Origin: Candidatus Dormiibacterota bacterium
GTDB taxonomy: Bacteria > Chloroflexota > Dormibacteria > Aeolococcales > Aeolococcaceae
DNA: 64,000 nucleotides
Direction: 5' to 3'
Assembly (NCBI GenBank): GCA_963718525.1
Contig: OY970355.1
Coordinates: 1,159,397-1,223,396, forward strand
The notes below the pieces were generated by a model. That model was given only the letters and a program-made list of their open reading frames with translations, had not been told where the DNA came from and ran no database searches. Positions 1 through 64,000 of this stretch are shown here, one piece after another (the stretch's first letter is position 1; the number at the start of each line of letters is the position of its first letter). The translations under genes and the position numbers were made by a program.

Positions 1-858
1 ACCGGCCCGGTGCATCACGAAGTTGCTGTATCCCTCGAGCACGCTCATGATCGCCTGCACGTTGCGGACGGTCTGGACCTGAGCGCGAACGGTATCGGGC
101 AGCTTGCGAACCAGCTGACTGGACGGAAGCAGCGTCTTGCCATCGGCAGAGAGGGCGTCGAGCATCAGCCCGCGCATCAGGCTCTCGAGATGATGACCCA
201 GCCACGGATGCATCTCGAACTGCCAGGCGTGGGTCAGCTCGTGCAGGATCAGCCAGGGGCGAAGGTCGGTACGGGCGAGATCGAGATCACGCTCGATCGC
301 GGCGATGTTCGGCTCCACGAGATAGAGGGCGCTCGCCTGTCGCGGCGTCTCCGGGAGGTCCTCGAGCGCGAGGACGGGGTCGTACTGCCCGAGGACGCGA
401 CGCGACATCAGGCCGAACAGCTCGCCGACGTACCGGTCCAGCAGCCGCCGGCCCATCCCGGTCGCCAGCGATTCGGGGACAGTCGCGCGGATCCGCTCGA
501 CCGGGGCGAGGAGGCGCTGGACCATCCCGAGGTTGGCGTCGATGAAACCCCGGCGATCGAGGGCGACGAACCGCGGATACGTGGTCAGGGGCACCTGGCA
601 AATCTCGGTGAGCAACGGCGCGACCCGCGCGGCCATCTCGGTGTACGCAGCCTCGAGCGCCTCCGCGTTGATCCCTGCACCGTCCCGGCCGCCGGAGCGC
701 GACACGGCGATGCGGCGAACGTCGTCCCAATCGACCAGCCGCCGAGGTGCCTTGAGCTGAGGGCGCAGGAGAACGCGGGCCGACAGCGCGGCTCCAGCGC
801 CGACCGCTCCCACGGCGAGCGTCCTCCGGACCACATGTCCTCGACTGGCGGGACTCAT
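1..858 (-). CDS. Zincin-like zinc metalloprotease with an HExxH motif (HELTHAWQFEMH). The 5' part lies in the window; the gene runs off the window start.
   Basis: Manual reverse-strand translation from ATG (858..856) gives MSPASRGHVVRRTLAVG... and continues through the HELTHAWQFEMHPWLGHHLESL zinc-binding motif (rc of 181..243). The frame is open to position 1. It was missed by the ORF track because no stop lies in the window. It is in the same register as the spurious plus-strand ORF 10..1659. Confidence 0.6.
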   Translation of the reverse strand, partial: MSPASRGHVVRRTLAVGAVGAGAALSARVLLRPQLKAPRRLVDWDDVRRIAVSRSGGRDGAGINAEALEAAYTEMAARVAPLLTEICQVPLTTYPRFVALDRRGFIDANLGMVQRLLAPVERIRATVPESLATGMGRRLLDRYVGELFGLMSRRVLGQYDPVLALEDLPETPRQASALYLVEPNIAAIERDLDLARTDLRPWLILHELTHAWQFEMHPWLGHHLESLMRGLMLDALSADGKTLLPSSQLVRKLPDTVRAQVQTVRNVQAIMSVLEGYSNFVMHRAG

Positions 859-897
859 GCCTCGATCATACGGGGGGATCGCCGTTCGCCCCGGTCG

Positions 898-1743
898 CTA
901 CATGGAGGAGCCCGACCGCCCGTCGATGTAGACGGGATGATCGGGAGGCTTGCCCTCCAGCCAGTAGGCATCGAGGCGCTCGTCGGTCCAGCCCCGCGCA
1001 CGCAGGAAGGGCTCGTCGAGGATCTGCTGCCCCGTGAGCGACGGTGGCTCGGTGCTGACGATCTCCATCATCGCGTCGCAGAGGATGTCGGGCGAGCGCC
1101 ACTGGCTGCGGTCGCCAAGGCCCCAGTTGATGCTCGCAAGGCTCTCGATGATCGTCACCGGCCAGAGGGAGTTGCCGGCGATGCCGTCGGCGGCATGCTC
1201 CGCAGCGATGCCGATGGCGAGCCGTGTCATCCCCATCTTGGTGGTCATGTAGGCGACGTGACCGGGGCTGGGCTGCGTGCTGATCGGCGGAGAGCAATTG
1301 ATGATGTGGCCCCAATGCTGCTCGACCATGTGGGGCAGGGCGTAGTACGCGCACAGGTACGCGGCACGAACGTTGATCTCCCACATCAGGTCATAGCGCT
1401 TTGGCGGCGTCTGCAAGATCGACTGCCACCAGAGGGCGCCTGCATTGTTGATGAGGATGTCGAGCCGGCCGAAGCGCTCGATCGTCGCCTCGACCATTGC
1501 CTTGACCTCGTCCTCGTGGCGCACGTCGACACGCACCGCGAGCGCGGATCCCCCGGCAGCCTCGACCTCCGCCGCCACCGTGTGAATGCTTCCGGGAAGC
1601 TTGTCGGTGCCGCTCTCGGACTTGCCGGTGATCACGACGGAGGCCCCCTCGCGCGCTAGGCGGAGCGACATCGCCCGGCCGATCCCGCAACTCGATCCCG
1701 TGACCAACGCCACGCGGCCGTCGAGTGGACGTGGGGCACTCAC
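898..1743 (-). CDS. Short-chain dehydrogenase/reductase (SDR family oxidoreductase)
   Basis: Translation of ORF 898..2022 (-) contains GRVALVTGSSCGIGRAMSLRL (Rossmann TGxxxGIG), NNAG and a YxxxK catalytic region (YMTTK). The likely start is GTG at 1743..1741, overlapping the stop of the upstream HD gene (GTGA). Confidence 0.8.
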   Translation of the reverse strand: MSAPRPLDGRVALVTGSSCGIGRAMSLRLAREGASVVITGKSESGTDKLPGSIHTVAAEVEAAGGSALAVRVDVRHEDEVKAMVEATIERFGRLDILINNAGALWWQSILQTPPKRYDLMWEINVRAAYLCAYYALPHMVEQHWGHIINCSPPISTQPSPGHVAYMTTKMGMTRLAIGIAAEHAADGIAGNSLWPVTIIESLASINWGLGDRSQWRSPDILCDAMMEIVSTEPPSLTGQQILDEPFLRARGWTDERLDAYWLEGKPPDHPVYIDGRSGSSM

Positions 1744-2354
1744 GCGACGAAGTTCCTGATCGCGTCCACCAGCTCCGCGAGCTGGTCGGTCGGCGGGCCG
1801 GGCATACGTCGCTGGAGGATGCTCAACACGCTCGTGTAGTACCAGAGTTGCTCGTGCGGATCCTCGACGGTGAAGCGCTGCCACACTGCCGCGCCTTCGG
1901 TACGAAGGTCGGCAAGGATCGAACCCGCGTTGTGGATCTTGTCGCACGCCGACACCAGGAGCGCATCGCGATCGGCGTCGCGCTCGAGGTGGTCGAGATA
2001 TCGCTGTTTGCGCTCCTTCCATGGTGGTTTCGGCTCGCCCGGGACGGCGACGACGTCACTGCACGTCAGGACGATCCGCGCCACACGTGGGCCGAAGTCC
2101 TCCTCGAGGCGCCGAAGCATCGCGGCCCCGTCCTTCGAGTCCTCCACGGTGTCGTGAAGCAGCGCCGCGATTGCGACATCCTCATCCGCACCGTTCTCGA
2201 GCGCCAGCGCGCACACGGCCATGACGTGCGCCATGTATGGGATGCCGGTCTTCTTTCGCAGCTGGCGGCCGTGCACCTCCCACGCGACCACGAATGCCGA
2301 GGTGAACCGCTCGGTCAGCCGCGGGGCGGTGTTCGACTCCGGCACGCCGGTCAT
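1740..2354 (-). CDS. HD-domain phosphohydrolase, RelA/SpoT-type (candidate small alarmone hydrolase)
   Basis: C-terminal 204 aa of ORF 1740..3059 (-): ...HGRQLRKKTGIPYMAHVMAVCALALENGADEDVAIAALLHDTVEDS... This matches the SpoT/Mesh1 HD motif (H...HD...D). The ATG is at 2354..2352. The stop overlaps the SDR start (GTGA). Confidence 0.7.
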   Translation of the reverse strand: MTGVPESNTAPRLTERFTSAFVVAWEVHGRQLRKKTGIPYMAHVMAVCALALENGADEDVAIAALLHDTVEDSKDGAAMLRRLEEDFGPRVARIVLTCSDVVAVPGEPKPPWKERKQRYLDHLERDADRDALLVSACDKIHNAGSILADLRTEGAAVWQRFTVEDPHEQLWYYTSVLSILQRRMPGPPTDQLAELVDAIRNFVA

Positions 2355-2552
2355 TGTCCGTTGCGGCGGGCAGGTCATGAGGGTGCATGCGGTCTGGAGC
2401 CAGAATGGGGCGTGCGCTTCTACCTCGGCCATCGCCTCCCCGGAGGATTCTGGGCCGGCCTCTCGACCTACGGGAGGCGACCGCACCGCGCCGTCCGGCA
2501 GGCCGCGCACGCGACCGGTGGCATCGGATGCGTCGGTTTCGTCGTCCTGGTC

Positions 2553-2906
2553 GTGGTGATCGCGCTGGGGATCGCCTACTGGTACGTCAGCGTCCCGGTC
2601 CTGGTGCTCACGGCCATCGCCGTCGGTGTCACCGTGCACCGGCAGCATGTGCATCGGACGCGGCCGGCGCGCGTTGTGTCCGACACTCCCGTGCCTCCGC
2701 CGGTCCCGGTGGCACTGGCGGCGCGCGGGCAGCGCACCGCCAAGCCTCGCCCGCTGACCATGCCAGCGGACACCTTCAAGATCGGCTCGCTGGTCCACCT
2801 CGAGAAAGAGGGGAACCGCACGACGTACTTCGTCGACCACGGGCGGACCCCGGACGAGATCGTGCTCAAACGCGTGACGACGACGCCGATCGAGATGGAT
2901 GCCTGA
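2553..2906 (+). CDS. Small hypothetical membrane-anchored protein. The start is uncertain; alternatives are GTG 2553 or GTG 2412.
   Basis: 3' part of ORF 1725..2906 (+), beyond the antisense HD gene: hydrophobic helix VVIALGIAYWYVSVPVLVLTAIAVGVTV, then a His/Arg-rich segment and a soluble tail ...KIGSLVHLEKEGNRTTYFVDHGRTPDEIVLKRV. The stop TGA (2904..2906) overlaps the ATG (2899) of the downstream ATPase (ATGCCTGA), suggesting translational coupling. Confidence 0.4.
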   Translation: MVIALGIAYWYVSVPVLVLTAIAVGVTVHRQHVHRTRPARVVSDTPVPPPVPVALAARGQRTAKPRPLTMPADTFKIGSLVHLEKEGNRTTYFVDHGRTPDEIVLKRVTTTPIEMDA

Positions 2907-5334
2907 CGCCGCCCTGCTCGGTCTCGTGGTCGACCGTATCGCAGTCCGGCCGCCGGCGGACCCGGGGGGGCGCCTCGTGCTCGCGGCGTTCGGCGGGCCG
3001 GCGGCGGTTGACGCCGCCCTCCATGCCGAGTTCGAGCCGGCATCGGCGGCTGGTCCCAACGGAGCGACGGCACGGCCGCGCTCCGCCGTCTACCTCACGG
3101 ACATCGAGGTGGAGGGCTTCCGGGGCGTCGGACCGACGACCAGGCTGGCGATCGACCCGGGCCCCGGGCTCACCCTGGTGGTGGGCCGCAACGGGTCGGG
3201 GAAGTCCTCATTCTCCGAGGCTCTCGAGATGGTGTTGCTCGGCACCAACAAGCGGTGGGAGCAGCGGGTCAAGGTGTGGCGCGACGGGTGGCAAAACCTC
3301 CACCACCGCCACACGAGGGTCGTGGCCCGGTTCGCGGTCGATGGGCGCAAGCAGCCGCTCGAGGTCGCACGTGTCTGGAAGGACGGTGACGGCTTGGAAG
3401 GATCGACGCTGTTCGTCGACGGCAAGCCGGCCGACCTGGATGGGCTGGGCTGGGCGCACCCGCTCACCGGGTACCCGCCGCTGCTCTCCCACAACGAACT
3501 CGAACATGCCCTCGATCGCGAGCAGTCGAAGCTGTACGACGCGCTCGCCGGGATTCTCGGCCTCGGAGACCTCGCCGAAGCCCAGCAGGTGCTGCAGAAA
3601 GCGCGCCTTGCTCGCGAGCGCGAGGTGAAAGACGCACGCGAGGCACTGCCGGCGTTGCGCGCGTTGCTCGAAAGAACCTCGGACGAACGCGCGGCGCTGG
3701 TTCGCTCGGCGCTCGCTGCCAAAGTGTGGGATCTCGACGCGGTCTCGAGCACCGTCGGCGGCGACGCCGAGAGTGACGAGCGCAGCGTGCTCCGTAAGCT
3801 GCGCGATCTTGCAGGTCTGCCGGTGCTGGATCGCGACAGGCTCAACGCGGCGATCGCCGGCCTGCGTGATGCGCATGCGGCCACTGAGCGGCTGCGGGGC
3901 ACCGATGCCGGAAGGGCACATGAGCTGGCGGCGCTCCTCGAGCAGGCACTCGCCGTGCACGCCCACGCCGAGGACGAGCGGTGCCCGGTGTGTGGCACCG
4001 AGGGCGTGCTGACCTACCGGTGGCGCGTGCAGGCGCGCGACCAGGTCGTCGCGCTCCGGGTCGAGGCGGAGGCCCTTCGCACCTCCCGCCGCATGCTTGA
4101 GGATGCGATCCGCCAGGCTCGGCAGCTGATCACCGCACCGCTGAAGGCGTTGCGTGACGGCGCCGGCGCCGGTATCGATATCCACCCGGTGATCGCGCTC
4201 TGGGAGCGATGGGCCGAAGTTTCTGCCGATGATGACGCTATCGCGCTGGCCAGCAACCTCGAGACGCACGGTCCACCGCTTCTCGTGTCCGTCGCCGATC
4301 TGCGTCGGGCAGCCGCAGCCGAGCTCGAGCGGTTGGAGCGAGCATGGCGACCGGCCGCCGACGCGATTGCGTTGTGGCTGCCGCTGGGTCGTCGGGCGCA
4401 CGAGGCGGAACGGGAGATCAACGGGCTCAAGGATGCCGAGCGATGGCTCCGAGATGCGCACGACGAGCTGCGTGATGAACGCTTCCGTCCCATCGCAAGT
4501 GCGGTCCAGGAGAACTGGACGGCGCTGCGCCAGGACAGCAACGTCTCGCTCGGTGAATTACGTCTGCTCGGCGCGCAGACCCAGCGCCGACTCTCGCTCG
4601 ACGTCAAGGTCGATGGTGAGGATGGGTCCGCCCTCGGGGTCATGAGTCAGGGCGAGCTCAACTGCCTCGCGCTGTCGCTGTTCCTCCCGCGCGCGTCGAT
4701 GCCCGAGTCGCCGTTTCGGTTCGTCGTGATCGACGACCCGGTGCAGGCGATGGATCCGGCGAAGGTGGCCGGCTTGGCGACGGTGCTTGCGCGTGCGGCC
4801 AGGGAGCGTCAGGTCATCGTCCTCACGCACGACACCCGTCTCGCGGATGCCATGCGCGCGCTGGATATTGCGGCCACGGTGGTCGAGGTGGTGCGGCGCG
4901 AGCAGTCGGTCGTTGAGCTGCGCCGGATACAGGATCCCGTACAGCGCTACATCGACGATGCGCTTGCGGTTGCGATGAGCAGGGACGTCCCCGTTGAGGC
5001 ATTGCGGGTGATCCCCGGCTTCTGCAGGCTCGCGCTCGAGGCCGCGGCGGCACTCGCGGCGACGCGGCGCCTGCTGCGTCAGGGCACCGCGTACGCGGAG
5101 GTGCAGAACGTGTTGGCGAAGCCGACCACGCTGAACATGTGGCTGGCACTGGCGCTGTTGAACGATCCGGAGCGAAGCGGCGACGTGATCGGCTTCCTGC
5201 AGAAGCAGCATCCCTGGGCGGTCGATGCCGTCAGGGAGTGCAACCGCGGAACGCACAGCGGCAAGGTCTATGGCGATATGAAGGAGTTCATCCGCAGTGT
5301 CGAGCGGCTGACCAAGAAGATGCTCGAGCGTTGA
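2899..5334 (+). CDS. Rad50/SbcC-like SMC-family ABC ATPase with a central coiled coil and a CxxC zinc hook
   Basis: 811-aa ORF. Walker A is GRNGSGKSS (aa ~97–105). The ABC signature-like motif is LSQGELNCLALSLF. Walker B is FRFVVIDDPVQAMD, followed by an H-loop VIVLTHDTRL near the C-terminus. About 400 aa of Ala/Arg/Glu/Leu-rich predicted coiled coil lie between the head halves, with CPVCG (nt ~3982–3996, aa ~362) near the midpoint. The start is ATG 2899 (coupled to the upstream ORF). An alternative start is GTG 2977, closer to the conserved N-terminal β-strand (YLTDIEVEGFRGV). Confidence 0.8.
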   Translation: MPDAALLGLVVDRIAVRPPADPGGRLVLAAFGGPAAVDAALHAEFEPASAAGPNGATARPRSAVYLTDIEVEGFRGVGPTTRLAIDPGPGLTLVVGRNGSGKSSFSEALEMVLLGTNKRWEQRVKVWRDGWQNLHHRHTRVVARFAVDGRKQPLEVARVWKDGDGLEGSTLFVDGKPADLDGLGWAHPLTGYPPLLSHNELEHALDREQSKLYDALAGILGLGDLAEAQQVLQKARLAREREVKDAREALPALRALLERTSDERAALVRSALAAKVWDLDAVSSTVGGDAESDERSVLRKLRDLAGLPVLDRDRLNAAIAGLRDAHAATERLRGTDAGRAHELAALLEQALAVHAHAEDERCPVCGTEGVLTYRWRVQARDQVVALRVEAEALRTSRRMLEDAIRQARQLITAPLKALRDGAGAGIDIHPVIALWERWAEVSADDDAIALASNLETHGPPLLVSVADLRRAAAAELERLERAWRPAADAIALWLPLGRRAHEAEREINGLKDAERWLRDAHDELRDERFRPIASAVQENWTALRQDSNVSLGELRLLGAQTQRRLSLDVKVDGEDGSALGVMSQGELNCLALSLFLPRASMPESPFRFVVIDDPVQAMDPAKVAGLATVLARAARERQVIVLTHDTRLADAMRALDIAATVVEVVRREQSVVELRRIQDPVQRYIDDALAVAMSRDVPVEALRVIPGFCRLALEAAAALAATRRLLRQGTAYAEVQNVLAKPTTLNMWLALALLNDPERSGDVIGFLQKQHPWAVDAVRECNRGTHSGKVYGDMKEFIRSVERLTKKMLER

Positions 5335-5342
5335 AGCCTGAT

Positions 5343-5732
5343 ATGAACACCGTGGTGGACGCACATGCGCTGGTTTCGGCGGCGCGTGACCTCATCTGCG
5401 ACGACGATTCGACGACAGCCGGGCTCTGGCCCCGCGCCGCGGCGCTACTCGCGCGCCAGGGACTCGAGCTTGCCATGGCGGGGCTCTGGGAGGTAACGGC
5501 TCCCGGGCTGGAGCGAACCTCGACGCGATGTCAGTTGCTCTGTGTCGGCGACATGCTCAACGATCGCGAGCTCGGCGGCCGCGCGACGTTGACGTGGCGC
5601 TCACTCTCCAACGCCTGCCACCATCGCATCTACGAGCTGCCACCCACCGCGAGCGAGCTCAACATGGCCCTCGAGACGGTGTGGGACCTTGCGGAGTCAG
5701 TGGAGCGCGTGCGCGGGAGGATCCAGACGTGA
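5343..5732 (+). CDS. Hypothetical 129-aa protein (Cys/His-containing), third gene of the ATPase module
   Basis: In-frame ATG at 5343, 8 nt after the ATPase stop (5334). Sequence MNTVVDAHALVSAARDLICDDD...RCQLLCVGDMLNDRELGG...SNACHHRIYELPP... No recognisable family. Confidence 0.5.
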   Translation: MNTVVDAHALVSAARDLICDDDSTTAGLWPRAAALLARQGLELAMAGLWEVTAPGLERTSTRCQLLCVGDMLNDRELGGRATLTWRSLSNACHHRIYELPPTASELNMALETVWDLAESVERVRGRIQT

Positions 5733-5802
5733 GGCGCGGTCAACCTGTTGCCATGGTTCGACGCCGCGGTCTCGTCGTGCTCGTTTCCGGGACCCTCACC
5801 CC

Positions 5803-5852
5803 TTAGCACTCCCCCCCGCGCCCCGCTAGCAGTCAGGCATCGCGAGTGCTAA
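5803..5852. promoter_or_regulatory. CIRCE-type HrcA operator upstream of groEL. A 9-N9-9 element CTAGCAGTC-N9-GAGTGCTAA lies at 5826..5852. An extra perfect left half-site TTAGCACTC lies at 5803..5811.
   Basis: Direct reading: TTAGCACTC (5803–5811) ... CTAGCAGTC (5826–5834) aggcatcgc GAGTGCTAA (5844–5852). CIRCE consensus is TTAGCACTC-N9-GAGTGCTAA. It lies 46 nt upstream of the groEL ATG, which is preceded by an aggagg RBS. Confidence 0.7.
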
Positions 5853-5897
5853 ACTGAGCCCTGGAACCCAGGCTAGAGGATCAAACCAGGAGGAACC

Positions 5898-7508
5898 ATG
5901 GCCAAACAACTGCTATTCGACGTCGAGGCTCGGGCCCATCTCAAACGAGGGGTCGATCGGGTCGCGGACGCCGTGAAGATCACCATCGGCCCCAAGGGCC
6001 GGAACGTCGTGCTGGACAAGAAGTTCGGGTCGCCGACCATCACCAACGACGGAGTCACGATCGCCAAGGAGATCGAGCTCGAGGAGCCCTTCGAGAACAT
6101 GGGCGCCCAGCTGGTCAAGGAAGTGGCGAGCAAGACGAACGACATCGCTGGTGACGGGACCACCACCGCCACCGTGCTTGCCCAGGCCCTGATCGCAGCC
6201 GGCCTGCAGAACGTGGCCGCCGGCGCCAACCCCATCCAGCTCAAGAAGGGCATCGAGCTCGGCGTTGAGGCGATCGTCAAGGCGATCAAGGAGCAGTCGA
6301 TCCCGATCTCCGAGCGCGAGAAGATCGCTCAGGTTGCGTCGATCTCCGCGGCTGACCCCACCATCGGCGAGACAGTCGCCGATGCGATGGAGAAGGTCGG
6401 CAAGGATGGCGTCATCACCGTCGAGGAGTCGAAGGGCCTCGAGACCGAACTCGAGCTCGTCGAGGGCATGCAGTTCGACAAGGGGTACATCTCCGCGTAC
6501 ATGGTCACCAATGCCCAGCGCATGGAGGCCGTCCTCGAAGATCCGTACATCCTCATCACTGACAAGAAGATCTCGGCGATCGCCGACCTGCTCCCGATCC
6601 TCGAGAAGGTGGTCCAGAGCGGCAAGCCGCTGCTGATCATCGCCGAGGACGTCGAGGGCGAGGCGCTCGCAACTCTCATCGTCAACAAGCTCCGCGGCAC
6701 CTTCAACGCGGTTGCGGTCAAAGCCCCGGGCTTCGGTGATCGCCGCAAGGCGATGCTGCAGGACATCGCGATCCTGACCGGTGGCCAGGTGATCAGTGAG
6801 GAAGTGGGCCTCAAGCTCGATTCCGCGCAGCTCAGCTCGCTCGGCCGCGCCCGCAGCGTGACTGTCACCAAGGACGACACCACGCTCGTCGAGGGCAACG
6901 GCAGTAAGGACGCGATCAAGGGCCGCATCGAGCAGATCAAGGCCGAGATCGAGAAGTCCACGAGCGACTGGGACAAGGAAAAGCTCCAGGAGCGTCTTGC
7001 CAAGCTCAGCGGCGGCGTCGCCGTGATCAAGGTCGGCGCGCCGACCGAGACCGAGCTCAAGGAGAAGAAGCACCGCATGGAGGACGCCGTGTCCGCCACG
7101 CGCGCCGCTGTCGAAGAGGGCATCGTGCCTGGTGGTGGCGTCGTGCTCGTGAACGCGATCCCCGCGCTCGACACTGTGAAGGCCGAGGGCGATGTGCTCA
7201 CCGGCGTGAACATCCTCCGTCGCGCACTGGAGGAGCCCCTCCGCCAGATCGCGCAGAACGCCGGCATGGAAGGCTCCGTCGTGGTCGACAAGGTGAAGTC
7301 GCTCCCCAAGGGGCAGGGCTTCGACGCGGCCAAGGGCGAGTACGTCGACATGGTCAAGGCCGGCATCATCGACCCGACCAAGGTCACCCGTTCGGCGGTG
7401 CAGAACGCGGCATCGATCGCCGCGCTGCTGCTCACCACCGAGGCGCTGATCACCGACATTCCCGAGAAGAAGGGAGCACCGGCGGGTCCGCCGATGCCGG
7501 AGTACTGA
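5898..7508 (+). CDS. groEL: Chaperonin GroEL (Cpn60), apparently stand-alone groEL2-type with no adjacent groES
   Basis: 536-aa [42 protein letters not shown]...[15 protein letters not shown]... AGGAGG RBS 6 nt upstream. Confidence 0.97.
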
Positions 7509-7535
7509 TCGGCAACTGATTCGATTCCTGAAAGG

Positions 7536-7572
7536 GCGGTCCGGGATTCTTCCCGGGCCGCTCTCTTCTTTT
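7536..7572 (+). terminator. Rho-independent terminator after groEL
   Basis: gcggtccggg-attctt-cccgggccgc forms a 10-bp stem with one G·U pair, followed by a tctcttctttt T-rich tract. Confidence 0.6.
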
Positions 7573-7686
7573 GTCCGTATATCCGCGATGAGTTGATCAA
7601 CGATCGGCTACAACCCGGCGACGGCCGGACGCGCCTCGATCGACCCTGCGTAGATTCGACCTTCGAACCCACTCAGAGGTACTTCA

Positions 7687-8229
7687 ATGACCGACGCGCT
7701 GCCAGACGATTCGTTCGTGGAGTCAATGGGCTCCGGGTTGCTGCATCTCACCGGGATCGGGAGCCGCCTCGCGAAGCGCGAGACTGACGAGGAGCAACTG
7801 GACGCGCTCGACGGCAAGCTGATCACGGATCTCGGCCGGGAGTTTCACGATCGCGGCGACGAAGCCGCTCCAGGCCTCGACCTTGCGTCCGTGGCACAGG
7901 TGGATCCCGAATTCACACCGGACGCGTTCCTGCTCATCGCGAGAGATGCGTTTCGCGTCCTCCAGGACGCGCACACCGAGGGAGCACCGGCCCTCGACGC
8001 GGACATAGCTTCGGCAGAGGTCACGGCGGTCTCGATGGAGGGCGGGCGAGAGCGAGCTGTCGTGCGTTTCGGTATCACGGGCACCGCGGCGGTCACTCAG
8101 GATTGGACCTTCGAGCGCGACCCGTCGGTCGACACGACCACCGAGGACGAGGATCACGAGGTTGCCGACGGCGGATGGTTGGTCGCCCACCGCGGGTGGC
8201 GCCTCACAGGGATCGCAGCCGCCGCCTGA
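7687..8229 (+). CDS. Hypothetical acidic protein
   Basis: 180-aa ORF with RBS agagg upstream. No recognisable motifs. Confidence 0.5.
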   Translation: MTDALPDDSFVESMGSGLLHLTGIGSRLAKRETDEEQLDALDGKLITDLGREFHDRGDEAAPGLDLASVAQVDPEFTPDAFLLIARDAFRVLQDAHTEGAPALDADIASAEVTAVSMEGGRERAVVRFGITGTAAVTQDWTFERDPSVDTTTEDEDHEVADGGWLVAHRGWRLTGIAAAA

Positions 8230-8269
8230 AAAGCGATTGTGTCCATCATGGGCGCCGCGTGAGACGCCC

Positions 8270-9487
8270 ATGCTGAGCAATACCCGACTACCTGGCCCGT
8301 TCTCGCGCCTGCCCATTGCCTGGGTCATCGCGTTGGTCGTGTTCGTCCTGGCTGGCCTCAGCGCGCTCACCAAGAGCGGCGGTCAGCAGGCGCTGCTCCT
8401 GGCCGCCCTCGGTGTGATCCTCGTCCTTCGCGGAGCGACGGTCTTCTACCAGCGCCGGCCGATCGCGGGCCCGCCCCCGATCGAGCCGTCCTCCGAATCA
8501 CCCGCCCCTCCACGCGTTGTTGGAGCTCGGTCACCGTCAGCCCCAGTCTCGATCGCGACCGTCCCCGAAGTCCCCCAGACGGTGATCGAGGCGCGAGATC
8601 TCGCCAAGCGATACGGGCAGATCGTCGCGGTCGACGGAGTCAGTTTCTCGGTCGAGAGCGGCGAGATCTTTGCACTGCTCGGCCCCAACGGTGCGGGGAA
8701 GTCAACAACGCTCGAGATGCTCGAGGGGCTCCGGGACATCGATAGCGGCACCGCGCTGGTGCTGGGAACCGACATCAAGTCAAACGCCGTGGCCGTGAAA
8801 CGGCGCATCGGCGTCCAACTCCAGGCGACAGCGCTTCCGAGCTTCACGACCGTCCGAGAGTCGATCGACCTGTTCCGCGCCTTCTATGACCACACGCGCG
8901 ATACCGCAGATCTCCTCGTGGAGTTTGACCTGGTTGCGCAGGCGAAGCAGGTCACCACAAAGCTCAGCGGGGGCCAACAGCAGCGGCTCAGCATCGCACT
9001 CGCCATGGTCAATGATCCCGACGTGGTGTTTCTCGACGAGCCGACCACCGGCCTCGATCCCCAGGCGCGAATCTCGTTGTGGGGCTTCATCGAACGTTTC
9101 CGGAGCCGTGGCAAGACGGTGATGCTCACCACGCACTACATGGAGGAGGCGGAGCGGCTGTGCGATCGCGTCGCGGTCATGGACCAGGGGCACATCGTGG
9201 CGCTCGATACGCCGGACCGCCTGGTGACATTGCACGCACCGGGCACGACGATCTGCTTCACGAGTCCGCACCCAGACGCGGAAGGACTGCGTGCGTTGAC
9301 CGGTGTCGAATCGATTGAGGTCGACGCTGGAACAGTGCGCATCGTCACACGGACTCCCGAGACCGTCCTCGCGCAGTTGCTCCACCCTGACAGCCCGGAG
9401 TCGCACGGGCTTAGCAACCTGCGCGTGGAACGGGGCACGCTCGAAGACGTGTTCATCGCTCTGACCGGGCGCGACCTGCGCTCATGA
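8270..9487 (+). CDS. ABC transporter ATP-binding protein with an unusual N-terminal transmembrane and Pro-rich extension
   Basis: In-frame ATG 8270 after the upstream stop. N-terminal helices (LPIAWVIALVVFVLAGLSAL, ALLLAALGVILVLRG). Then Walker A GPNGAGKST, signature LSGGQQQRL, Walker B VVFLDEPTTGLD and an H-loop TTHYMEEAE. Confidence 0.85.
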   Translation: MLSNTRLPGPFSRLPIAWVIALVVFVLAGLSALTKSGGQQALLLAALGVILVLRGATVFYQRRPIAGPPPIEPSSESPAPPRVVGARSPSAPVSIATVPEVPQTVIEARDLAKRYGQIVAVDGVSFSVESGEIFALLGPNGAGKSTTLEMLEGLRDIDSGTALVLGTDIKSNAVAVKRRIGVQLQATALPSFTTVRESIDLFRAFYDHTRDTADLLVEFDLVAQAKQVTTKLSGGQQQRLSIALAMVNDPDVVFLDEPTTGLDPQARISLWGFIERFRSRGKTVMLTTHYMEEAERLCDRVAVMDQGHIVALDTPDRLVTLHAPGTTICFTSPHPDAEGLRALTGVESIEVDAGTVRIVTRTPETVLAQLLHPDSPESHGLSNLRVERGTLEDVFIALTGRDLRS

Positions 9488-10572
9488 GGGCATGGTTCGC
9501 TCTCGTCAAGACAACCGTGCGAAGCAGCTTCCGAAACCGTGCCGCGCTGATCTTCACGCTGCTCATTCCGATCTTCCTCATGGTGCTGCTCGGCAACGTG
9601 CTCGGTGGTGGGAATGCGTCGGTGAACATCGGCGTTGTGAACCAGGCCTCCACCCCGTTGAGCACGGCATACGTGGCGACGCTCAAGAACGAGAAGAACC
9701 TGGTGGTCGAGCAGGGAAATGCTTCGAAAGAGTTGAATCGTCTCCAGCACGACAACGTGGTGGCTGTGATTGTGATCCCATCGACCTTCGGTGCCCAGTG
9801 TGCGACCGGATCTTCGTGTCCAAGCCCCGCTGTGAGCCTTCACCTCGACAGCAACGACCCGTCGAATTCGCAAGTTGCCGCCGCGATCATCGCCGCCGTG
9901 ACGAGTGGATTCGCCCAGACGGCCCACCTCGGTGGCTCATCCGGAATCACCCTCACCACCACCGAGGTCGGCACGCAGAACATCACGTCCATCGACTACT
10001 ACCTGCCATCGATGATGGCCTACGTCGCAGTTCTCGCCGGGCTGACCTACGTCTCCATCACGATCGTCGATCAGCGTGAACGCAACGTCCTTCGCCGTTA
10101 CCGGGCCACACCGCTCCACCCGCTGCAGGTGCTGGGAGCCGCCATGACCGGAGGTGCGGTCACGGTTGCTCTCGAGGTGGCAGCGCTCGCGCTTGTCGGC
10201 GTCTTCATCTTCGGCGCGCGTGGGCACGGCAGCTGGCTCCTTGCTGTGATCGCGCTCGTGGTCGGGATCGCCAGCTTCGTCAGCATGGGATTCCTGCTGA
10301 CGTCATTTGTCAGCACCAGTGATGCGGCCCGGGGGATCTCGACGCTGATCGGGTTTCCCATGCTGTTCCTCAGCGGCATCTTCTTCCCGGTCGATGCCCT
10401 GCCACAGTGGATCCAGAGCATCGTCCACGTCCTCCCGGTCTACTACGTTTCCGACGCGCTGCATCAAATCCTCAACTCGGGCACCGGACTCCCGCTGCTC
10501 GACGTCGTGGTGCCACTCGCCTGGGCGGCGGGATGCTTTGCGCTCGCCACCTGGCGGTTCCGCTGGGAGTAG
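9484..10572 (+). CDS. ABC-2 family transporter permease
   Basis: ATGA overlap with the upstream ATPase. Polytopic membrane protein with a typical ABC-2 type permease pattern. Confidence 0.8.
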   Translation: MRAWFALVKTTVRSSFRNRAALIFTLLIPIFLMVLLGNVLGGGNASVNIGVVNQASTPLSTAYVATLKNEKNLVVEQGNASKELNRLQHDNVVAVIVIPSTFGAQCATGSSCPSPAVSLHLDSNDPSNSQVAAAIIAAVTSGFAQTAHLGGSSGITLTTTEVGTQNITSIDYYLPSMMAYVAVLAGLTYVSITIVDQRERNVLRRYRATPLHPLQVLGAAMTGGAVTVALEVAALALVGVFIFGARGHGSWLLAVIALVVGIASFVSMGFLLTSFVSTSDAARGISTLIGFPMLFLSGIFFPVDALPQWIQSIVHVLPVYYVSDALHQILNSGTGLPLLDVVVPLAWAAGCFALATWRFRWE

Positions 10573-10576
10573 CGGC

Positions 10577-10972
10577 TCAGGAGCAGGTGGTCGCCCGGTA
10601 CGAGGCGTTGCCCAGGTCCGGTGCGGCCTTACCGGTCACGGTGATCGTCGAGGCGCGGGCAGGCGGTGCGCAGCCTCGAGGAAAGACGATGAACACGCTC
10701 CGTGCGCCCGCAGAGATGTAGCCGTCGCAACTCGTGCTGTTGCACTGATAGGGCTCGAAGCTTCCCGAGAGCGTTGTTGTCCCGTCCGGAGCCACTGACC
10801 TCACCGGGTTGGCGAAGAGCCCCGTGAACCCGACGACGAAGAGGACAGCGATCACCAGCACGGCAAGCACCACCACGGGAACGCCCCAGACCGGCCGGCG
10901 CCGTAAACGCTCGGCGTGGTCCGTTGGGGACTGCACCAGTGCCTGCTCGGTGGTGCTCGGCGGATTCTCCAT
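10577..10972 (-). CDS. Small Cys-rich membrane-anchored hypothetical protein
   Basis: 3' 131 codons of ORF 10577..11377 (-): MENPPSTTEQ...RRPVWGVPVVVLAVLVIAVLFVVGFTGLF (TM), then CNSTSCDGY...GCAPP...TTCS. ATG at 10972. Confidence 0.45.
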   Translation of the reverse strand: MENPPSTTEQALVQSPTDHAERLRRRPVWGVPVVVLAVLVIAVLFVVGFTGLFANPVRSVAPDGTTTLSGSFEPYQCNSTSCDGYISAGARSVFIVFPRGCAPPARASTITVTGKAAPDLGNASYRATTCS

Positions 10973-10999
10973 TGCACTGGTACGGTACCGAAGTCCGCC

Positions 11000-11770
11000 A
11001 TGCGGCAGCCGATCGTCTTCGTCACCGACTTCGGGCGCGACGACGCGTACGCGGCGTCGCTGGTTGGCGCTGCCTGGCGCGTCGACCCGCACGCGATCTG
11101 CGTGGAGGGGACCCACGGCATTCCGCCGGGAGACGTGCTCGCCGGCGCCTACCAGCTCAAGGCGCTGGCGCGAGCGTTCAGCGGAGGTGCCGTCTTCTGT
11201 GCCGTCGTCGATCCGGGGGTGGGAACCGCGCGACGAGCGATTGCCGTCAAGGCGGGAAGGATCCGCTGTGTGGCGCCCGACAATGGACTGGTGTCGTACC
11301 TCTGGGACGAGGCGGCGGCGGACGACCGCCGGGCGGTGAGCATCGACGTCAACGCCGACGCCTCGCCGACCTTCCACGGTCGCGACGTGTTCGCCCCGTT
11401 CGCCGCCGAACTATCGTCGAACCAGCGGTTCGACGTCGCCGGCGACCTCATCGATGAGCCTGTCGTCCTCGCCGCAGCATTCGCACGGCGGGTCGGGAGC
11501 CGGATCGCTGGGCGAGTTGCCGTGGTCGATCACTTTGGCAACGCGATCACGACCATCCGTGCCGCGGACATCGAAGGCGCCACCGTTCGCGCGGTGACAT
11601 GGCCGGGAGGTCGCTCCTCGGGGTTGGTGTCGACATATGGCCACATCGACGCCGGCCCCGCCGCGGTGCTCGGGAGTGCGGGACATGTGGAGATCGCGGG
11701 CCGGGGTGTGGCCGCTGCCGCCATCGGCGGCCCCCGGCTGGGCGATGGAGTGGAGGTCGAACTCGCGTGA
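11000..11770 (+). CDS. SAM hydroxide adenosyltransferase family protein (DUF62; related to fluorinase/chlorinase SalL)
   Basis: MRQPIVFVTDFGRDDAYAASLVGA... N-terminus and ...VDHFGNAITTI... are characteristic of the DUF62 SAM hydrolase family. Confidence 0.7.
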   Translation: MRQPIVFVTDFGRDDAYAASLVGAAWRVDPHAICVEGTHGIPPGDVLAGAYQLKALARAFSGGAVFCAVVDPGVGTARRAIAVKAGRIRCVAPDNGLVSYLWDEAAADDRRAVSIDVNADASPTFHGRDVFAPFAAELSSNQRFDVAGDLIDEPVVLAAAFARRVGSRIAGRVAVVDHFGNAITTIRAADIEGATVRAVTWPGGRSSGLVSTYGHIDAGPAAVLGSAGHVEIAGRGVAAAAIGGPRLGDGVEVELA

Positions 11771-12507
11771 CCGCACACCCCGACGGCGCTGGAGCGCTCG
11801 GTGACCTCACCTCCGAGCAGGTGGCGCGGCTCGACGCCGCCGCCCTCGAGTGTGGCGTGGCCACGACGCAGCTCATGGAGATCGCCGGATGGCAGGTGGC
11901 GCGGTGCGCCTGGCACCGGCTTGGCCGCCCGAGGGGCGTGCGCGTTGTCGCCGGATATGGCAACAACGGAGGCGACGGCCTGGTGGCGGCGCGACATCTG
12001 TCGACCTGGGGATGTGCGGTACGGGTGCTCGTCCTTGGCGATGACGCGCGCGTCATCGGCGTGGTGCGCGACCATGTCACCTCGGCGCGAAGGTGCGGTG
12101 TCGACGTCACCGTGGACAACGATCCCGAGGCCGTGCGCGAACTCGTCGACAGCGGGGCTGAACTGGTCGTGGACGCGATCCTCGGCACCGGATTGCGGAG
12201 CGCGCCTCGCGAGCCTCAGGCCGGCGCGATCCGCGCACTCAACGAGTCTCGTCTCCCAGTCCTTGCCGTCGACGTCCCGAGCGGCCTGGACGCCACGACC
12301 GGTGAGGCATTCGACCCCACCATCGTCGCAGCCTTGACGTGCACGCTGACCGCGATGAAGCGGGGTCTGCGACAGGGCGACGGTGCCCGGCACGCGGGCG
12401 AAGTCTGGGTTGCGGACATCGGCATGCCCACCGGTGCCTGGCTCCGAGCCGGGCTCGAGCGACCAGCGCGTGTCACCGGCGGTGAGTTGGTGCACACTTC
12501 GTCCTGA
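11767..12507 (+). CDS. NAD(P)H-hydrate epimerase (YjeF N-terminal domain)
   Basis: GTGA overlap with the upstream gene. VRVVAGYGNNGGDGLVAARHL motif (GxGNNGGDG) of the YjeF_N family. Confidence 0.75.
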   Translation: MTAHPDGAGALGDLTSEQVARLDAAALECGVATTQLMEIAGWQVARCAWHRLGRPRGVRVVAGYGNNGGDGLVAARHLSTWGCAVRVLVLGDDARVIGVVRDHVTSARRCGVDVTVDNDPEAVRELVDSGAELVVDAILGTGLRSAPREPQAGAIRALNESRLPVLAVDVPSGLDATTGEAFDPTIVAALTCTLTAMKRGLRQGDGARHAGEVWVADIGMPTGAWLRAGLERPARVTGGELVHTSS

Positions 12508-12580
12508 TCTCCTAGTTGACCGCAGAGCGGACTCCCGGCTATTCTTCGACCGTACTCCGCGCCCCTCAAGCGCAAACGTC

Positions 12581-13102
12581 ATGATCAACGTCTCAGCACA
12601 CATCGCTCCCGAGGCGCGCGAGCTTGCCGCAACCGCACGCGAGCAGCTCGACGATCTAGTCACGTATGCCACCCATCTGGTCAATCACCAGGCGGACGCC
12701 GTGGCATTCGTCGCCGGAGGCATCCACCACGCGAGCCGCTATCCGCCCGCGCGTCTGCGCGTCGACGGTCGGGCCGCGCTGTACCGGGCGGTCACCCGCG
12801 CGTGCAGGCACGGTCAGCGGTTCCCGCCACGGCCGCAGGGCTTCGGCAGGATGTTCCGCCGGGGCGCCGGATCGATTCGTGTGGAGGTCGATGACGTGAA
12901 CGCCGGTCGCATCAATACCGTCAAGCGCGCCCTTGCGATGCTCGGGTTTGACCGGCGGGCAGCGCTCCTCCTTCGCGACCTGTGCGGTCTCGACTATCAC
13001 GAGATGTCTCGCGCCCTCGAGTGCTCGCCCGAGGCGGCGGCGCGGCTGGTCGCGGCGGCGCGCAGAGAGTTCGGCTCGATCTATCGAGAGATCGCGATAT
13101 GA
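12581..13102 (+). CDS. ECF-type RNA polymerase sigma factor (clear region 4, divergent region 2)
   Basis: C-terminus RRAALLLRDLCGLDYHEMSRALECSPEAAARLVAAARREF is a sigma-70 region 4 HTH. Followed by an ATGA-coupled anti-sigma gene. Confidence 0.65.
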   Translation: MINVSAHIAPEARELAATAREQLDDLVTYATHLVNHQADAVAFVAGGIHHASRYPPARLRVDGRAALYRAVTRACRHGQRFPPRPQGFGRMFRRGAGSIRVEVDDVNAGRINTVKRALAMLGFDRRAALLLRDLCGLDYHEMSRALECSPEAAARLVAAARREFGSIYREIAI

Positions 13103-15129
13103 GGTGCAGCCTCCTCGCGCTCAGCAGTTACATCGACGCCGAGCTCGACGCGGAGCCGACCGGCGAGCTCGAGGCACACCTGGTCGCTTGCGATCGCTGC
13201 CGGACGGCAGTCGGTCACCTCCAGGAGGAATCGGCACGCATTGAGGGGCTCGCCCGAGTCCACGTACCCGATGACGCCGTCCGCGAACTGTTCAGTCAGA
13301 TCGGTTTGATTGCGGAGGAGGACGACTTGCCCGAAGGACCTGTGCGTCGCGACCGTCCGGAATCAGTCGAGGCCCCTCCCTGGTTCGGCGCCGAGCGTGG
13401 GGCGGCATTGCCGTGGGCACCACGTCCGACCGCGCACGATCGTTCGAATCCGCGCGAGCTGGTCGGCGAGCGCACCCCCACCATCGCGATCGCCGAGCCG
13501 CCCGAGCTGTTCCTGTGGGACGAGGGCATCGATCAGATCGCTACCGCCGTCCCCGAGCCGCCGGCGGTGCATGTGCTGGCTGCGGAGGCCGAAGCCGAGC
13601 AGGCGCCTGAGGACGAGCCCGAAGCGCAGCCGGTTGTCGATGTGCGCGACGAGCCCATGGCCGAGGCGCCGACGCCGCTGATCGACACGCGTGACGAACC
13701 GGTGGCCACCAGGCCGGAGCCGGCCCACCACGTGCAGGCTTGGCCCGTCGCGATGGACCAGCCACCTCCGACGACCACGCCCGCACCCCAGCCGCCGGAC
13801 CTGTCGACGTCGGCGCCGATGGTGGCGCCGCCACGGCTGGCAGCCGGATCAAATGCGCTCCAGCGGCTTCGCGACGCGGTTGCGGTGCGCTTCGCGCTGC
13901 GCCGGGGCGCGGGCTCACAACTCGATCCGGACGTCGAGATCGTGAGCGGCGTCGGCGCTCCCAGGTGGAACGAGCGCGCACATCGATCCCATTGGTCCGA
14001 CAGCCCGCCGATTGTGGCTGCCGCAGCGCCTGCACTCGCTGAACCGTCGCCACCACCCGTGGTCAAACCGAGGCGTGCCAGCCGTTTCCTCGCTCGGCTC
14101 ACCGCCGAGCCGGCGGTCGAGGCCCCTGCCACCGCCGTCGAGTCCGTCGAGCCTGATCTCCCAGCGAGCGACCCCCTACCCGAGACTGTCGCAGCCACGG
14201 CCGCGCCTGCGCTCGCAGACGTGCTCAGCGAGGTGGCGAGCCTCGCGGCGCCACTCGAGCGCATTCACACACCGGCACCGGCGGACACCCCGCCGGCGCA
14301 CGTCGAGCGCGAACGCAGTCTCGACCGTTGGGCACCTGCACCCGACAGCGACCCGGCTGACTCGCCGGACGATGACCTGCAATTCGGCGTGCAAGCCGAA
14401 CCCGCGTCCTCACCCGTCCCGGGACGGCATATGCGGCGTCTGCATTCGCAGAAATCGGACCGCCGGCAGTGGGCTCCGACCCAACCGGTGACCGGGCGTC
14501 ATGTTCTGCCGCTTGGTGGACCCGCCGTGGGTGCCGCAGATCGTGACCGGCGCCTCTGGCTGTTCGGTGCGATCACCGTGGTGCTGATGCTTCTGGGTCT
14601 GCTCGTCGGCAGGCAGGTCACCCAGACGGGGCCGCTTGTCGCGTCCACCCTCCCGCGCTCCACCCCCGCGGTTCATGCCACGACGCCGACCGCCGCGCCG
14701 CTGCCCATTGCGACAGCAGCCCCGGCTCCGACCGCGGTGGTCCCGTCGGCGCCAACGCCCCAGCAGCTCACCGGAGCCAAGACGATCGGTTCAGGGAGCA
14801 GCGGGTTCTCAGTCGCCGACGTCCGATACGGCGAGCATCCCAATGACTTCCGGCTGGTCTTCGATATGGCGTTCCCCAGCACCGTCACCGGCAGCCCATC
14901 GACGGTGATCGGTTACGACGGACCCACCACCCTCTACGTCGAGTTCACCGGCGTGGCTGGAGCGACGAACATCGCGACAATGCCGCACGGTCAGGTGGTG
15001 ACGTCGGTCGTGGCGCTGCTGATGGCCCGCAACACCAATCGTCTGATCTTCAAGATCACGCTGAGCAAGAACGCACCCTTCGACGCCTACTACCTCTCGG
15101 GCTCTCGGCTCGTCATCGACATCACCTAG
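13099..15129 (+). CDS. Anti-sigma factor with an N-terminal zf-HC2 zinc finger, Pro/Ala-rich linker, one TM helix and a large C-terminal extracytoplasmic domain
   Basis: N-terminus MRCSLLALSSYIDAELD...HLVACDRCRTAVGHL (HxxxCxxC). Low-complexity P/A/E region. TM LWLFGAITVVLMLLGLLVG. About 190-aa C-terminal domain. Confidence 0.7.
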   Translation: MRCSLLALSSYIDAELDAEPTGELEAHLVACDRCRTAVGHLQEESARIEGLARVHVPDDAVRELFSQIGLIAEEDDLPEGPVRRDRPESVEAPPWFGAERGAALPWAPRPTAHDRSNPRELVGERTPTIAIAEPPELFLWDEGIDQIATAVPEPPAVHVLAAEAEAEQAPEDEPEAQPVVDVRDEPMAEAPTPLIDTRDEPVATRPEPAHHVQAWPVAMDQPPPTTTPAPQPPDLSTSAPMVAPPRLAAGSNALQRLRDAVAVRFALRRGAGSQLDPDVEIVSGVGAPRWNERAHRSHWSDSPPIVAAAAPALAEPSPPPVVKPRRASRFLARLTAEPAVEAPATAVESVEPDLPASDPLPETVAATAAPALADVLSEVASLAAPLERIHTPAPADTPPAHVERERSLDRWAPAPDSDPADSPDDDLQFGVQAEPASSPVPGRHMRRLHSQKSDRRQWAPTQPVTGRHVLPLGGPAVGAADRDRRLWLFGAITVVLMLLGLLVGRQVTQTGPLVASTLPRSTPAVHATTPTAAPLPIATAAPAPTAVVPSAPTPQQLTGAKTIGSGSSGFSVADVRYGEHPNDFRLVFDMAFPSTVTGSPSTVIGYDGPTTLYVEFTGVAGATNIATMPHGQVVTSVVALLMARNTNRLIFKITLSKNAPFDAYYLSGSRLVIDIT

Positions 15130-15138
15130 CCCGCGCGG

Positions 15139-16713
15139 TCACCCCGCGGAGGTCGCGGCCCCCTCGGGCTGAGTGGATGACTTCGTCTCGACGACCGGCT
15201 GCCCGTGCGTCTCGCGAAGATCGAACTTGAGCACCTTGCCGGCGGGATTGCGGGGCAGCGCATCGATGAACACCACGGATTTGGGTTGCTTGTATCGGGC
15301 CAGCTTGTCGTACGTGAAGTCGATGACATCCTGCTCGGTGAGTGACACCCCGTCCTTCGGTACAACGATCGCGCGCACCGTCTCGCCCCAGCGCGGATGC
15401 TGCACACCGATGACGGCGACCTCCTTGACGCCGGGGTGCTGATAGAGGGTGTCCTCGACCTCAGCCGGGTACACGTTCTCGCCGCCGGTGATGATCAGGT
15501 CCTTCTTGCGGTCGACGATGTAGAAGTAGCCGTCGGCATCACGTACACCGACGTCCCCGGTGTGGAACCAGCCGTCGACGAGCACCTCGGCAGTGGCGTC
15601 TGGACGGTTCCAGTAGCCCTTCATCACGTTGGGACCACGGACGACGATCTCGCCGCGCTCGCCGTCGGGGACATCATGACCGTTGTCATCGACGATCTTG
15701 ACGTCCGTGAAGAATGGTGCGATGCCTGCGGACCCGAGCTTTTCGGTTGCCATCGACGAGGGCAGGAACGACGCGAACGGCGATGTCTCCGTGAGCCCGT
15801 ACCCCTGGTTGAAGGGGAGTCCGCGTGCCCCGTAAATCTTGATCAGCGCCTCGGGAACGGGCGCGCCTCCGCACGACAGCACACGGATGCTGGTCAGATC
15901 GCGCGTCGCGAAATCCGGATGCTGTGCCATGAAGAGATACATGGCCGGCACCCCGAACATCGACGTGATATGGAACTTCTCGATGTTCTCGAGCACCATA
16001 CCGGGCTCAAACATCTGCTCCATCACGACCGTCGCCCCTTTGATCAGGGAGAGCAGTGGTGTGACGTTCAATCCGCCGATGTGAAACAGGGGCGCGACCA
16101 CAAGTGAGATCTCCTGGGACGTCGCGTCGTCGGCGAGCATCGCGTTGATGTTGTTCCAGATGATGTTGCCGTGGGTGAGCATCGCGCCCTTCGGCCGGCC
16201 GGTGGTTCCCGATGTATACATGATCAGCGCGACATCGCTCATCGCCACCGGGTAGTCGAGATCGCCGTCGCGCTGATCGTGGACGAGCGAGTCGAAGCCG
16301 CGCGCACCGCTCTGGTCGACCGCGCAGACGTATTCACTCACGCCCAACTCCCCGCGGATCGAATCGACGATTGCGGTGAACGCCTCCTCATACACCAGGG
16401 TGTGCAGCCCCGCATCACGAATGATGAAGCTGAGCTCGGGACCCGTGAGCCGGAAGTTGAGCGGTACGAAGATGGCGTCGAGCTTCGCGGCGGCGAACAG
16501 CGTGAAGAAGAATCGAGGATGGTTGAGGCCGAGGAATCCGACACGATCGCCAGGGTTGACGCCGAGTTCGTGGAGACCGTGCGCCACCCTGTTGGTGAGC
16601 CGGTTGAGCTCGGCGTATGTCCACCGATCGTCTCGGAAGATGAGCGCGGTGCTGTCCGGGTTGAGCTGGGCCCGCCGGCTCAGCGTGAAGCCGAGACCCT
16701 GGTCATTCGCCAT
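15139..16713 (-). CDS. AMP-dependent synthetase/ligase (fatty-acid–CoA ligase family)
   Basis: YTSGTTGRPKG AMP-binding motif, GYGLTETS, ...GDVGVRDADGYFYIVDRKKD. ATG 16713 with a GGAGGG RBS 8 nt upstream. Confidence 0.9.
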   Translation of the reverse strand: MANDQGLGFTLSRRAQLNPDSTALIFRDDRWTYAELNRLTNRVAHGLHELGVNPGDRVGFLGLNHPRFFFTLFAAAKLDAIFVPLNFRLTGPELSFIIRDAGLHTLVYEEAFTAIVDSIRGELGVSEYVCAVDQSGARGFDSLVHDQRDGDLDYPVAMSDVALIMYTSGTTGRPKGAMLTHGNIIWNNINAMLADDATSQEISLVVAPLFHIGGLNVTPLLSLIKGATVVMEQMFEPGMVLENIEKFHITSMFGVPAMYLFMAQHPDFATRDLTSIRVLSCGGAPVPEALIKIYGARGLPFNQGYGLTETSPFASFLPSSMATEKLGSAGIAPFFTDVKIVDDNGHDVPDGERGEIVVRGPNVMKGYWNRPDATAEVLVDGWFHTGDVGVRDADGYFYIVDRKKDLIITGGENVYPAEVEDTLYQHPGVKEVAVIGVQHPRWGETVRAIVVPKDGVSLTEQDVIDFTYDKLARYKQPKSVVFIDALPRNPAGKVLKFDLRETHGQPVVETKSSTQPEGAATSAG

Positions 16714-16782
16714 CGCCGGGACCCTCCAAGTACCCACTTCGCCTCATCGCGATTCTGCCATTCGCAGCAGCGACGCGTTTCG

Positions 16783-17550
16783 CTAGACGGTCCAGCCACC
16801 GTCGACGACGAGGACCGACCCCGTGACGAACGACGCCGCGTCGGACGCGAGGAACAGGGCTGCTCCCGCGATCTCATCGGGAACGGCGTGGCGGCCGAGT
16901 GCGGTCTGGGCGAGGATGTGATCATGGATCTCGGGGGTTTCCACGAGGTAGCGCGCGAGCTTTGTCTCGACAAGGCCCGGGGCAATTGCGTTGACCCGGA
17001 CCGCGAGTGGCCCGAGCTCGCGTGACAGCGTCCGCGTCAGCGTGATGAGCGCTGCCTTGCTCATGTTGTACGCGCCCGTGAGCGCCTCGGGCCGTATCCC
17101 GGCAACCGACGCCATGTTGATGACGCTGCCACCGTGATCGCGCATCCACGCGTGGACCGCGTGGCGGGTGAGCCGGATCGGACCCATGACGTTGACTTCC
17201 CAGATCTTGTTGATCGCTCCCTCGTCCGCGTCGAGGATTGGTCCGTACTGCGGGTTGGTTGCCGCGTTGTTGACCAGGACGTCGACCCGCCCGGCCTGTC
17301 GCATCACCTCAGCGACCACCGCCTCGCAGGTTGCGGCGTCGCCGACGTGCCCAGGCACGGCCAGTGCTCGACCGCCGGCGGCGACGAGCTGCGCAGCGGC
17401 GGCCTCGCAAGCCTCGGCGTGACGTGCGTTGACCGCCACCGTTGCCCCAGCCTCGGCAAGTGCCGTGGCTATGGCCAGGCCGATCCCACGGCTACCACCG
17501 GTCACCAGTGCCACCCGGCCGTCGAGCGAGAACCGCTCCGCGACGCTCAC
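16783..17550 (-). CDS. SDR family oxidoreductase (3-oxoacyl-ACP reductase-like)
   Basis: GRVALVTGGSRGIGLAIA, NNAA, SxxxxxxYNMSKAA catalytic motif. Confidence 0.9.
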   Translation of the reverse strand: MSVAERFSLDGRVALVTGGSRGIGLAIATALAEAGATVAVNARHAEACEAAAAQLVAAGGRALAVPGHVGDAATCEAVVAEVMRQAGRVDVLVNNAATNPQYGPILDADEGAINKIWEVNVMGPIRLTRHAVHAWMRDHGGSVINMASVAGIRPEALTGAYNMSKAALITLTRTLSRELGPLAVRVNAIAPGLVETKLARYLVETPEIHDHILAQTALGRHAVPDEIAGAALFLASDAASFVTGSVLVVDGGWTV

Positions 17551-17568
17551 GTCAGTCCAGGCTGCAAG

Positions 17569-18222
17569 TCAGTTCAGGCTGGACGTGGCGGCGTGGTCCT
17601 TCGAGCGAACCAGCATGCGGTCGAGCAGGGCCGCCTCGCGCCGCAGCAGTCGCAGGCAGGCGGCGAGCCGTTCCGCCGTGCCGTCGATCTCGAGCAGGCG
17701 CTGGCGCTGAGCGGTCTCGACCTGCATCGCCGCGGCCACGAGATAGGAGAGCAGCTCCGGATCGGCAGGGAAGCCGAATTCGAACGCGTCCTCCTGCCCA
17801 ATTCCGCGCAGCTGCCCGGCGTACCCGCGAAACGCTGCGGTCACCGCGGCCGCGAGGCGCTCGGTGTCATCGGCCGGAGCCGGGATGTCCTGGAGGTAGC
17901 GCACCGACCCGACGAGGTACGGCCGTCGATGCGAGAAGGCGTCGATGTGGAAGCGAGACGCTCCGGTGACCACAAGGTTGTATCCGCCATCGTCGAGCTC
18001 TTCGACCTCATCGAGCTGTGCCAGGGTGCCCACGTCGTAGGGGATGGCGCCGCCACCGGTCTCCTGGCCCGAGCGGATCGCGACGATGCCGAACGTCGTC
18101 GAGCCCCTTCGGCAGTCGCGCATCATCGTCTTGTAGCGGTCCTCGAAGATGTGCAGCGACATCGGCATGTGCGGGAAGAGCACCGTCCCGAGTGGAAACA
18201 GCGGGACTTCCACGGCCATCAC
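17569..18222 (-). CDS. Stand-alone LON N-terminal (substrate-binding) domain protein
   Basis: VPLFPLGTVLFPHMPMSLHIFEDRY... is the hallmark start of the Lon N-domain. No AAA+ or protease domain follows (217 aa). Confidence 0.75.
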   Translation of the reverse strand: MMAVEVPLFPLGTVLFPHMPMSLHIFEDRYKTMMRDCRRGSTTFGIVAIRSGQETGGGAIPYDVGTLAQLDEVEELDDGGYNLVVTGASRFHIDAFSHRRPYLVGSVRYLQDIPAPADDTERLAAAVTAAFRGYAGQLRGIGQEDAFEFGFPADPELLSYLVAAAMQVETAQRQRLLEIDGTAERLAACLRLLRREAALLDRMLVRSKDHAATSSLN

Positions 18223-18252
18223 GAGCTGATCCGCGCTCGCATCAGCGCCGCA

Positions 18253-18450
18253 CTACGCGGCTTTGCAGTTCTTGGTGTGCTTGATGATCCGCTCGCGGCG
18301 TGGCTCTCCTGGACGGCGGCTGTGCCGGAAAGCGATCTCCACCCCGATCTCGTTCTGACGCATGAGGTTGTTGCAGATCGGGCAGCGGACGTGCGTGAGG
18401 ATGTCGCGCTGAGACGCGACACCCTTGGATTCCTTGATCGTGTTTGCCAT
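18253..18450 (-). CDS. Small (65 aa) zinc-ribbon-like basic protein of unknown identity
   Basis: Strong AAGGAG RBS 7 nt upstream of the ATG. CPIC...HTKNC putative Zn ligands. Confidence 0.55.
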   Translation of the reverse strand: MANTIKESKGVASQRDILTHVRCPICNNLMRQNEIGVEIAFRHSRRPGEPRRERIIKHTKNCKAA

Positions 18451-18547
18451 GGCTACTGGGGCTCCTTGAGATATGGGCTACATTCGATTGTACGCGGCGT
18501 CGGGGTACGATTTGCCGCCGATGGCCCAGTATCTCGATAACCTCCGC

Positions 18548-19051
18548 ATGCGTCTCGCCGGCGCCATCGCCGTCGTGACGGCGCTGGTTGCGCTCAGCGG
18601 CTGCGGCACTCTGGTGACCGTCAGCAGTCAGATCACCCCGCCCCCGCCGACGTGCTCCACGCCACGGCCGGTCTCGGCCTCGGACTCCTTCGCCATCCAG
18701 GTGCCGCTCACGGCAGGCGCCTCAGGACTGCAGTACGCCGATCTCAGCCGTGGCTGCGGGGCGCTCGCCACGCCCACGTCGAACGTCAACGTCCAGTTCA
18801 CGGTCTGGCTTTCCACTGGAAAGCTGGTCATCACCACGCGAGGCGCAAACCAGCCGACCAATGCGCTCCAGCTGGCCAGTGCGACCACGCTCCAGTTCTG
18901 GAGGGTGGGGGTCCCCGGGATGCGGGTCGGAGGGACGCGCCGGCTCGTCGTTCCGCCCGCGCTGGGGTTTGGAGCGAGCGGAAACTCGTCGGCGAACGTG
19001 CCCGCCAACGCCACCCTCGTGATCGACGTCGAGCTTGTGTCTCTGGCCTGA
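18548..19051 (+). CDS. FKBP-type peptidyl-prolyl cis-trans isomerase, lipoprotein
   Basis: Signal/lipobox VVTALVALSGCG. C-terminal ...GVPGMRVGGTRRLVVPPALGFGASG...ATLVIDVELVSL is the typical FKBP fold. Confidence 0.85.
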   Translation: MRLAGAIAVVTALVALSGCGTLVTVSSQITPPPPTCSTPRPVSASDSFAIQVPLTAGASGLQYADLSRGCGALATPTSNVNVQFTVWLSTGKLVITTRGANQPTNALQLASATTLQFWRVGVPGMRVGGTRRLVVPPALGFGASGNSSANVPANATLVIDVELVSLA

Positions 19052-19229
19052 AATCTCGCTAGGAGCGGGCGCGAGTCCAGAGGATGAACAGGCCCAGACA
19101 CGCTCCAGCGGAGAGCAGCACGAACGCGACCGGGAGGCCGATCACCACCGAGAGGCCGGGAGCCGTCGTTGCGAACATGCGGCGTAAGCATACCGCCACG
19201 ACGATCCATGCCCCTGACGCCGGGTCAGC

Positions 19230-19952
19230 TCAGGAAGCGACTTCCATGCGCGCGCCGAGCAACCCCAACTCGATGTCGTGCATCACGGTGATGCGGAAAG
19301 CCTGACGTGCGGCCGCGTCGAGCTCCGGCGCGATCGTCTCGTTGCGGGGGCGGCCGATCCACGGGGGTTGATGGCGGCCCATGGGCTCGCCCGCGACCCG
19401 GACCACCACCGCGCGGTCATCCTCCTCATCGACCTCGATGGACACGTGCTGGAGGACGCCCGTGCTGTCGACCAGGGTCCACGACCGAAGCCAGACGGGC
19501 ATCGTGCTTCCCGGCACCCGCACCGGGCGCACCGCGCCACTGACAACGTACGCGTCCTTGTGGGGAGCATCAGCGGTCAGCGCAATCCTGACGGCGGTGT
19601 CAAGCTCCCCGCCCACCCAGGTGGCGAGCGAAGGTGCGCGGTTCTCGACGTCCGGAAGCATGTGGGTGAAGAAGCCGTTCGAAAGCGAGGGCGCCACCGT
19701 CGCATGGCGGCGGCAGTAGGGGAGCCCCAGGACGATGCGGCTGTGTTCGTCACACCAGGTCGTGCCGCACTTCACCTGACGGCGATCGACGTACGTGCAG
19801 CGGCAGGTGGCAGGCTTCGAGCATTCCCCGTCCAGACACTTGCCCAGCGCGTGGCTCTCGCTGTCAGCCGACCCGGCGTCGCCCGACTGCCTCCTGGAGA
19901 GCCGCTGCCACGGCTTCAGCTTGTCCACTGTCGATAACTCCTCGGCACCCAC
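19230..19952 (-). CDS. Hypothetical Cys-rich protein (putative metal-binding)
   Basis: 240-aa ORF. Cluster CLDGECSKPATCRCTYVDRRQVKCGTTWCDEHSRIVLGLPYCRRH. Confidence 0.5.
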   Translation of the reverse strand: MGAEELSTVDKLKPWQRLSRRQSGDAGSADSESHALGKCLDGECSKPATCRCTYVDRRQVKCGTTWCDEHSRIVLGLPYCRRHATVAPSLSNGFFTHMLPDVENRAPSLATWVGGELDTAVRIALTADAPHKDAYVVSGAVRPVRVPGSTMPVWLRSWTLVDSTGVLQHVSIEVDEEDDRAVVVRVAGEPMGRHQPPWIGRPRNETIAPELDAAARQAFRITVMHDIELGLLGARMEVAS

Positions 19953-20171
19953 AACCGGCGCCAGGACCCCAGCCTAGCCGCCTTTCCGCCTCGATCACGA
20001 TGGGTGCATCATCTTGTTACGTCTCGGATGCGTGCCGTGACCCGAGCCGCCGTCCCCGGCAATGGTGGGATCATCGCCGCGACGCCCGAGCTTACGACAT
20101 GCACTGCGGTCGATCGATGCAGCGTGCGCGCGAACTCGGGACGGGGCCTGCGCTGTGCGAGGAGGTATCAC

Positions 20172-20960
20172 GTGGCCGACGGCCGGATGGTCGATCTCAA
20201 CGCCGATCTGGGTGAAAGCTTCGGCGCCTACACCCTCGGCGCCGACGCTCAGGTGATGCAGCTCATCACGTCGGCGAATGTGGCCTGCGCCATGCACGCC
20301 GGCGACCCTCGAATCATGGACGACACCGTGCAGCTGAGTCGAGACGCCGCTATTTCGATCGGCGCCCACCCTGGCTTCCCGGACCTGGTGGGATTCGGGA
20401 GGCGAGTTCTCGACGCGACTCCACGCGACGTTGAAACCGACGTTGTGTTCCAGATCGGTGCGCTGAGCGGCTTCTGCCGCCGCCACAACGTCGCGCTCGA
20501 GCACGTCAAAGCCCACGGGGCGCTGTACAACGTTGCCGTTGGGGATCCGTCGATTGCGAAGGCGATCGCAGCAGCCGTGGCCAGCTTTGACACCAACCTC
20601 ATCTTTGTCGCCCCGTTCGGTTCCAGCCTGGCGCAGGCCGGGCGCGACGCCGGCCTTCAGGTGGCTCTCGAAGGGTTCGCCGACAGGGCATACACGGCTG
20701 ACGGAAGGCTCGCATCCCGAAGGCTGCCGGGTTCGGTGATTCACGATCCGGCTCTCGCCGCCGAGCGTGCGGTGCAGATGATCGACGACGGGACGGTCGA
20801 AACCATCGACGGCGCGACGCTGCCGATTCAGGTCCACACCATCTGCGTCCATGGAGATAATCCGAACGCGGTGGAGATCCTGAAGGAGGTGCGCTCCGCG
20901 CTCGCCGGTCGCGGCATCCGGTTGGGCAGCATGCGCGCGGTGCTCAACGCGGCTTCGTGA
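20172..20960 (+). CDS. pxpA: 5-oxoprolinase subunit A (LamB/YcsF family)
   Basis: MVDLNADLGESFGAY... canonical PxpA N-terminus. GAGGAGG RBS before GTG 20172. An alternative ATG lies at 20187. Confidence 0.85.
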   Translation: MADGRMVDLNADLGESFGAYTLGADAQVMQLITSANVACAMHAGDPRIMDDTVQLSRDAAISIGAHPGFPDLVGFGRRVLDATPRDVETDVVFQIGALSGFCRRHNVALEHVKAHGALYNVAVGDPSIAKAIAAAVASFDTNLIFVAPFGSSLAQAGRDAGLQVALEGFADRAYTADGRLASRRLPGSVIHDPALAAERAVQMIDDGTVETIDGATLPIQVHTICVHGDNPNAVEILKEVRSALAGRGIRLGSMRAVLNAAS

Positions 20961-21640
20961 TCCGCGACATCATCGCTGCGGGGGAATGCGGCGCCTACGT
21001 CAGGTTCGGAACCGACATCGACCTGGGTACAAGCAGGACCATCCAGGCATTCGCATCCGCGCTGCGCGCCCTGCGACGGCCCGAGATCACAGACATCGTG
21101 CCCGGATATGTCTCGCTGTACATCGAATTCGATGTCCTGCTCGTGACATTGCGCGACGTGCAACGCATCGTTGAGGGCATCGATCCCATCGAGCTGCCGC
21201 GCCTTGAATCCGAGCCGGTCATCGAGGTCGGCGTGTATTACGGCGGCGAATATGGACCGGATCTCGCCCAGGTGGCCGCGGACTGCCGCATGTCGGAAGC
21301 CGACGTCGTCGACATTCACTCGTCGAGCGAATACGAGGTGTTCTTCCTCGGGTTCACGCCCGGTTTCCCCTTCCTGGGAGTCGTTGACGAGCGCATCGCA
21401 GTGCCGCGTCTGGCCCGCCCGCGCACCAGGGTGCCGGCGGGTGCTGTTGGCATGGCGGGGCGGCAGACAGGTGTGTACCCGGTTGCGAGTCCCGGTGGCT
21501 GGCGTCTGATCGGGAGAACACCGGACAGGATGGTGGATCTTTCAGGACCGGAGCCTCAATTCCTGCTGATACCCGGCCGCCGGGTGCGGTTCGTTCCCAG
21601 AGACCCCGGCGGGTTCTCCGCGAACGCTGGTCGCGAGTAG
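20957..21640 (+). CDS. pxpB: 5-oxoprolinase subunit B (KipI/allophanate hydrolase subunit 1 family)
   Basis: GTGA overlap. ...EVFFLGFTPGFPFLG...GWRLIGRTP motif region. Confidence 0.8.
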   Translation: MIRDIIAAGECGAYVRFGTDIDLGTSRTIQAFASALRALRRPEITDIVPGYVSLYIEFDVLLVTLRDVQRIVEGIDPIELPRLESEPVIEVGVYYGGEYGPDLAQVAADCRMSEADVVDIHSSSEYEVFFLGFTPGFPFLGVVDERIAVPRLARPRTRVPAGAVGMAGRQTGVYPVASPGGWRLIGRTPDRMVDLSGPEPQFLLIPGRRVRFVPRDPGGFSANAGRE

Positions 21641-21658
21641 GCGGGAGCGGGTACCCAT

Positions 21659-22606
21659 ATGGTCGGCACCGTTCGCGTGCTGCGATCCGGTCCACGAACG
21701 ACGGTCCAGGACGGTGGCCGGCACGGTTACCAACACATCGGCTTCGGCGTCGCGGGGGCATCCGACGAGCGCTGCGCCCGATTGGCGAATCACCTCGTCG
21801 GGAATGGCCCGGATGCAGCGATCCTGGAGTCGACCATACAGGGACCCCGGCTCCAGTTCACGGGGTCGGCTCAGCTGAGCGTCGTCGGATGCGATCCCGC
21901 GATCACGGTGAACGGCGTCGTAACGGACGGCAACTGCACGCTGACGCTGGCGCCTGGGGATGTCGTCGATGTCGCACGGACCGGTGGAGCGCGGGCATAC
22001 ATCGGTATTCGTGGCGGCGTCAGCGTGCCGCTCGCACTCAACTCTCGATCGACGGACCTGGTCGCGGGCTTTGGTGGCCATCATGGGAGGCCGATCCAGC
22101 AGGGCGATGAATTCGACATTGCCCTCGCGGATCCGATCCGGCGGCGAGGCATTCGGGAGCCCTGGCGTCCGGTCAGGCGGGTGTCCATCGAGGTCCGCTG
22201 TGTCCTCGGCCCTGAAGCGGAACTGTTCACCGACCGCGAGCACGAGGTGTTCATCACCTCGCCCTACCTTGTGCACCACGACTCCAACAGCATGGGGCTG
22301 CGCCTCGACGGCTCGGTGGTCGCCTCACCGCGGCACATCCTCTCTGAAGGTCAGCCCGCGGGCTCCGTCCAGATCCCTCCCGGTGGTCAGCCGATCGTGT
22401 TGCTGCCGGCGCGGCAGACACTCGGCGGCTACCCCAAGATTGCCGTGGTCGTCCGTCCGGATCTGTCGATGCTCGCGCAGGCGCTCCCCGGGGACACCGT
22501 CAACTTCACACGGATCGAGATCGAAAACGCGACGGCGCTGACGCGGCGGTGGCTCCGTGACCTGACGACTGCGGCAACCGTGACCGACATGCTCGAGGCC
22601 GGCTAG
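21659..22606 (+). CDS. pxpC: 5-oxoprolinase subunit C (KipA/allophanate hydrolase subunit 2 family)
   Basis: VQDGGRHGYQHIGFGVAGASD..., ...LGGYPKIAVV... typical PxpC. Confidence 0.8.
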   Translation: MVGTVRVLRSGPRTTVQDGGRHGYQHIGFGVAGASDERCARLANHLVGNGPDAAILESTIQGPRLQFTGSAQLSVVGCDPAITVNGVVTDGNCTLTLAPGDVVDVARTGGARAYIGIRGGVSVPLALNSRSTDLVAGFGGHHGRPIQQGDEFDIALADPIRRRGIREPWRPVRRVSIEVRCVLGPEAELFTDREHEVFITSPYLVHHDSNSMGLRLDGSVVASPRHILSEGQPAGSVQIPPGGQPIVLLPARQTLGGYPKIAVVVRPDLSMLAQALPGDTVNFTRIEIENATALTRRWLRDLTTAATVTDMLEAG

Positions 22607-22618
22607 GTCGGTGGTCCC

Positions 22619-23899
22619 ATGAACCAGGGCCCGCTGGCGATTCTCAACCGCGACGCCCGCGTGCTCTTCGCTGCACGCACTGGGCGGATGTTTGCCTATG
22701 GCTTCGTTTCCGTGATCCTCGTGATCTACCTTGCGGCCCTGGGCTTCGACGGTCTGCACATCGGCCTGCTGCTCACCCTCACGCTGGTCGGCGATGCGGC
22801 GATCAGCCTGTGGCTGACGACGCACGCTGACGCCCTCGGCCGGCGGCGCGTCCTCCAGGTTGGGGCGCTGCTGATGGCCGGCGCGGGAATCGCCTTCACG
22901 CTGTCCGGCAACTTCTGGATACTCCTCGTGGCGGCCACCATCGGGGTCATCAGCGTCAGCGGCAGCGAGGTGGGGCCGTTCATCGCCGTGGAGCAGGCTT
23001 CGTTGAGCCATCTCCTGCCCGCCCGGGAACGGACTCGGGTGTTTGCGTGGTACAGCCTGGTCGGCTCGTTCGCCGTGGCGCTGGGCGCCCTTGCCGCGGG
23101 GTCGCTGGTGAGCGGGCTTCGTGCCATCGGCGCGTCGCCGATCGACAGCGATCGAGCGGTGGTTGTGGGGTATGCGCTGGTGGGTGTGTTGCTGTGGATC
23201 GGGTTCCGGCTGCTTTCACCGGCGATCGAGCTCGACGCGGCGGACCAATCCACGATCGCTGGACGCCTTGGCCTGCATCGATCGCGCGCGACCGTGTTCA
23301 GGCTCTCCGGGTTGTTCGGCCTCGACGCTTTTGGTGGTGCTCTGGTTGCGCAGAGCCTGGTGGCGTACTGGTTCACGCTGCGATACGGAGCGCAGCCGGT
23401 GCTGCTGGGCGTGCTCTTCTTTGTCGCGAATGTCCTCGCCGGCCTGTCCGCGCTGGTTGCGGCCAGTCTTGCCAAGCGCATCGGGCTGATTCGCACCATG
23501 GTCTTCACGCACCTTCCCGGGAACGTTCTGATCATCGCCCTCCCGCTCATGCCCAACCTGTTGCTGGCGGCGCTGGTCCTGTTTGCCCGGTTCAGCGTCA
23601 ATCAGATGGACATCCCCGCACGGCAGTCATATCTGCTCGCGGTGGTCGACCCCGACGAACGCTCGGCTGCCGGCGGTGTCACCGCCATCGCACGCACACT
23701 CTCGGCGGCACCGGCACCGTTGCTTTCGACTCCGCTCATCGGAGTCGCCGCCCTCGCGAGCATTCCGTTCTTCGTGGGCGGGGCGCTGAAGCTCACCTAC
23801 GACCTGGCGCTCTATATCCTCTTCCGAGCCCTGCACCCGCCCGAGGAGGCTCCCGTGATCACAGAGGTCACGGCATTGGATGCGAGCGGGCCGCGCTGA
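22619..23899 (+). CDS. MFS transporter
   Basis: 12-TM pattern. ...DALGRRRVLQVGALLMAGAGIAF... is the MFS motif A region. Confidence 0.8.
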   Translation: MNQGPLAILNRDARVLFAARTGRMFAYGFVSVILVIYLAALGFDGLHIGLLLTLTLVGDAAISLWLTTHADALGRRRVLQVGALLMAGAGIAFTLSGNFWILLVAATIGVISVSGSEVGPFIAVEQASLSHLLPARERTRVFAWYSLVGSFAVALGALAAGSLVSGLRAIGASPIDSDRAVVVGYALVGVLLWIGFRLLSPAIELDAADQSTIAGRLGLHRSRATVFRLSGLFGLDAFGGALVAQSLVAYWFTLRYGAQPVLLGVLFFVANVLAGLSALVAASLAKRIGLIRTMVFTHLPGNVLIIALPLMPNLLLAALVLFARFSVNQMDIPARQSYLLAVVDPDERSAAGGVTAIARTLSAAPAPLLSTPLIGVAALASIPFFVGGALKLTYDLALYILFRALHPPEEAPVITEVTALDASGPR

Positions 23900-23950
23900 T
23901 CGGAATTGCGCCCGCGCGACCGATCCATCTGCACGCGCGCCGGCAAGTCG

Positions 23951-24024
23951 TACCCCGTATCGGATTCGAACCGATGGTCTCCGCCTTGAGAGGGCGGTGT
24001 CCTGGGCCACTAGACGAACGGGGC
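23951..24024 (-). tRNA. tRNA-Glu (anticodon CTC)
   Basis: Reverse complement GCCCCGTTCGTCTAGTGGCCCAGGACACCGCCCTCTCAAGGCGGAGACCATCGGTTCGAATCCGATACGGGGTA. Cloverleaf with a GTCTAGTGG D-loop, anticodon loop CTCTCAA, GGTTCGAATCC T-arm. CCA is not encoded. Confidence 0.85.
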
Positions 24025-24068
24025 CCGAAGGCCCCGGATCATACCAGCGCCCGGACGTGCCTCCCGGC

Positions 24069-25955
24069 TCAGACCTGGTCGGGGGCGGCCATCCCGAGGG
24101 TGTGCAGCGCATCGGCCAGCGTGACCCGCGTGGCCGCGACCAGCCCGCGCCGGAACCGTCGCATCTGGGAGTCCTCCTCGCGGACGATCGCCGGCGTGTG
24201 CTCGTAGAAGTCGCTGAATGCCGATGCAAGACCGAACGCGTAGGTCGTGAGCAGGGACGGCGAGAGCGCGGCCGCCGTCTCGGTGAGCGCCCGCGCGTAC
24301 GCCTCGATGCTGTGGAGCAACTCCCGCTCTGCTGGGTGCAGCTCCGCGGGAAACGCAACCGGCTCAGCGCCGTCGGTGACCTTGCGCAGGATACCGGCGG
24401 CCCGAGCATGCGCGTATTGCAGGTACACCCCAGTGTCACCGGTGACGCGCAGCGCCTCATCGAAGTCGAAGGCGATGATCTGATTCAGTGAGAACTTGAG
24501 CAGGTAGTAGCGCACGGCCCCTGCGGCAACCGCTGTTGCGCTGGCGGCGTCGCGAGCGTTGGCGCTGAGCCGCGCGATCGCTCGGTCCAGCAGATCGTCG
24601 GCGCGAACCTCGATGCCGCGCCGGCCGCTCAACGCCACGCTTTCCCGACCCTCCTCGATCTCGACGCCAAGCTCGGCGGCTGCCGCCGGTGTCAGCGCCA
24701 CGACCTCGTAGCTCAGGTGGATCGAGTTGTCCGCCTCTCGCTCGTGGTGCAAGCGTCGCAATGCGCGCTGCACCACTCGCTGCGGATATGCCTGGCGTGC
24801 GTCGATGACGTTGATGACGCGCTGGGCATGCCCGAAGTGCGCGGGAGGATCTCCGGGCTGCGGCTGCGACGTCGTGGTCACCAGGCTCGGGTCATTCTCC
24901 CAATGCGTATAGGAGAAGTCGCGCCCGAGCAACCCGAATTTCCAGAGCTGATAAGCGATATCCTTCGCCGTATACGTGGCGATACCGTCAGATTTGACCA
25001 GAACCTTGGTGTCGTCGTCAGCGTCGTCATCCGCCGTGTCAGCCGGCATCACCCAGCAACCGGCGAGCTTGCCGGTCTCGACGAGGACGATCGCTCCTGC
25101 CTCGCGCAGCAGCTCGAAGGCGTGACGCCAGAAACCCAGCGCGATGATGTCGGACTCCCAGGTCAGCAGGTCGTAGGAGATGTCGAACCGGCGCATCGTC
25201 GCGAGATGCGCGTTGACGATCCGACGCGCGAGGTCCTTCACGAACGCGGCTGTCTCGTTGCCTCCCAACTCCACCTCGCGCAGCACGGCCTGTCGACGCT
25301 CGAGGAGTGCGGTATCGGTCTCGTAGCGAGCGGATACCGCGATGTACACGCGCGAGCAATACTGGTCGAACGGCTCGCCAGGCATCGGTTCGATGCCGAG
25401 CTCGCGAATGCCCACGACGACGTCTGCGACCTGAACCCCGGTGTCGTCGATGTAGTTGTTCACCTCGACGCTATGGCCGGTGCGCCGGAGGACGCGGGCG
25501 ACCGTGTCCCCGATGCACGCGTTACGCAGGTGGCCGATGTGCGCGGCTTTGTTCGGGTTGGTCGCCGTGTGCTCGACGAGCGTCTTCCCGGCGCCGCCGG
25601 CGGCTTCGATAGGCACGTCGACCGTGCCTGCCGTCTCGAGGACCGCAGCCGTCGCGAGCACCGCCTCGGCCCAGGCACGGTCGTCGAGGTGGGCGTTGAC
25701 GTAGCCCGGCGGGGTCACCGTCCAGGCACGCACCCGAGGTACGTGCGCGGCTTCGAGGCGGGCGGCGAGCTCCTCGGCGATCGCCAGGGGCGCGCGCCGC
25801 AGCACGCGGGCCAGCCCCAGCGGCGAAGGCGTCGACCAGTCACCGAACTCCGGGCGGGCCGAGCGCTCGACCACGACCTCGAAGGAGGGATCCACGCCCG
25901 AGTCGTCGAGGGCGCGCCGCACGGCCTGGAGCAGCAGCGTCCTGGTGTCAGCCAT
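24069..25955 (-). CDS. argS: Arginine–tRNA ligase
   Basis: HIGH motif ...ATNPNKAAHIGHLRNACIGD..., ...YLQYAHARAAGILRK... The best start is ATG 25955 (MADTRTLLLQAV...). Confidence 0.9.
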   Translation of the reverse strand: MADTRTLLLQAVRRALDDSGVDPSFEVVVERSARPEFGDWSTPSPLGLARVLRRAPLAIAEELAARLEAAHVPRVRAWTVTPPGYVNAHLDDRAWAEAVLATAAVLETAGTVDVPIEAAGGAGKTLVEHTATNPNKAAHIGHLRNACIGDTVARVLRRTGHSVEVNNYIDDTGVQVADVVVGIRELGIEPMPGEPFDQYCSRVYIAVSARYETDTALLERRQAVLREVELGGNETAAFVKDLARRIVNAHLATMRRFDISYDLLTWESDIIALGFWRHAFELLREAGAIVLVETGKLAGCWVMPADTADDDADDDTKVLVKSDGIATYTAKDIAYQLWKFGLLGRDFSYTHWENDPSLVTTTSQPQPGDPPAHFGHAQRVINVIDARQAYPQRVVQRALRRLHHEREADNSIHLSYEVVALTPAAAAELGVEIEEGRESVALSGRRGIEVRADDLLDRAIARLSANARDAASATAVAAGAVRYYLLKFSLNQIIAFDFDEALRVTGDTGVYLQYAHARAAGILRKVTDGAEPVAFPAELHPAERELLHSIEAYARALTETAAALSPSLLTTYAFGLASAFSDFYEHTPAIVREEDSQMRRFRRGLVAATRVTLADALHTLGMAAPDQV

Positions 25956-26012
25956 ATCGCGCAAGGGTAACGGGGAGCACGGCTCGGTCCCGACCGGCGA
26001 CAATGCGGCGCC

Positions 26013-26873
26013 GTGGACTCGCGACCATGTGTGATCCCGGCCGCGGGCCTGGGGACGCGCTTTCTCCCTGCCACCAAGGAGCTCCCCAAAGAGTTGCTCC
26101 CGGTCCTCGATCGCCCTGTGATCCAGTGGGCGGTGGAGGAGGCGGTCGCGTCAGGCGTCGACGAGATTGTGCTGGTGCTTGCCGAGGGGAAGGAGGCGCT
26201 TGCCGCTCATTTGCGTCCCGATCCTCCGCTCGAGCGGCTGCTCGAGGAGCGGGGCAAGTTCGCGGAGCTGGAGGCTGTGCGCCGGGCGGGGAATCTCTGC
26301 CGGGTGACGGTGGCCCGTCAGGCGTCCCCTCGCGGCCTCGGTGACGCAGTGCTCTGTGCTGCCGGCGCCGTCGGAGAGAGGACCTTCCTCTGCATGCTCC
26401 CTGACGACCTCTCCCTGGCGGAACCGCCGATCCTGCGTCAACTCTGGAACGCGCATGAGGAGCTCGGGACGTCCATCCTTGCTCTGATGCGGGTCCCCAC
26501 GGATCAGATTTCAAGATACGGATGCGCCGAGATCGCCGAGTCGCGTGGCAAGCTGCATCGGGTGACGGGTCTTGTCGAGAAGCCACCGGCCGCCGAGGCG
26601 AAGAGCGACCTCGCCGTGATGGGCAGATATGTGCTGACCCCGGCGATCTTCCCTGCGCTTCGCGAGACCGAGCCTGGCGCGCTCGGGGAGATCCAGCTCA
26701 CGGATGCGATCGCGCGCGTGCTCGGGACCGGCGAGGTCTGGGGTGTCGAGTTCGAGGGTGAGCTGCTCGACGTCGGAACGCCCGCCGGCTGGCTGGCCAC
26801 CAACATGCGCCTGGCGCGCGACCACCCGGAGTTCCGCAGCGCCGTGCTTAGCGTCGCTGGAACAGGGGCTTGA
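26013..26873 (+). CDS. galU: UTP–glucose-1-phosphate uridylyltransferase
   Basis: VIPAAGLGTRFLPATKELPKELLPV... signature. An alternative GTG start lies at 26031. Confidence 0.9.
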   Translation: MDSRPCVIPAAGLGTRFLPATKELPKELLPVLDRPVIQWAVEEAVASGVDEIVLVLAEGKEALAAHLRPDPPLERLLEERGKFAELEAVRRAGNLCRVTVARQASPRGLGDAVLCAAGAVGERTFLCMLPDDLSLAEPPILRQLWNAHEELGTSILALMRVPTDQISRYGCAEIAESRGKLHRVTGLVEKPPAAEAKSDLAVMGRYVLTPAIFPALRETEPGALGEIQLTDAIARVLGTGEVWGVEFEGELLDVGTPAGWLATNMRLARDHPEFRSAVLSVAGTGA

Positions 26874-27343
26874 TGGACGCTTTGCGGCGGGAGTGGGGTG
26901 CGGTGACGTTCGTGGTCACGATCCTGGTGGGCGCTATCGCCGTCGCGATCTCACTGGGAGTATCGGCCTCCCACGGGACGCCGGTGGTATCCGCGCCTCC
27001 GTGCCCGACCTATACGCCCTACGTGGTCACGCCGACGCCGGTGCCGACGGCGACGCCCAAGCCCACCGTGAGCGGCAAGCCCACTCCGACGCCGACCGCG
27101 ACCGCGACGCCGATCCCGACGCCCACCGCCACCGCGGCCCCGTTCAACCCGCAGCTGCAGGGCTGCCCGACGGCGCCGCTCCCGCCGACCGCGGCGCCGA
27201 CACCGACCCCCAAAACCAGCCCGACCGCCGTGGGGGCAACCCCCACGCCGGTGCCGACCGCGACGCCGACGCCGGTTCCCACCATCGCGCCGACCGCAAC
27301 GCCACTACCGACTGGCACGCCGACGCCCACCGCGACAACCTGA
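26873..27343 (+). CDS. Small membrane-anchored protein with a Pro/Thr-rich low-complexity repeat tail
   Basis: TGATG overlap with galU. TM VTFVVTILVGAIAVAISLGV, then about 110 aa of PTPTAT-type repeats. Confidence 0.6.
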   Translation: MDALRREWGAVTFVVTILVGAIAVAISLGVSASHGTPVVSAPPCPTYTPYVVTPTPVPTATPKPTVSGKPTPTPTATATPIPTPTATAAPFNPQLQGCPTAPLPPTAAPTPTPKTSPTAVGATPTPVPTATPTPVPTIAPTATPLPTGTPTPTATT

Positions 27344-27355
27344 TCGCCGAGCGCG

Positions 27356-27883
27356 TCAGAGGGCGAAGAGCAGCCTGTTGCCGTTCTCGGGAGTGATCGA
27401 CGAGCGCTGCAGCTCGATGTCGACCGACGGCGCATGCCCGGTATCGATGACCACGGCGATCCGCTCGGAGAGGCGCAGCCCGCCGATGCGTACGCAGTCG
27501 CGGAGGAAGGTGAACGCCATCGGGCGGACGAGATTCCAGATGTACCCGCGGACGGCCTGGGCGGTGTCCGCCGATTCCAGCAGAGTCTCACCCGCGCGCA
27601 TGCTTCGATCCTGGAACGCCAGCACGCAGACCTCGTCGGTCAGCTGTACCGGGGAGGTCCAAGAATACTGGTCGTCAGCAGCGTGCGACCCGACGATCCG
27701 ATCCTTGTCGGCGAAGAGTGCCAGGCGCTCCACGAGCAGCTGCATCGGACCGGCCGGCCCTTCGACAAAGAGGGGGATGTCGCGGAGCGGCTCGCTGCGC
27801 TCCTGTGCCGGATAGCGCGCCGAGAATCCAAGATCCTCAATGCCGCTGAAGGGCGCGGGCACCTTGATGACCAGCTCGTCCAT
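27356..27883 (-). CDS. Hypothetical protein
   Basis: 175-aa ORF with no recognisable motif. Confidence 0.45.
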   Translation of the reverse strand: MDELVIKVPAPFSGIEDLGFSARYPAQERSEPLRDIPLFVEGPAGPMQLLVERLALFADKDRIVGSHAADDQYSWTSPVQLTDEVCVLAFQDRSMRAGETLLESADTAQAVRGYIWNLVRPMAFTFLRDCVRIGGLRLSERIAVVIDTGHAPSVDIELQRSSITPENGNRLLFAL

Positions 27884-28000
27884 CAGCGAGCCTCACTCAT
27901 CAGGACTTTCACGTTGCTCATCACGACAACCCTGTGCGCGAATCTACCACAGGCATTGAGCGAATCGAGCGCGTGGAGTGATTGCTACACTCGCGCGACG

Positions 28001-29170
28001 ATGCCGGCACTCGACGACGTTCGAGTCCTCGACCTGACCAGATTGCTCCCAGGTCCGTTCTGCACCTTGATGCTCGCGGATTTCGGTGCGGACGTCGTCA
28101 AGGTTGAGGACACCACCGGCGGTGACTACATGCGCTGGATGCCGCCGCTCGTCGACGAGTACTCCGCGATGTTCCACCCGCTGAATCGCAACAAGCGTTC
28201 GCTGGCGATCGACCTCAAGCATGCACTCGGGCGTGAGGCGTTTCTCCGCCTCGCCGCCACTGCCGACGTGGTCGTCGAGAGCTTTCGCCCGGGCGTGATG
28301 GACCGTCTCGGACTGGGGTTCGCCACGCTGCACGAGGCCAATCCCAAACTGGTGCTCTGCAGCATTAGCGGTTATGGCCAGGATGGACCGTTTCGTGAGC
28401 GTGCGGGGCACGACCTCAACTATGCGGCCGTGGCCGGTGTGCTCCTGCTCGGTGGCAGTGCCGCTGAGGGTCCGGCGATGCCCGGGCTGCAGGTGGGGGA
28501 CCTCGGTGGCGGTGCGCTGGATGCCGCGCTCGCGATCATGGTCGCGCTCCATCACGCAGCTCGCACCGGGCAGGGGCAGCACTGCGACGTCTCGATGGTC
28601 GATGGGCTGATCAGCTGGACCGCGGTGCATGCTTCGCAACTCTTTGCGACGGGGGCGGTGCCGGGGCCGGGCGATGGTCTGCTGACCGGGCGCTTTCCGT
28701 GCTATCGGATCTATGCCTGCGCCGACGGGTACCTGTCGGTCGGTGCGTTGGAGCCGAAGTTCTGGCGTGAGTTCGTCGAGGTCATCGGCGTCCCCGAGCT
28801 CGCCGACAGTGGCCTCGTCGCAGGCGACGAGGGGCGCCGCGCGATCACCGCAGTCGAGGCGGTGTTGCGCACCAGGACGCGCGCGCAGTGGGAGCTGGCG
28901 CTTGCGGGACATGACGTCTGCGTCGAGCCGGTGCTCGACGTCGGCGAGACCTTCGAGCATCAGCAGGTACGCAGCCGCGCGATGCGTCTCGACGCCGGTG
29001 AGGGGAGACCGACCGCTCAGACGGGCTTCCCCATTCGGCTCATGGGCACGCCGGCCGCCTATCGCCGCGCCGCGCCCGGGTACGGGGAGCACACGGATGA
29101 GGTGCTCGCCGAGGCAGGCCTCGACACTGCGGAGCTTTCGATGCTGCGCGCGTCAGGGGTGATCAGATGA
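28001..29170 (+). CDS. CoA-transferase family III protein (CaiB/BaiF; acyl-CoA racemase/transferase-like)
   Basis: VRVLDLTRLLPGPFCTLMLADFGADVVKVE... canonical CaiB/BaiF N-terminus. ATG 28001. Confidence 0.85.
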   Translation: MPALDDVRVLDLTRLLPGPFCTLMLADFGADVVKVEDTTGGDYMRWMPPLVDEYSAMFHPLNRNKRSLAIDLKHALGREAFLRLAATADVVVESFRPGVMDRLGLGFATLHEANPKLVLCSISGYGQDGPFRERAGHDLNYAAVAGVLLLGGSAAEGPAMPGLQVGDLGGGALDAALAIMVALHHAARTGQGQHCDVSMVDGLISWTAVHASQLFATGAVPGPGDGLLTGRFPCYRIYACADGYLSVGALEPKFWREFVEVIGVPELADSGLVAGDEGRRAITAVEAVLRTRTRAQWELALAGHDVCVEPVLDVGETFEHQQVRSRAMRLDAGEGRPTAQTGFPIRLMGTPAAYRRAAPGYGEHTDEVLAEAGLDTAELSMLRASGVIR

Positions 29171-29820
29171 GCCAGGCCGGCGACGTGGCACAGGGCCCGC
29201 GCCACGCTCCCCGGAGCACCCGGAGCGCGCAGACCCGCGAGCGCATTGTCGCCGCCGCCATCGAGGTGTTCGCCCGCTCCGGCTTTCACGGCGCGAAGGT
29301 CGCCGACATCGCCGAGCAGGCGGGCATCGCGTACGGGCTTGTCTACCACTACTTTCACAACAAGGAGGACATCCTCGCGGCGATCTTCACGGAGCGCTGG
29401 GCGGAATACGTCACCTATCTCCACGACGTGGCGAGCATGGAGATCGGCTTCCGTGAACAGATGCGACGCCTCGTGCACTTCTGGGTCGAGGTCTATCGGC
29501 GCGAGCCCGGCCTGATGACCGTGATGATCAACGAGGTGACGCGCTCCTACGAGTTCCTCGAGTCCCACGACATCGGCACCGTGATGGCGGCCTTCGATGT
29601 CATCGAGCAGATCATCCGCAGCGCACGCGACCGCGGCGAGGTGGCCGCCGGCGTCGATCCTCAGCTCGCGAGCTACGTGGTCTTCGGCGCCGCCGAGATG
29701 GTCCTGAGCGGCTATGTCATCGGCACGCTGCGTCGTGACGATGCTGCGGCATTCAGCGCCGACGAGGCGCAGATGCTCGAGGTGCTCCTCGACGGTCTCG
29801 CGCCGCGCTCGTCTACCTGA
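29167..29820 (+). CDS. TetR/AcrR family transcriptional regulator
   Basis: ATGA overlap. RERIVAAAIEVFARSGFHGAKVADIAEQAGIAYGLVYHYFHNKEDIL is a TetR HTH. Confidence 0.9.
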   Translation: MSQAGDVAQGPRHAPRSTRSAQTRERIVAAAIEVFARSGFHGAKVADIAEQAGIAYGLVYHYFHNKEDILAAIFTERWAEYVTYLHDVASMEIGFREQMRRLVHFWVEVYRREPGLMTVMINEVTRSYEFLESHDIGTVMAAFDVIEQIIRSARDRGEVAAGVDPQLASYVVFGAAEMVLSGYVIGTLRRDDAAAFSADEAQMLEVLLDGLAPRSST

Positions 29821-30406
29821 CGGTGGCATCCCACCAGAGGTTGACGGCGCGAGACGTCGCATCAAAACCGCCACCGTTGTCGATGACCCACGTTGCTCTG
29901 AGCCGCTTCTCGTCGATGGGAAGCTGTGCCGCGAGCCGCTGCAACGCGGCAGTCTCGTCGAGGCCGTTGCGCTCGCGCAGCCGTAGGAGCTGCACCTCGC
30001 GCGGTGCGTAGACGAGCAGGACTCCTTCGAACATCGCTTCACGCTCGTTCTCGAAAAGCAGCGGCATGTCGACGGCGACCAGTGGCGCCGGGCCTGCCAG
30101 CGCGGCTGCAACACGCTCCTGAGTCAATTCGAAGATCCGCGGATGCGTGATCTGCTCGAGGTCGCGGCGTGCCGACGGATCCGCGAACACGACGTGACCC
30201 AGGCGTGCGCGGTCGAGCGTGCCGTCGGCCTGGATCATGTCCCCGCCAAATCGCGCGGCCACCTCGTCCAGGGTGGCCTCACCGGGGCGCACCGCCTCAC
30301 GGGCAAGCTCGTCGGCGTCGACCACGACAGCCCCGCGCTGCTCGAGCATCCGGTCGACCGTGCTCTTGCCGGTCGCGATTCCCCCGGTGATGCCGATCAG
30401 GCGCAT
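29813..30406 (-). CDS. coaE: Dephospho-CoA kinase
   Basis: MRLIGITGGIATGKSTV P-loop at the N-terminus. Confidence 0.9.
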   Translation of the reverse strand: MRLIGITGGIATGKSTVDRMLEQRGAVVVDADELAREAVRPGEATLDEVAARFGGDMIQADGTLDRARLGHVVFADPSARRDLEQITHPRIFELTQERVAAALAGPAPLVAVDMPLLFENEREAMFEGVLLVYAPREVQLLRLRERNGLDETAALQRLAAQLPIDEKRLRATWVIDNGGGFDATSRAVNLWWDATVR

Positions 30407-30447
30407 GGTCGTGGACCGTACTCCTGCAGGGCCGCCGACAGCAGCGA

Positions 30448-32049
30448 TCAGCCAGGCACCGGCGTGGCACACGAATCTCCGGACGCCCACGACGCGTCGC
30501 CGTCGACGTACAGGAGCATACCGTGGTCATCAGCGACCAGCGTCCACCCCGGTGTCGCGGCGAGCTCGTCGGTGAGCGCGCCTTTGGTGTACAGCACCGC
30601 CGTGGTGCCGCTCGACGTCAGCAATTGCAACGCCGTCGGTGTCGTCCTGGCACCGGCGGCGATGCGCAGGTACTCGTCGAACACCGCAGTCCCGAGCGAG
30701 ATCGATTCCCCGTATTCGTACACCGATGCGTGCGGCCAGATGCGGTAGATCACGTAGCCGCCGGTCCCATATGCGGTGAACACGCGCTGGGTCGTCGGGC
30801 TTCTCGCGAGCAGCGATGTCGCGCATGCGGGATACGCGGCGGCGATCCCGTGGGGCGTGGCACTCTGTGCCACCCGCACGCCAACGACACCGACACCGAA
30901 CACGCCGACCGCGATGAGCGCGATGCCCATCGCCGGCAGGTTCCTTCCCGCTCGCACCGTTTGACGCCGAGGTGCGCGCTGCGCGGCTAACGATCGCACC
31001 ACTCCGGCGGTCATCGCGATCCACGGCGGGATCATCACCGCGACGCAGATCGCCGTGTTGCGAACCGACGTGAGCGCGAGTCCGGCACCGACCACCGCAA
31101 GCGCGACGTCGCGAAGCTCGAAGTTGCCTCGCAGTGACCGGCGAGCGAGGACCGTGATCGTGAGCGCGGCAAAGGTGACCAGCAGCGCAAGCAGCACCCA
31201 CATCGCCGGGTCGGCGAAGTTCGGAGACTGCCACTCGATGATGCCCTTCTGACGCTCCGCCGCCCCCGTGGTGGCGGCGAACAGGAAGAGTTTCGGCCCG
31301 TACGGGTTGACGCATGCTGCGAGCACCGAGACACCGACGGCGCTGGCGAGGCCGGTGATGCGCCGCCGGGGAGCGACCGCGCCGATCGACCAGCGACGCT
31401 TGACCGCCTCGACCACGACGACGATCACCAGGAAGCCGATTCCCGCGATGAACCCGGCGTGCAGGTTCGCCCAGAGGAGGAACAGCGGCGGCAGCAACCA
31501 ACGCCGCCGCCCGCCAACCCGCAGGTACGATTCGGCGATCAGCAGCGTCCAGCAGACAAACGCGAACGTGAAGACCTGGGGACGGGTGCCGAGCACAGGT
31601 TCTGCGACACGAGCCCCGAGCGCGACCCCGATGGCGAGAACCACCGGCCCGGCGCCGCGCAACCGGCCTCGCAGCACGGTGGCGATCATGGCGCTCCAGG
31701 CAACGAGAGCCATCAGCACGGTCACCGCAACGAGCCCGCCCACAGCGGCGAGCGCCGCGAAGATCGTCTCGGACAGCCATTCGTGCGCCACCAGCGGATT
31801 GCCGAACGCCGTGTACGCGAACAGCTCCCCGGCGGGGACCTGATGGTGGGCGATGATCCAGTCGCCGAGGCGGATGTGCCACCAGACATCCGGGTCGCTC
31901 AAGGCGTCCAGACCGACCGCGCCCGTGAGGATCAGCACTGCGCCGAGCAGCGCTCGGCGTGGATCGGACAGCCAGGCGAGCGGACCGCGGCGAACCGGGG
32001 GTGCCCCAGGCGGGAGAGGCGGCGGAGCAACTCGGGTCAGCGTTGCCAT
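30448..32049 (-). CDS. Large polytopic integral membrane protein (hypothetical)
   Basis: More than 10 hydrophobic helices. The in-frame ATG at 32049 gives MATLTRVAPPP... Confidence 0.6.
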   Translation of the reverse strand: MATLTRVAPPPLPPGAPPVRRGPLAWLSDPRRALLGAVLILTGAVGLDALSDPDVWWHIRLGDWIIAHHQVPAGELFAYTAFGNPLVAHEWLSETIFAALAAVGGLVAVTVLMALVAWSAMIATVLRGRLRGAGPVVLAIGVALGARVAEPVLGTRPQVFTFAFVCWTLLIAESYLRVGGRRRWLLPPLFLLWANLHAGFIAGIGFLVIVVVVEAVKRRWSIGAVAPRRRITGLASAVGVSVLAACVNPYGPKLFLFAATTGAAERQKGIIEWQSPNFADPAMWVLLALLVTFAALTITVLARRSLRGNFELRDVALAVVGAGLALTSVRNTAICVAVMIPPWIAMTAGVVRSLAAQRAPRRQTVRAGRNLPAMGIALIAVGVFGVGVVGVRVAQSATPHGIAAAYPACATSLLARSPTTQRVFTAYGTGGYVIYRIWPHASVYEYGESISLGTAVFDEYLRIAAGARTTPTALQLLTSSGTTAVLYTKGALTDELAATPGWTLVADDHGMLLYVDGDASWASGDSCATPVPG

Positions 32050-32126
32050 GCGAGCGCAGCGTAGGTGTCGCGCGCTCGCGTACACCGATCGCGGCCGGCT
32101 GGCGACAGATTCGTATACTCCACGCG

Positions 32127-32636
32127 ATGTCCACCGAGACGCGGTCTCCCAAGCGCCGGCAGACGTCGGCGAGCACGAGCACGCGTCACGCGCCCGCCCC
32201 GGCTGCGAGTTACTCAGGTCATACGATCTCGTGGCGCCACTGCCTGCTCGGGCTGCTTGTCGGAGAGATCGCCCTGCTGGTGCTCAGCAACCTCGAACTC
32301 ATCGCCACCAATGCGGCGTTCGGCTCCTCGGGCAGCATCGATGGTGGCGTGGTCGGCGTTTCGACGCTCCTTGCGGTCATCGCCGGCGGCTGGCTCGCGG
32401 CGAAGCTGGCCGGCCGTGCCGGTCTGTATCAGGGGATCGTGGTCGCGATCGGCTTCATTGCCGTCGGCGCGATCTACACCTTCTTCCAGGAGTCGTCGAT
32501 CATCGCGTCATCGCTCGCGACCAACAGCCATCACCTGATCGATCTCGGGCCGATGGACCTGGGCAACCTGTTCAGCGGCGATCTGCTCGCGCTGTTCGGC
32601 GGCTCGGTGGGCGGCCTTCTGTCAGGAAAACGATAG
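32127..32636 (+). CDS. Small hypothetical membrane protein with Gly-zipper-like motifs
   Basis: ATG 32127. Helices LLGLLVGEIALLVLSNL, GVVGVSTLLAVIAGGWLAA, IVVAIGFIAVGAIY. Confidence 0.5.
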   Translation: MSTETRSPKRRQTSASTSTRHAPAPAASYSGHTISWRHCLLGLLVGEIALLVLSNLELIATNAAFGSSGSIDGGVVGVSTLLAVIAGGWLAAKLAGRAGLYQGIVVAIGFIAVGAIYTFFQESSIIASSLATNSHHLIDLGPMDLGNLFSGDLLALFGGSVGGLLSGKR

Positions 32637-32680
32637 ATCACACGCCCCGCACACCGTGGCCGCATCAGACAGGCCCCGGG

Positions 32681-33004
32681 TCAGACTCCTACGGCTCCCG
32701 CCTGCGCAGGCTGACCCGAAATCGGGACCTCGCGATAGGACTGGCCGATGAGATCAACCCGGCCCAGCGATTGGGCGAACTCGAGGCACGCGGCGCGCGT
32801 GAATCGGAGGTGCTTTCCGGGCGTATGCCAGGCGCGCAAATGACCCTGAGCGACGGCGCGACGTAGCGTCGAACGGGACACACCGCAGAGTGCCGCCGCT
32901 TCGCCAGTTGTGAGGATCTCTTCCTCGCGCTCTGCCAATTCCTCCTCCTCCAGACCGTCAGCGTAGAGAGACCCGGACACGGATCCCAAGGTGCAGTTAT
33001 ACAA
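32681..33004 (-). CDS. Helix-turn-helix DNA-binding protein (excisionase/MerR-like HTH_17)
   Basis: LTTGEAAALCGVSRSTLRRAVAQGHLRAWHTPGKHLRFTRAACLEF. Confidence 0.6.
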   Translation of the reverse strand: MYNCTLGSVSGSLYADGLEEEELAEREEEILTTGEAAALCGVSRSTLRRAVAQGHLRAWHTPGKHLRFTRAACLEFAQSLGRVDLIGQSYREVPISGQPAQAGAVGV

Positions 33005-33126
33005 CGCTTTGGATGCGACGTGTGGGTCATCCCGTTGAGTGATGCTGGGACCGTAGCGACCGAACGTATACTCCAGGCGAGGCTACCTGATGCACCAGCC
33101 CGGTTGAGAAGGCGCGAGGATCACCA

Positions 33127-34083
33127 ATGAACGTCGATGTCCAGGCAATGGCTCGGCGTCTGCAGGAGAGCCTGGGAACGGTCATCGTTGGGAAGGAAGC
33201 GGAGATCGAACTCTGCATCGTCGGGCTTCTGTGCCGCGGTCACCTTCTCATCGAGGACGTCCCGGGCACCGGCAAGACGCTCCTCGCCAAAGCTCTCGCC
33301 CGCAGCAGCGGGTGCAGCTTCGAGCGGGTCCAATTCACGCCCGACCTGCTCCCGGGCGACGTGACCGGCGTCAGCGTCTACAACCCTCAGGCGCAGACCT
33401 TCGAATTCCGGAAAGGGCCGATCTTCGCCCAGGTCCTGCTCGCGGACGAGATCAATAGAGCCACGCCGAAAACCCAATCGGCGCTGCTCGAGGCAATGGA
33501 GGAGTGGCAGGTGACCGTGGATGGCACCAGCCATCCGTTGCCGGACCCGTTCATGGTGCTGGCGACCCAGAACCCGATCGAACTGGGCGGCACCTTCCCG
33601 CTCCCGGAGGCGCAGGTCGACCGATTCCTGCTCAAGCTGCGCCTCGGTTACCTGCCTGCAGATGAGGAGGTGGCGATGCTCGACCGCTTCCAATCGGGAA
33701 GCCCCCTCGGGTCGCTCGAGCCGGTCACCGACGCGGCGGAGATCAAGGCCGCCCAGGCGGTCTGCAGGGACATCTACTGCGACGCGTCGCTCAAGGAATA
33801 CTGCGTGCGCATCGTCCGGCGGACCCGCGACCATCGCGACGTGTCGCTCGGATCGTCGCCACGTGGCACGCTGGGGTTGCTCCACGCTGGACAGGCTCGA
33901 GCTGCGCTCGCCGGACGTGACTTCGTGCTGCCGGACGACATCAAGGACATCGCCGCGAACGTGCTCGAACACCGGGTCATGCTCCGTCCGAATGCGGAGC
34001 TGCGGGGCCTCACCGCCTCAGCCGTGCTCGAGGAGGTGCTGGCGACGGAGTCGGTGCCGATGACGGGCCGGCGTCTGGCGTGA
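33127..34083 (+). CDS. MoxR-family AAA+ ATPase
   Basis: GHLLIEDVPGTGKTLLAKALA Walker A and LLADEINRATPKTQSALLEAM Walker B/sensor region. Confidence 0.9.
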   Translation: MNVDVQAMARRLQESLGTVIVGKEAEIELCIVGLLCRGHLLIEDVPGTGKTLLAKALARSSGCSFERVQFTPDLLPGDVTGVSVYNPQAQTFEFRKGPIFAQVLLADEINRATPKTQSALLEAMEEWQVTVDGTSHPLPDPFMVLATQNPIELGGTFPLPEAQVDRFLLKLRLGYLPADEEVAMLDRFQSGSPLGSLEPVTDAAEIKAAQAVCRDIYCDASLKEYCVRIVRRTRDHRDVSLGSSPRGTLGLLHAGQARAALAGRDFVLPDDIKDIAANVLEHRVMLRPNAELRGLTASAVLEEVLATESVPMTGRRLA

Positions 34084-34096
34084 CCGGCATCGCGGC

Positions 34097-35308
34097 GTGC
34101 GCCCGGAGCGCGCCGTGAACGCGCGCGTGCCGCTGATCGCCTGTGTGGCGGTGCTCGCGTTCTTTGCCGGGATCACCGGCGTCCGTCTTGCGTACACGTT
34201 GGCGTATGTGCTCGTTCTGCTCCTCGCCGTCGCCTATATCTGGTCGCGGCTGCTGGCGCGCAAGCTCCGCGTCATCCGGGAGTCGCCGCAGGGATCGTTC
34301 ATGATGGGCGAGCCGTTCGAGGAGACCTTCACCGTCAAGAACGAGAGCGGCCTGCGGCTTCCCTACTGCGAGGTGCGTGACGGCACCAAGCTTCCCGGCT
34401 ACGCGCCGGGAAGGGCGTTCGCGCTCGCTGCCGGGGGCAGCGTCACCTGGACTGCGCGGGGAATGTTCAACCTACGCGGCGTTCACCGTTTCGGCCCGCT
34501 CGAAGCGCGGCTTGGCGATCCCTTTGGTTTGTTCCCGCGGCGCATTCGCGTGGCTCCGGAGAATGAGGTCATCGTCTATCCGGCGATTCACGCGCTGCTG
34601 CACAACGTGCCGCAGTGGAGCGGCAACGGTGTCGCCGAGGCGCATCGAGGCCAGCCGGTGGACGTGCCGCCGGACGTGTCCACCATCCGCGATTACGCTC
34701 CCACCGACGGCCTGAGCAGGATCCACTGGGCGTCGACGGCGCGGACCGGCCGGTTGATCAGCCGCACATTCGACACGGGGCAGAGCGCCGACCTGCTCAT
34801 CGTCCTCGACCTGCAGCGCGGGATTCATGCGGGTTCGGGCATCGAGTCGTCCGTCGAGTACGCGATCTCCGCGTGTGCCTCGGTGGTGCACGGTGCGATC
34901 CGGCGTGGCCAGGCGGTCGGGCTCGTCACCAACTCACGCGGTGGCACCAGCTTTGGAGCCGGCCGTGGTGAGGTACAGCGGCTGCGCCTCCTCGACTTTC
35001 TCGCACTCGCGACCGACGACGGTGTCCGCGGCCTCGATGAAACCATCAAACGGCATGGCGATGGCTGGCGCGGGCGGGGCGGCATGGTCGTGATCACACC
35101 CAACCGTTCGAGCGACTGGGTCGAAGCGCTGGTAGACAGCGCGACCCGCGGCCAGCGCCACCTCTGCATCTTCATCGAGCCGACGTCGTTCGGGGCAAAG
35201 GGACAGGCGTTGCGCATCCCCGCTGCCTGGCGCCTCGCCCTCGACTGGTGGGTGATCCGTCGCGGTGACGTGCTCGGATCGGGCGAGCGCACCTCGGCCA
35301 CCGGCTGA
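34097..35308 (+). CDS. DUF58 domain protein (vWA-like MoxR partner)
   Basis: ...IRDYAPTDGLSRIHWASTARTGRLISRTFD... is the DUF58 signature. Confidence 0.8.
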   Translation: MRPERAVNARVPLIACVAVLAFFAGITGVRLAYTLAYVLVLLLAVAYIWSRLLARKLRVIRESPQGSFMMGEPFEETFTVKNESGLRLPYCEVRDGTKLPGYAPGRAFALAAGGSVTWTARGMFNLRGVHRFGPLEARLGDPFGLFPRRIRVAPENEVIVYPAIHALLHNVPQWSGNGVAEAHRGQPVDVPPDVSTIRDYAPTDGLSRIHWASTARTGRLISRTFDTGQSADLLIVLDLQRGIHAGSGIESSVEYAISACASVVHGAIRRGQAVGLVTNSRGGTSFGAGRGEVQRLRLLDFLALATDDGVRGLDETIKRHGDGWRGRGGMVVITPNRSSDWVEALVDSATRGQRHLCIFIEPTSFGAKGQALRIPAAWRLALDWWVIRRGDVLGSGERTSATG

Positions 35309-35312
35309 CCGC

Positions 35313-37625
35313 ATGGACGCCTACGTCGACCGCACCATCCAACTTCGCGAGAGCGCACGCGAACGAGCCCCCGGCAGGAATTACAGCTTCGAGATTGCGG
35401 CAGTCCTCTGCGTCGCATTGATCGCCGCGACTGCGTGGGCGGTGCTCGCCGCGAACTGGGTCCATGGTGGGGGCGGCTCGATCGTGGTTGCGGTCACAGC
35501 GGTGATCGAGGCGGCCCTGCTCGCGCAGGCCCGAGCCCCGCGCATCGCTGCGGCGATAGCCGCGCCGTTCCTCGGGCTCGCCGCGATCGTGCCCACGACG
35601 CTGGCGGCGATGCCCGCGGTCCCGGGCCAGACCGTCGGTGCCATCGCTGGGCACTACCTGCAGGCGCTGTTCACCGGTCTCAGCTCGACCCAGGACTGGG
35701 ACTTCACCGTCGGGTTGTGCGCGATCCTCTTTCTCTGCGGCTACTGGCTCGGTTGGATGGTGCTCCGCGAGCATCGGGGCGTGCTTGCAGTCATTCCTGT
35801 GTTCTCTGTTCTTGCCACAAATGTCGTCAACGCGCAGGACCCCGACCCGATTGCGCTGCCAGAGACAATCGCCGTCGTGCTCGCGCTCGGCGTGGTCGCG
35901 GCGGCTTACCTGGGATCGCTCGGCGACCGCTGGGCTGCTTCGCGAATCACCGCGCTCGACGGTCTCGGCTGGCGATTCGGCACCAGCGCAGCAGGCGTGG
36001 CGGTGGTGCTGACGATCGTTGCGCTCGTTCTCCCACCCGTGTCGACCACGGACATCTCCACAAAGCTGTTCCCCAAGGGTGTCGGCTTCGGCTCGAGCGG
36101 CAAGGGCGCCGGTCGCACAATCGTCGGAGGCGCTGACACCATCGGCTTCAATCCTTCGGTGACCCTGGGTGGGGCGCTGGTCAGCCACCCACAGCTCGCA
36201 ATGACGTACGTGGTCAACACCAACGCGGCCGTCTACATCAGGGTCGCGGACGACACCCTGTTCGATAGAGGAACCTGGAATCCGGAGAGCGGAGAGAACA
36301 CGGACGCGGGTTCCACCTGGAACGCGATCCAGTATCCACAGGGGCTGCTGCCCCGAGATCTCAATCCTGCCGACGGCGGCATCGGCAGCAACGAGGCGAC
36401 GGTCGCGGCAACGCTCACCCTGCAGCCGAACGCGACCGGGCAGCTGCCACTCGCACCCTTCACCGGGGAGCCGGCCTCGAGCAATCTCCCCGGCATCGCA
36501 TACGGCACCACCACCGCAGCCGGCACGAGCAGTCTGCTCACCGTCGACCAGGTGGTGCTCGACCAGGACATCGTTGCCGGCACCACGATCCAGACGAACG
36601 CATACATCTCGACCGCAACCGAGGCGCAACTCCGCGCAGCGGGCATCAACTACCCGAGCTGGACCCGCCAGTTCACGGCGATGAACGACGACGCCAGCAA
36701 GGGTGTCGAGACGATTCGCACGCTTGCCCAGCAATGGACGGTCGGCGCGAGCGATCCCTACGACAAAGCGCTGGCGATCGAGCAGCAGCTGCGCAACCCC
36801 GCGCTCTTCCAGTACACGCTGAATCCGCCGCAGGATCCCAACCTCAGCGTCTGGCCGGTCGTTTACTTCCTGACCACGAGCCACAAGGGCTATTGCCAGT
36901 ACTTCGCCTCAGCGATGGGGTCGATGCTCCGCAGTCTCGGGATCCCCACGAAACTCGTGAGCGGCTACGGCCCCGGGACGGCACGCGCGCAGAGCGGGCG
37001 TGCCGGCGAGCGTCAGGAAGAGGTGACCACGAGCGACGCACACAGCTGGGTCGAGGCCTACTTCCCGGGCTACGGCTGGATCCCCTTCGAGCCGACACCT
37101 CCCTCGTCTCTGGGTGACTATCAGCCGTTCCCGCGCGGCACCCAGGCGGCCACCAGCAGCACCCCGCCGCCGGTGCCGACCGCGAAGCCGGTGCCGACCG
37201 TCAAGCCCGGCAACGCTGTTGGCAGCAACCCGCAGGTGACGCCGACGGCCAAGACCCCAGGCACGGTGCCCATGACGGTGGTGATCTCACTTGCGGTGCT
37301 CGGTGGCGTTGTCGTGCTGATCGCCGCAGCACTCCTCTGGATGCTGCTCCCGCGCTCGCTGGCGGGGGCATGGCGACGGGTCGAGACGCTCGGCCTCATC
37401 GCGGGGGTGGACCGCCGAAAAGCCGAGACGCACCGGGCATTTGCGGCGCGGCTCGCCCGGGCTCGACCGCAGGCCGGGTCCGCGCTGGGCGAGCTCGCCA
37501 CCGTCACCGCGCGGGCTGAGTTCAGCGAGGCCGGCGCCTCGGGACCGGAGCGGTCGCAGGCGCTGCGGACCTGGCGCAGGGCGCTGCTTCAGGCTACGTT
37601 GCGGCCGAGGCGATCTCCAGGCTGA
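35313..37625 (+). CDS. Transglutaminase-like domain membrane protein (TgpA-like)
   Basis: N-terminal polytopic TM region. ...GYCQYFASAMGSMLRSLGIPTKLVSGY...DAHSWVEAYFPGYGWIPFEPTP is a transglutaminase Cys-His-Asp core. C-terminal P/T-rich region plus a TM helix. Confidence 0.85.
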   Translation: MDAYVDRTIQLRESARERAPGRNYSFEIAAVLCVALIAATAWAVLAANWVHGGGGSIVVAVTAVIEAALLAQARAPRIAAAIAAPFLGLAAIVPTTLAAMPAVPGQTVGAIAGHYLQALFTGLSSTQDWDFTVGLCAILFLCGYWLGWMVLREHRGVLAVIPVFSVLATNVVNAQDPDPIALPETIAVVLALGVVAAAYLGSLGDRWAASRITALDGLGWRFGTSAAGVAVVLTIVALVLPPVSTTDISTKLFPKGVGFGSSGKGAGRTIVGGADTIGFNPSVTLGGALVSHPQLAMTYVVNTNAAVYIRVADDTLFDRGTWNPESGENTDAGSTWNAIQYPQGLLPRDLNPADGGIGSNEATVAATLTLQPNATGQLPLAPFTGEPASSNLPGIAYGTTTAAGTSSLLTVDQVVLDQDIVAGTTIQTNAYISTATEAQLRAAGINYPSWTRQFTAMNDDASKGVETIRTLAQQWTVGASDPYDKALAIEQQLRNPALFQYTLNPPQDPNLSVWPVVYFLTTSHKGYCQYFASAMGSMLRSLGIPTKLVSGYGPGTARAQSGRAGERQEEVTTSDAHSWVEAYFPGYGWIPFEPTPPSSLGDYQPFPRGTQAATSSTPPPVPTAKPVPTVKPGNAVGSNPQVTPTAKTPGTVPMTVVISLAVLGGVVVLIAAALLWMLLPRSLAGAWRRVETLGLIAGVDRRKAETHRAFAARLARARPQAGSALGELATVTARAEFSEAGASGPERSQALRTWRRALLQATLRPRRSPG

Positions 37626-38328
37626 GCATGTCGTGAGCGATGAGCGCGCCCTCGAGGTGGCGACGTTCGCTCAGGTGGCTGAGGAGAAAGCGCGTGTCCG
37701 GGTTCTCGGCCATCAGGCTCGCGACCTCGTCACGCCAGAGGTGACCACCCGCGGCCGGGCCGTCCCATCCCGTGCACTCGCAGACGTAGAGGTCGCATCC
37801 TGCGATCGATCGACGGAGCCCGGCGCACAGCTCGCTGTCGCCTGAGAAGCCGACCGAGGCGCTGCCCGCGGTGATCCGGTACGCGAGCGACGGGCCGGTG
37901 CTGTGCACGACCGCATGGCTCTGCACCCGGTAACCCGCAACCTCGACGTCGCTGCCGTCCTGCAGCACCAGATATTCCGGGGCGACATTGGTGTCGACCT
38001 CGCGGCGGACGTGCGAGCCGTACCCATCGCCGAGCAGGCGCGCCACGTACTCCCTGGTCCCGACGGGTCCGCCGATGACGAGCGTGCCGGGAGGCGCCGT
38101 GTCGGCGAGGGCGCGCGCGCCGAGCAGGGTCGGCAGCGAGAAGCTGTGATCCGCGTGGAAATGCGTCAGCAGCACCAGGCTGATCGCGTGGATTGACGCC
38201 CCGGCGCGGCGAACCAGGGCTGGGACCGGCGCGCCACAGTCGACCAGTACGCGTCGATCGACGAGATACCCTGCATTGCAGCCACAGCCGCTGAAGGCGC
38301 TCCCACTGCCGAGGACGGTGACATGCAC
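37594..38328 (-). CDS. MBL-fold metallo-hydrolase
   Basis: VHVTVLGSGSAF...LLTHFHADHSFSLP (HxHxDH). Confidence 0.75.
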   Translation of the reverse strand: MHVTVLGSGSAFSGCGCNAGYLVDRRVLVDCGAPVPALVRRAGASIHAISLVLLTHFHADHSFSLPTLLGARALADTAPPGTLVIGGPVGTREYVARLLGDGYGSHVRREVDTNVAPEYLVLQDGSDVEVAGYRVQSHAVVHSTGPSLAYRITAGSASVGFSGDSELCAGLRRSIAGCDLYVCECTGWDGPAAGGHLWRDEVASLMAENPDTRFLLSHLSERRHLEGALIAHDMLSLEIASAAT

Positions 38329-38371
38329 AGGCGGAAGATTAGACGGCGAAGCGCATGGGTAGAAAATCACC

Positions 38372-41011
<2,640 letters not shown>

Positions 41012-41900
41012 CGGCCGTCGCGCCCCGAGCCGGCGCGGCCCTCGCGGCGAGCACCGAGCCGCAGAGGATCAGCACGAACCCGACGGCGATGGCGCCGGTG
41101 AGCCGTTCGTGCAGCAGGAGGACACCGAGCGTCACCGCAACCGCGGGGTTCACATACGTGATCACGGTTGACCGAACCGGACCAATCTCGCGGATGAGTG
41201 CGAAGAAGAGCAGAAAGGCGAGTGCCGTGCAGACGACGCCGAGCGTGATCACCGCGGCGATCGCCTGGCCCGACGGCCACGCGTGCGGGGCCTGGATGAT
41301 CGCCGCCGGCGCATAGGCGATCGCGGCGAGCAGCAGCGAGCTCGCGATCACCCCGAGCGCGGGAAGGTCACTCAGCTTCCTGCTGATGATGTACGGACCG
41401 ACGGCGTAGCAGATCGCGACCACGAGCACCTCGGCGATGGCGCCGAACGTGGACGAGGACACATCGAAGCCGACGAGCACGCCCACCCCCACCAGCCCGA
41501 TGCAGAGGCCCAGGATCCGGCGCCAACCGTGCCGCTCTCCGCTGCGGGTCAGCAGGCCGATGCCGACGCCGATGAGCGGCACGGTCGACACCAGGAGGCC
41601 TGACAGCGAACTCGAGATGCGCAGCTCGGCATCGGAGAGGAGCACCCACGGGATCCCCATCTCGATGACGGTGTAGGCGGCGATCCAACCCCAACGTCCG
41701 AGGAGGGGACGGACCTTGACGCAACTCAACGCGATCGGGACGAGCAGCAGGGCGCCGAGCGCGAGCCGGATGAACACGAGGTCCACCGGCCCAAGGCCCT
41801 CGAGCGCAACCTTGATCAGCAGATAGGGGATGCCCCAGATCACGCACATGGCAATGAAGAGCGCCAGCCCGCGTCTGCTCACCGCGAGATCTTCTACGCT

Positions 41901-42635
41901 GTGCGGCTCCACATGCCACAACCCGTCTCGAACCGCGCCCCGAGCCCTCTGCTGCTCACGATCTCATCGCTCTTCGTGGCGACGCTCGTCGCGTCCAACA
42001 TCCTCGCTGTCAAGATCGCCAGCGTCGGACCGTTCTCCGTGCCGGCGGCGATCGTGATCTTCCCGCTCGCGTATCTCTTCGGGGATGTGCTCACCGAGGT
42101 GTGGGGATACCGGGTCGCGCGCATGGTGATATGGACGGGGTTCCTCGCCAACATCATCGTGGTGCTCTTCATCGCCGCAGCGATCGCCATCCCCGCGGAT
42201 CCGCATTACACCGACCAAGCCGCGTACGCGCGCCTACTCGGCGAGAGCCCGCGCCTCGTCGCGGCGTCGCTCACCGCCTACCTGCTCGGCGAGTTTCTCA
42301 ACGCCTTCGTCCTGGCTCGGTTGAAGATCGCGACCAGGGGCCGCTTCCTCTGGACACGAACCATCGGCTCAACTGTCATTGGTCAGGGAGTGGACAGCGC
42401 CGTGTTCATCTCACTGGCGTTTGCGGGAATCCAGCCATGGTCGGTGCTGCTCATCATCATTCGCGATGTCTGGGTCGTGAAGGTGCTCTACGAGGTGATC
42501 GCGACGCCGTTCACGTACGCGCTCGTCACCACGCTCAAACGCATCGAGGGAGTGGATACCTACGACCGTGAGACGAAGTTCGCACCCATCCCGCTCGCCG
42601 CGCTGCGCGCGCGTGTGCGCGGCGCACAGCCATGA
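41901..42635 (+). CDS. yhhQ: Queuosine precursor transporter (YhhQ/DUF165 family)
   Basis: ...LLTISSLFVATLVASNILAVKIASVGPFSVPAAIVIFPLAYLFGDVLTEVWGY... typical YhhQ. Confidence 0.75.
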   Translation: MRLHMPQPVSNRAPSPLLLTISSLFVATLVASNILAVKIASVGPFSVPAAIVIFPLAYLFGDVLTEVWGYRVARMVIWTGFLANIIVVLFIAAAIAIPADPHYTDQAAYARLLGESPRLVAASLTAYLLGEFLNAFVLARLKIATRGRFLWTRTIGSTVIGQGVDSAVFISLAFAGIQPWSVLLIIIRDVWVVKVLYEVIATPFTYALVTTLKRIEGVDTYDRETKFAPIPLAALRARVRGAQP

Positions 42636-43084
42636 GCGAGGAGCTGTATGGGGCGCGCGCGATCCGAGAGGCGAAACTCGAGGCATTCGACAACCGCACC
42701 CCGGATCGCGACTACACCGTCCAGTTCACCGTTCCGGAGTTCACGTGTCTCTGCCCCATTTCAGGGTTCCCCGACTTCGCAACCCTGCACATCCGCTACG
42801 TCCCGGGTCCCCGCTGCGTGGAACTGAAATCGCTGAAGCTGTACATCAACGGCTACCGCAACCAGCACGTCTACCACGAGGACGTCGTCAACATCGTCCT
42901 GAATGACCTCGTCGGCCTGCTCCACCCCCGCTACTGCGAAGTCGTCGGAGACTTCAACGTCCGCGGCAACATCAAAACCATCGTTCGAGCCAGCCACCGC
43001 GAGGAATCGTGGAACGGCAATGTCAACTCGTGGTGGCCGCCGTCGGCGATGCCGACTCTCACCGAACCGAGCGACCGGCCGTAG
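42632..43084 (+). CDS. queF: NADPH-dependent 7-cyano-7-deazaguanine (preQ0) reductase
   Basis: ATGA overlap with yhhQ. TCLCPISGFPDF catalytic-Cys motif. Confidence 0.9.
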   Translation: MSEELYGARAIREAKLEAFDNRTPDRDYTVQFTVPEFTCLCPISGFPDFATLHIRYVPGPRCVELKSLKLYINGYRNQHVYHEDVVNIVLNDLVGLLHPRYCEVVGDFNVRGNIKTIVRASHREESWNGNVNSWWPPSAMPTLTEPSDRP

Positions 43085-43394
43085 AGCGCGCCCGGCCCCG
43101 CGCAGCAGAGGTGGCGGTGACACGCCGGCTCGCGGCGAATCTCGCAGCAAGCGACAGCGATGCGAACGCTGAGCAAGCGAGCCGGTGTGTCGCCACCACC
43201 TCTGCCGACCCGCGAAGCCCAGCTTAGCGACGTTGCCGGTCGCTAGATTCGGGCTGAGGTAGGCACACGACGGCCGTCGCCACATATGTCGCCTGCAGTA
43301 CCCCGTTCCCAAGAAATCCGGGGCATACTGCACGCCAGGTCACGGCGATGCGCCGATACAGCAGTCGTTCTTCTCCACATCTCAGCACCCGAAC

Positions 43395-44135
43395 TTAATG
43401 GCCACACACACATTTCCCGCAGGCTGGTCGCTTCTCGCCACGCGTCCGCGCGAGGAGCTCCACCAGGCGCTGCTGACCAGCACCTCTGAGCGCTCGTTCA
43501 GTGACGTCCCGGTCGATTGGTGGGATCGAGCTGTGGAGGTCTGGCGTCCAACGTCGATCGTTCGCCTCCTCGGTGGCGTCTGGGACGTCCGCCGAGACGT
43601 CGAGGTTCTGGTTCCCGACGGTGGCGGGACCTCGCAGGCCCGCGCGAGCATCGCCGACGTTCGTCTCTCCCGCCTTCTGACCGCGGGCATCTCTCGATAC
43701 TGGGTGGCCAGATATCAGCGGGATCTCGTCCTGCAGCTTGCGGAGCGGGCCGGGGCCTTGGGCGGTGATCCGGACCCACTGAGACGTCTCTCGGCGCGCA
43801 TCCGCCCTCAGGAGGCCCTCGGCTTTGACGTCTGGGCAACGGCGTACCTCACCGGAGCGCCGGATGGCATCGAGTACGCCCCGGAGATGGTCCCGATGCC
43901 CGATGACAACGGCTGGGAGCCCGCAGCCAATGGCGACCCGCCGGCGATCATTCACGCCGCGGTTCGAGTCCTGGCTGCTGACCTGCTCCGGCTGGACTCG
44001 GCACTGGACGAGGCAGGCGCCTCGGCCGGCGAACGTGCCGGGCACCCGCTGGTCAACGCGATCACGTCACTCCTGCTGAGGGCCCCGGCGACGCCGATGG
44101 TCAGCCCAGCGGGATCCAACTCTCGCCTGGCCTGA
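43395..44135 (+). CDS. Hypothetical protein
   Basis: 245-aa ORF. Its 3' end overlaps the convergent kinase-like gene by 35 nt. Confidence 0.45.
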   Translation, partial: LMATHTFPAGWSLLATRPREELHQALLTSTSERSFSDVPVDWWDRAVEVWRPTSIVRLLGGVWDVRRDVEVLVPDGGGTSQARASIADVRLSRLLTAGISRYWVARYQRDLVLQLAERAGALGGDPDPLRRLSARIRPQEALGFDVWATAYLTGAPDGIEYAPEMVPMPDDNGWEPAANGDPPAIIHAAVRVLAADLLRLDSALDEAGASAGERAGHPLVNAITSLLLRAPATPMVSPAGSNSRLA

Positions 44136-45411
44136 GCAGCACTCGCACCGCTGCGTCGTCGCGGGATTCCGCGCCGATCCGGAGCCAGAGCCGGTCACCG
44201 TCGACCTCGAATCCGTCAGCACACGGCGCCAGGACGGCGACCGCCTGGGGGTCGATGGCGCCGACACCGTCGAACTCGGGGATGTGCTTGGCGATTCCGA
44301 ACGCCGTCTGAAGTTCGGCCATCCGTCGGGTCCAGGCGGCGATCGGTACTCGGGGCATGGGTTCGCCGAGCAGAGTCGCGAGCAGCAGCGCCAGGCCGCC
44401 GATCGTGGAGCGCGCAGGTTCATCGATGTGCTCCGAGAGTGCGCGCTCGTGGAGCAGGCCGGCGACAACCTCGCGCGCCCGGACCGCCGCGTCGTCCGGC
44501 GGCACGGACACCCACAGTCCGCGCCGCCCGGCGCGTGCGGTGAGGCCGGCGTCGACGACGATGCTCCCCGGTGACGCTTCGGCCGCCACCTGGAGCTTCG
44601 CGAGCTGCAACTCGGCGGCGATCACGCTTCCCGGGGCGAGCCGGGTCTCCTCGTCCCAGGAGCGCGTTGCTCGGGACACGCGACCCTCGCGGATTGCCCC
44701 AAGTGGGAGCGCCAGGCGCCGGATACCCAGCTCCAGGGTCGCGGCGCGACTGCCGTCACCGATTGGCCTGGGCGGATAGACGGTGCCGCCGATGGCGTCT
44801 GCCGCAACGCGCGCGAAACCGAGACCCCAGCGGTCGCGGCCGGCTCGGCGACGCGCCGTCGCAATTCGAGGCGCCGGACCGGCGTGCCGCCAGACAACCC
44901 GAAACGTCGTGCGATCGACCTCGAGGCGGACCGCAGTCGCCGCGTCGTGACGCTCGGCATTGACCGCGAGCTGCACCAGCACCAGCGCTGCCACCTCGGG
45001 GCCGAGCACCGGCCGGGCCGTTCCGGCGATCGCATCGACAGTCAGCGCAGTCCGCGCGGTGATGCCCGCACGGGCAAGGTCGAGGACGTCTTCCGTTGTT
45101 CCCCAGCCGCCCGGCTCCCGGCCGGCCACCAAACGCAGTGACCCTCCGAGCATTCGGACGCGCTGTGCCTGGGTGCCGCGCAACCCCGCTGCCGCCGCGT
45201 CGATGGCATCGAGCAGTCTGCTCAGAAGGGCATCGCAGTGCGCAGACGCGGGCTGAGTGCGAACCACAAGACGCATGCTTCGTACGGGGTAGGAGACCGC
45301 GCCGGGGCCGTATCCATCCCACTCAGGAGTTCTGGCGACCACCGTTCCAGAAGCGTCGACGAGGGCAGCGGCAAGCGGGAGCTCGGCGATCTCGGCCAGG
45401 CTGAGATTCAC
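44101..45411 (-). CDS. Histidine-kinase-like (GHKL/HATPase_c-like) ATPase-domain protein, degenerate
   Basis: N-box-like ALVLVQLAVNAERHDAA. G-box-like RHAGPAP...RWGLGFARVAADAIGGTV. No recognisable HisKA H-box. GTG start overlaps the stop of the REC gene (GTGA). Confidence 0.55.
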   Translation of the reverse strand: MNLSLAEIAELPLAAALVDASGTVVARTPEWDGYGPGAVSYPVRSMRLVVRTQPASAHCDALLSRLLDAIDAAAAGLRGTQAQRVRMLGGSLRLVAGREPGGWGTTEDVLDLARAGITARTALTVDAIAGTARPVLGPEVAALVLVQLAVNAERHDAATAVRLEVDRTTFRVVWRHAGPAPRIATARRRAGRDRWGLGFARVAADAIGGTVYPPRPIGDGSRAATLELGIRRLALPLGAIREGRVSRATRSWDEETRLAPGSVIAAELQLAKLQVAAEASPGSIVVDAGLTARAGRRGLWVSVPPDDAAVRAREVVAGLLHERALSEHIDEPARSTIGGLALLLATLLGEPMPRVPIAAWTRRMAELQTAFGIAKHIPEFDGVGAIDPQAVAVLAPCADGFEVDGDRLWLRIGAESRDDAAVRVLLRPGESWIPLG

Positions 45412-46076
45412 GACTTGCTGGCGGGTGCAGCGTGCTCAGTCGTGGTCACGCTGAGCCGGTACTTGCGATTGCCGTGGCTCACGAGCCGAACTGCGGAGCC
45501 GCGGGTCTGCAGCCATTCGCCGAAGCGGCGAACCGCCTTGGTGGCGGTGTCCGAATGAAAGGTGACGATGTCCGGGTGGTGCACCACCAGGCGGATTGCC
45601 TCGCGGTGGTGGTGTTGTGCCAGCGTCGGAAGATGCACGACAACCGTCCCGTCGTGGATTCGCAGGTCGCCGACGGTGCGGTCGAGCATCCTGTCGATGC
45701 GCTCGAGCAGTGACGCGTCGCCGTCACGCTTGTCGTGCAGCAGGGCCCGCGGGTGCGATCGCTGAATCTGGCTGCGCACGTTGAACGCGTCGATGTTCTG
45801 TGAATACACGATGACGGGGCACTCTCGAAGCTCCCGTGCGAGCCGTGAAAGCACGTCGCCGCTGCTCGCGCTCCGGTCCGGTGCCTTCCCGAGATCCCAA
45901 TCGATGATCGCGAGCACAGGCCTGCTCGAGTATCGGTTGTGCTCGAGGAGCGAGAGCGCGCGAGACGCACTCCGCGCACCGAGCGGATGGAACCGCTTGC
46001 GGGTGAAATGACCCTGCAGCTCCTCGAGGGTTTCTGCGTCGTCCTCGAGGATCAGCACCTCCGGATTCGCTCTCAT
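45408..46076 (-). CDS. Atypical receiver (REC)-domain protein with an unknown ~95-aa C-terminal domain
   Basis: VLILEDDAETLEEL (acidic pocket), AIIDWDLG (phospho-Asp position), VIVYSQ (T/S position), ALLHDKRDGD (conserved Lys). No HTH output domain. Confidence 0.6.
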   Translation of the reverse strand: MRANPEVLILEDDAETLEELQGHFTRKRFHPLGARSASRALSLLEHNRYSSRPVLAIIDWDLGKAPDRSASSGDVLSRLARELRECPVIVYSQNIDAFNVRSQIQRSHPRALLHDKRDGDASLLERIDRMLDRTVGDLRIHDGTVVVHLPTLAQHHHREAIRLVVHHPDIVTFHSDTATKAVRRFGEWLQTRGSAVRLVSHGNRKYRLSVTTTEHAAPASKS

Positions 46077-46825
46077 CGCGCGGCAGCAACCGGAGACCGC
46101 ACCAGTCTCGTGCTCTGGTTGGTGTCACGTCTGGCCTCCCATCCGACGTGGTACTGCGCGAGCGCACTGGCGGCCGAGCGGAACGTGCGTGTCGGGAGCG
46201 CAAATCCGGCCGGGTACGCTGCGACCAGCGACTCGAGCGCCGCTCCCCGCAGCAGGGTCCCGTCCTCGAGCTCGACGCCGTTTCCCGGCGCGAGCCGCAT
46301 GCCGCCGACAGTCGCAACGCATGCTCGGCCGACCGCGTCGAGCAGCGCCGCCGGACGGTCGAAGACGCGAGCGTGTCCGGGCAGCCCTGTCGGGGCTGCG
46401 CCGAACCAGTAGGTGAGCACAGGACGATCGCGCAGCACCGCAGCGAGCGCGGGCGACAACGAGACAGCGCTGCCCACCACCATCCATGGCCAGGGAAGAC
46501 AGCTGGCAGCGATCGCACCGGCATCTTCGGAGCGCGCGTCGCGCACGACGGCCATGCCCGGGGACACGGCGTCGCGAACCGCGACTGCGAGCTCACCGTC
46601 CACGGTCACCACGAGGATCGCTCGGCTCCGATCCGGGACGCGAACGCCAAGCATGCATTGAGCGTTGGTGACCACCACGACACGTCCCTCCCTGCCGCGC
46701 ATCGCGAGAGAACGGAAAGGTCCGTGCCCGCGGGCGGCCTCAGCCAGTGTAGGGGTGACGGGGGTGGGACGGGCCGGACAGGCGGACACGGACACCGTGT
46801 AACCATCGGGGGCCGAGCCGGACAT
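46073..46825 (-). CDS. Hypothetical protein, first gene of the REC/kinase-like operon
   Basis: ATGA-coupled to the REC gene. The start is uncertain (ATG 46825 or 46702). Confidence 0.45.
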   Translation of the reverse strand: MSGSAPDGYTVSVSACPARPTPVTPTLAEAARGHGPFRSLAMRGREGRVVVVTNAQCMLGVRVPDRSRAILVVTVDGELAVAVRDAVSPGMAVVRDARSEDAGAIAASCLPWPWMVVGSAVSLSPALAAVLRDRPVLTYWFGAAPTGLPGHARVFDRPAALLDAVGRACVATVGGMRLAPGNGVELEDGTLLRGAALESLVAAYPAGFALPTRTFRSAASALAQYHVGWEARRDTNQSTRLVRSPVAAAR

Positions 46826-46872
46826 CGCGCGGACAGACAAGGCGGGCCGAGACGTGGCAGACTGAGCGCGGT

Positions 46873-48141
46873 ATGTCCACCTCAGACGCCGGGGAGCCAG
46901 CCGCCGATTCGGTCCGGCTGGCACTGGGCGAGATCCTGCATCGCCCGCTCATCGACAGTGCTGGGGGCCGGCTCGGCCGGGTGGATGACGTCATCGCTCG
47001 TTTCGCCGAGGGCGGCTACCCGCCTATAACCGGTCTGGTCGGGCGCATTGCAGGGCGGAAGCTGTTCATCCCTCGCGACCGCATCGCCTCGATGAAGCCA
47101 GGGAGCGTGCAGCTGGCGGGCGAGGATCTCAACCTCGCCCATTTCGAACGGCGCCAGGGTGAGGTCCTGCTCGGTGAGGACGTTCTCGGCCGGCGCCTCA
47201 TCAGCGTCGACGCCGGCAGGCTGGTCGTGGCCCACGACATCGTCCTCCGGCAGGAGGGTTCGAGGTGGGTCGTCGCAGGTGTCGATACCCGGCCCCGCGG
47301 TTGGCGCGGACGCCTCCTGGGCGGGGGAGGCGACAGCCGGGGATTCGTGGACTGGGCCGCGGTTGAACCGTTCGTCGGGCACGTGCCGTCGTCACGGCTG
47401 CTGATGCCATTGCGCCGTCTGCGCCGTCTGCACCCCGCGCAGATCGCCGACCTCGTCGAGGCGGCATCGCATGACGAAGGTGAGGAGATCATCTCGGCCG
47501 TGCACGGAGACCCGGAGTTGGAAGCCGACGTCTTTGAAGAGCTCAACACCGAGCACCAGGTGGAATTCCTCCGCGACAAGTCGGATGCCGAAGCTGCAGC
47601 CGTGCTGGCCGAGATGGGACCGGATGATGCCGCCGACCTGGTCACCGAGCTCGATCAACCGCGACGGGCGCCGATCCTGTCGTTGCTCCCACCGTCGCAG
47701 CAGGCGAAGGTTCGCGCGCTGCTCAGCTATGGGCAGAGCAGCGCAGGCGGGCTGATGAGCCCGGACTTCGTGTCGGTCGGGCCTGACGCAACCGTCGCGG
47801 ATGCGCTGGCTGCAGTGTGCACCGCCGACGTCCTCCCCCAGGTCGTCGCCGATGTCTTCATCCTCGACGACGGACGTCTCGCCGGATCGGTGCCGCTCAT
47901 CGAGTTGCTTCGCGCCGACGGCGCCCAACGGATCTCGGATCTCGTCGAGCACAGCAACGCGTCGGTGCACGTCGACGATGACTTTCCCGAGGTCGCCCGG
48001 CGCATGGCCGACTTCAACCTCACGGTCGTCGCGGTCCTCGACGATGAGAACCGGGTGATCGGGGTCATCACCGTCGACGACGTGCTTGAGGCCATGCTGC
48101 CCAACTCATGGCGGCGACGAGCCGAGGCGGACGGCGACTGA
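46873..48141 (+). CDS. Soluble PRC-barrel + MgtE-N + CBS-pair protein (no membrane domain)
   Basis: N-terminal PRC-barrel-like repeats, an MgtE_N region (...DVFEELNTEHQVEFLRDKSDAEAAAVLAEMGPDDAADLVTEL...), then CBS pairs. The ORF ends with no TM helices. Confidence 0.7.
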   Translation: MSTSDAGEPAADSVRLALGEILHRPLIDSAGGRLGRVDDVIARFAEGGYPPITGLVGRIAGRKLFIPRDRIASMKPGSVQLAGEDLNLAHFERRQGEVLLGEDVLGRRLISVDAGRLVVAHDIVLRQEGSRWVVAGVDTRPRGWRGRLLGGGGDSRGFVDWAAVEPFVGHVPSSRLLMPLRRLRRLHPAQIADLVEAASHDEGEEIISAVHGDPELEADVFEELNTEHQVEFLRDKSDAEAAAVLAEMGPDDAADLVTELDQPRRAPILSLLPPSQQAKVRALLSYGQSSAGGLMSPDFVSVGPDATVADALAAVCTADVLPQVVADVFILDDGRLAGSVPLIELLRADGAQRISDLVEHSNASVHVDDDFPEVARRMADFNLTVVAVLDDENRVIGVITVDDVLEAMLPNSWRRRAEADGD

Positions 48142-48349
48142 ACCTCGGGCCATCGGTCCAGGTGCGGTTGTACACTTCATATACGGCAACCGTGTTTTTG
48201 GAGTGGATTCACCAGCACATGGACGGCGGCGAGAGTCCCCAGTCCCGGCAACTCACGGACCGGCCCGCAGCGAGGTAGCGAACCAGTCGTGACCTCCTGA
48301 GCGGAAAGGCCCGCTCAGTCTTGCCGTCATCGACGGTGGGAGGTCCGAC

Positions 48350-49996
48350 TTGGCGAAGGAGAAGGCTCGCAAGGCTGACGCCAGCGTGGCGCGCGGCAAT
48401 ACAGCGGTCCTTGATGCCGCACACCTCGGAGACATCCGCGGCGCGTTCGGCACCATTCCCGAGCACGAGACCAACGCGCCGCGCACATGGCGGCGTCGCC
48501 TCCTTGCGCTCGCGGTGATCATGGGTCCCGGCCTCATCGTGATGGTCGGCGACAACGACGCCGGAGGCGTCTCGACGTACGCGCAGGCCGGGCAGAACTA
48601 TGGGACGACCCTGCTCTGGACCCTGGTGTTCCTCATCCCGGTGCTCATCGTCAACCAGGAGATGGTGGTGCGCCTCGGCGCTGTCACCGGAGTCGGACAC
48701 GGCCGGCTGATCTTCGAGCGTTTCGGCCGTTTCTGGGGCTGGTTTGCGGTTGGGGATCTGTTCATCCTCAACTTCCTCACCATAGCGACGGAGTTCATCG
48801 GAATCTCGCTCGGCGCCGCGTACTTCGGGGTGTCGCCTTACCTTGCGGTGCCGCTCGCGGGGCTGCTGCTCATCGGGATCACCGTCACCGGTCGTTTCGA
48901 GACCTGGGAACGCCTGATGTTCGTGATCCTCTTCGGCAACCTGCTGATCATCCCGCTGGTGATCCTCAGCCATCCCAACGTGGGTCACGTTGTCCACGAC
49001 CTTGTGATCCCGGGAATGAAAGGTGGTCTGACGTCGAACGGCGTGCTGCTCATCATCGCCATCGTCGGTACCACCGTCGCGCCCTGGCAGCTGTTCTTCC
49101 AGCAATCCAATGTCGTCGACAAGCGCATCACGCCGCGATGGATCCCATACGAGCGAGCCGACACCGTGATCGGCGCGTTCGTCGTCGTCATCGGCGCGAC
49201 GGCGATCATGGTGACAACGGCCTTCGCGTTCCAGAACACTCCGCTCGCGGGACATTTCGTCGACGCGGGAACGGTTGCGACCGGCATCGCGTCGCGCCTC
49301 GGATCAGCGGCCGGAGCGCTGTTCGCGATCCTGCTCATCGACGCATCGATCATCGGCGCAAGTGCTGTAACGCTCGCGACCTCGTATGCGTTCGGCGATA
49401 CCTTCGGTATCAGGCACTCGCTGCACCGCCCGTGGCGGGAGGCCAAGCCCTTCTACGCGTCCTACACCGTGCTGGTGGTCCTTGCGGCTGGGCTCACACT
49501 CACCCCGAACGCCCCGCTTGGGCTCATCACCACTGCGGTGCAGGCACTCGCCGGTGTGCTGCTTCCGAGCGCGAGCCTCTTCTTGCTGCTCCTGTGCAAT
49601 GACCGTGACGTGCTCGGACCGTGGGTGAACCGCACGTGGTTGAACATCGTCGCGACCCTGATTCTCGGAATGCTGGTGATGCTGTCGCTCATCCTGGTCA
49701 TCACCACCGTGTTCTCGTCGGCGAACGTTCCGCTGCTGCTGGCCGTGCTTTCGGGCGTGATGCTGGCGGGGCTGGTGGAAGTCACCGTGTTCACGACCCG
49801 CGTAGGGCGCGCCAGCCGGACGGACACGCTGTCGCGCGAGGACCGCGAGACGTGGCGCATGCCACCGCTGGCACTGTTGACGCGACCCGAGCCGTCGCGG
49901 AGCCGGCTCGTCGCGCTGTACTCAATGCGCGGCTATCTCGTGGTCGCGGTGCTGCTCCTCCTCGTCAAAGCGGTGCAGTTGGGTACTGGGCACTAG
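48350..49996 (+). CDS. mntH: Nramp-family divalent metal (Mn2+/Fe2+) transporter
   Basis: ...GPGLIVMVGDNDAGGVSTYAQAGQNYG... Nramp signature (DPGN-like motif), 11 TM. Confidence 0.9.
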   Translation: MAKEKARKADASVARGNTAVLDAAHLGDIRGAFGTIPEHETNAPRTWRRRLLALAVIMGPGLIVMVGDNDAGGVSTYAQAGQNYGTTLLWTLVFLIPVLIVNQEMVVRLGAVTGVGHGRLIFERFGRFWGWFAVGDLFILNFLTIATEFIGISLGAAYFGVSPYLAVPLAGLLLIGITVTGRFETWERLMFVILFGNLLIIPLVILSHPNVGHVVHDLVIPGMKGGLTSNGVLLIIAIVGTTVAPWQLFFQQSNVVDKRITPRWIPYERADTVIGAFVVVIGATAIMVTTAFAFQNTPLAGHFVDAGTVATGIASRLGSAAGALFAILLIDASIIGASAVTLATSYAFGDTFGIRHSLHRPWREAKPFYASYTVLVVLAAGLTLTPNAPLGLITTAVQALAGVLLPSASLFLLLLCNDRDVLGPWVNRTWLNIVATLILGMLVMLSLILVITTVFSSANVPLLLAVLSGVMLAGLVEVTVFTTRVGRASRTDTLSREDRETWRMPPLALLTRPEPSRSRLVALYSMRGYLVVAVLLLLVKAVQLGTGH

Positions 49997-50735
49997 CCGC
50001 GATCGGCACCCGATTGAACGGCGTGACGCAGGGGCGGCCGGGCGCATGCTCGTACACAACACGATCAGTCCCGGCGATCACCATCGACGCCGACACCGTC
50101 CCGTATATGTCGCCATGGATGCATGCGGCATCAGCCGGCGAATCGCTCGCCGACGTGTGATCGCGGAGGATGGCGCGCAGCCCGTTCAGCGTCGCCTCGG
50201 CATCGTTGCCCGGGGTCAGGGCTCGGTCCATCGCCTCTCGAAGCATGGCGACCTTCGCACTGCGGACGTCATCGACATCGCGCGTCGTCAGCACATGGAG
50301 TCCCGGATCGAGGTCGACCACGCGGACCGGACCGGAGTCGTCGACGTGGGCCGCGACGGCTCGCTCGGCGCTGAGCCAGAGCACGTTGACCGGGTTGTAT
50401 CGACCTGGACCCAGGCCGGCGAGGCGGCTGGGAACGTCGTCGGGGTCCCTCGTGAGCATCGCGACCGGGATCTCGCCCCTGGATCGGCGCGAGGGATCGG
50501 GCGCCCCAGGCGCGCCCTCACCAGGGTGCCTGTTGGTGACCGCGCAGACGCTGCCACCGGCGCCGACCGCGAGCCATGTCCCACCGGCCGTCAGGTCCCG
50601 GCCACCAAGGATCAGCGGGCTCTCCGACAGCACCCCCGGCGGAGCACTAGGACGGGCGATCAGCTCATCTCGATTCGCCGCAAGCACGATCGGCGTCCCC
50701 GGGTGGCACCGCCAGGCCAGGAGGATCGTGCACAC
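49965..50735 (-). CDS. NRDE family protein (DUF833/TANGO2-like)
   Basis: VCTILLAWRCHPGTPIVLAANRDE. GTG start 50735. Confidence 0.7.
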   Translation of the reverse strand: MCTILLAWRCHPGTPIVLAANRDELIARPSAPPGVLSESPLILGGRDLTAGGTWLAVGAGGSVCAVTNRHPGEGAPGAPDPSRRSRGEIPVAMLTRDPDDVPSRLAGLGPGRYNPVNVLWLSAERAVAAHVDDSGPVRVVDLDPGLHVLTTRDVDDVRSAKVAMLREAMDRALTPGNDAEATLNGLRAILRDHTSASDSPADAACIHGDIYGTVSASMVIAGTDRVVYEHAPGRPCVTPFNRVPIAASAQYPTAPL

Positions 50736-50861
50736 CGGTCGAATCGTATGCGGACACGCAACTCTGTTGTGAACTCTGTAAACGCGACCTCGCGACGCCG
50801 TGACGACCCGCCGACTTCCAACTCGTCGGGGCGGTATTAAGACCAAAGTTGGAACACGTCA

Positions 50862-51626
50862 ATGAATGCAAACGTCATCAGCCGGCTGACGACCCGGGGG
50901 CGTGCGAGAAGCCTCGCCGCCATCGCGCTGCTTCCGGGCGCCTTCGCACTCATGCTGGCAGGGGCTTCAAGTGCGGCTGCGGCCGGCAACCCCACGCCGG
51001 CGCCATCGCCCACGGCGACGACATTGTCGGCACAGTCCCCGAGCGTCTGTCACCACGGAACCAGGCCGGACGGTTCGTGCTGCCCGAGACGGCAACCCTG
51101 CACGTCCCCGTCGCCCAGCCCAACACCGTCGCCCACCCCAACACCGTCGCCCACGGCTACCCCCACTGCAACTCCGAGCCCAACCGGTGCCGGCAAGAAC
51201 GGCGGCAACGGGAATGGAGGGGGCGGCTCGACGCCCACGCCGGCGCCGACTGCCACCCCAGCCCCAACCGGCACTCCGGCGCCGACCTCCAAGCCGGCGA
51301 CGACCCCGGCAACATCTGGCGGCAGCCACTCCGACGGTGACGGTACCTCCGGGAGCGGGGCCACGGGCGGCTCCCAAGCCACCCGGGCTCAGGCGCCAGC
51401 CGATCCCACGCCGTTTGCGCCGCTTGCCAGCACGGTGACCGTGGCGACGTCCGGGCAGAGCCTCGACGCGGCCCGGATCCCGCCGGTTGAGGCGCTCACC
51501 CCGCTGAGCGGGCTCGAGTTCGGCAACGGCCTGAACCTCGGACCGCTCCTGCCCCTCATCGACCTGATCGGGATCGGCCTGCTCGTCTACCTGGTCCGTA
51601 CTCGCTGGCTCGCGCCCGAAGCCTGA
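50862..51626 (+). CDS. Secreted or surface-anchored Pro/Thr/Ser-rich low-complexity protein
   Basis: Signal peptide, PSPTPTPS repeats, Gly-rich stretch, C-terminal hydrophobic anchor [17 protein letters not shown]. Confidence 0.6.
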   Translation: MNANVISRLTTRGRARSLAAIALLPGAFALMLAGASSAAAAGNPTPAPSPTATTLSAQSPSVCHHGTRPDGSCCPRRQPCTSPSPSPTPSPTPTPSPTATPTATPSPTGAGKNGGNGNGGGGSTPTPAPTATPAPTGTPAPTSKPATTPATSGGSHSDGDGTSGSGATGGSQATRAQAPADPTPFAPLASTVTVATSGQSLDAARIPPVEALTPLSGLEFGNGLNLGPLLPLIDLIGIGLLVYLVRTRWLAPEA

Positions 51627-52381
51627 CCGACAGCGACGGGCCCGGCGCCTTGGCCGATCCCCTCGAGCCCCTGATCGATGGCCGCCGCGGTCACTGCAGC
51701 TGCACGACGTGCCGCCTCTGCGAGCGGGGTGCCGCGCGCGAGCTCGGCGGCAAGCGTCGCCGAGTGCGTGCAGCCCGTACCGTGCGTCGCTGTCCCGCCC
51801 ACCCAGACGACGGGGATCTCGAGGTACTCGATGCCGTCGAACAGGAGGTCTGAGCCTTCGCCCTCACCGCCGGTGATCACCACGGCGCGGGCGCCTCGAG
51901 CAACGATTCGCGCGGCCAGCGCCCGGCGATCGCCGTCGCCGCCGGCCAGAACCCGAGCCTCCGCGAGATTCGGGGTCACCACGGTGGCGAGCGGCAGCAG
52001 CGACTCGATCAGCACCTCAACCGCCTCGGGGTCGAGGAGCGACGCCCCGATGCTGGCTCGGATGACGGGGTCGACGACGAGCGGGGTCGGATGGCGTCCG
52101 AGGAACTCGGCGACCGTGACGATGACATCCGCCGAGAGCAGGGCGCCGGTCTTTACGGCGTCGACGCCGATGTCGTCATACACGGCCTGGAGTTGCGCCG
52201 CGATCACCCAGGTTGGCAGCGCGTAGGTCGCAACGATCTCTCGGGTGTTCTGTGCGGTGACACCGACAATCGCGGTCATCCCGTGACAGCCGGCGGCTGC
52301 AAAGGCCTTCAGGTCCGCCTGGATCCCGGCGCCACCGCCTGAATCCGAGGTGGCGATCGACAGGCAACGCGGTGGTGTCAC
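51587..52381 (-). CDS. thiD: Hydroxymethylpyrimidine/phosphomethylpyrimidine kinase
   Basis: [32 protein letters not shown]..., ...[17 protein letters not shown]. Confidence 0.9.
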
Positions 52382-52412
52382 CCGCCCATCGTAGATGGAG
52401 CCGGCTGCCGGC

Positions 52413-54266
52413 TCAGCCCGCGGCCTGGCGTGCGGGCTCGGGGATGCGCGCGATCACCGGTGTCCGAGCGGTCTCGTCGAAGACCACGAAGCGGTTCTTG
52501 CCCTGACGCTTGGCGAGATACATTGCCATGTCGGCTCGGCGCATCAATTCCTCGGGTTCCGGAGCGTCGGCGGCATCCTCCACGACCGCAACGCCCACGC
52601 TCGCCCCGATCGTCACCATGGCGTCGCCCATGGGAATCGGCCGATGGAGAGTGTCGATGATGCGTTGGGCGACCACGGCCGCGTCGCTGAAATGGCGCAT
52701 GCCGTCGAGGAGCATGCCGAACTCGTCGCCGCCGATGCGCGCGGCCAGGTCGAGCTTGCGGACCTGGACGCGGAGCCGCGCCGCGACGGCGCTGAGCACC
52801 CGATCGCCGACGGCGTGCCCGAAGTTGTCGTTGATCTCCTTGAAGCCATCGAGGTCGATGAACATCACCGCGATCGGGCGCTGCGAGCTCGCCATTTGGG
52901 ACAGCGACGTCGCGACCGTCTCGATGAAGAGCGACCGGTTCGCGATCTGGGTGAGCGGGTCGTAGAAAGCGCGGCGCGCGAGCTCAGCCTTCTCGACGGA
53001 CATCGCCCTGATCGCCTCGGCGAGCTGACCGTTTTCGAGGGCGACGCTGATCAGACCGGCGACCGTGGTGAGCAGGCTCTCTTCGTGGGCTCCGAGCTTG
53101 ACCCCACGTGCGGGATTGAGCAGCAGCAGCATGCCCTGGGGGCCCTCGAGTCCGCGGAGCACGACAACCGTGCCGGCTGTCGCAGCCCGTTCGGCGAGCG
53201 CAAGGCCGAGCGACTGGTCCCTCGCTAACGAACCGCTCAGGATGGCGGTGGAGCGCAGCTCGTTGAGCAGCTCCTGCTCGGCGAACGTCAGCTCGGATGT
53301 GGTCGCCTGGGCGCGCTCGTCATCGCCGCTCGAGTTGAAACGCACCGCCGGGCCGCGCACCTCAGGGATGACCACGAGCTCGGCGCGCTCAACGCCGAAC
53401 ATCTTCGTGATGCCGTTCAACAGCTCGTCGGCACGCTCGCTGACCTGACGAGCCGAGTGCAGGATCTCCGTGGTGCGATACAGGAACTCATTGCGGTCGG
53501 CGCGGCGATGACTTTCGCCGGCGGCGATCTGCCCTGCGAGCACGAGGAGCACGGGCGGAACCAGTGCAAATGCGAGCACCGGCTGGACCGTCAGGATCAG
53601 CACCGCCACGATCCCGAGCGACGCGTTCGTCGTGGTCGCGATCACCTGGAACAGATAGGCCCGCATCACCTCGCCGGCATTGAATCGGCCCTGGGCGATC
53701 GTGGTCCCGACGTTGAGCGCAATCGGATACACGAGCCACCCGGCGGCGATCATCGCCGCGGCGAACGCGACGATGCTGTGCACCGCGAGTGGCTGGTTGG
53801 CGACCGGTCCCACCGCGTTGAAGACGAGGACGGCGACGCCGATGTAGACGACGTCCAGGGCGGCGTTGGCGAAATCCTTGACCCAGCGGATTCGCCGCTC
53901 CCGCGTCCAGCTGGCGAGCAGCACGCCGGCGACGTAGCAGCCGAGCAGCTGGTGCGGGTCGATGAGGAACAGGCCCATCGCAACGGGGATCTCCGTCAGC
54001 GAGAGCGTCGAGACCTCCCGATGGACGCGCACTCGGACGAACAGCAGGCTGGTCACATAGCACGTGGCCAGCTCAGCCCACCATGGAATCGCGCTCAGGG
54101 TCGTGATGCGCTGGACGTCGCGCAGCGGCAGCATCCACAGCGCAGCGCCGATGAGCCCGAGGCCGATCGAGAAGACGACAAGGCGTCGGGGACCGTTGAG
54201 GCGGCCGAAATGGGCGCGCGCTCGTGCGACGAGAACCGGTGGATGCGCCACCGTCATCTCGCTCAT
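52413..54266 (-). CDS. Membrane-bound GGDEF-domain diguanylate cyclase with a GAF-like middle domain
   Basis: N-terminal ~7 TM. C-terminal ...FIDLDGFKEINDNFGHAVGDRVL...RIGGDEFGML (GGDEF). Confidence 0.85.
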   Translation of the reverse strand: MSEMTVAHPPVLVARARAHFGRLNGPRRLVVFSIGLGLIGAALWMLPLRDVQRITTLSAIPWWAELATCYVTSLLFVRVRVHREVSTLSLTEIPVAMGLFLIDPHQLLGCYVAGVLLASWTRERRIRWVKDFANAALDVVYIGVAVLVFNAVGPVANQPLAVHSIVAFAAAMIAAGWLVYPIALNVGTTIAQGRFNAGEVMRAYLFQVIATTTNASLGIVAVLILTVQPVLAFALVPPVLLVLAGQIAAGESHRRADRNEFLYRTTEILHSARQVSERADELLNGITKMFGVERAELVVIPEVRGPAVRFNSSGDDERAQATTSELTFAEQELLNELRSTAILSGSLARDQSLGLALAERAATAGTVVVLRGLEGPQGMLLLLNPARGVKLGAHEESLLTTVAGLISVALENGQLAEAIRAMSVEKAELARRAFYDPLTQIANRSLFIETVATSLSQMASSQRPIAVMFIDLDGFKEINDNFGHAVGDRVLSAVAARLRVQVRKLDLAARIGGDEFGMLLDGMRHFSDAAVVAQRIIDTLHRPIPMGDAMVTIGASVGVAVVEDAADAPEPEELMRRADMAMYLAKRQGKNRFVVFDETARTPVIARIPEPARQAAG

Positions 54267-54482
54267 GTCACGTCACGACGCGGCTGTCCCCTGAACACTG
54301 TGCTGACCTCCTGTCACGTCCGCGATCAGCCCCCCATGACCGGCCGCTCGATTGTGTCGCGGCATCGCACCGCGGCCGTCCACGGGAGCGTCACAGCGTG
54401 GTAACGAGACCGGAACAGCGCTGTCAGACCTGAATTGCCCATTGGCCGCGATCTGTCCCGTGCCGCGCCATAGCCTCGTGAC

Positions 54483-54959
54483 ATGACAATCACAGACGAC
54501 CGTACCCCGGTCCCCGCACCCAGCGCCGCGCCGCCATCCTACGTTCGCCGGCACCCGATACTCACGGCGTTCGGCGTGCTCTCCGGGCTCTCATTGTTCT
54601 CGGCGCTCTGGCCGGTGAGTGCAGTGGTGGTCGCCGTCGCGGTGGCGGGCCATGCGACCGGATTGGATCGCACGGCGCTGCGTCTCGTCGAGCGGCTCGC
54701 CACTCGAATCAGCGAGTCGGCATACCACCGCGATCACCCCGAACCGGCTCCCGCCCCACCTGTGCCGACGGCACCGGAGCCGGCTGCGCCTGCACCTTCA
54801 GCCCCTCGACGCGAGGCGCACACGCCAGCGGCGCCGTCACCGCAGCTGCGCCGGGGTCGTCATGCACAGACGCCCGCTGCACACCGACCGGTCAGGACCC
54901 GACGCCCCGCGACTCCCGAGCGCCACGCCGGCTCGAGGATGGACGGGCTCGGACTCTGA
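54483..54959 (+). CDS. Hypothetical Pro/Ala-rich membrane protein
   Basis: 158-aa ORF with two hydrophobic helices. Confidence 0.4.
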   Translation: MTITDDRTPVPAPSAAPPSYVRRHPILTAFGVLSGLSLFSALWPVSAVVVAVAVAGHATGLDRTALRLVERLATRISESAYHRDHPEPAPAPPVPTAPEPAAPAPSAPRREAHTPAAPSPQLRRGRHAQTPAAHRPVRTRRPATPERHAGSRMDGLGL

Positions 54960-54971
54960 CCCGCGAATGAC

Positions 54972-56405
54972 TCACCCGAGACGGGCGCGCGCCGCACGCA
55001 GCCGTTGCAGCGTCGTGTCCTTTCCCAGAAACGCCATAGCCTCGATGACCGGCAATCCAGCGGGTGAGCCCAGGATGGCGATATACAGCACGCGGAAGGC
55101 GTCGCGAGGCTTGACGCCCGACCTCTCGGCCGCTCCGCGAAGCCGCTCGAGCATCGCGTCGTGGTTCTCGAGCAACCCCTCCTCGACGACCTCGATGCAG
55201 GCATCGATCATCGCCATCGCGGTGGTGCGATCGATCTTCTTCGGAGGGAACTCGGCGGTCGGATCGATGCTGACCTCGCCGAGCAGCGGCGCGCAGAGTT
55301 GTGTCGCGTCGGCGAGGGTCACCATCCGATCGCGGAGCAGCGGCACCAACGCGCGTCGGGTCTCCTTGCTCGTACCAGGAAGGTGATACTCGAGCGCCTC
55401 GATCAGCTCGTCGACGCTCATGCGACGGATGTGGATTCCATTCAGGTCGTCGAGTCGCTTCGGGTCGAAGATGGCCGGCGCGGCGTTGACGCGGTCGAGG
55501 GTGAACCGCTCGACCAACTCGTCGAGCGTGAACACCTCCTGTCCGTCGCCTGATGACCAGCCGAGGAGTGCGATCGTGTTGACGATCGCCGCGGGCAGGT
55601 AGCCGAGCTCGCCGTACTCGAGGACGTTGCGGGCCCCGCGACGCTTGCTGAGCTTTTGATGATCCGGCCCGAGCACCGCGGGAACGTGCGCGAATCGCGG
55701 GGCATCCCAGCCGAACGCCGCATACAGCGCCAGGTGTTTCGGCGTCGATGGGATCCATTCGTCGGAGCGGATCACGTGGGTGATCTCCATGAGGTGATCG
55801 TCGACGACGACGGCGAGGTGATACGTCGGAAACCCGTCGGACTTGAGCAGGACCTGGTCGTCGATGTCGGCGTTCTCGAAGCTCACGTGGCCGCGGACCA
55901 GGTCATCCCACGCGGTGGTGCCATCCGGCATCCGGAGTCGCACCACGGCGGCCATCCCGTTGGCTCGCTCCAGCGCCACCTCCGCCTGCCGCGTGAGGCA
56001 CCGGCGGTCGTAACGGGTCGCCTCCGAGCGTGCGCGTTGCGCGTCGCGCATGGCGGCGAGGCGTACCGGCGTGCACGTGCACCAGTAGGCGTGGCCGTTT
56101 TCGACGAGCCTGTCCGCGTGCTCGCGGTACGTGGCGATCCGCAGCGACTGGATGTACGGGGCGTGCGGACCTTCGACCTCGGGTCCCTCATCCCAGGTGA
56201 GCCCCAGCCAGCTGAGGGTCTCGAGGATGAGCGCCTCGGTCCCGGGGATGTAGCGTTCCTGGTCGGTATCCTCGATCCGCAGGATGAAGTTGCCGCCGTC
56301 GTGCCGGGCGGCGAGCCACGCGAACAGGGCCGTGCGAACAGACCCGAAATGCAACGCGCCGGTTGGTGATGGCGCGAAACGGGTGCGAACCCGCGCGTCC
56401 GGCAC
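54972..56405 (-). CDS. gltX: Glutamate–tRNA ligase
   Basis: VRTRFAPSPTGALHFGSVRTALF (HIGH-class motif), ...KLSKRRG (KMSKS). Confidence 0.95.
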   Translation of the reverse strand: MPDARVRTRFAPSPTGALHFGSVRTALFAWLAARHDGGNFILRIEDTDQERYIPGTEALILETLSWLGLTWDEGPEVEGPHAPYIQSLRIATYREHADRLVENGHAYWCTCTPVRLAAMRDAQRARSEATRYDRRCLTRQAEVALERANGMAAVVRLRMPDGTTAWDDLVRGHVSFENADIDDQVLLKSDGFPTYHLAVVVDDHLMEITHVIRSDEWIPSTPKHLALYAAFGWDAPRFAHVPAVLGPDHQKLSKRRGARNVLEYGELGYLPAAIVNTIALLGWSSGDGQEVFTLDELVERFTLDRVNAAPAIFDPKRLDDLNGIHIRRMSVDELIEALEYHLPGTSKETRRALVPLLRDRMVTLADATQLCAPLLGEVSIDPTAEFPPKKIDRTTAMAMIDACIEVVEEGLLENHDAMLERLRGAAERSGVKPRDAFRVLYIAILGSPAGLPVIEAMAFLGKDTTLQRLRAARARLG

Positions 56406-56415
56406 TAGGACAAGC

Positions 56416-56874
56416 TCAGTGCGGCGCGAAGAGCACGAGCGTCAGGATCGTCCATGCGAGCAACCCGACGATGAGCATCGGCGCGTCGAGGTTCGAGACC
56501 ACCACCGACATCACTCGCGGCGATCCCCCGCCGCTCGGCGAGGTGGCGGCGTCACCGACTCGGACAACCCCGGGCGGCTTGCCGACGTCGGCCATCCCCC
56601 AGGGCGGAGGTGGCGCGAGTGGCGTGCCCCGAGGTGTGATGTGCACCTCCTCGTCCTGACGGCGCAGCTTTTCCTCGTACAGGATGCCGGCGATCAGGAA
56701 CGTCCCAAGACCGCCCGTCGCCACGCCCATCGCAATCAGGATGATGCCGAGCGCGGTGTTGAGGTAATCGTTGTAGACGTGGCCGCCGAGCAGGTCGAGA
56801 ATCCCCCCGACAATCAGCGCGAGCGCAACCAGGCCGAAGCCCACCGTCTTGCCGACAATCTCCCGGATTGGCAT
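56416..56874 (-). CDS. Hypothetical membrane protein
   Basis: 152 aa, 3–4 TM helices. Confidence 0.5.
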   Translation of the reverse strand: MPIREIVGKTVGFGLVALALIVGGILDLLGGHVYNDYLNTALGIILIAMGVATGGLGTFLIAGILYEEKLRRQDEEVHITPRGTPLAPPPPWGMADVGKPPGVVRVGDAATSPSGGGSPRVMSVVVSNLDAPMLIVGLLAWTILTLVLFAPH

Positions 56875-56952
56875 GCCGGGAGTATACCGGCGTGCTGAGT
56901 TCGATTCGCGGCGGGTGTCGTGCCACCGCTCGAACCTAAGATTGGCGGTCGC

Positions 56953-57024
56953 GCCCGCATCGTCTAGCGGTCAGGACACCACCCTTTCAAGGTGGTAACC
57001 GGGGTTCGACTCCCCGTGCGGGTA
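56953..57024 (+). tRNA. tRNA-Glu (anticodon TTC)
   Basis: GCCCGCATCGTCTAGCGGTCAGGACACCACCCTTTCAAGGTGGTAACCGGGGTTCGACTCCCCGTGCGGGTA. Anticodon loop CTTTCAA. Confidence 0.85.
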
Positions 57025-57041
57025 CGCTGATCGCGCCAACG

Positions 57042-57524
57042 TCACTCGAGCTCGGTTGTTTCGGGCATCGAGATGTGGGGGCGGATGGCCGCGAGGAGCT
57101 CTCGCGCTCGCGCGAGTGCGTCGACGCCGATCACCGCACCGTGCGCATCCGCCCATGCCCTTTGCTTCGAGGCAATCCTCGCCAGCACCGATGTCCCTCG
57201 CGAAGTCAACGCTAGCAACTTGGCACGTCGATGATGGGGATTGGCCTGATACGCCGCCAGACCGTCGTCCACGAGCACGTCCGCGATGCGCTGGACCGGC
57301 TGACGTGCCATGCCGCGCCGGCGGGCGATGTCAGAGACCGTTGCAGGCTCGTCCGCGATTGCTTCGAGGATGACCCATCGCGCCAGGGATTGATCGCCTT
57401 CCCGGGCAAGTGCCTCGCCGGCGGCGGTGACGAAATGGCCGAAACCGCCGACCTCCACGACGAACGACGTGAAGGCATCGCCGGCAGGCGTCCGCGCTCC
57501 GCGTTCCGGGTGAGTTGACATCAC
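57042..57524 (-). CDS. MarR family transcriptional regulator
   Basis: ...TVSDIARRRGMARQPVQRIADVLVDDGLAAYQANPHHRRAKLLALTSRG is a winged HTH. Confidence 0.85.
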   Translation of the reverse strand: MMSTHPERGARTPAGDAFTSFVVEVGGFGHFVTAAGEALAREGDQSLARWVILEAIADEPATVSDIARRRGMARQPVQRIADVLVDDGLAAYQANPHHRRAKLLALTSRGTSVLARIASKQRAWADAHGAVIGVDALARARELLAAIRPHISMPETTELE

Positions 57525-57562
57525 AGTGTCAATCGCCTAGAATTCAGCATGACATCATGATG
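57512..57562. promoter_or_regulatory. Two TGACA/TGTCA palindromes, TTGACATCACAGTGTCAA and TGACATCATGATGTCA, in the MarR / epoxide-hydrolase divergent region (putative MarR operators)
   Basis: Read directly from the sequence: inverted repeats at 57512–57529 and 57547–57562. Confidence 0.5.
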
Positions 57563-57615
57563 TCAAACCTGGAGCGAGTTCGCAAGACAACAGGGGTTGT
57601 GCAGGAGGTTTCGCG

Positions 57616-58800
57616 ATGACTGACGAGGCTGTTGCCGGCGCCACCAACCCCGATCCGATCGAGTCGTTCCACATCGACGTGCCGGACTCGGAGCTCGAGG
57701 ATCTGCGCTTGCGCCTCGAGCAAACTCGGTGGCCCGACGAGCTTCCCGGAACCGGCTGGGACTACGGTGTGCCGCTCGACTACGTCCGCGAGCTTGTCGA
57801 CTACTGGCGCAGCGGCTACGACTGGCGTGCCCAGGAGGCCGGCCTCAATGCCTTCGAGCAGGGGCGCACGAGCATCGACGGCCAGCAGTTGCACTTCCTG
57901 CACGTCCGCTCGCCCGAGACCAATGCGCTCCCGCTGCTCATGATCCATGGATGGCCCGGTTCCATCGCCGAGTTCCTCGAAGTCATCGGCCCGCTCACCG
58001 ACCCCGTGGCGCACGGCGGCAACCCGTCCGACGCCTTTCACCTCGTGGTGCCCTCGCTGCCGGGGTTCGGCTTCTCCGGTCCCACAATGGACCGCGGGTG
58101 GAACAGCGGCCGCACCGCCGCCGCCTTCGCCGAGCTGATGCGCCGCCTCGGGTACGACCGCTACGGGGCGCAGGGTGGCGATCTCGGCGCGCTCGTCGCG
58201 CCCGAGCTCGGTCATGTCGACGCCGATCATGTGGTCGGAATCCACGTCAATGCCGCGACCGTCGGTTTCATTCCCTTCGGCGACCTCGATGCGAGCGAAC
58301 TCGCGACGCTGACGGAGGTCGAACGGGAACGTGTCGAGCAGATCAAGCAATTTCTCTCGCCGGCCGGGAGCGCGTACTTTCAGGTTCAGGGGACCAGGCC
58401 ACAGGTGATCGGCTTCGCGCTCACGGACTCGCCAGTCGGGCAGCTGACCTGGGCGCTCGACCGGATGGCCGCATGGACACAGGGACCGATCGCTGAGGCG
58501 CTGACGCGCGACCAGATTCTCACCAACGTGATGGTGTACTGGACGACGAGAACAGCGACGTCTGCGGCGCGCATGTACTACGAGAACATGCACGCACCCA
58601 TGTCGTGGGGGCGCGCGCCGTCACCGACACCGGTCGGCGTCGCGGCATTCGCCGAAGATGTCTCGATCCGGCGATACGCGGAGCGTGGCCACAACATCAC
58701 GCACTGGAGTGACTTCGAGCGCGGCGGGCATTTCGCCGCGATGGAGGCACCGGATCTGCTCATCGGCGACGTCCGTGAGTTCTTTCGTGGGCTGCGGTGA
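57616..58800 (+). CDS. Epoxide hydrolase (microsomal EH-like α/β-hydrolase with an EHN N-domain)
   Basis: FHIDVPDSELEDLRLRLEQTRWPDE...HGWPGS... typical EH N-domain and HGWP oxyanion motif. Confidence 0.85.
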   Translation: MTDEAVAGATNPDPIESFHIDVPDSELEDLRLRLEQTRWPDELPGTGWDYGVPLDYVRELVDYWRSGYDWRAQEAGLNAFEQGRTSIDGQQLHFLHVRSPETNALPLLMIHGWPGSIAEFLEVIGPLTDPVAHGGNPSDAFHLVVPSLPGFGFSGPTMDRGWNSGRTAAAFAELMRRLGYDRYGAQGGDLGALVAPELGHVDADHVVGIHVNAATVGFIPFGDLDASELATLTEVERERVEQIKQFLSPAGSAYFQVQGTRPQVIGFALTDSPVGQLTWALDRMAAWTQGPIAEALTRDQILTNVMVYWTTRTATSAARMYYENMHAPMSWGRAPSPTPVGVAAFAEDVSIRRYAERGHNITHWSDFERGGHFAAMEAPDLLIGDVREFFRGLR

Positions 58801-58821
58801 GCGGCCACGGCTCGGATGCCG

Positions 58822-60348
58822 CTAGCTGCCGGCGGCGTCGGTGCCAGTCCGCAGCGGCGGCCCATCGACCGCGCAGTGGAAGGGTTCCTCCACCGATCGC
58901 CGCTTCGCTCCCGGGCGCTGGGCGTTCCGGATGGTGGCGGCGGCGAGCAGGCCGCCCGCCGCGCAGATCACCGACGCGATGAACGCCGCGTGCTGAAAGC
59001 CGGTCTCGAACACCGCAGGGTGGAGGTAGCTGTCGCCGGTGATGCCGGCGACAGCAGGGAGCAGCGCGACCGCGAGCAGGCTGCCCGTGCGGGCCACGGT
59101 GTTGTTGACCGCGGACGCGAGACCGCTTCGTTCCGCTGGCGCGGAGGACATCGCGGTTGCGGTGAGCGGCGCGACCGTGATCGCGAGCCCGAGACCGAAC
59201 ACCAGCACGGCCGGCAGCACCTCCACGAGGTAGTTGCCACCGGCGTTGATCCGTGCAAAGAGGGCGAGCCCCGCGGCGACGACGAGCGGTCCGGCCGACA
59301 TCTGCAGGCGCGGTCCGATCCGTGCGGAGAGTGCGCCCGACCGCGATGAGAGCGCGAACATCATGAACGTGATCGGCAGCAGTGACGCGCCTGCGGCGGT
59401 GGGCCCGTAGTGCGATACCTGCTGGAGTTCGATGGGCAACAGGAAGAACATTCCCCCGAGCATCCCGTAGATCAGCAGCGTGACCGCGTTGGTGGCGCTG
59501 AACTGGCGGGACTTGAAGATGTCAAGCGGAACAATCGGCGCGCGCACGCGCAACTCGACGACCACGAACGCGACGGCGGCGACGGCTCCGATGAGGAGAG
59601 CACCGAGAACAACGTTGGACCCCCAGTTGCCGCTTGACCCCTGGATGAGCCCGTACGAGATGCCGACGAGCGCCAGCACGGTGAGCACGCTCCCGGCGAA
59701 GTCGATGTCGCCGGTGGCGTTCGGATCCCGCGACTCTGGGACATGGCGCATCGCGATGAAGATCACGGCGACGGCTATCGGCAGGTTGATCAGGAAGATC
59801 AGGCGCCACGACACCGCGGTGATCAAAAACCCGCCGACGAACGGTCCCAGTGCGGTGGCAACACCGCCGAGCCCGGACCAGGCGCCGATGGCGCGGCCGC
59901 GGTCCTCCTTCACAAACGACGCCTCGAGGATGGCGAGGCTTCCCGGCGTGAGCAGCGCGCCGCCGATACCCTGCAGGCCTCGTGCCGCGATCAGCAGGCC
60001 GATGTTGGGTGCGATCGCGCAGATCAGCGAAGCGATCGCGAACCACGTCACCCCGATGACGAAGATGCGCCTGCGCCCGTAGCGATCGGTCAGCGCGCCG
60101 GCGAGCAGGATGAGGCCGGCGACCGTGAGCAGGTATCCGGCAGACACCCACTGCAAGCCGGAGATCTGAGCGTGGAATTCCTTGCCGATCGCCGGCTGCG
60201 CGATGCCGACGACGGTGGCGTCGAGCTGCGCCATCGCGCTGCCGAGCACCGTCGCGGTGAGCACCCACCGCCCGCGGGCCGTGGCCAGATGGAGGCCGTC
60301 GGAGACTGGTGCGGTCCCGGCTCCCGGTGAGGGTCCCGCTTTAGTCAC
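58822..60348 (-). CDS. MFS transporter, DHA2 (EmrB/QacA) family
   Basis: 14-TM pattern, ...LTDRYGRRRIFVIGV... GTG start 60348 overlaps the TAA of the upstream MBL gene. Confidence 0.8.
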   Translation of the reverse strand: MTKAGPSPGAGTAPVSDGLHLATARGRWVLTATVLGSAMAQLDATVVGIAQPAIGKEFHAQISGLQWVSAGYLLTVAGLILLAGALTDRYGRRRIFVIGVTWFAIASLICAIAPNIGLLIAARGLQGIGGALLTPGSLAILEASFVKEDRGRAIGAWSGLGGVATALGPFVGGFLITAVSWRLIFLINLPIAVAVIFIAMRHVPESRDPNATGDIDFAGSVLTVLALVGISYGLIQGSSGNWGSNVVLGALLIGAVAAVAFVVVELRVRAPIVPLDIFKSRQFSATNAVTLLIYGMLGGMFFLLPIELQQVSHYGPTAAGASLLPITFMMFALSSRSGALSARIGPRLQMSAGPLVVAAGLALFARINAGGNYLVEVLPAVLVFGLGLAITVAPLTATAMSSAPAERSGLASAVNNTVARTGSLLAVALLPAVAGITGDSYLHPAVFETGFQHAAFIASVICAAGGLLAAATIRNAQRPGAKRRSVEEPFHCAVDGPPLRTGTDAAGS

Positions 60349-60997
60349 CCCATTCGACGTCGCCGAAGAAGCCCGCGGGTTTAGGGTGACGCTGATACGC
60401 GGCGACACCGCTCCGACTGGCGGCGATCGTGGTGGTCGTCCCGTGGCCCGGGAGCACGACCGTTTCCGCCGGCAATGGCAGCAACTTGGAAGTGATGCTC
60501 GCCATGATGGTTTCGAGGTCGCCGCGCGCGCTGGTCTTGCCCGGGCCACCGGCAAAGAGCGTGTCGCCGGAGATCACGGCCCTGCCGATGCGCAGCGAGA
60601 TGCTGCCCGGCGTGTGCCCCGGAGTGTGGATTACGGCGATCCGAACGTTGCCGACGGGAACCTCTGCGCCGTCGTCGAGGCGACCGTCGATGCGCTCCTC
60701 TGGAATCCTGATCTCGCTGCTCCCGACCAGGACCGGCGCCCCCGTTGCGGCGCGGACGGCGTCGTACGTCATCCAGTGATCTGGGTGCCAGTGGGTGGCG
60801 ATGACTGTCTGCACGCCGCCCTCGGCGGCAACGGCTTCGAGCAACGGCCCCTCATCCAGGGGCATGTCGACGAGCGCCGCCGCCCCGGCGCTGACGTCGC
60901 GCACCACGTACGCGTTGTTCCCGTACGGGCCCATCGGCCCGATCTTGACGATGCGGATATCACCGTCCTCGAAGGTGGTGATCTCAGCGCCGGCCAC
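60341..60997 (-). CDS. MBL-fold metallo-hydrolase (glyoxalase-II-like)
   Basis: VIATHWHPDHW (HxHxDH), ...IHTPGHTPGS... Confidence 0.85.
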   Translation of the reverse strand: MAGAEITTFEDGDIRIVKIGPMGPYGNNAYVVRDVSAGAAALVDMPLDEGPLLEAVAAEGGVQTVIATHWHPDHWMTYDAVRAATGAPVLVGSSEIRIPEERIDGRLDDGAEVPVGNVRIAVIHTPGHTPGSISLRIGRAVISGDTLFAGGPGKTSARGDLETIMASITSKLLPLPAETVVLPGHGTTTTIAASRSGVAAYQRHPKPAGFFGDVEWGD

Positions 60998-61634
60998 TCG
61001 CCACCGTCTTCGCGGGCCGCTTCTTCGCTGCGGGCGATGGCTTGGCGTCGCCTTGCACCGCCGCCTCGGCTCGCAACTTCGCCTTGAAAGCGCGCTTCTG
61101 CGCCTGGTAGTGCTCGCGCTCCGCCACCGTCCGCACGTCTGCGAGGGTCGGCCAATCGGGAGCGACCTTCTCCCATCCCTCGAGCCGCACGCCGAGGTGC
61201 TTGGCGACGACGCCGACCATCACCCGCGCTTTGGCGGTGCCGAATCCGGGCAGCGCCGCGAACCGCCGCAGCAGATCCTTCGCGTCCTTGGCTTCAGTCC
61301 AGATCCTGGTTGGATCTCCACCGTAGTCCGTGGCGATGATCTGGCAGAGCGTGTACACGCGTCGCGCCATGCTGACGGGAAAGCGATGCAGCGCCGGCGG
61401 GGTCTGGAACGCCTGCTCGACCTTGGAGGGGTCCATGCGCGCGACCTCGGCCGGGTCGATGGTGCCGAGTCGCTCCCGCATGCGCAGTGGACCCTGGAAC
61501 GCCCACTCGATCGGCACCTGCTGATCGAGGCAGAACCCAATAAGGAGCGCGGTGGGATCCTCACTGACAAGTCGATCCGCCGCGGGGTCGCCGGTCCACG
61601 CGAGTCGAAGGGTGGTCGCTGCCGTCTTGGCCAC
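60984..61634 (-). CDS. HhH-GPD-type base-excision DNA repair protein
   Basis: ...DPTALLIGFCLDQQVPIEWAF...ALPGFGTAKARVMVGVV... The start is uncertain (GTG 61634 vs ATG 61703). Confidence 0.6.
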   Translation of the reverse strand: MAKTAATTLRLAWTGDPAADRLVSEDPTALLIGFCLDQQVPIEWAFQGPLRMRERLGTIDPAEVARMDPSKVEQAFQTPPALHRFPVSMARRVYTLCQIIATDYGGDPTRIWTEAKDAKDLLRRFAALPGFGTAKARVMVGVVAKHLGVRLEGWEKVAPDWPTLADVRTVAEREHYQAQKRAFKAKLRAEAAVQGDAKPSPAAKKRPAKTVASGRR

Positions 61635-61701
61635 GGCGTGTACGGTAGCGCGCCGCGGTTCGGAACTGAGGGACAAGCGCGCGACTGCGTACACTCGGCG
61701 C

Positions 61702-61995
61702 ATGTCGTGGCTCGGGCGTCTTTTGGGGTCGAAGCCACCGGCTGCGCCGCTGAACAGCGTCGTCGTCGCGAGCGATCTCGTCCAGCCCCTGACCGCAGGT
61801 GGCGCCGGCCTCTCCACCGCGGTGGACACGGCGCTCCGAGCCTATCTGGAGGCGCAGGCCAAGGCGCTCGCCGCCGGCGAGCCTGAGCGCATTCCATTCT
61901 GGCTGCGGCGCGACGTGGATCAGGCCGGTGACCTCGAGGACGAGCTTCGCGATCGTGTCATCCAGCGGCGCGCGGCAGAGGACGAGGCACCCTGA
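61702..61995 (+). CDS. Small hypothetical protein
   Basis: In-frame ATG 61702, about 97 aa, divergent from the HhH-GPD gene. Confidence 0.35.
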   Translation: MSWLGRLLGSKPPAAPLNSVVVASDLVQPLTAGGAGLSTAVDTALRAYLEAQAKALAAGEPERIPFWLRRDVDQAGDLEDELRDRVIQRRAAEDEAP

Positions 61996-62020
61996 CCCGC
62001 GCTCGCCGGGGAGGCTGAGG

Positions 62021-63064
62021 GTGCGAGCGCTCGTGTTCACGGACTTCGGCGCCATCGAGATTGCAGACGTGCCGAAACCGGGCCTCGAGGAGCCCGGTGA
62101 TGCGTTGGTCCGTGTCACCAGAACCGCAATCTGCGGCAGCGACCTGCACGTGCTGCATGGACGGATTCCCGGAATGACCGCGGGCGGCGTTCTCGGGCAT
62201 GAGTTCGTCGGTGTCGTCGAGGCCGTGGACGGCCTCGTGACCCGTGTCAGGGAGGGCGATCGAGTTGTCGGCTCGTTCACGATTCCCTGCGGCAGTTGCT
62301 GGTACTGCGCGCGGCGGTTGTTCAGCCGGTGCCCGGATCAGCGCGTCTTCGGATACGGCTCGTTCTTCGGCGACGTCGCCGGCGCCCAGGCGGACTACGT
62401 TCGGGTGCCGAATGCCGACCTCGTCCTGCACGGCATTGACAACTCGATGAGCGACGAGCAGGCGCTGTTCGTCGGTGACATCTTCACCACCGGGTACGAC
62501 TGCGCGAGTGAAGCGCGAATCGAACCGGGAGACGTCGTCACAGTGGTCGGATGCGGACCCGTCGGCCTCATGGCGATCCTCGGGTCACGTCGCTTCGAGC
62601 CCTCGACGATCTATGCCGTCGACACGGTGTCGCATCGCCTGGAAATGGCACAGACCCTCGGCGCGGTGCCCGTCGACGCGAACGACGTCCACGTCCCGAG
62701 CTTCGTCCAGGATCGCACCGGGGGCCGCGGCGCCGACGCCGTCCTGGAGTGTGTCGGGCTCGTTCCCGCGCTGCTCGACTGCCTCGACATCGCGCGAGCC
62801 GGCGGACGGATCAGCGTGATCGGTGTGCACAGCGACCAGGAGCTAGCGCTGCCACTCAACATCACATTCATCAAAGCCATCGACCTGAAGTTCTGCGGCA
62901 CCGCCAACATCATCGGCAGATGGGACGACGCCATGGCGATGGTGACGAGCGGCGTCGCGCACCCTGACGCAATCATCTCGCACCGGCTGCGACTGGAGGA
63001 CGCGGTGCTGGGCTACGAGTTGTTCGAGCGGCGCGAGGCGCTGAAGGTCGTGCTCACCCCGTAG
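62021..63064 (+). CDS. Zinc-dependent alcohol dehydrogenase (MDR family)
   Basis: GTG 62021 with an RBS ggggaggctgagg. ICGSDLH...GHEFVGVV...C..C..C structural zinc, GCGPVGL Rossmann. Confidence 0.85.
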   Translation: MRALVFTDFGAIEIADVPKPGLEEPGDALVRVTRTAICGSDLHVLHGRIPGMTAGGVLGHEFVGVVEAVDGLVTRVREGDRVVGSFTIPCGSCWYCARRLFSRCPDQRVFGYGSFFGDVAGAQADYVRVPNADLVLHGIDNSMSDEQALFVGDIFTTGYDCASEARIEPGDVVTVVGCGPVGLMAILGSRRFEPSTIYAVDTVSHRLEMAQTLGAVPVDANDVHVPSFVQDRTGGRGADAVLECVGLVPALLDCLDIARAGGRISVIGVHSDQELALPLNITFIKAIDLKFCGTANIIGRWDDAMAMVTSGVAHPDAIISHRLRLEDAVLGYELFERREALKVVLTP

Positions 63065-63145
63065 GGACGGCGTTTCGCGCTTTGTGGTGCCATTCTGGCC
63101 CAGGATGGCTTGACATGGCATCAACTGTGGTGTCATAGTGGCGTC

Positions 63146-63676
63146 ATGGATCTACGCCCCTTCGTCGACAGCATTCATCAACAGCTCGCCGATGCGGCCG
63201 ACGCCGGCGGAGACGAGGCACGCGCCCTCGCCGAACGCCTTGCGGCGCCGCTCGACGCTGCCATCCGTCTGGCACTACAGGACGCGCTGGCAGCGGCAGC
63301 GGCCGAGATCACCTCCGAGCTCGCACCCGGATCCGTCGAACTCCGTCTCCGGGGACGCAATCCGGAATTCGTCGTCACGCCGCCGCCGGCGGAATCGGCT
63401 GCCGGCGACTTCGCCGGCACGCGCTATGACGGCGCGACATCTCCGGGACCGTTCGGCTCCGAGGACGTCGAGGACGGTGGGATGTCGCGCATCAATCTGC
63501 GCATGCCCGAGCACCTCAAAGCACGGGTCGAGCGGGCCGCAAGCAGCGAGGGAGTCTCGGTGAACAGCTGGCTGGTTCGAGCCGCAGGTTCGGCGCTTGA
63601 TCGAGTCGAATCGGGTCGCCGCCGCGATGGGCGCGCCGCCCCGGGACCAGGACGCTTCACGGGCTGGGTTCGCTAG
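63146..63676 (+). CDS. Hypothetical protein with a C-terminal ribbon-helix-helix (Arc/CopG-like) motif
   Basis: RINLRMPEHLKARVERAASSEGVSVNSWLVRA. Confidence 0.5.
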   Translation: MDLRPFVDSIHQQLADAADAGGDEARALAERLAAPLDAAIRLALQDALAAAAAEITSELAPGSVELRLRGRNPEFVVTPPPAESAAGDFAGTRYDGATSPGPFGSEDVEDGGMSRINLRMPEHLKARVERAASSEGVSVNSWLVRAAGSALDRVESGRRRDGRAAPGPGRFTGWVR

Positions 63677-63701
63677 CCCGTCCATATCAGAGGAGAGACT
63701 T

Positions 63702-64000
63702 CATGCCCACTTTTGCAACCCCCGCCCCGATCATCGTCACCCTCGACATCGGCGTCGGCGACATCCGGATCACCGCGAGTAATCGGGCCGAGACCACAGT
63801 CGAGGTCCGACCAACCAACCCCGCGAAGCAGGCCGATGTGGCCGCTGCCGGGCAGACCCGAGTCGAGTTCTCCGACGGGCACCTCCAGATCAGGGGACCG
63901 AAGGGCTGGCGGCGCTACTCGCCGATCGGGCCCAAGGAATCGATCGATGTGCAGATCGAGCTTCCCGAGGGCTCGCAGCTTCGCGGGGAGGCCGGTATTG
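63702..64000 (+). CDS. DUF4097-like β-strand repeat (putative adhesin/LiaF-C-like) protein; 5' part only, runs off the window end
   Basis: RBS gaggagag plus ATG 63702. MPTFATPAPIIVTLDIGVGDIRITASNRAETTVEVRPTN... The frame is open to the window end. Confidence 0.5.

Follow-up and report, generated by a model that had tools for sequence, protein, structure and literature searches.

RloC was described by Davidov and Kaufmann in 2008 as a Rad50-like zinc-hook anticodon nuclease. The protein consists of an ABC ATPase that carries a coiled-coil/zinc-hook insert and a C-terminal anticodon nuclease with the triad R-X3-E-X36-52-H (PMC2610378), and the nuclease domain is classified as HEPN (PMC3710099). 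[quoted passage not shown] PrrC and the ABC-HEPN fusions are linked to restriction-modification (R-M) systems (PMC3710099). In Lamassu, the LmuB proteins have folded coiled coils with hooks of the CxxC type, LmuC is small, and the C-terminal domain of LmuA is a bundle of 5-6 helices (bioRxiv 10.1101/2025.03.14.643221; PMC12663957).

The window analyzed here, that is, the entire stretch of 64,000 nt from a Dormibacterota genome, encodes an ATPase and a small protein that, as judged by sequence comparison, are most likely an unnamed two-gene relative of RloC. The pair has no name in Pfam, NCBIfam or PADLOC; in the databases, the two genes are labeled 'AAA family ATPase' and 'hypothetical protein', and some sources label homologs of the ATPase as 'Nuclease SbcCD subunit C' or give them 'double-strand break repair' as a GO term. 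We identified more than 100 full-length homologs of the ATPase (52-98% identity), in a family of about 850 clusters at 50% identity, and recovered 80 ATPase loci from many phyla, across which the spread of the gene pair is patchy.

Gene content and inheritance of the locus

Three adjoining ORFs are relevant, all on the + strand, as are the features within them: a 164-aa membrane ORF (2412..2906), the 811-aa ATPase gene (2899..5334 in the ORF listing) and a 129-aa partner gene (5343..5732). The public gene calls for the contig (GCA_049283715.1) include the same three genes, of 164, 811 and 129 aa, and the third-position GC of all three is 0.83-0.88 (0.88 for the membrane ORF), consistent with coding. 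The TGA stop codon of the membrane ORF lies within ATGCCTGA and overlaps the ATPase start by 8 nt, whereas the ATPase stop codon is followed by a gap of 8 nt before the start of the 129-aa gene; thus, both the upstream coupling and the downstream gap that had been claimed are present at the checked coordinates.

These three ORFs were initially taken for a single module with small genes on both sides of the ATPase. Conservation holds for the downstream side, where the 129-aa gene directly follows the ATPase gene in 79 of the 79 loci that have downstream DNA, from at least 6 phyla, with an overlap of 4 nt in most loci. It does not hold for the membrane ORF: homologs were found in only three close Dormibacterota loci (L001, L003 and L004), in the last of which the ORF lies beyond the HD gene and does not touch the ATPase gene. 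No third gene is conserved among the 80 loci, and the conserved unit is two genes, the ATPase and its 129-aa partner. The membrane ORF, which lies outside this unit, contains a hydrophobic stretch of about 40 residues (approximately 36-77), which would suit two transmembrane segments better than the one helix assigned to it previously.

The neighbors of the ATPase in the Dormibacterota genome are housekeeping genes, namely, those for PEPCK, an SDR protein, an HD_4 hydrolase and groEL with its CIRCE operator. The earlier note regarded the module as an insertion that separates the HD gene from groEL. However, the GC content at the locus shows no anomaly, and the order SDR-HD-ATPase-small gene-groEL is preserved in diverged Dormibacterota relatives, which together favor vertical inheritance over recent insertion. 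Thus, the pair appears to have been inherited vertically in the Dormibacterota lineage, and a recent insertion is unlikely.

Domains of the ATPase and the small protein

The ATPase starts with a helical extension of about 60 aa ahead of the ABC head (2899..3078; AF2 helices at residues 4-16, 23-30 and 34-41) that is kept among the Dormibacterota homologs. The Walker A motif GRNGSGKSS follows (3184..3210, coordinates verified), with K102 and both glycines present in all 75 family members analyzed. According to the AF2 secondary structure and Foldseek, the coiled-coil insert (residues ~209-543; 3523..4527) is split into several helices. Conservation and the AF2 model place the zinc hook CPVC (C362 and C365; 3982..3993), within CPVCG (residues 362-366; 3982..3996), at the tip of the insert, where the ascending long helix gives way to the descending one. 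The ABC C-lobe (4639..4833, coordinates verified) contains the VMSQGE signature within VMSQGELNCLALSL (4639..4680), the Walker B/D-loop VVIDDPVQAMD within FRFVVIDDPVQAMD (4714..4755) and the H-loop LTHD (4822..4833). Every motif of the split ABC head and the central CPVCG reported at the outset was thus found at verified coordinates; the signature is also present, although its initial reading as LSQGE was wrong, the actual sequence being MSQGE. In the 75 members, which come from many phyla, C362, P363, C365, Walker A, SQGE, DDP..Q..D and H644 show 100% conservation; the CxxC motif (C362/C365) is thus shared by 75 of 75. The conservation of these motifs is far beyond what is expected by chance. 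The ATPase matches SMC_N, AAA_21 and AAA_23 in Pfam, the AF2 model comprises a head, a coiled coil and a helical C-terminal domain, and the Foldseek matches are the heads of SMC, Rad50 and JetC with their coiled coils.

As previously noticed, a C-terminal portion of about 170 aa (precisely, 167 residues) follows the H-loop. This portion had been left without a recognized nature, but the domain within it (residues 668-811; 4900..5331) is predicted, with a pLDDT of 88, to adopt an all-helical, HEPN-like fold, and the predicted structure shows the four-helix up-down arrangement of HEPN. R710 and E714 in the R710-x3-E714 motif (5026..5040) are invariant among the 75 members, and H786 in the R779-x6-H786 motif (5233..5256) is found in 72 of the 75, with 71 residues separating E714 from H786. 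Only 53 of the 75 members have R or K at position 779, so that the canonical HEPN arginine (Rx4-6H) is semi-conserved. With the fold taken from the structural model, the C-terminal domain is probably a HEPN RNase domain. In PADLOC, neither this domain nor the small protein is covered by any model, even at an E-value of 10.

The small protein contains the residues R31, R38 and E42 (5433..5468) and H93 (5619..5621), among which H93, R38 and E42 are conserved in 100%, 99% and 96% of the members, respectively; there is no conserved arginine ahead of H93. Comparison of the small protein with the ATPase C-terminal domain using hhalign yielded probabilities of 73-79% (E-values from 4e-6 to 2e-5) over 108-115 co-linear columns, with both motif sets aligned, so that R38, E42 and H93 pair with the triad of the C-terminal domain. 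In thirty column shuffles, the top score was 13.5, compared to about 30 in the same comparison without shuffling and 34-36 in the other runs. Reciprocal HMM searches cross-hit the same region of the C-terminal domain each time, whereas the signal of paralogy is gone when only shallow Dormibacterota alignments are used. The small protein is therefore, on the strength of these profile comparisons, probably a standalone paralog of the ATPase C-terminal domain rather than an unrecognizable partner, as it had been described. The 'Cys/His' character ascribed to it does not extend to the wider family either: the invariance of C63 and C67 is confined to the Dormibacterota homologs, C92 is present in 50-80% of the members, and H93 is the only invariant residue of the two kinds. 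The ATPase and the small protein are fused in frame in Lentzea sokolovensis as well as in the representatives of two metagenomic clusters.

Comparison with RloC and other ATPases of this type

RloC was not among the candidate families named in the earlier note, although the whole architecture of the ATPase is that of RloC: the two are of a similar size and share the order of the ABC head, the coiled coil with a CxxC hook, the ABC C-lobe and the C-terminal domain. When compared using hhalign with a profile built from 11 genuine RloCs, the ATPase family aligned with 93.9% probability (E-value 1.5e-7) over a span that begins in the coiled coil, takes in the ABC C-lobe and reaches into the C-terminal domain. 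In this alignment, the R-x3-E motifs are in register, with R710 and E714 paired with R651 and E655 of RloC, and the C-lobe motifs align with LSEGE, VIDDPISSLD and LTHN of RloC; the unusual Walker B/D-loop, VIDDPVQAMD in the ATPase and VIDDPISSLD in RloC, is shared, as are the helical C-terminal nuclease-type domain of about 150 aa with R-x3-E...H and the occasional linkage to type I R-M genes. The C-terminal domain alone showed no significant similarity to the RloC nuclease domain (7% probability, E-value 0.005), and the small protein showed none to RloC.

There are also differences from RloC. The ATPase scores 31.6 bits against Pfam AAA_13, below the cut-off of 36, and covers only 80 positions of the profile (493-573), whereas RloC of Shewanella ANA-3 matches AAA_13 end to end (positions 1-713) with 594.9 bits. 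The distance between the glutamate and the histidine is 71 residues in the ATPase, compared to 36-52 in RloC, and the hook is CPVC, which is also the hook of Rad50, instead of CPFC. The ATPase further differs by the extra N-terminal extension of about 60 aa and by a small, probably paralogous gene that always accompanies it; RloC, by contrast, is described as a single-polypeptide, single-gene system. The range of the pair, which includes Dormibacterota, Actinomycetota, Acidobacteriota and others, also differs from that of RloC.

In the ATPase as in Rad50/SbcC, a coiled coil bearing a CPVC zinc hook interrupts the ABC head, and SMC and Rad50 heads are the nearest solved structures; however, the coiled coil of the ATPase is far shorter, the HEPN-like domain is added at the C-terminus, and the Mre11/SbcD partner is missing. 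As originally claimed, no such partner is encoded nearby: there were no Metallophos hits among the genes called within 8 kb on each side of the ATPase, and a crude six-frame scan of the window detected no calcineurin motif. The ATPase is not an ordinary SbcC, a candidate that we reject because the scores against the NCBIfam models are far too low (23 bits against a cut-off of 700 for Rad50, and far under the cut-off for SMC); the original view of a Rad50/SMC-type ABC ATPase, with a conserved CxxC hook and no Mre11/SbcD partner nearby, is supported. The accompanying idea of DNA-end processing finds no counterpart, given that a DNase is absent and, apart from the ATPase, the only module predicted to be catalytic resembles an RNase. 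Control of a C-terminal HEPN RNase by an ABC ATPase would be common to the pair, PrrC and the ABC-HEPN fusions (the APECO1_4465 and ERFG_01251 families). PrrC itself, whose gene is embedded in an hsd locus, was rejected as an assignment: the ATPase carries a coiled-coil/hook insert, which PrrC lacks, and the PADLOC PrrC model matches only the Walker B region, with 15 bits.

The resemblance to Lamassu proposed earlier is partly retained, in that the top PADLOC match of the ATPase is the LmuB model PDLC03859 (E-value 1.4e-22), although this match covers only residues 213-653, and the other LmuB models match only short segments of the head. Like LmuB, the ATPase is an SMC-like protein of the CxxC type with a short, kinked coiled coil and a small accessory protein alongside, and the presumed logic, a DNA-end sensor controlling a toxic effector, would be the same. 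In contrast to Lamassu, there is no separate LmuA gene, an effector-like domain being fused to the C-terminus of the ATPase; the small protein appears paralogous to this domain, whereas LmuC is HTH-like; and the gene order is reversed, with LmuC preceding LmuB.

Genomic context and possible function

The earlier proposal of a candidate defense system is supported by the neighborhoods in relatives, some of which carry the pair in defense islands. HsdM-type methyltransferases are encoded within 6 kb in about 15 of the 80 loci, and GmrSD and DEAD/ResIII helicase genes are found near some loci. One locus is flanked by genes for a WYL/WCX regulator and Cas_GSU0053, another by an IS element, and one copy of the pair resides on a Streptomyces plasmid, adjoining NB-ARC/TPR (STAND) genes. 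A defense role is the best reading of the pair, even if the housekeeping neighbors and conserved synteny in the Dormibacterota genome are atypical of a defense system; by analogy, the pair would most likely act as a suicide switch against phages rather than in DNA repair.

The best explanation of the data, which we favor with moderate confidence, is that the two genes encode an RloC-like ATPase-nuclease system. If RloC and Lamassu are taken as models, the ATPase would dimerize via its heads and zinc hook, and the dimer would survey DNA; its probable targets are DNA ends or aberrant DNA of phages or plasmids. DNA-dependent binding or hydrolysis of ATP could then change the conformation of the coiled coil and the hook, and this change would license the HEPN module, in which the C-terminal domain may pair with the small protein as a heterodimer with a composite, metal-independent RNase site. 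Cleavage of tRNA or other RNA by this RNase would shut down translation and abort the infection.

Within the same RloC-like framework, the small protein could instead be an inhibitor, an antitoxin-like decoy that blocks the dimerization face of the C-terminal HEPN domain until it is released by the ATPase, upon which two C-terminal domains would homodimerize into an active RNase. HEPN nucleases commonly have an operon partner that restrains them (PMC3710099), the tight translational coupling would keep the two proteins in matched amounts, and genuine RloC is active as a single polypeptide, so that an extra subunit could be regulatory. We nevertheless regard this alternative as rather unlikely, considering that the small protein retains the R-x3-E...H residues, which a pure decoy would not need, and that the in-frame fusions are more easily reconciled with a permanent partner than with an inhibitor that has to be released. 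It is improbable that the pair is a Lamassu-type system, in which the ATPase would sense DNA ends like LmuB, its C-terminal domain together with the small protein would act as adaptors without catalytic activity (counterparts of LmuA's C-terminal domain and LmuC), and the effector would be encoded elsewhere or would have been lost. The PDLC03859 match and the shared traits of CxxC hooks, a small LmuC and a helix-bundle LmuA C-terminal domain speak for this possibility, but no LmuA-like effector gene is conserved beside the pair in the 80 loci, neither the C-terminal domain nor the small protein matches PADLOC LmuA or LmuC at an E-value of 10, the gene order differs, and the invariant R, E and H residues along with the HEPN-like fold suggest a catalytic domain.

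Slighter still is the probability that the pair has a housekeeping role in Dormibacterota, in genome maintenance or under stress, instead of an immune one, as either an SbcD-less SbcC/Rad50-like protein or an RNA-processing factor. The housekeeping neighbors, the synteny kept in diverged relatives and the SbcC and double-strand break repair labels of the homologs would fit such a role; by contrast, the low NCBIfam Rad50/SMC scores, the absence of Mre11/SbcD in both searches, the patchy distribution with plasmid, IS-element and defense-gene settings, and the nuclease-type triad with a paralogous partner, which is unlike SbcC, all weigh against it.

Only tentatively, we extend the RloC-like reading to the possibility that the pair is a distinct, widespread defense family in which the zinc-hook ATPase gates an obligate heterodimeric HEPN RNase, formed by its own C-terminal domain and the paralog. 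Such a heterodimeric RNase would represent an evolutionary bridge from single-chain RloC to multi-subunit Lamassu and a natural experiment on HEPN control, with a domain in cis and a paralog in trans, against the single chain of RloC. A sizeable unannotated family would then join the few known zinc-hook SMC-like immune sensors (Rad50-derived LmuB and RloC), without amounting to a new category of biology, given that gating of an RNase by a DNA-sensing ATPase is already known from RloC and PrrC. The pair would also be a candidate defense system for Streptomyces, Nocardia and Micromonospora, considering the adjoining R-M genes and the plasmid copy, and a rare predicted immunity function in the uncultured Dormibacterota. 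Within one lineage of the Dormibacterota, the pair appears, unusually, to have been kept at one chromosomal site throughout diversification.

The conserved two-gene unit

The window encodes an 811-aa Rad50-like zinc-hook ABC ATPase (ORF 2899..5334, +; hereafter, the ATPase), and 8 nt after its stop codon begins an ORF for a 129-aa protein (5343..5732, +; the small protein). On the other side, the stop codon of a 164-aa ORF (2412..2906, +; the upstream membrane ORF) falls within ATGCCTGA and overlaps the ATPase start. The public gene calls (GCA_049283715.1) match exactly, with 164, 811, and 129 aa, and third-position GC of 0.83-0.88 speaks for coding in each of the three frames, in a window with high GC (~0.63-0.72). 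A scan of 2200..5950 yielded no promoters or terminators.

More than 100 full-length homologs of the ATPase were found (about 810 aa, 52-98% identity), which, where named by the sources, are labeled 'AAA family ATPase [Candidatus Dormibacterota]'. A locus scan covering one genome per GTDB species yielded 80 loci, including loci outside Dormibacterota, with 35-45% identity over the full-length ATPase. Besides Dormibacterota, the hosts are Chloroflexota, Acidobacteriota, Gemmatimonadota, Actinomycetota (Streptomyces, Nocardia, Micromonospora, Lentzea, and Pseudonocardia), Myxococcota, and Pseudomonadota; a viral contig scan detected no relatives. A small-protein homolog is encoded directly 3' of the ATPase gene in 73 loci (tblastn with the 129-aa query), and six further homologs recognized by HMM extend the pairing to all 79 of the 79 loci possessing downstream DNA. 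The ATPase stop and the small-protein start share 4 nt in most loci.

Homologs of the upstream membrane ORF were found in three close Dormibacterota loci only, and in locus L004, the homolog lies on the other side of the adjacent HD_4 gene (HD gene), away from the ATPase. All-against-all clustering of the flanking ORFs revealed no third gene common to the loci beyond genus-level synteny. Because the small gene is always paired with the ATPase gene, the upstream ORF is not kept, and nothing else is shared, the conserved unit is two genes, and the three-gene module proposed in the earlier note is ruled out, its small flanking ORFs being conserved downstream but, on the upstream side, only among close relatives. 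The upstream membrane ORF matches no known family, its one hit, to PspM, being weak and non-significant; the single transmembrane helix ascribed to it corresponds to a genuine hydrophobic stretch of ~40 residues that, however, probably forms two transmembrane segments.

Architecture of the ATPase and comparison with RloC

The motifs and gene junctions described previously are all present, and the motif coordinates, all on the + strand, were verified in the sequence: Walker A, GRNGSGKSS (3184..3210); CPVCG (3982..3996); the signature, VMSQGELNCLALSL (4639..4680), which reads MSQGE rather than LSQGE; the Walker B/D-loop, FRFVVIDDPVQAMD (4714..4755); and the H-loop, LTHD (4822..4833). Walker A, C362-P363-x-C365, SQGE, DDP..Q..D, and H644 are 100% conserved in 75 family members, that is, the CxxC is indeed kept among the homologs. 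The AF2 model of the ATPase (pLDDT 78.6) comprises a head, a coiled coil in several helices with CPVC at its turn, and an all-helical C-terminal domain, and its Foldseek matches are the heads of SMC, Rad50, and JetC.

Two further features of the protein can be mentioned. Whereas the Walker B Asp is usually followed by the catalytic Glu, all 75 of the 75 family members have Asp in this position (VIDDP; residues 611-613, 4729..4737); VIDDP is found in genuine RloCs as well, which suggests a slow, switch-like ATPase. Ahead of the ABC head lies a helical N-terminal extension of ~60 aa (2899..3078) that is kept in Dormibacterota and many other members, whereas several Streptomyces and Nocardia homologs lack it or have a diverged version.

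Pfam recognizes only generic ABC/SMC head families in the ATPase, and the NCBIfam Rad50, SMC, and RecF models score far under their cut-offs. An ordinary SbcC with a displaced SbcD is ruled out by these equivalog scores, as well as by the HEPN-like C-terminal domain and the probably paralogous partner (see below). No Metallophos (SbcD/Mre11) gene is present among the called genes within 8 kb on each side, and a rough search for calcineurin motifs across the whole window was also negative; together with the defense-type neighbors in other genomes, this agrees with the original description of a defense-type Rad50-like ATPase without Mre11. The suspected likeness to Lamassu is borne out insofar as the best PADLOC match is the LmuB model (E 1.4e-22), but only over residues 213-653; the next matches, mad3, HEC-01A, and PDC-S06, likewise involve the ATPase part only. 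LmuB proteins also have CxxC hooks and folded coiled coils and have been grouped with Rad50/SbcC, RloC, and DndD as 'CxxC SMCs' (bioRxiv 10.1101/2025.03.14.643221; PMC12663957). Lamassu requires LmuA as a separate effector, generally together with LmuC; beside the window pair, neither was found.

The H-loop is followed by 167 residues, most of which make up the C-terminal domain (residues 668-811), with no known-family match in Pfam, NCBIfam, PADLOC, or PHROGs. R710 and E714 are 100% conserved in the 75 members and H786 in 72 of these, and an R or K occupies position 779 in 53/75, resulting in a loose R/K-x6-H. Modeled alone (pLDDT 88, pTM 0.83), the domain produced nothing significant in a Foldseek search of PDB (best E 0.9); the top of this non-significant list is crowded with HEPN toxins. 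In a separate list of matches to the domain, HepN toxin, Csm6, LsoA, Las1, MtlR, HI0074, AbiA, and HepS occupy lower ranks. A HEPN fold is predicted with moderately good support. A profile search of PDB sequences returned nothing useful for this domain or the small protein. A search of 1.84 billion representatives with the domain profile retrieved 857 clusters at 50% identity, 557 of them at E<=1e-10. The 150 best matches comprised no remote architectures but only the family itself, with the domain closing proteins of ~805-840 aa or shorter, fragment-like ones.

RloC is defined by PrrC-like ABC motifs, a Rad50-like coiled-coil/zinc-hook insert, and a C-terminal Arg-X3-Glu-X36-52-His anticodon-nuclease triad (PMC2610378), and its nuclease domain is classed as HEPN (PMC3710099). 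As a genuine RloC, we used a 746-aa protein from Shewanella sp. ANA-3 plasmid 1 (ortholog #60 in Table S1 of the RloC paper), which was located by walking the annotation and adjoins an IS200 transposase and a type I R-M locus. This protein matches Pfam AAA_13 with 594.9 bits over positions 1-713 of 713; the window ATPase scores 31.6 bits over 80 profile positions only and, given the cut-off of 36, is outside AAA_13 by the curated criterion. An alignment of 11 plasmid RloCs, used as the RloC profile, contains the motifs GxNGxGKsT, CPFCQ, LSEGE, ViDDPisSL, LTHn, mR.I.E.yf, and a later SH. In a profile-profile comparison, the ATPase family aligns with RloC at a probability of 93.9% (E 1.5e-7); the alignment runs from the descending coiled coil across the ABC C-lobe into the C-terminal domain, with R710/E714 exactly opposite RloC R651/E655, and the Walker A region aligns separately (89%). 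The C-terminal domain alone, compared with the RloC nuclease domain, keeps the register but reaches a non-significant probability of only 7% (E 0.005), and its Glu-to-His spacing of 71 residues, unlike that of 50 in the small protein, is outside the RloC range of 36-52. The architecture of the ATPase is that of RloC, which the earlier note overlooked, and the pair is a two-gene system with this architecture that has no name in current databases.

The small protein and a putative composite nuclease

The small protein matches nothing in Pfam, PADLOC, NCBIfam, or PHROGs and shows no similarity to RloC. Across the family, R31, R38, E42, W85, L88, and H93 are invariant or nearly so, and A40, S89, Y97, and P101 show at least 90% conservation. 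Conservation of the Cys residues does not extend across the family, which rules out the zinc-binding Cys/His protein previously envisaged.

Comparison of diverse alignments of 333 C-terminal domains and 189 small proteins using hhalign gave 73-79% probability (E 4e-6 to 2e-5) across four settings, with a co-linear alignment of 108-115 columns in which R710/E714 pair with R38/E42, and H786 with H93; a smaller diverse set was also compared in this way. In 30 column shuffles, the maximum score was 13.5, whereas the unshuffled version of that comparison scored ~30 and the other runs 34-36. Against the whole ATPase profile, the only credible match of the small protein is to residues 680-809, and reciprocal HMM cross-matches, weak as they are, consistently hit one particular pair of helices in the C-terminal domain. 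The signal depends on diverse alignments and was lost, becoming non-significant, with shallow Dormibacterota-only ones. Judging from these profiles, the small protein is probably a paralog of the C-terminal domain. The HEPN-like nature of the C-terminus and of the partner escaped the earlier note, which had called the partners unrecognizable.

The active sites of HEPN nucleases arise at dimer interfaces. This, along with the same R/E/H set in the small protein and the occasional in-frame fusion of the two partners, favors a composite heterodimer of the C-terminal domain and the small protein as the putative active nuclease. In Lentzea sokolovensis (locus L068, 6003..8768), the ATPase and the small protein form a single 922-aa ORF, and in two metagenomic cluster representatives (P0264 and P0297), the C-terminal domain and the small protein are fused in frame. 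These are either natural gene fusions or sequencing artifacts; if real, they represent Rosetta-stone evidence of physical interaction. The main alternative to the composite nuclease is that the small protein is an inhibitory decoy.

Beyond the observed domain architecture, motif conservation, strict gene pairing, and defense-type neighborhoods, we infer all function of the pair from RloC biochemistry (PMC3458546), where zinc-hook mutations lead to constitutive activation, and from Lamassu structures. In this scheme, an ATPase dimer would sense DNA ends or aberrant DNA, ATP would drive the heads and hook to rearrange and so license the HEPN module, and the latter would cut tRNA or other RNA, stopping translation.

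Genomic surroundings

In the window, the neighbors are housekeeping genes (PEPCK, aminotransferase, SDR, HD_4 hydrolase, groEL, and ABC transporter). The order SDR-HD-ATPase-small gene-groEL is kept in Dormibacterota relatives at 65-80% ATPase identity, and GC content is not anomalous; thus, there is no sign of recent insertion, although the earlier note described the system as inserted between the HD gene and groEL. The neighborhoods outside Dormibacterota are typical of defense islands. HsdM-type N6-methyltransferases are located within 6 kb in ~15 of the 80 loci, accompanied in Streptomyces by GmrSD; a DEAD/ResIII helicase lies near the pair in Micromonospora, a WYL/WCX regulator upstream and Cas_GSU0053 downstream in a Myxococcota locus, and an IS integrase nearby in an Acidobacteriota locus. 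On Streptomyces plasmid pM92, the pair, annotated as 'AAA family ATPase' and 'hypothetical protein', adjoins NB-ARC/TPR genes and a UvrD-like helicase.

In a Streptomyces subgroup of five loci (L057, L067, L069, L073, and L081, the last being pM92, 11803..15360), a conserved UvrD-like helicase of ~1180 aa comes after the pair, which in the first four also has N6-adenine methyltransferase genes before it; the pair with the helicase, with or without the methyltransferases, may be a larger composite system.

The HD gene of the window (RelA/SpoT-type hydrolase-like; 1740..2345, -) is divergent from the upstream membrane ORF, across a ~65-bp intergenic region. An antisense ORF, 1740..3059 (439 aa), does not look coding past the HD gene, and its extension beyond that gene is a high-GC artifact. 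Upstream of groEL (5898..7508), we detected a CIRCE-type (HrcA) operator, CTAGCAGTC-N9-GAGTGCTAA (5826..5852), with 2 mismatches to the consensus (0.01 expected by chance), and an additional perfect CIRCE half-site, TTAGCACTC, at 5803..5811.

Follow-up and report, generated by a model that had tools for sequence, protein, structure and literature searches.

A zinc-hook-type ABC ATPase with a HEPN-like tail and a paralogous partner protein: a hook-linked two-gene module and candidate RNase switch

The 811-residue coiled-coil ABC ATPase encoded in the window analysed here (a 64,000-nucleotide stretch of a Dormibacteria genome, contig OY970355.1) is not a repair Rad50. It resembles the long LmuB proteins and is the large subunit encoded by a conserved module of two genes. 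Its gene (positions 2899..5334, forward strand, stop codon included; assigned from the open reading frame list, Pfam and full-length homologues) belongs to an obligatory gene pair, in which the hook ATPase is accompanied by a free-standing paralogue of its own tail. What sets the locus apart is the triad-bearing C-terminal domain of the ATPase together with this downstream paralogue, both of which were overlooked in the preliminary description of the sequence. We consider it moderately probable that the hook ATPase, its HEPN-like tail and the paralogous partner constitute a hook-linked module that may act as an RNase switch.

The motif CPVCG, which had been placed at about residue 362 of 811, is indeed found there: positions 3982-3996 of the forward strand read TGC CCG GTG TGT GGC and encode C362-P363-V364-C365-G366. 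The interval originally singled out (3961-4010) corresponds to residues 355-371, that is, the loop between the AlphaFold2 (AF2) helices 336-354 and 373-389. Conservation of both cysteines in orthologues, proposed as a check, is complete, with C362 and C365 present in all 344 homologues of the alignment (Neff 223) at identities down to ~37%; the other positions of the motif are well kept too (P363 98%, V364 94%, G366 82%), whereas the positions flanking the CxxC vary freely among the same sequences. As the ATPase contains five cysteines in total, a CxxC would be expected by chance only ~0.03 times. Furthermore, the Walker A motif (residues 96-104) lies upstream and the signature and Walker B region (583-613) downstream, so that the placement of CPVCG midway between the ATPase halves holds as well. 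Judged by its sequence, CPVCG is genuine: a zinc-hook-type motif, invariant in its cysteines, halfway along the helical arm of an ATPase of the Rad50/Lamassu kind.

The hook loop (aa 355-372, positions 3961..4014, forward strand) is non-helical in the AF2 model, in which it contains a beta-bridge between residues 361 and 368 at a pLDDT of ~71. It is preceded by an ascending helical arm (aa 205-354; 3511..3960, forward strand; AF2 helices 222-259, 312-333 and 336-354) with a break at ~aa 263-305, and followed by a descending arm (aa 373-545; 4015..4533, forward strand; delimited by AF2, periodicity and covariation bands) that includes one 97-residue AF2 helix (447-543) and the 99% conserved W375. 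The location of CPVCG between a pair of long helical arms that interrupt an SMC/Rad50-type head is borne out by the AF2 model, the Pfam SMC_N match and the PDB and Foldseek matches of the head. The further claim, that the coil is antiparallel and reverses at the motif, finds support too. A hydrophobic periodicity of 3.5 residues extends over 80% of the ascending and 92% of the descending arm, and the interruptions of the arms (aa 265-294 and 428-440) are roughly equidistant from CPVCG on both sides. Covarying pairs, including 348-387, 341-394, 256-489 and 233-514, line up in antiparallel bands whose midpoints lie at residues 362-389, and the two bands pairing the hairpin and the head-proximal helices are centred on residues 362-375; the antiparallel statistic is only suggestive, with 18 of 300 permutations reaching the same value (p ~0.06). 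CPVCG is thus predicted, with a weak covariation signal, to form the loop between the two helical arms of an antiparallel coil. With just two invariant ligands per chain (C362 and C365), the simplest way to complete a tetrahedral zinc site would be a CxxC contributed by another chain, and we infer zinc binding and dimerisation through the hook.

The head carries the ABC motifs on the forward strand. These are the Walker A motif or P-loop GRNGSGKSS (aa 96-104, 3184..3210; G96, G101, K102 and S103 99% conserved), the ABC signature SQGEL (aa 583-587, 4645..4659; S583, Q584, G585 and E586 100%), the Walker B motif with D-loop FVVIDDPVQAMD (aa 608-619, 4720..4755; D612, D613, P614, Q616 and D619 100%) and the H-loop histidine H644 (4828..4830; 100%). 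The Walker B motif, VVIDD, is of the hhhhDD type, with Asp and not Glu as the second acidic residue, for which slow hydrolysis is predicted. Pfam assigns the protein to SMC_N (1.5e-17), AAA_21 and AAA_23; the PDB sequence matches of the head are Smc and Rad50 heads, and Foldseek retrieves Smc, Rad50, condensin and JetC at E-values of 1e-13 to 1e-8. The head is preceded by a helical domain of ~60 residues (aa 1-60, 2899..3078, forward strand; three AF2 helices) that is conserved across the family, in particular at L6, L9, V10, R13, P18, P19, A29, A30 and F31, and that gave no match in Pfam and PADLOC scans.

At the other end of the ATPase, residues 678-811 (4930..5331, forward strand) form an all-helical domain in an AF2 domain model with a pLDDT of 85. 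It carries a triad of R710 (5026-5028; 100% conserved), E714 (5038-5040; 98%) and H786 (5254-5256; 99%), and G784 is 93% conserved. A second gene on the same strand (5343..5732) starts 8 nt past the ATPase stop codon and, according to the open reading frame list and hhalign, encodes a 129-aa paralogue of this domain. In the alignment of the small proteins the corresponding triad is R38 (5454-5456), E42 (5466-5468) and H93 (5619-5621), with W29, E42, W85, S89 and H93 being invariant. Aligned with hhalign, partner and C-terminal domain score 36-39 at a probability of 74-86%, compared to at most 20 for controls; this signal was obtained from a 104-sequence alignment and exceeds reversed, shuffled and other-helix controls, and a shallow alignment of the C-terminal domain (Neff 2.3) against the partner alignment did not recover the paralogy. 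Across 82 loci a helical protein of 125 aa is the only conserved neighbour of the ATPase, and a partner of ~125 aa lies directly downstream in 78 of the 79 loci with downstream sequence; the sole exception (L044) is an ATPase without the C-terminal domain. A gene of ~430 aa that follows the small gene in two loci (L001 and L002) was rejected as a third conserved component: the two are different genes, one with no Pfam match and the other encoding a trypsin-PDZ protease, and no such gene is present in the window.

Profile searches of the PDB with the C-terminal domain and the small protein gave no meaningful sequence match, and Pfam and PADLOC scans of both were empty. The top Foldseek matches of the C-terminal domain are HEPN proteins in both structure libraries, all with E-values of at least 0.6 and TM-scores of 0.3-0.45, which is not significant. 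The order of helices in the AF2 model, with an acidic residue in a long helix, an insert and a histidine ending the penultimate helix, may fit the HEPN layout (PMC3710099), in which an up-down core of four helices has an insert between helices 2 and 3, an acidic residue in helix 2 and the catalytic histidine where helix 3 ends. The canonical HEPN motif Rx4-6H is absent from both the C-terminal domain and the partner, the nearest sequence being [N/S]-R-[G/A]-x-H with R-x2-H spacing, in which R783 is 50% conserved.

The closest parallel for the architecture as a whole may be RloC, a Rad50-like zinc-hook ABC ATPase with a fused anticodon nuclease of HEPN type (Davidov & Kaufmann 2008; Klaiman et al. 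2012), whose nuclease triad is Arg-X3-Glu-X36-52-His (PMC2610378) and whose nuclease is governed by the hook and a DNA-dependent ATPase (PMC3458546). Both proteins are ~800 aa in length and have an ABC head into which a coiled coil with a CxxC at its centre is inserted; the C-terminal domain of each is helical and carries an Arg-x3-Glu...His triad. They also share lateral spread and occasional linkage to restriction genes, with no obligatory restriction-modification partner. In the small paralogue the spacing R38-x3-E42-x50-H93 lies inside the RloC range and fits the RloC/PrrC anticodon-nuclease pattern, whereas the fused domain (R710-x3-E714-x71-H786) has 71 residues in place of 36-52. Furthermore, RloC is a single gene, while a free-standing nuclease-like paralogue is obligatory here, and Pfam AAA_13 reaches only 31.6 bits compared to a gathering score of 36, on the signature and Walker B stretch alone (profile positions 493-573). 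None of the PADLOC RloC/PrrC models reaches the C-terminal domain, which gives no match when searched alone, and PrrC matches only at Walker B (0.0023).

The preliminary interpretation is partly right. Its statement that hook-containing Rad50 relatives outside the SbcCD/Mre11 context are rare does not hold, as RloC (PMC2610378; PMC3458546), Lamassu LmuB (PMC10586767; PMC12663957; bioRxiv 10.1101/2025.03.14.643221) and the CxC-type ABC ATPases including PbeC (PMC10853773) are established examples. LmuB is the best PADLOC defence match of the ATPase (PDLC03859, 1.4e-22, 78.7 bits), nearly equalled by the ATPase-only family mad3 (78.4 bits), and the coil alone still matches the LmuB HMM at 5.5e-4. 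Long LmuB proteins measure ~800 aa and have an hhhhDD Walker B motif and one CxxC (PMC12663957), and the LmuB hook is needed for defence (bioRxiv 10.1101/2025.03.14.643221). The ATPase shares this length, the Walker B type and the single CxxC, and its arms are likewise interrupted and probably kinked. It differs in possessing an additional N-terminal domain of 60 aa and a C-terminal domain of 135 aa, which leave a shorter coil than in long LmuB, and in being paired with a 125-aa paralogue of its own tail. In Lamassu operons LmuB, an SMC/Rad50-like sensor, is accompanied by LmuA, which joins an effector to a C-terminal domain, and usually by LmuC. PADLOC models of LmuA and LmuC match neither the C-terminal domain, the small protein nor the neighbours in the window, and no other neighbour is conserved.

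Rad50 and SbcC are ATPases of DNA-end processing that associate with Mre11/SbcD. The similarity to them comprises the ABC head fold, in which the Walker A, Walker B, signature and H-loop motifs are 99-100% conserved, and the predicted antiparallel coiled coil with a CPxCG-type hook at its apex. The arms, at ~150-170 residues each, are however far shorter than those of Rad50, the Walker B motif ends in DD instead of DE, and the terminal domains are additional. NCBIfam Rad50/SbcC models score far under their cut-offs (best Rad50 model 23.4 bits compared to 700), and an Mre11/SbcD-type phosphoesterase is not conserved among the neighbours in the 82 loci. PDC-S06, a single-gene phage-defence candidate of ~850 aa in PADLOC, is similar in length and in having the signature and Walker B motif ~160 residues before the C-terminus; its HMM matches this region of the ATPase at 1e-15 to 1e-12, but the alignment is limited to the C-lobe, with no similarity detected in coil or tail. 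The CxC-type ABC ATPases, including PbeC, a sister of DndD, are coiled-coil ABC ATPases with an apical zinc hook that function in anti-invader systems (PMC10853773), but they have a CxC hook in place of CxxC, and a DndE-like RHH protein is their obligatory partner. PbeC and DndD HMMs match the ATPase weakly and in the P-loop region only.

At a threshold of E<=1e-30 the ATPase family falls into 920 clusters of 50% identity, and species genomes of Dormibacterota, Actinomycetota, Acidobacteriota, Gemmatimonadota and Chloroflexota contain at least 578 loci. The distribution is patchy over five or more phyla. In Dormibacterota, more than 100 orthologues at 52-98% identity show stable synteny near groEL and an HD-domain (HD_4) gene, which looks less like a defence island; across the loci as a whole, the neighbouring genes are mostly unrelated housekeeping genes. 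At other loci, GmrSD lies directly upstream of the module (seven Streptomyces loci), a PLD-helicase-DUF3427 gene lies upstream (L035 and L028), transposases are close by, or the GC3 of the module is below that of its neighbours (L047); together with the multi-phylum spread, these are signs of mobility and of a defence context. In one locus (L036) the module adjoins sbcCD, which forms a separate, additional operon.

Taken together, the module is most likely an RloC-like, hook-regulated switch over an RNase-like effector, a reading for which an RNase activity, a trigger and a role in defence are all inferred by analogy. The CxxC pair would hold two ATPases together at the ends of their arms of ~20 nm, as in Rad50, RloC and LmuB, and the hook-linked dimer could act as a sensor of nucleic acid, for instance of foreign DNA or DNA ends. 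Engagement of the heads, dependent on ATP, would then rearrange the pair of C-terminal domain and small protein, which probably form a heterodimer with a composite active site. The rearranged pair might switch on a metal-independent RNase, by which translation or growth would stop in an abortive infection or stress response. The more specific proposal of a two-gene immune or stress module, in which a HEPN-like domain works only as a heterodimer and its composite RNase is controlled by ATP, a DNA cue and the dimerisation of the hook, is tentative, possible rather than probable. If true, such a composite-RNase module would connect, in evolution as well as in mechanism, Lamassu, with an SMC sensor and a separate effector, to RloC, with both in one chain.

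Two other readings concern the function of the module as a whole. The ATPase could be a divergent long LmuB with no fused nuclease, in which case the C-terminal domain and the small protein would be a non-catalytic adaptor or latch, analogous to LmuC and the LmuA C-terminal domain near the hook, with the R/E/H residues serving in binding and the effector lost or encoded elsewhere. The PADLOC ranking of LmuB, the shared length, hhhhDD motif and single CxxC, and the lack of a significant nuclease-fold match in Foldseek all agree with this; in addition, Lamassu clades that have lost LmuC or the effector domain are known (PMC12663957), and LmuC and the LmuA C-terminal domain are located at the hook region in Lamassu structures. 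It is nevertheless unlikely, given that neither LmuA nor LmuC is detected by PADLOC in the C-terminal domain, the small protein or the neighbours, that a third conserved gene is absent, and that the near-invariance of an R...E...H set in both paralogues is more typically expected of catalytic residues than of residues at a docking surface. A housekeeping role in genome maintenance or stress, as a Rad50/SbcC/RecN-like DNA bridge whose hook tethers ends and whose small protein is a regulatory subunit, would explain the SMC/Rad50-like head with its hook, the stable groEL/HD_4 synteny of the many Dormibacterota orthologues and the adjacency to sbcCD in L036. This, too, is improbable: no Mre11/SbcD-type nuclease partner is conserved, the Rad50/SbcC scores are far below cut-off (23 bits against 700), the Walker B DD predicts poor turnover, and the patchy phyla, the atypical composition in L047 and the restriction-type genes recurring nearby point elsewhere.

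The CxxC itself is also open to a different reading, as CPxCG is a generic zinc-knuckle consensus and not specific to Rad50. It might form an intramolecular site, either a zinc knuckle completed by nearby histidines (H354 and H356/357) or a redox-sensitive disulphide, with any dimerisation taking place elsewhere. H354 is 83% conserved and could bind metal within the chain, a histidine occurs at position 357 in 44% of the homologues, and certain short LmuB proteins are functional despite lacking a hook (PMC12663957). However, only the two cysteines are invariant, and the turn between the arms matches the hook position in Rad50, RloC and LmuB. With the second histidine missing in more than half of the family and replaced by A357 in the window protein, the family does not conserve four ligands in a single chain; a Cys2His2 site inside the chain was rejected on this basis, and the intramolecular reading in general is rather improbable. 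That the CxxC arose by chance in a helical linker and is functionless has nothing in its favour beyond the shortness of the motif, and its retention in every homologue between freely varying flanks already refutes this extremely improbable origin.

A role for zinc-hook SMC-like ATPases in sensing foreign or broken DNA is becoming apparent, with Lamassu, RloC and Rad50 as examples. Zinc hooks outside DNA repair are known already; the newer element is a nuclease-like tail with an adjacent small paralogue in a widespread, uncharacterised family. Should the hook-linked pair of tail and partner be an RNase, it would exemplify a novel connection between an SMC-like sensor and its effector, made by a fused domain and an obligatory paralogue, and would offer a simple two-gene system for studying the control of an effector by ATP and the state of the hook. 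A non-catalytic pair would make the ATPase just another hook-bearing relative of LmuB and RloC. Searches of the literature on PDC-S06 and on Rad50-like/HEPN defence systems turned up no account of the family, which may already be named in the classification of ABC ATPases by Krishnan et al. (2020). It is abundant in soil phyla that have been little studied for immunity, namely Dormibacterota, Actinomycetota with Streptomyces, Acidobacteriota, Gemmatimonadota and Chloroflexota among others, and the members of its clusters carry the generic database names 'AAA family ATPase', 'RecF' and 'EcfA2'.

The 811-aa coiled-coil ABC ATPase encoded at 2899..5334 on the forward strand contains the CPVCG motif noted in the preliminary description, with the codons TGC CCG GTG TGT GGC at 3982-3996 (+) specifying C362-P363-V364-C365-G366. 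The motif was said to lie midway between the halves of the ATPase head, and this is borne out by the positions of Walker A (GRNGSGKSS, aa 96-104) on one side and of the ABC signature (SQGEL, aa 583-587), the Walker B/D-loop (FVVIDDPVQAMD, aa 608-619) and the H-loop histidine (aa 644) on the other. The ATPase contains five cysteines in total. Among the 120 database homologues nearest in sequence (52-98% identity), none lacks the CxxC, and it is found at the aligned position in 150 of 150 representatives with 37-54% identity. In the merged family alignment (344 sequences, Neff 223), C362 and C365 are conserved in 100% of sequences, P363 in 98%, V364 in 94% and G366 in 82%, while the flanks are variable. 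This conservation across homologues shows that the motif is not due to chance. Walker A, signature and H-loop are likewise intact in the family, and the Walker B DD is invariant.

The preliminary description further placed the motif at the turn of an antiparallel coiled coil, with heptad breaks to be expected around it. In the AlphaFold2 model of the full-length protein (mean pLDDT 84.8), helices span residues 222-354 and 373-543, one of them being 97 residues long (447-543), and between the two stretches lies a non-helical loop (355-372) with a two-residue beta-bridge around CPVCG. The antiparallel arrangement was tested indirectly, using hydrophobic periodicity and MI-APC covariation. A 3.5-residue periodicity of the family-averaged hydrophobicity, exceeding the 95th percentile of shuffles, covers 80% of the ascending and 92% of the descending arm. 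It is broken at aa 265-294 and at aa 428-440, some 65-95 residues away from the hook in each arm. Such matched breaks are the pattern expected if interruptions in the two arms face each other. The strongest inter-arm covariation pairs fall on anti-diagonals that form three bands: 348-387, 341-394, 341-397, 329-400 and 353-373 (i+j about 726-738); 256-489, 233-514, 217-521 and 260-482 (i+j about 738-751); and 323-455 and 312-462 (i+j about 774), the last with a midpoint near residue 387. The first two bands place the reversal point at residues 363-376. As the band statistic (2.49 vs a parallel maximum of 2.26) was reached by 18 of 300 column permutations, the covariation is only suggestive of antiparallel pairing. 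Model, periodicity and covariation together support a position of the CxxC at the turn of a predicted antiparallel helical hairpin, in agreement with the earlier proposal. The arm is interrupted, and its middle part is probably kinked or three-helical. At the corresponding window positions (3691-3780 and 4180-4218), heptad periodicity is lost and the helices are short, at similar distances from the hook, which points to a joint or elbow, or to a stretch of three helices, comparable to the folding points of LmuB, the ATPase of Lamassu defence systems.

Among potential metal ligands, only C362 and C365 are invariant in the 344 sequences. H354, 8 residues upstream of the hook (window 3958-3960), is 83% conserved, and position 357 is His in 44% of the sequences and Ala in the window ATPase. 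For this reason, a conserved four-ligand site inside one chain appears unlikely, and the simplest reading would be a hook-like site that is completed by a second chain. W375, 10 residues past the hook (window 4021-4023), is 99% conserved; it and H354 might contribute to hook packing or act as an extra metal ligand.

The ATPase matches the Pfam families SMC_N (1.5e-17), AAA_21 and AAA_23, and its matches among PDB sequences are Smc and Rad50 head domains. The best PDB Foldseek matches of the model are the heads of Smc, Rad50, cohesin, condensin and JetC (E 5e-13 to 1e-8). Nevertheless, the protein is not a Rad50/SbcC, because it has no Mre11/SbcD partner and falls far below the cut-offs of the curated models. 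The view that hooks are rare outside the SbcCD/Mre11 context, which accompanied the first observation of the motif, does not hold either. In RloC, an anticodon nuclease detected in 72 of 850 bacterial genomes, a Rad50-like ATPase interrupted by a coiled-coil/CxxC insert is joined to a nuclease domain at the C-terminus (PMC2610378), and this nuclease is gated by the hook and the DNA-dependent ATPase (PMC3458546). CPxCG-type hooks are present in many LmuB proteins (PMC10586767), and in one Lamassu system defence needs the LmuB hook (bioRxiv 10.1101/2025.03.14.643221). The long type of LmuB has about 800 aa, an hhhhDD Walker B and always one CxxC, and Lamassu is present in 15% of genomes (PMC12663957). 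The CxC-type ABC ATPases, such as PbeC, form a further hook-bearing clade (PMC10853773). Thus, of the original interpretation the hook and the coil stand and the rarity does not; a hook as such is a familiar feature. The ATPase is not demonstrably an RloC, because the RloC-type family AAA_13 scores below its Pfam gathering score and no HMM match, to RloC or otherwise, was found to extend into the tail. The best HMM match is LmuB, which the ATPase resembles in length, Walker B and hook, but LmuA and LmuC are absent alongside it.

What sets the family apart is its tail and the gene that follows. Beyond the head, the C-domain (aa 678-811, about 135 residues) is all-helical (domain model pLDDT 85), with R710 (100%), E714 (98%), H786 (99%) and G784 (93%) conserved in the 344 sequences. 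A 129-aa ORF (5343-5732, +) starts 8 nt past the ATPase stop codon; its product has invariant W29, E42, W85, S89 and H93 and a near-invariant R38. Of 79 loci with some sequence downstream of the ATPase gene, 78 carry such a small gene directly behind it (75 by tblastn, 3 more by HMM). The exception, L044 (3948-6197), lacks it, and there the ATPase match ends at ~733, without the C-domain; it seems that the two paralogous modules were lost jointly, or that this copy is decaying. No other neighbour of the ATPase gene is conserved across the loci beyond lineage-level synteny. An hhalign comparison of a 104-sequence C-domain alignment with the small-protein alignment gave a score of 36-39 (probability 74-86%, P about 1e-5 to 1e-6, 108-134 columns), bringing the R-x3-E motifs of both into register and aligning N-R-G-x-H with S-x-A-C-H. 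None of the controls (the profile reversed, 20 column shuffles, other helical segments of the same protein) scored above 20. Since the match is lost with a shallow 20-sequence alignment, the small protein is a probable rather than certain paralogue of the C-domain.

Its pattern R38-x3-E42-x50-H93 falls within the Arg-X3-Glu-X36-52-His pattern of the anticodon nucleases RloC and PrrC (PMC2610378), and in the C-domain, which otherwise shows this pattern, two insertions widen the spacing to 71; the R/E/H triad looks catalytic in both. The helix order, in which a long helix bearing an acidic residue is followed by an insert and later by a His at the end of the penultimate helix, agrees with the HEPN layout (PMC3710099). 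The top PDB Foldseek matches are HEPN toxins (8xdj, 8yuf, 7ae8, 6m6w, 5yep, 1wwp and 7bxo) and the top BFVD match is a phage HEPN protein. Given that all these matches have E 0.6-3 and TM 0.3-0.45 and that the canonical HEPN Rx4-6H motif is absent from the C-domain and small protein, an assignment as HEPN/RNase is hypothetical.

The CxxC at the turn of the arms, the fused R/E/H tail and the obligatory co-encoded tail paralogue are the elements around which a mechanism can be proposed. Zn at the hooks would join two ATPase chains, and the heads would bind a nucleic-acid cue and ATP, with hydrolysis being slow owing to the Walker B DD, as argued for LmuB. Head engagement might then shift the tail and small-protein pair into a composite metal-independent RNase site, and activation would lead to translation or growth arrest. 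This resembles the mechanism proposed for RloC, except that the nuclease-like module here takes the form of two copies, one fused and one free. PDC-S06 (PADLOC models PDLC04888-04895) comprises uncharacterised single-gene candidates for defence, about 850 aa long, that share the overall layout, with some 160 residues following the signature/Walker B; they may represent a sister family whose tail differs. In view of the libraries and literature accessible to us, the new part is the fused tail with its obligatory paralogue, a variation on the RloC/Lamassu theme.

An exhaustive profile-free search with the ATPase returned 4233 representatives at E<=1e-3, including 920 at E<=1e-30, and nearly all of the best 150 of these 920 are about 810 aa and matched full-length. 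The window itself is from a Dormibacterota-like genome, as indicated by a 98% identical match; database annotations of the homologues are generic (AAA family ATPase, RecF, EcfA2). With each species represented by a single genome, at least 578 loci were found, and the distribution of the module is patchy and multi-phylum: Dormibacterota, Actinomycetota (Streptomyces, Nocardia, Blastococcus, Pseudonocardia, Planosporangium), Acidobacteriota, Gemmatimonadota, Chloroflexota and a few Proteobacteria. In L047 (5980-8765), from a Tepidiformaceae genome, GC3 is 0.78-0.82 for the ATPase and small genes vs 0.97-0.99 in the neighbours; being lower than in all flanking genes, it points to recent horizontal acquisition.

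The window locus is not a defence island. Its neighbours are a divergent upstream HD_4 (RelA/SpoT-type HD hydrolase) gene (approximately 1740-2370, -), an SDR gene and groEL (5898-7508). The mechanical ORF of the HD_4 gene (1740-3059) over-extends into the ATPase gene. L001, from another Dormibacterota genome, has the same synteny, including the divergent HD_4 gene, but there the small gene is separated from groEL by four additional genes (L001:8922-12121: a 425-aa gene without Pfam match, one resembling YbjN and two small ones). The corresponding interval of the window is only 165 nt (5733-5897), and therefore an indel of about 3.3 kb separates the relatives. Elsewhere the context is heterogeneous and includes defence and mobile-element genes. 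In 7 Streptomyces loci (for example L038:3916-5586; also L045, L046, L048, L050 and others), the module is immediately preceded, on its own strand, by a gene for a type IV restriction endonuclease of the GmrSD family (GmrSD_N + GmrSD_C). PLD-helicase-DUF3427 genes take this place in L035 and L028, and BrxH-, Mokosh- and type I REase-like matches, integrases and transposases occur near some loci. In one Dormibacterota genome (L036:102-4354), the module is directly preceded by a 395-aa gene (102-1286) and an SbcC-type gene (1023 aa, AAA_23 and SbcC_Walker_B), read as an sbcD-sbcC pair; as this pair adjoins the module, the hook ATPase is there additional to canonical SbcC and not its replacement.

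Follow-up and report, generated by a model that had tools for sequence, protein, structure and literature searches.

Dimers of the OmpR/PhoB family of response regulators are known to bind direct repeats spaced by one helical turn of DNA, and the same spacing is established for Pho boxes. On the kinase side, the Caulobacter histidine phosphotransferase ChpT and the pseudokinase DivL act together with response regulators but not as classical autokinases, and EL346 (PDB 4r39/4r3a) is a monomeric, soluble kinase whose DHp-like helices are not homodimeric. HP1043, ChxR and GlnR are atypical orphan regulators of the OmpR/PhoB family that do not depend on phosphorylation; ChxR is described as an atypical OmpR/PhoB member that binds direct repeats (PMC12632262). 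Pseudo-histidine kinases are likewise a recognised class (PMC12632262, PMC4211667). Here we describe a three-gene operon that looks like a heavily remodelled two-component signalling system.

A conserved three-gene operon

The window, by which we mean the whole 64,000-nt stretch of DNA that was analysed (contig OY970355.1), comes from the Dormibacterota, an uncultured soil phylum. It contains three minus-strand ORFs, here called A, B and C (Table 1), which overlap as an earlier note on this DNA had described, by ATGA at the A/B junction and by GTGA at the B/C junction. Both overlaps are conserved far above chance: that between A and B measures 4 nt in 48 loci and 1 nt in 13 and is kept in 61 of 63 valid junctions, while 67 of the 75 loci have a 4-nt overlap between B and C. 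Checking co-occurrence, as had been suggested, we found the triad in 75-78 of 80 Dormibacterota species loci, with variable flanking genes. With its even GC content and conserved synteny, the triad belongs to the stable core of the phylum and is not a mobile island.

The same note had placed the start of gene A at 46924. We rejected this start, as the region 5' of 46678 has indels whose lengths are not divisible by 3, an in-frame stop in some loci leaves only 12-58 codons before core residue R27, and the reading frame would overlap the divergent gene at 46873. An invariant GGGAGGG followed after 7 nt by an invariant GTG (46676-46678), together with the noncoding character of the upstream indels, instead places the start at that GTG.

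On the plus strand, a fourth ORF (43398-44135) converges on gene C with the 35-nt overlap previously reported; it is coding on this strand (65-93% identity vs 35-53% for the antisense frame) and is confined to the close clade (38 loci). In this clade, divergent MgtE_N/CBS-Nramp genes adjoin the operon.

Curated profiles (Pfam, NCBIfam) gave no match above threshold for A, B or C, PDB profile searches gave no matches, and PADLOC gave none at the locus, so the known family that the note had allowed for did not emerge from Pfam, NCBIfam or PADLOC. By deeper tests than curated profiles, all three proteins derive from two-component families. The statement that the architecture is unlike classical two-component systems is thus not supported, since A, B and C are all built from two-component parts by hhalign and Foldseek.

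Table 1. Coordinates of the operon and of its upstream region in the window.
Feature	Position	Strand	Description
Gene A	46073..46678	-	201 aa; start GTG at 46678
Gene B	45408..46076	-	222 aa; OmpR/PhoB-like response regulator
Gene B D59 codon	45900-45902	-	phospho-acceptor pocket (predicted)
Gene C	44101..45411	-	436 aa; soluble, internally duplicated histidine-kinase-like protein
C repeat 1	44716..45411	-	residues 1-232; beta domain, helical hairpin, CA domain
C repeat 2	44104..44715	-	residues 233-436; beta/alpha domain, hairpin, truncated CA-like domain
H321-E322 codons	44446-44451	-	invariant; on the repeat 2 hairpin (308-347), DHp-like helix
Candidate operator TGTCCG-CGCGA-TGTCCG	46819..46835	-	direct repeat, 11-bp period, between A and the divergent gene at 46873
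Second TGTCCG half-site cluster, TGTCCGTGTCCGCCTGTCCG	46775..46794	-	follows the first pair at a distance of about 25 nt
Likely operon 5' leader	46676..46751	-	invariant columns in the alignment of loci
TACACT, -10-like	46746-46751	-	invariant; putative promoter element
GGGAGGG Shine-Dalgarno	46686-46692	-	invariant

Gene B and its paralogue A

Gene B reads as a response regulator of the OmpR/PhoB-like kind whose phospho-acceptor pocket is complete. The receiver landmarks noticed earlier (E11-D12-D13, IID59WD, YS92Q and HDK116) are all present, and pocket residues E11, D12, D13, D59, S/T92 and K116 are invariant or nearly so across 75 species, with a single D13E and S and T alternating at residue 92. 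Pfam Response_reg scored gene B below threshold (18.6 bits vs 30.2) and matched 19 of 25 members of its family (best E 5e-4), and NCBIfam gave weak matches to PhoB and PmrA. A deep gene B profile aligned colinearly and over its full length with E. coli PhoB in hhalign (residues 3-212 to 1-229, prob 50%, E 1.6e-4), and when the receivers were aligned separately D59 fell on PhoB D53, within an LDW motif common to both proteins, and S92 on T83. Gene B departs from the OmpR/PhoB family in that it falls below the Pfam thresholds for Response_reg and Trans_reg_C and in that Lys116 is followed by Arg and not Pro.

Gene A looks like a pseudo-receiver joined to a reduced OmpR-like winged-helix domain, with B as a paralogue of equal two-domain shape. 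The view that gene A has no recognisable domain is correct for plain profile searches but not for structure prediction or profile-profile comparison. Its AF2 model (pLDDT about 90 in the N-terminal and 60-79 in the C-terminal domain) combines a CheY-like (beta-alpha)5 fold with a winged-helix-like fold. In Foldseek, both domains of the model aligned with the OmpR-family proteins PrrA, HP1043, KdpE and MtrA, alongside receiver-only matches, at E about 1e-2 and prob 0.7-0.98; the third-best match was HP1043 (2hqr), which is phosphorylation-independent. Gene A also aligned with gene B over its full length and colinearly (hhalign, E 0.004). The receiver of A has no conserved phospho-Asp, Thr or Lys, the residue after beta3 being S in 30, D in 17, A in 15 and T in 8 (74 species). 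In this respect A resembles HP1043, ChxR and GlnR, but unlike these orphans it is translationally coupled to a putatively phosphorylatable paralogue and a kinase-like protein, suggesting that it works inside the pathway.

Gene C as a duplicated, kinase-like protein

In Foldseek, the AF2 model of gene C (pLDDT 93.6, pTM 0.91) matched most closely, over 200-225 columns, the DHp+CA cores of CusS, AdeS, PrrB, HK853, DesK and EL346 (kinase cores at prob 1.0; EL346 at ranks 11-13 and 28), together with ChpT (ranks 6, 14, 18 and 31). The family is closed, with 143 representatives among 1.84 billion proteins, and its 96 species loci are nearly all labelled Dormibacterota, a few carrying other bin labels. 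In agreement with the earlier reading, the N-box and G-box motifs NAERHD and GLGFARVAADAIGG are present, and we found no H-box His ahead of the catalytic domain, no TM segment and no recognisable sensor; the G1 box has also been lost. Pfam HATPase_c and HisKA_3 gave no score. A set of 72 diverse homologues shows no variation at N151, H155, G196 or D205, and these residues, like Q147 and H321, stay invariant even where identity falls to about 30%. Apart from H155 and H321, no His is conserved in as many as 50% of the 72 sequences.

Aligning the two halves of gene C with each other (hhalign, residues 9-174 to 233-426, colinear, E 3.7e-4, prob 36%) shows an internal duplication, with the matching motifs LPLAAAL..G.V.A.TPEW and LALPLA...G.V..ATR.WDEE. 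Repeat 1 comprises a small beta domain with invariant P12, E30 and W31, a helical hairpin (57-95) with no conserved His, and a predicted catalytic (CA/Bergerat) domain (103-227) in which the N-box (Q147/N151/H155) and G2 box (G196/D205/G208) are kept. Repeat 2 has a beta/alpha domain with TRxWDEE, the hairpin that bears His321, and a truncated CA-like alpha/beta domain with neither N nor G boxes. His321 lies on a short helix (308-326), close to where that helix meets the hairpin loop, whereas the canonical DHp position is mid-helix.

Residues 103-218 aligned with P0502, a genuine HisKA_3+HATPase_c kinase that was the weakest match (E 7.7e-4) of an exhaustive gene C profile search, at hhalign prob 94.6% and E 6.5e-8. 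By this comparison the predicted catalytic domain of C is shown to be homologous to those of NarL-type (HisKA_3) kinases. Region 103-227 shares with NarL/DesK-type kinases the NxxRH N-box and the GWGL G2 box, and in both a helical hairpin precedes the CA domain. In contrast to these kinases, the hairpin of C ahead of the CA domain has no His, W-x-x-x-G stands in place of the G1 DxGxG, TM and recognisable sensor domains are lacking, and the unit is duplicated within one chain with the sole candidate His in the second copy. EL346 differs in that it consists of one unit only, carries a LOV sensor and has both its His and its ATP site in canonical form; gene C would be monomeric through internal duplication.

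To our knowledge, the G1-box Asp touches adenine in all ATP-binding GHKL proteins. Its replacement by Trp174 in 70 of 72 sequences therefore makes ATP binding by gene C doubtful, and the Glu preceding the N-box is lost as well. An ATP-independent role for C, as a pseudokinase or as a phosphotransferase like ChpT, is accordingly possible, if the less probable case, with A and B still acting as DNA-binding regulators at the upstream repeat. His321 would then shuttle phosphate to B from an unlinked kinase or acetyl phosphate, or C would be a DivL-like phosphatase, scaffold or sensor for B~P. The ChpT structures among the top matches (4fpp, 4fmt, 4qpk), the missing sensor and TM domains and the existence of pseudo-histidine kinases as a class fit this reading, and ChpT and DivL resemble C in that their DHp+CA fold is kinase-like while the nucleotide site has degenerated. 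However, if C bound neither nucleotide nor phosphate, it would be difficult to see why Asn151, H155 and the G2 glycines are invariant to 30% identity; the triad has no other conserved kinase beside it in the 80 loci; and a ChpT-type shuttle needs an upstream receiver as donor, whereas A lacks the Asp. ChpT is moreover a homodimer of a single unit whose N and G boxes are wholly lost, while C is a tandem repeat with invariant N and G2 boxes, and DivL has Tyr where the His would be and, unlike the soluble C, is anchored in the membrane and contains PAS domains.

A direct repeat upstream of gene A

The direct repeat TGTCCG-N5-TGTCCG is positionally conserved 5' of gene A. Its degenerate form YGTCCK-N5-YGTCC matched 64 times in 927 kb from 80 loci, counting both strands (1.85 Mb of strand sequence). 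Of these, 53 are sense-strand matches in the 350 nt 5' of A (~26 kb in total); they come from 52 of 75 loci, and many of the 52 are closely related and are not independent observations. The repeat-bearing loci extend to distant clades, whose upstream genes differ and whose flanks otherwise cannot be aligned, and in 23 of the 75 the exact pattern is absent. The 64-kb window holds a single match where about 1 is expected by chance, so the evidence lies in position and not in count. Downstream of the repeat, the GTGTCCGTGTCC core of the second half-site cluster is conserved in the close clade (19-locus alignment). A sigma-70 consensus scan found no promoter; we infer a putative operon promoter at TACACT.

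Like that of Pho boxes, the repeat has an 11-bp period. This fits an OmpR/PhoB-type DNA-binding output, and the C-terminus of gene B (residues ~125-210) is thus most likely a reduced winged helix that, in contrast to the OmpR/PhoB family, seemingly lacks helix alpha2 (a ~15-residue deletion). The unknown C-terminus without an HTH described earlier stands for plain profile searches, in which Trans_reg_C and HTH profiles gave no match to gene B, but not for profile-profile comparison with PhoB. The domain-level PhoB alignment is itself non-significant (E 0.18), and the winged-helix reading also comes by weak links through A (E 0.004-0.0075), whose C-terminal domain has the lower pLDDT given above.

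These two features of the C-termini, the missing profile match and the missing helix alpha2 of a canonical helix-turn-helix, would suit a module that is not transcriptional, in which the C-termini of A and B are protein-interaction domains of a phosphorylation-controlled switch, acting for example on ClpB, whose gene lies near the triad in about 60 of 80 loci, or on the MgtE_N/CBS-Nramp transporter pair, and another factor binds the repeat. We consider this improbable: the repeat tracks A across clades whatever the neighbours, and its half-sites are spaced as is usual for OmpR/PhoB sites; in B, the segments that would form the recognition helix and the wing (TKAVRRF, NRKYRL) are both basic and invariant; and ClpB is convergent and not co-transcribed, with the triad also occurring without it.

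Proposed role of the operon

Partner-switching with an RsbW/SpoIIAB-like anti-sigma Ser kinase, or anti-phage defence, is very improbable: despite a short N-box-to-G2 distance and a Ser91 on the first hairpin that is conserved in closer homologues, Ser91 is found in only 46 of 72 sequences family-wide, the closest homologue of the C catalytic domain is a HisKA_3 histidine kinase, the stable core character of the triad and the absence of PADLOC matches argue against defence, and there is no HATPase_c_2, STAS, PP2C or sigma-factor gene, the earlier exclusion of partner-switching and chemotaxis being borne out in that components of neither are present.

The proposal that the coupled genes encode an atypical phospho-signalling module, with a degenerate kinase-like protein, is supported. 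We favour, at a little better than even (a probability of roughly 0.55), a Dormibacterota-specific operon for two-component signalling that has diverged strongly and regulates itself. Gene C would be a cytoplasmic protein formed by tandem duplication of a unit of small sensor domain, helical hairpin and catalytic domain, whose copies have specialised: copy 1 would provide a NarL/DesK-type ATPase domain that has lost the phospho-accepting His, and copy 2 would keep His321-Glu322 on the first hairpin helix beside a truncated ATPase domain. The two hairpins may pack like the subunits of a normal kinase dimer, so that one chain would form a 'pseudo-dimer' and His321 would be served by the catalytic domain of copy 1. 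C would then use ATP, become phosphorylated on His321 and pass the phosphate to B, its presumed cognate regulator, on Asp59. A, as a non-phosphorylatable paralogue of B, would probably partner or compete with it constitutively, whether at the same DNA site or on C. B~P, with or against A, would bind TGTCCG-N5-TGTCCG 5' of A and thereby regulate its own operon as well as, within this clade, the divergent MgtE_N/CBS-Nramp genes.

Gene content and boundaries of the A-B-C operon

We propose that the three overlapping minus-strand genes A (a pseudo-receiver), B (a regulator) and C (a kinase-like protein) constitute an autoregulated two-component system in disguise, the best-supported reading of the locus and one to which we give a probability of roughly 55%. 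The stop codon of A overlaps the start codon of B as ATGA, and that of B overlaps the start of C as GTGA. All the motifs quoted in the earlier note were found in the sequence of the window (G+C content ~67%), as was the 35-nt overlap that it described between the end of C and the convergent plus-strand open reading frame D.

Homologues of the genes in the window come almost solely from metagenome-assembled genomes of Candidatus Dormibacterota, and those of matching length number 273 for C, 191 for B and 140 for A. To survey the loci, one genome per species was scanned for C, which yielded 96 loci (nearly all labelled Dormibacterota, with a few under other bin labels), of which 80 were fetched. 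Co-occurrence profiling, proposed in the earlier note, found C in all 80 fetched loci, B in 78 and A in 75, the absences falling at contig ends, and we observed the gene order A-B-C on a single strand in every fetched locus. B and C share their 4-nt overlap in 67 of 75 loci; between A and B the overlap is 4 nt in 48 loci and 1 nt in 13. Identity across loci is highest for B (57-97%), followed by C (47-90%) and A (36-86%). For A and D, identity in the sense frame is far greater than in the antisense frame, which settles the strand ambiguity left by GC3. Apparent natural fusions of A, B and C in four metagenome calls (P0322, P0132, P0428 and P0494) consist of scrambled, frameshifted stretches and were rejected as assembly or calling artefacts. 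One metagenome-assembled genome (SPRUCE 448) holds two diverged A-B-C copies on different contigs (L051 and L064), reflecting either true paralogy or a mixed bin.

The start of A had previously been placed at 46924, giving a 283-aa form, and this assignment proved wrong. In many loci the open frame before the conserved core spans only 12-58 codons, and a DNA alignment of 19 loci contains indels upstream of 46678 that are not multiples of three. The same alignment has an invariant, Shine-Dalgarno-like GGGAGGG, then seven bases, then an invariant GTG at the start of A. An ATG at 46702, which gives a 209-aa protein in one NCBI call, is not conserved and was dropped in favor of the GTG at 46678. 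As the upstream frames are short, the indels non-triplet, the GGGAGGG and GTG invariant and the ATG unconserved, we conclude that A is a 201-aa protein; with this start, the supposed overlap with the divergent gene disappears.

Features of the A-B-C locus, in coordinates of the window or, for the units of C, in residues of the protein
Feature	Position	Strand	Remarks
ClpB	38372-41011	+	convergent, downstream of the triad in ~60 of 80 loci
Vut_1 (YhhQ-like queuosine-precursor transporter) and QueF	41901-43084	+	gene pair with 4-nt overlap
D	43398-44135	+	hypothetical, 245 aa, coding on the plus strand
C	44101-45411	-	436 aa
C unit 1 (predicted secondary structure)			beta domain 14-51, hairpin 57-95, alpha/beta domain 103-227
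C unit 2 (predicted secondary structure)			beta/alpha domain 237-302, hairpin 308-347, alpha/beta domain 354-436
B	45408-46076	-	222 aa
A	46073-46678	-	201 aa, GTG start
Invariant TACACT	46746-46751		
Second TGTCCG cluster	46775-46794		
TGTCCG-N5-TGTCCG repeat	46820-46835	-	sole match in the window, with ~1 per 64 kb expected by chance
MgtE_N and CBS-pair protein (422 aa), then Nramp-family transporter (548 aa)	46873-49996	+	divergent neighbours of the triad

C is a soluble, tandemly duplicated kinase-like protein

The earlier note had allowed that profile searches might assign these proteins to a known family. Scans with Pfam, NCBIfam and PADLOC yielded only a sub-threshold Response_reg match, for B, and no match for A, C or D. 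A PDB sequence-profile search with the C alignment returned nothing meaningful, and Pfam HATPase_c gave no score for C of the window and an E value of 0.09 for one family member. An HMM search of 1.84 billion representatives with the C family profile recovered only 143 proteins, all of the same length class or fragments, and the family is therefore closed and lineage-specific. The weakest match of this exhaustive search (E 7.7e-4) was a genuine HisKA_3 and HATPase_c kinase.

A profile-sequence comparison by hhalign confirmed this relationship, with residues 103-218 of C aligning to that same kinase (P0502; probability 94.6%, E 6.5e-8). In this alignment the N-box of C (LVQLAVNAERH) falls on QEALTNAAKH, the G2 box (RWGLGFARxAADAxGG) on GWGLRMMRERAEAVGG, and F-x-V-x-W-x-G on the G1 box ELFIEDNGCG. 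An AlphaFold2 model of C, built from 72 diverse sequences, has a pLDDT of 93.6 and a pTM of 0.91, and its best Foldseek matches in the PDB are DHp and CA kinase cores (135-225 aligned columns, probability 1.0), including CusS, AdeS, PrrB, EnvZ chimeras, HK853, DesK and the monomeric EL346. Besides these kinases, the matches include the phosphotransferase ChpT. By profile alignment and model, the catalytic domain of C is a Bergerat fold homologous to HATPase_c.

The two halves of C align colinearly (E 3.7e-4, probability 36%), and the repeat is visible by eye (ELPLAAALVDASGTVVARTPEWDGYGPG versus LALPLGAIREGRVSRATRSWDEETRLAPG). Among 72 sequences, down to ~30% identity, P12, E30, W31, Q147, N151, H155, G196, D205, R293 and H321 are invariant, and G208 in the G2 box is kept in 71. 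H155, in the N-box, and H321 are the only family-wide conserved histidines in these 72 sequences; none is conserved in the hairpin directly N-terminal to the catalytic domain (residues 57-95). The second hairpin, which duplicates the DHp-like one, carries the invariant pair H321-E322 in its first helix; at the position equivalent to H321, the first hairpin has D, A or G. No segment of C reaches transmembrane-like hydrophobicity in a non-globular context. As the units are paired, their conserved residues complementary and transmembrane segments lacking, we conclude that C is soluble, resembles a kinase and consists of a tandem duplication. To judge from residue conservation, repeat 1 (residues 1-232) retains most of the predicted nucleotide pocket and repeat 2 (residues 233-436) the only candidate phospho-His. 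The high pTM of the model suggests a fixed arrangement of the repeats. Given this value, the duplication and the placement of catalytic motifs and histidine in complementary repeats, we infer that C may be a single-chain pseudo-dimer.

The main rival explanation is that C does not bind ATP and acts instead as a shuttle like ChpT, as a phosphatase or as a pseudokinase like DivL. The G1 box DxGxG with its adenine-binding Asp is absent from C, and W174, a Trp in 70 of 72 sequences, aligns to the D of DNGCG in P0502; this replacement of a universal adenine-binding Asp favors the rival. C keeps the N-box Asn, a Mg-ATP ligand, together with the glycine-rich G2 box. We regard this rival as less likely than the two-component reading with C as phosphodonor or phosphatase.

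B is predicted to be a phosphorylatable OmpR/PhoB-like regulator

B scored 18.6 bits against Pfam Response_reg (cut-off 30.2), and 19 of 25 B family members match the same profile, all below threshold. Its best weak matches in NCBIfam are PhoB and PmrA, and a PDB sequence-profile search with the B alignment found nothing meaningful. Across 75 species the receiver quintet consists of E11 (75), D12 (75), D13 (74), D59 (75), S92 or T92 (63 and 12, respectively) and K116 (75). As these residues are so invariant, their conservation argues that B is phosphorylated.

To compare B with a canonical regulator, we used the E. coli PhoB sequence, checked against PDB entries 1b00 and 1gxp. A deep B profile aligned with PhoB by hhalign over residues 3-212 and 1-229 (E 1.6e-4, probability 50%). 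The receiver motifs pointed out in the earlier note stood up to alignment of the receiver domain, in which D59 falls on PhoB D53 (LAIIDWDL versus LILLDWML) and S92 on T83. On its own, the C-terminal domain of B gave a non-significant E value (0.18); its alignment nevertheless has the register that an OmpR/PhoB effector domain would show. In this register VGDLRI.DG..V lies on the N-terminal sheet, HHPDIV on THPERV, TATKAVRRF on RTVDVHIRRL of the recognition helix and NRKYRL on GTGYRF of the wing, with a gap of ~15 residues at the place of helix alpha2. Pfam Trans_reg_C did not match the isolated domain. We consider it well motivated to read the C-terminus of B as a probable reduced winged helix. 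A beta-grasp fold, prompted by the JGI name "Molybdopterin converting factor small subunit" on two homologues, found no support. When the open reading frames of the window and loci were queried with PhoB, no canonical OmpR regulator was recovered, the best weak matches being the B orthologues themselves.

A resembles a pseudo-receiver paralogue of B

Pfam and NCBIfam scans of A and its family members, as well as a PDB profile search with A, gave nothing. AlphaFold modeling, which the earlier note had recommended, was more informative for this protein (117 sequences, pLDDT 76.9). Residues 28-129 of the model form a CheY-like beta-alpha sandwich (pLDDT ~90) of topology beta-alpha-beta-alpha-beta-alpha-beta-beta-alpha, and three short strands, a pair of helices and a beta hairpin make up residues 131-202 (pLDDT 60-79). 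Foldseek returned two-domain, full-length alignments of weak E value (~1e-2) with PrrA (225 columns), the phosphorylation-independent HP1043, KdpE and MtrA, and receiver-only matches with MtrA-N, PhoB-N, FrzS and the CpaE N-domain (probability 0.97-0.98, E ~1e-2). The N-terminal domain of A is thus modeled as a receiver-like (beta-alpha)5 fold.

Deep alignments of A and B are colinear across both domains (hhalign E 0.004), and the C-terminal domains alone align with an E value of 0.0075. The phospho-Asp position of A, after beta3, is not conserved (S in 30, D in 17, A in 15, T in 8 and N in 2), and A has neither a Thr/Ser after beta4 (W-L-G) nor a Lys after beta5 (F-x-R). On sequence and model together, A is best described as a pseudo-receiver paralogue of B that shares the reduced effector domain of B.

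A direct repeat upstream of A is a candidate operator

In the close clade, the DNA that separates A from the divergent gene shows the level of conservation of a coding sequence and holds a repeated TGTCCG. Distant clades with other upstream genes and flanks have the same TGTCCG, five variable bases and (T/C)GTCCG, with an 11-bp period. The pattern YGTCCK-N5-YGTCC has 64 matches in the 927 kb of the 80 loci, counted on both strands. Of these, 53 are on the sense strand no more than 350 nt upstream of A and come from 52 of the 75 loci (23 lack the exact pattern, and many positive loci are close relatives of one another); the remaining 11 are close to the chance prediction. As chance alone already accounts for about one repeat per 64 kb, its signal lies in position and conservation and not in count.

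Dimers of the OmpR/PhoB family classically bind tandem half-sites one helical turn apart. As the spacing of the repeat matches this binding mode, it independently supports, by analogy, a DNA-binding role for B and/or A, along with autoregulation. A non-transcriptional output of the module, suggested by the escape of the A and B effector domains from every DNA-binding profile, seems to us improbable.

In one distant clade (L039, L040 and L042), TGTCCG-N5-TGTCC stands on the opposite strand ~425-431 nt upstream of A, with single GGACA half-sites closer to A; the sequences suggest that the putative operator was re-oriented in this lineage. A scan for sigma-70 consensus promoters and intrinsic terminators gave no match, nor did an Rfam scan of 38000-52000, which detected no preQ1 or other riboswitch.

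Genes neighbouring the triad

Phylum-wide conservation at the locus is limited to A, B and C, followed by ClpB (~60 loci) and QueF (~50), and the genes upstream of the triad vary by clade. We found no conserved partner kinase in the neighbourhoods of the 80 loci. In some clades ClpB directly abuts C with no intervening genes; it is not co-transcribed with the triad. D is confined to the close clade (38 loci), where the convergent genes C and D consistently overlap at their ends, mostly by 29 nt.

The divergent MgtE_N/CBS and Nramp pair adjoins the triad in 38-42 of 80 loci. The MgtE_N/CBS protein is soluble and lacks the MgtE membrane domain, and the Nramp gene follows it directly; the pair looks like a split cytosolic module for Mg or metal sensing coupled with an Nramp transporter. 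Just upstream of the MgtE_N/CBS start codon (~46853-46863) lies an invariant 11-nt block, AGTCTGCCACG as read on the minus strand, which recurs in L038, L044, L055, L056 and L074 amid flanks that are otherwise unalignable; this block may serve the gene as a leader or an operator.

Two known kinds of system were rejected. Membership of an RsbW/SpoIIAB partner-switching module failed because component families are missing (Pfam; neighbour genes): as the earlier note had maintained, the locus does not match partner switching, with HATPase_c_2, STAS, PP2C and sigma factor all absent from A-D and the conserved neighbours. A known anti-phage defence system was discarded, as PADLOC gave no match for A-D at E values up to 1.

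Proposed mechanism and significance

In the two-component system that we propose, C would act as phosphodonor or phosphatase for B, phosphorylated B would act at the upstream direct repeat, and A would serve as a non-phosphorylatable partner or competitor. This architecture is unusual and testable, and we infer every mechanistic step past homology. A more far-reaching proposal, which we hold to be speculative with the odds well against it, is that C represents a new architectural class of histidine kinase, a single-chain pseudo-dimer born of tandem duplication and working with one active and one decoy OmpR-like regulator. One half of C would give a remodeled nucleotide pocket, with Trp for the universal GHKL Asp, and the other the phospho-accepting His, and each regulator would carry a minimised winged helix. 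Taken as a whole, the module would be a regulator that defines the phylum Dormibacterota.

Dormibacterota occur in abundance in soil and permafrost, with most of their genes lacking annotation; to our knowledge, no member has been cultured. Of the unannotated operons around this locus, few are as well conserved across the phylum as the triad, and the public records retrieved for its products are named "hypothetical" or carry a generic receiver name. Our literature search found no paper tying Dormibacterota to this protein family, and no description of a tandem-duplicated kinase-like architecture with split features, of a G1 Asp-to-Trp pocket, of a minimised winged helix common to an active and a decoy regulator, or of phylum-wide conservation of the triad together with a candidate operator. 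Pseudo-kinases, pseudo-receivers and atypical OmpR/PhoB regulators are themselves known categories (PMC12632262, PMC4211667).

The case also bears on annotation: every curated profile misses these three members of very large families, which structure prediction, profile-profile comparison and comparative genomics, used together, can recover. Once placed among two-component systems, the triad has a function that can be tested and a putative DNA target. A duplicated kinase that has catalysis and acceptor His on separate repeats would be a natural single-chain version of a trans-phosphorylating kinase dimer, and would provide an example of GHKL ATPases in which another residue stands in for the universal adenine-binding Asp.
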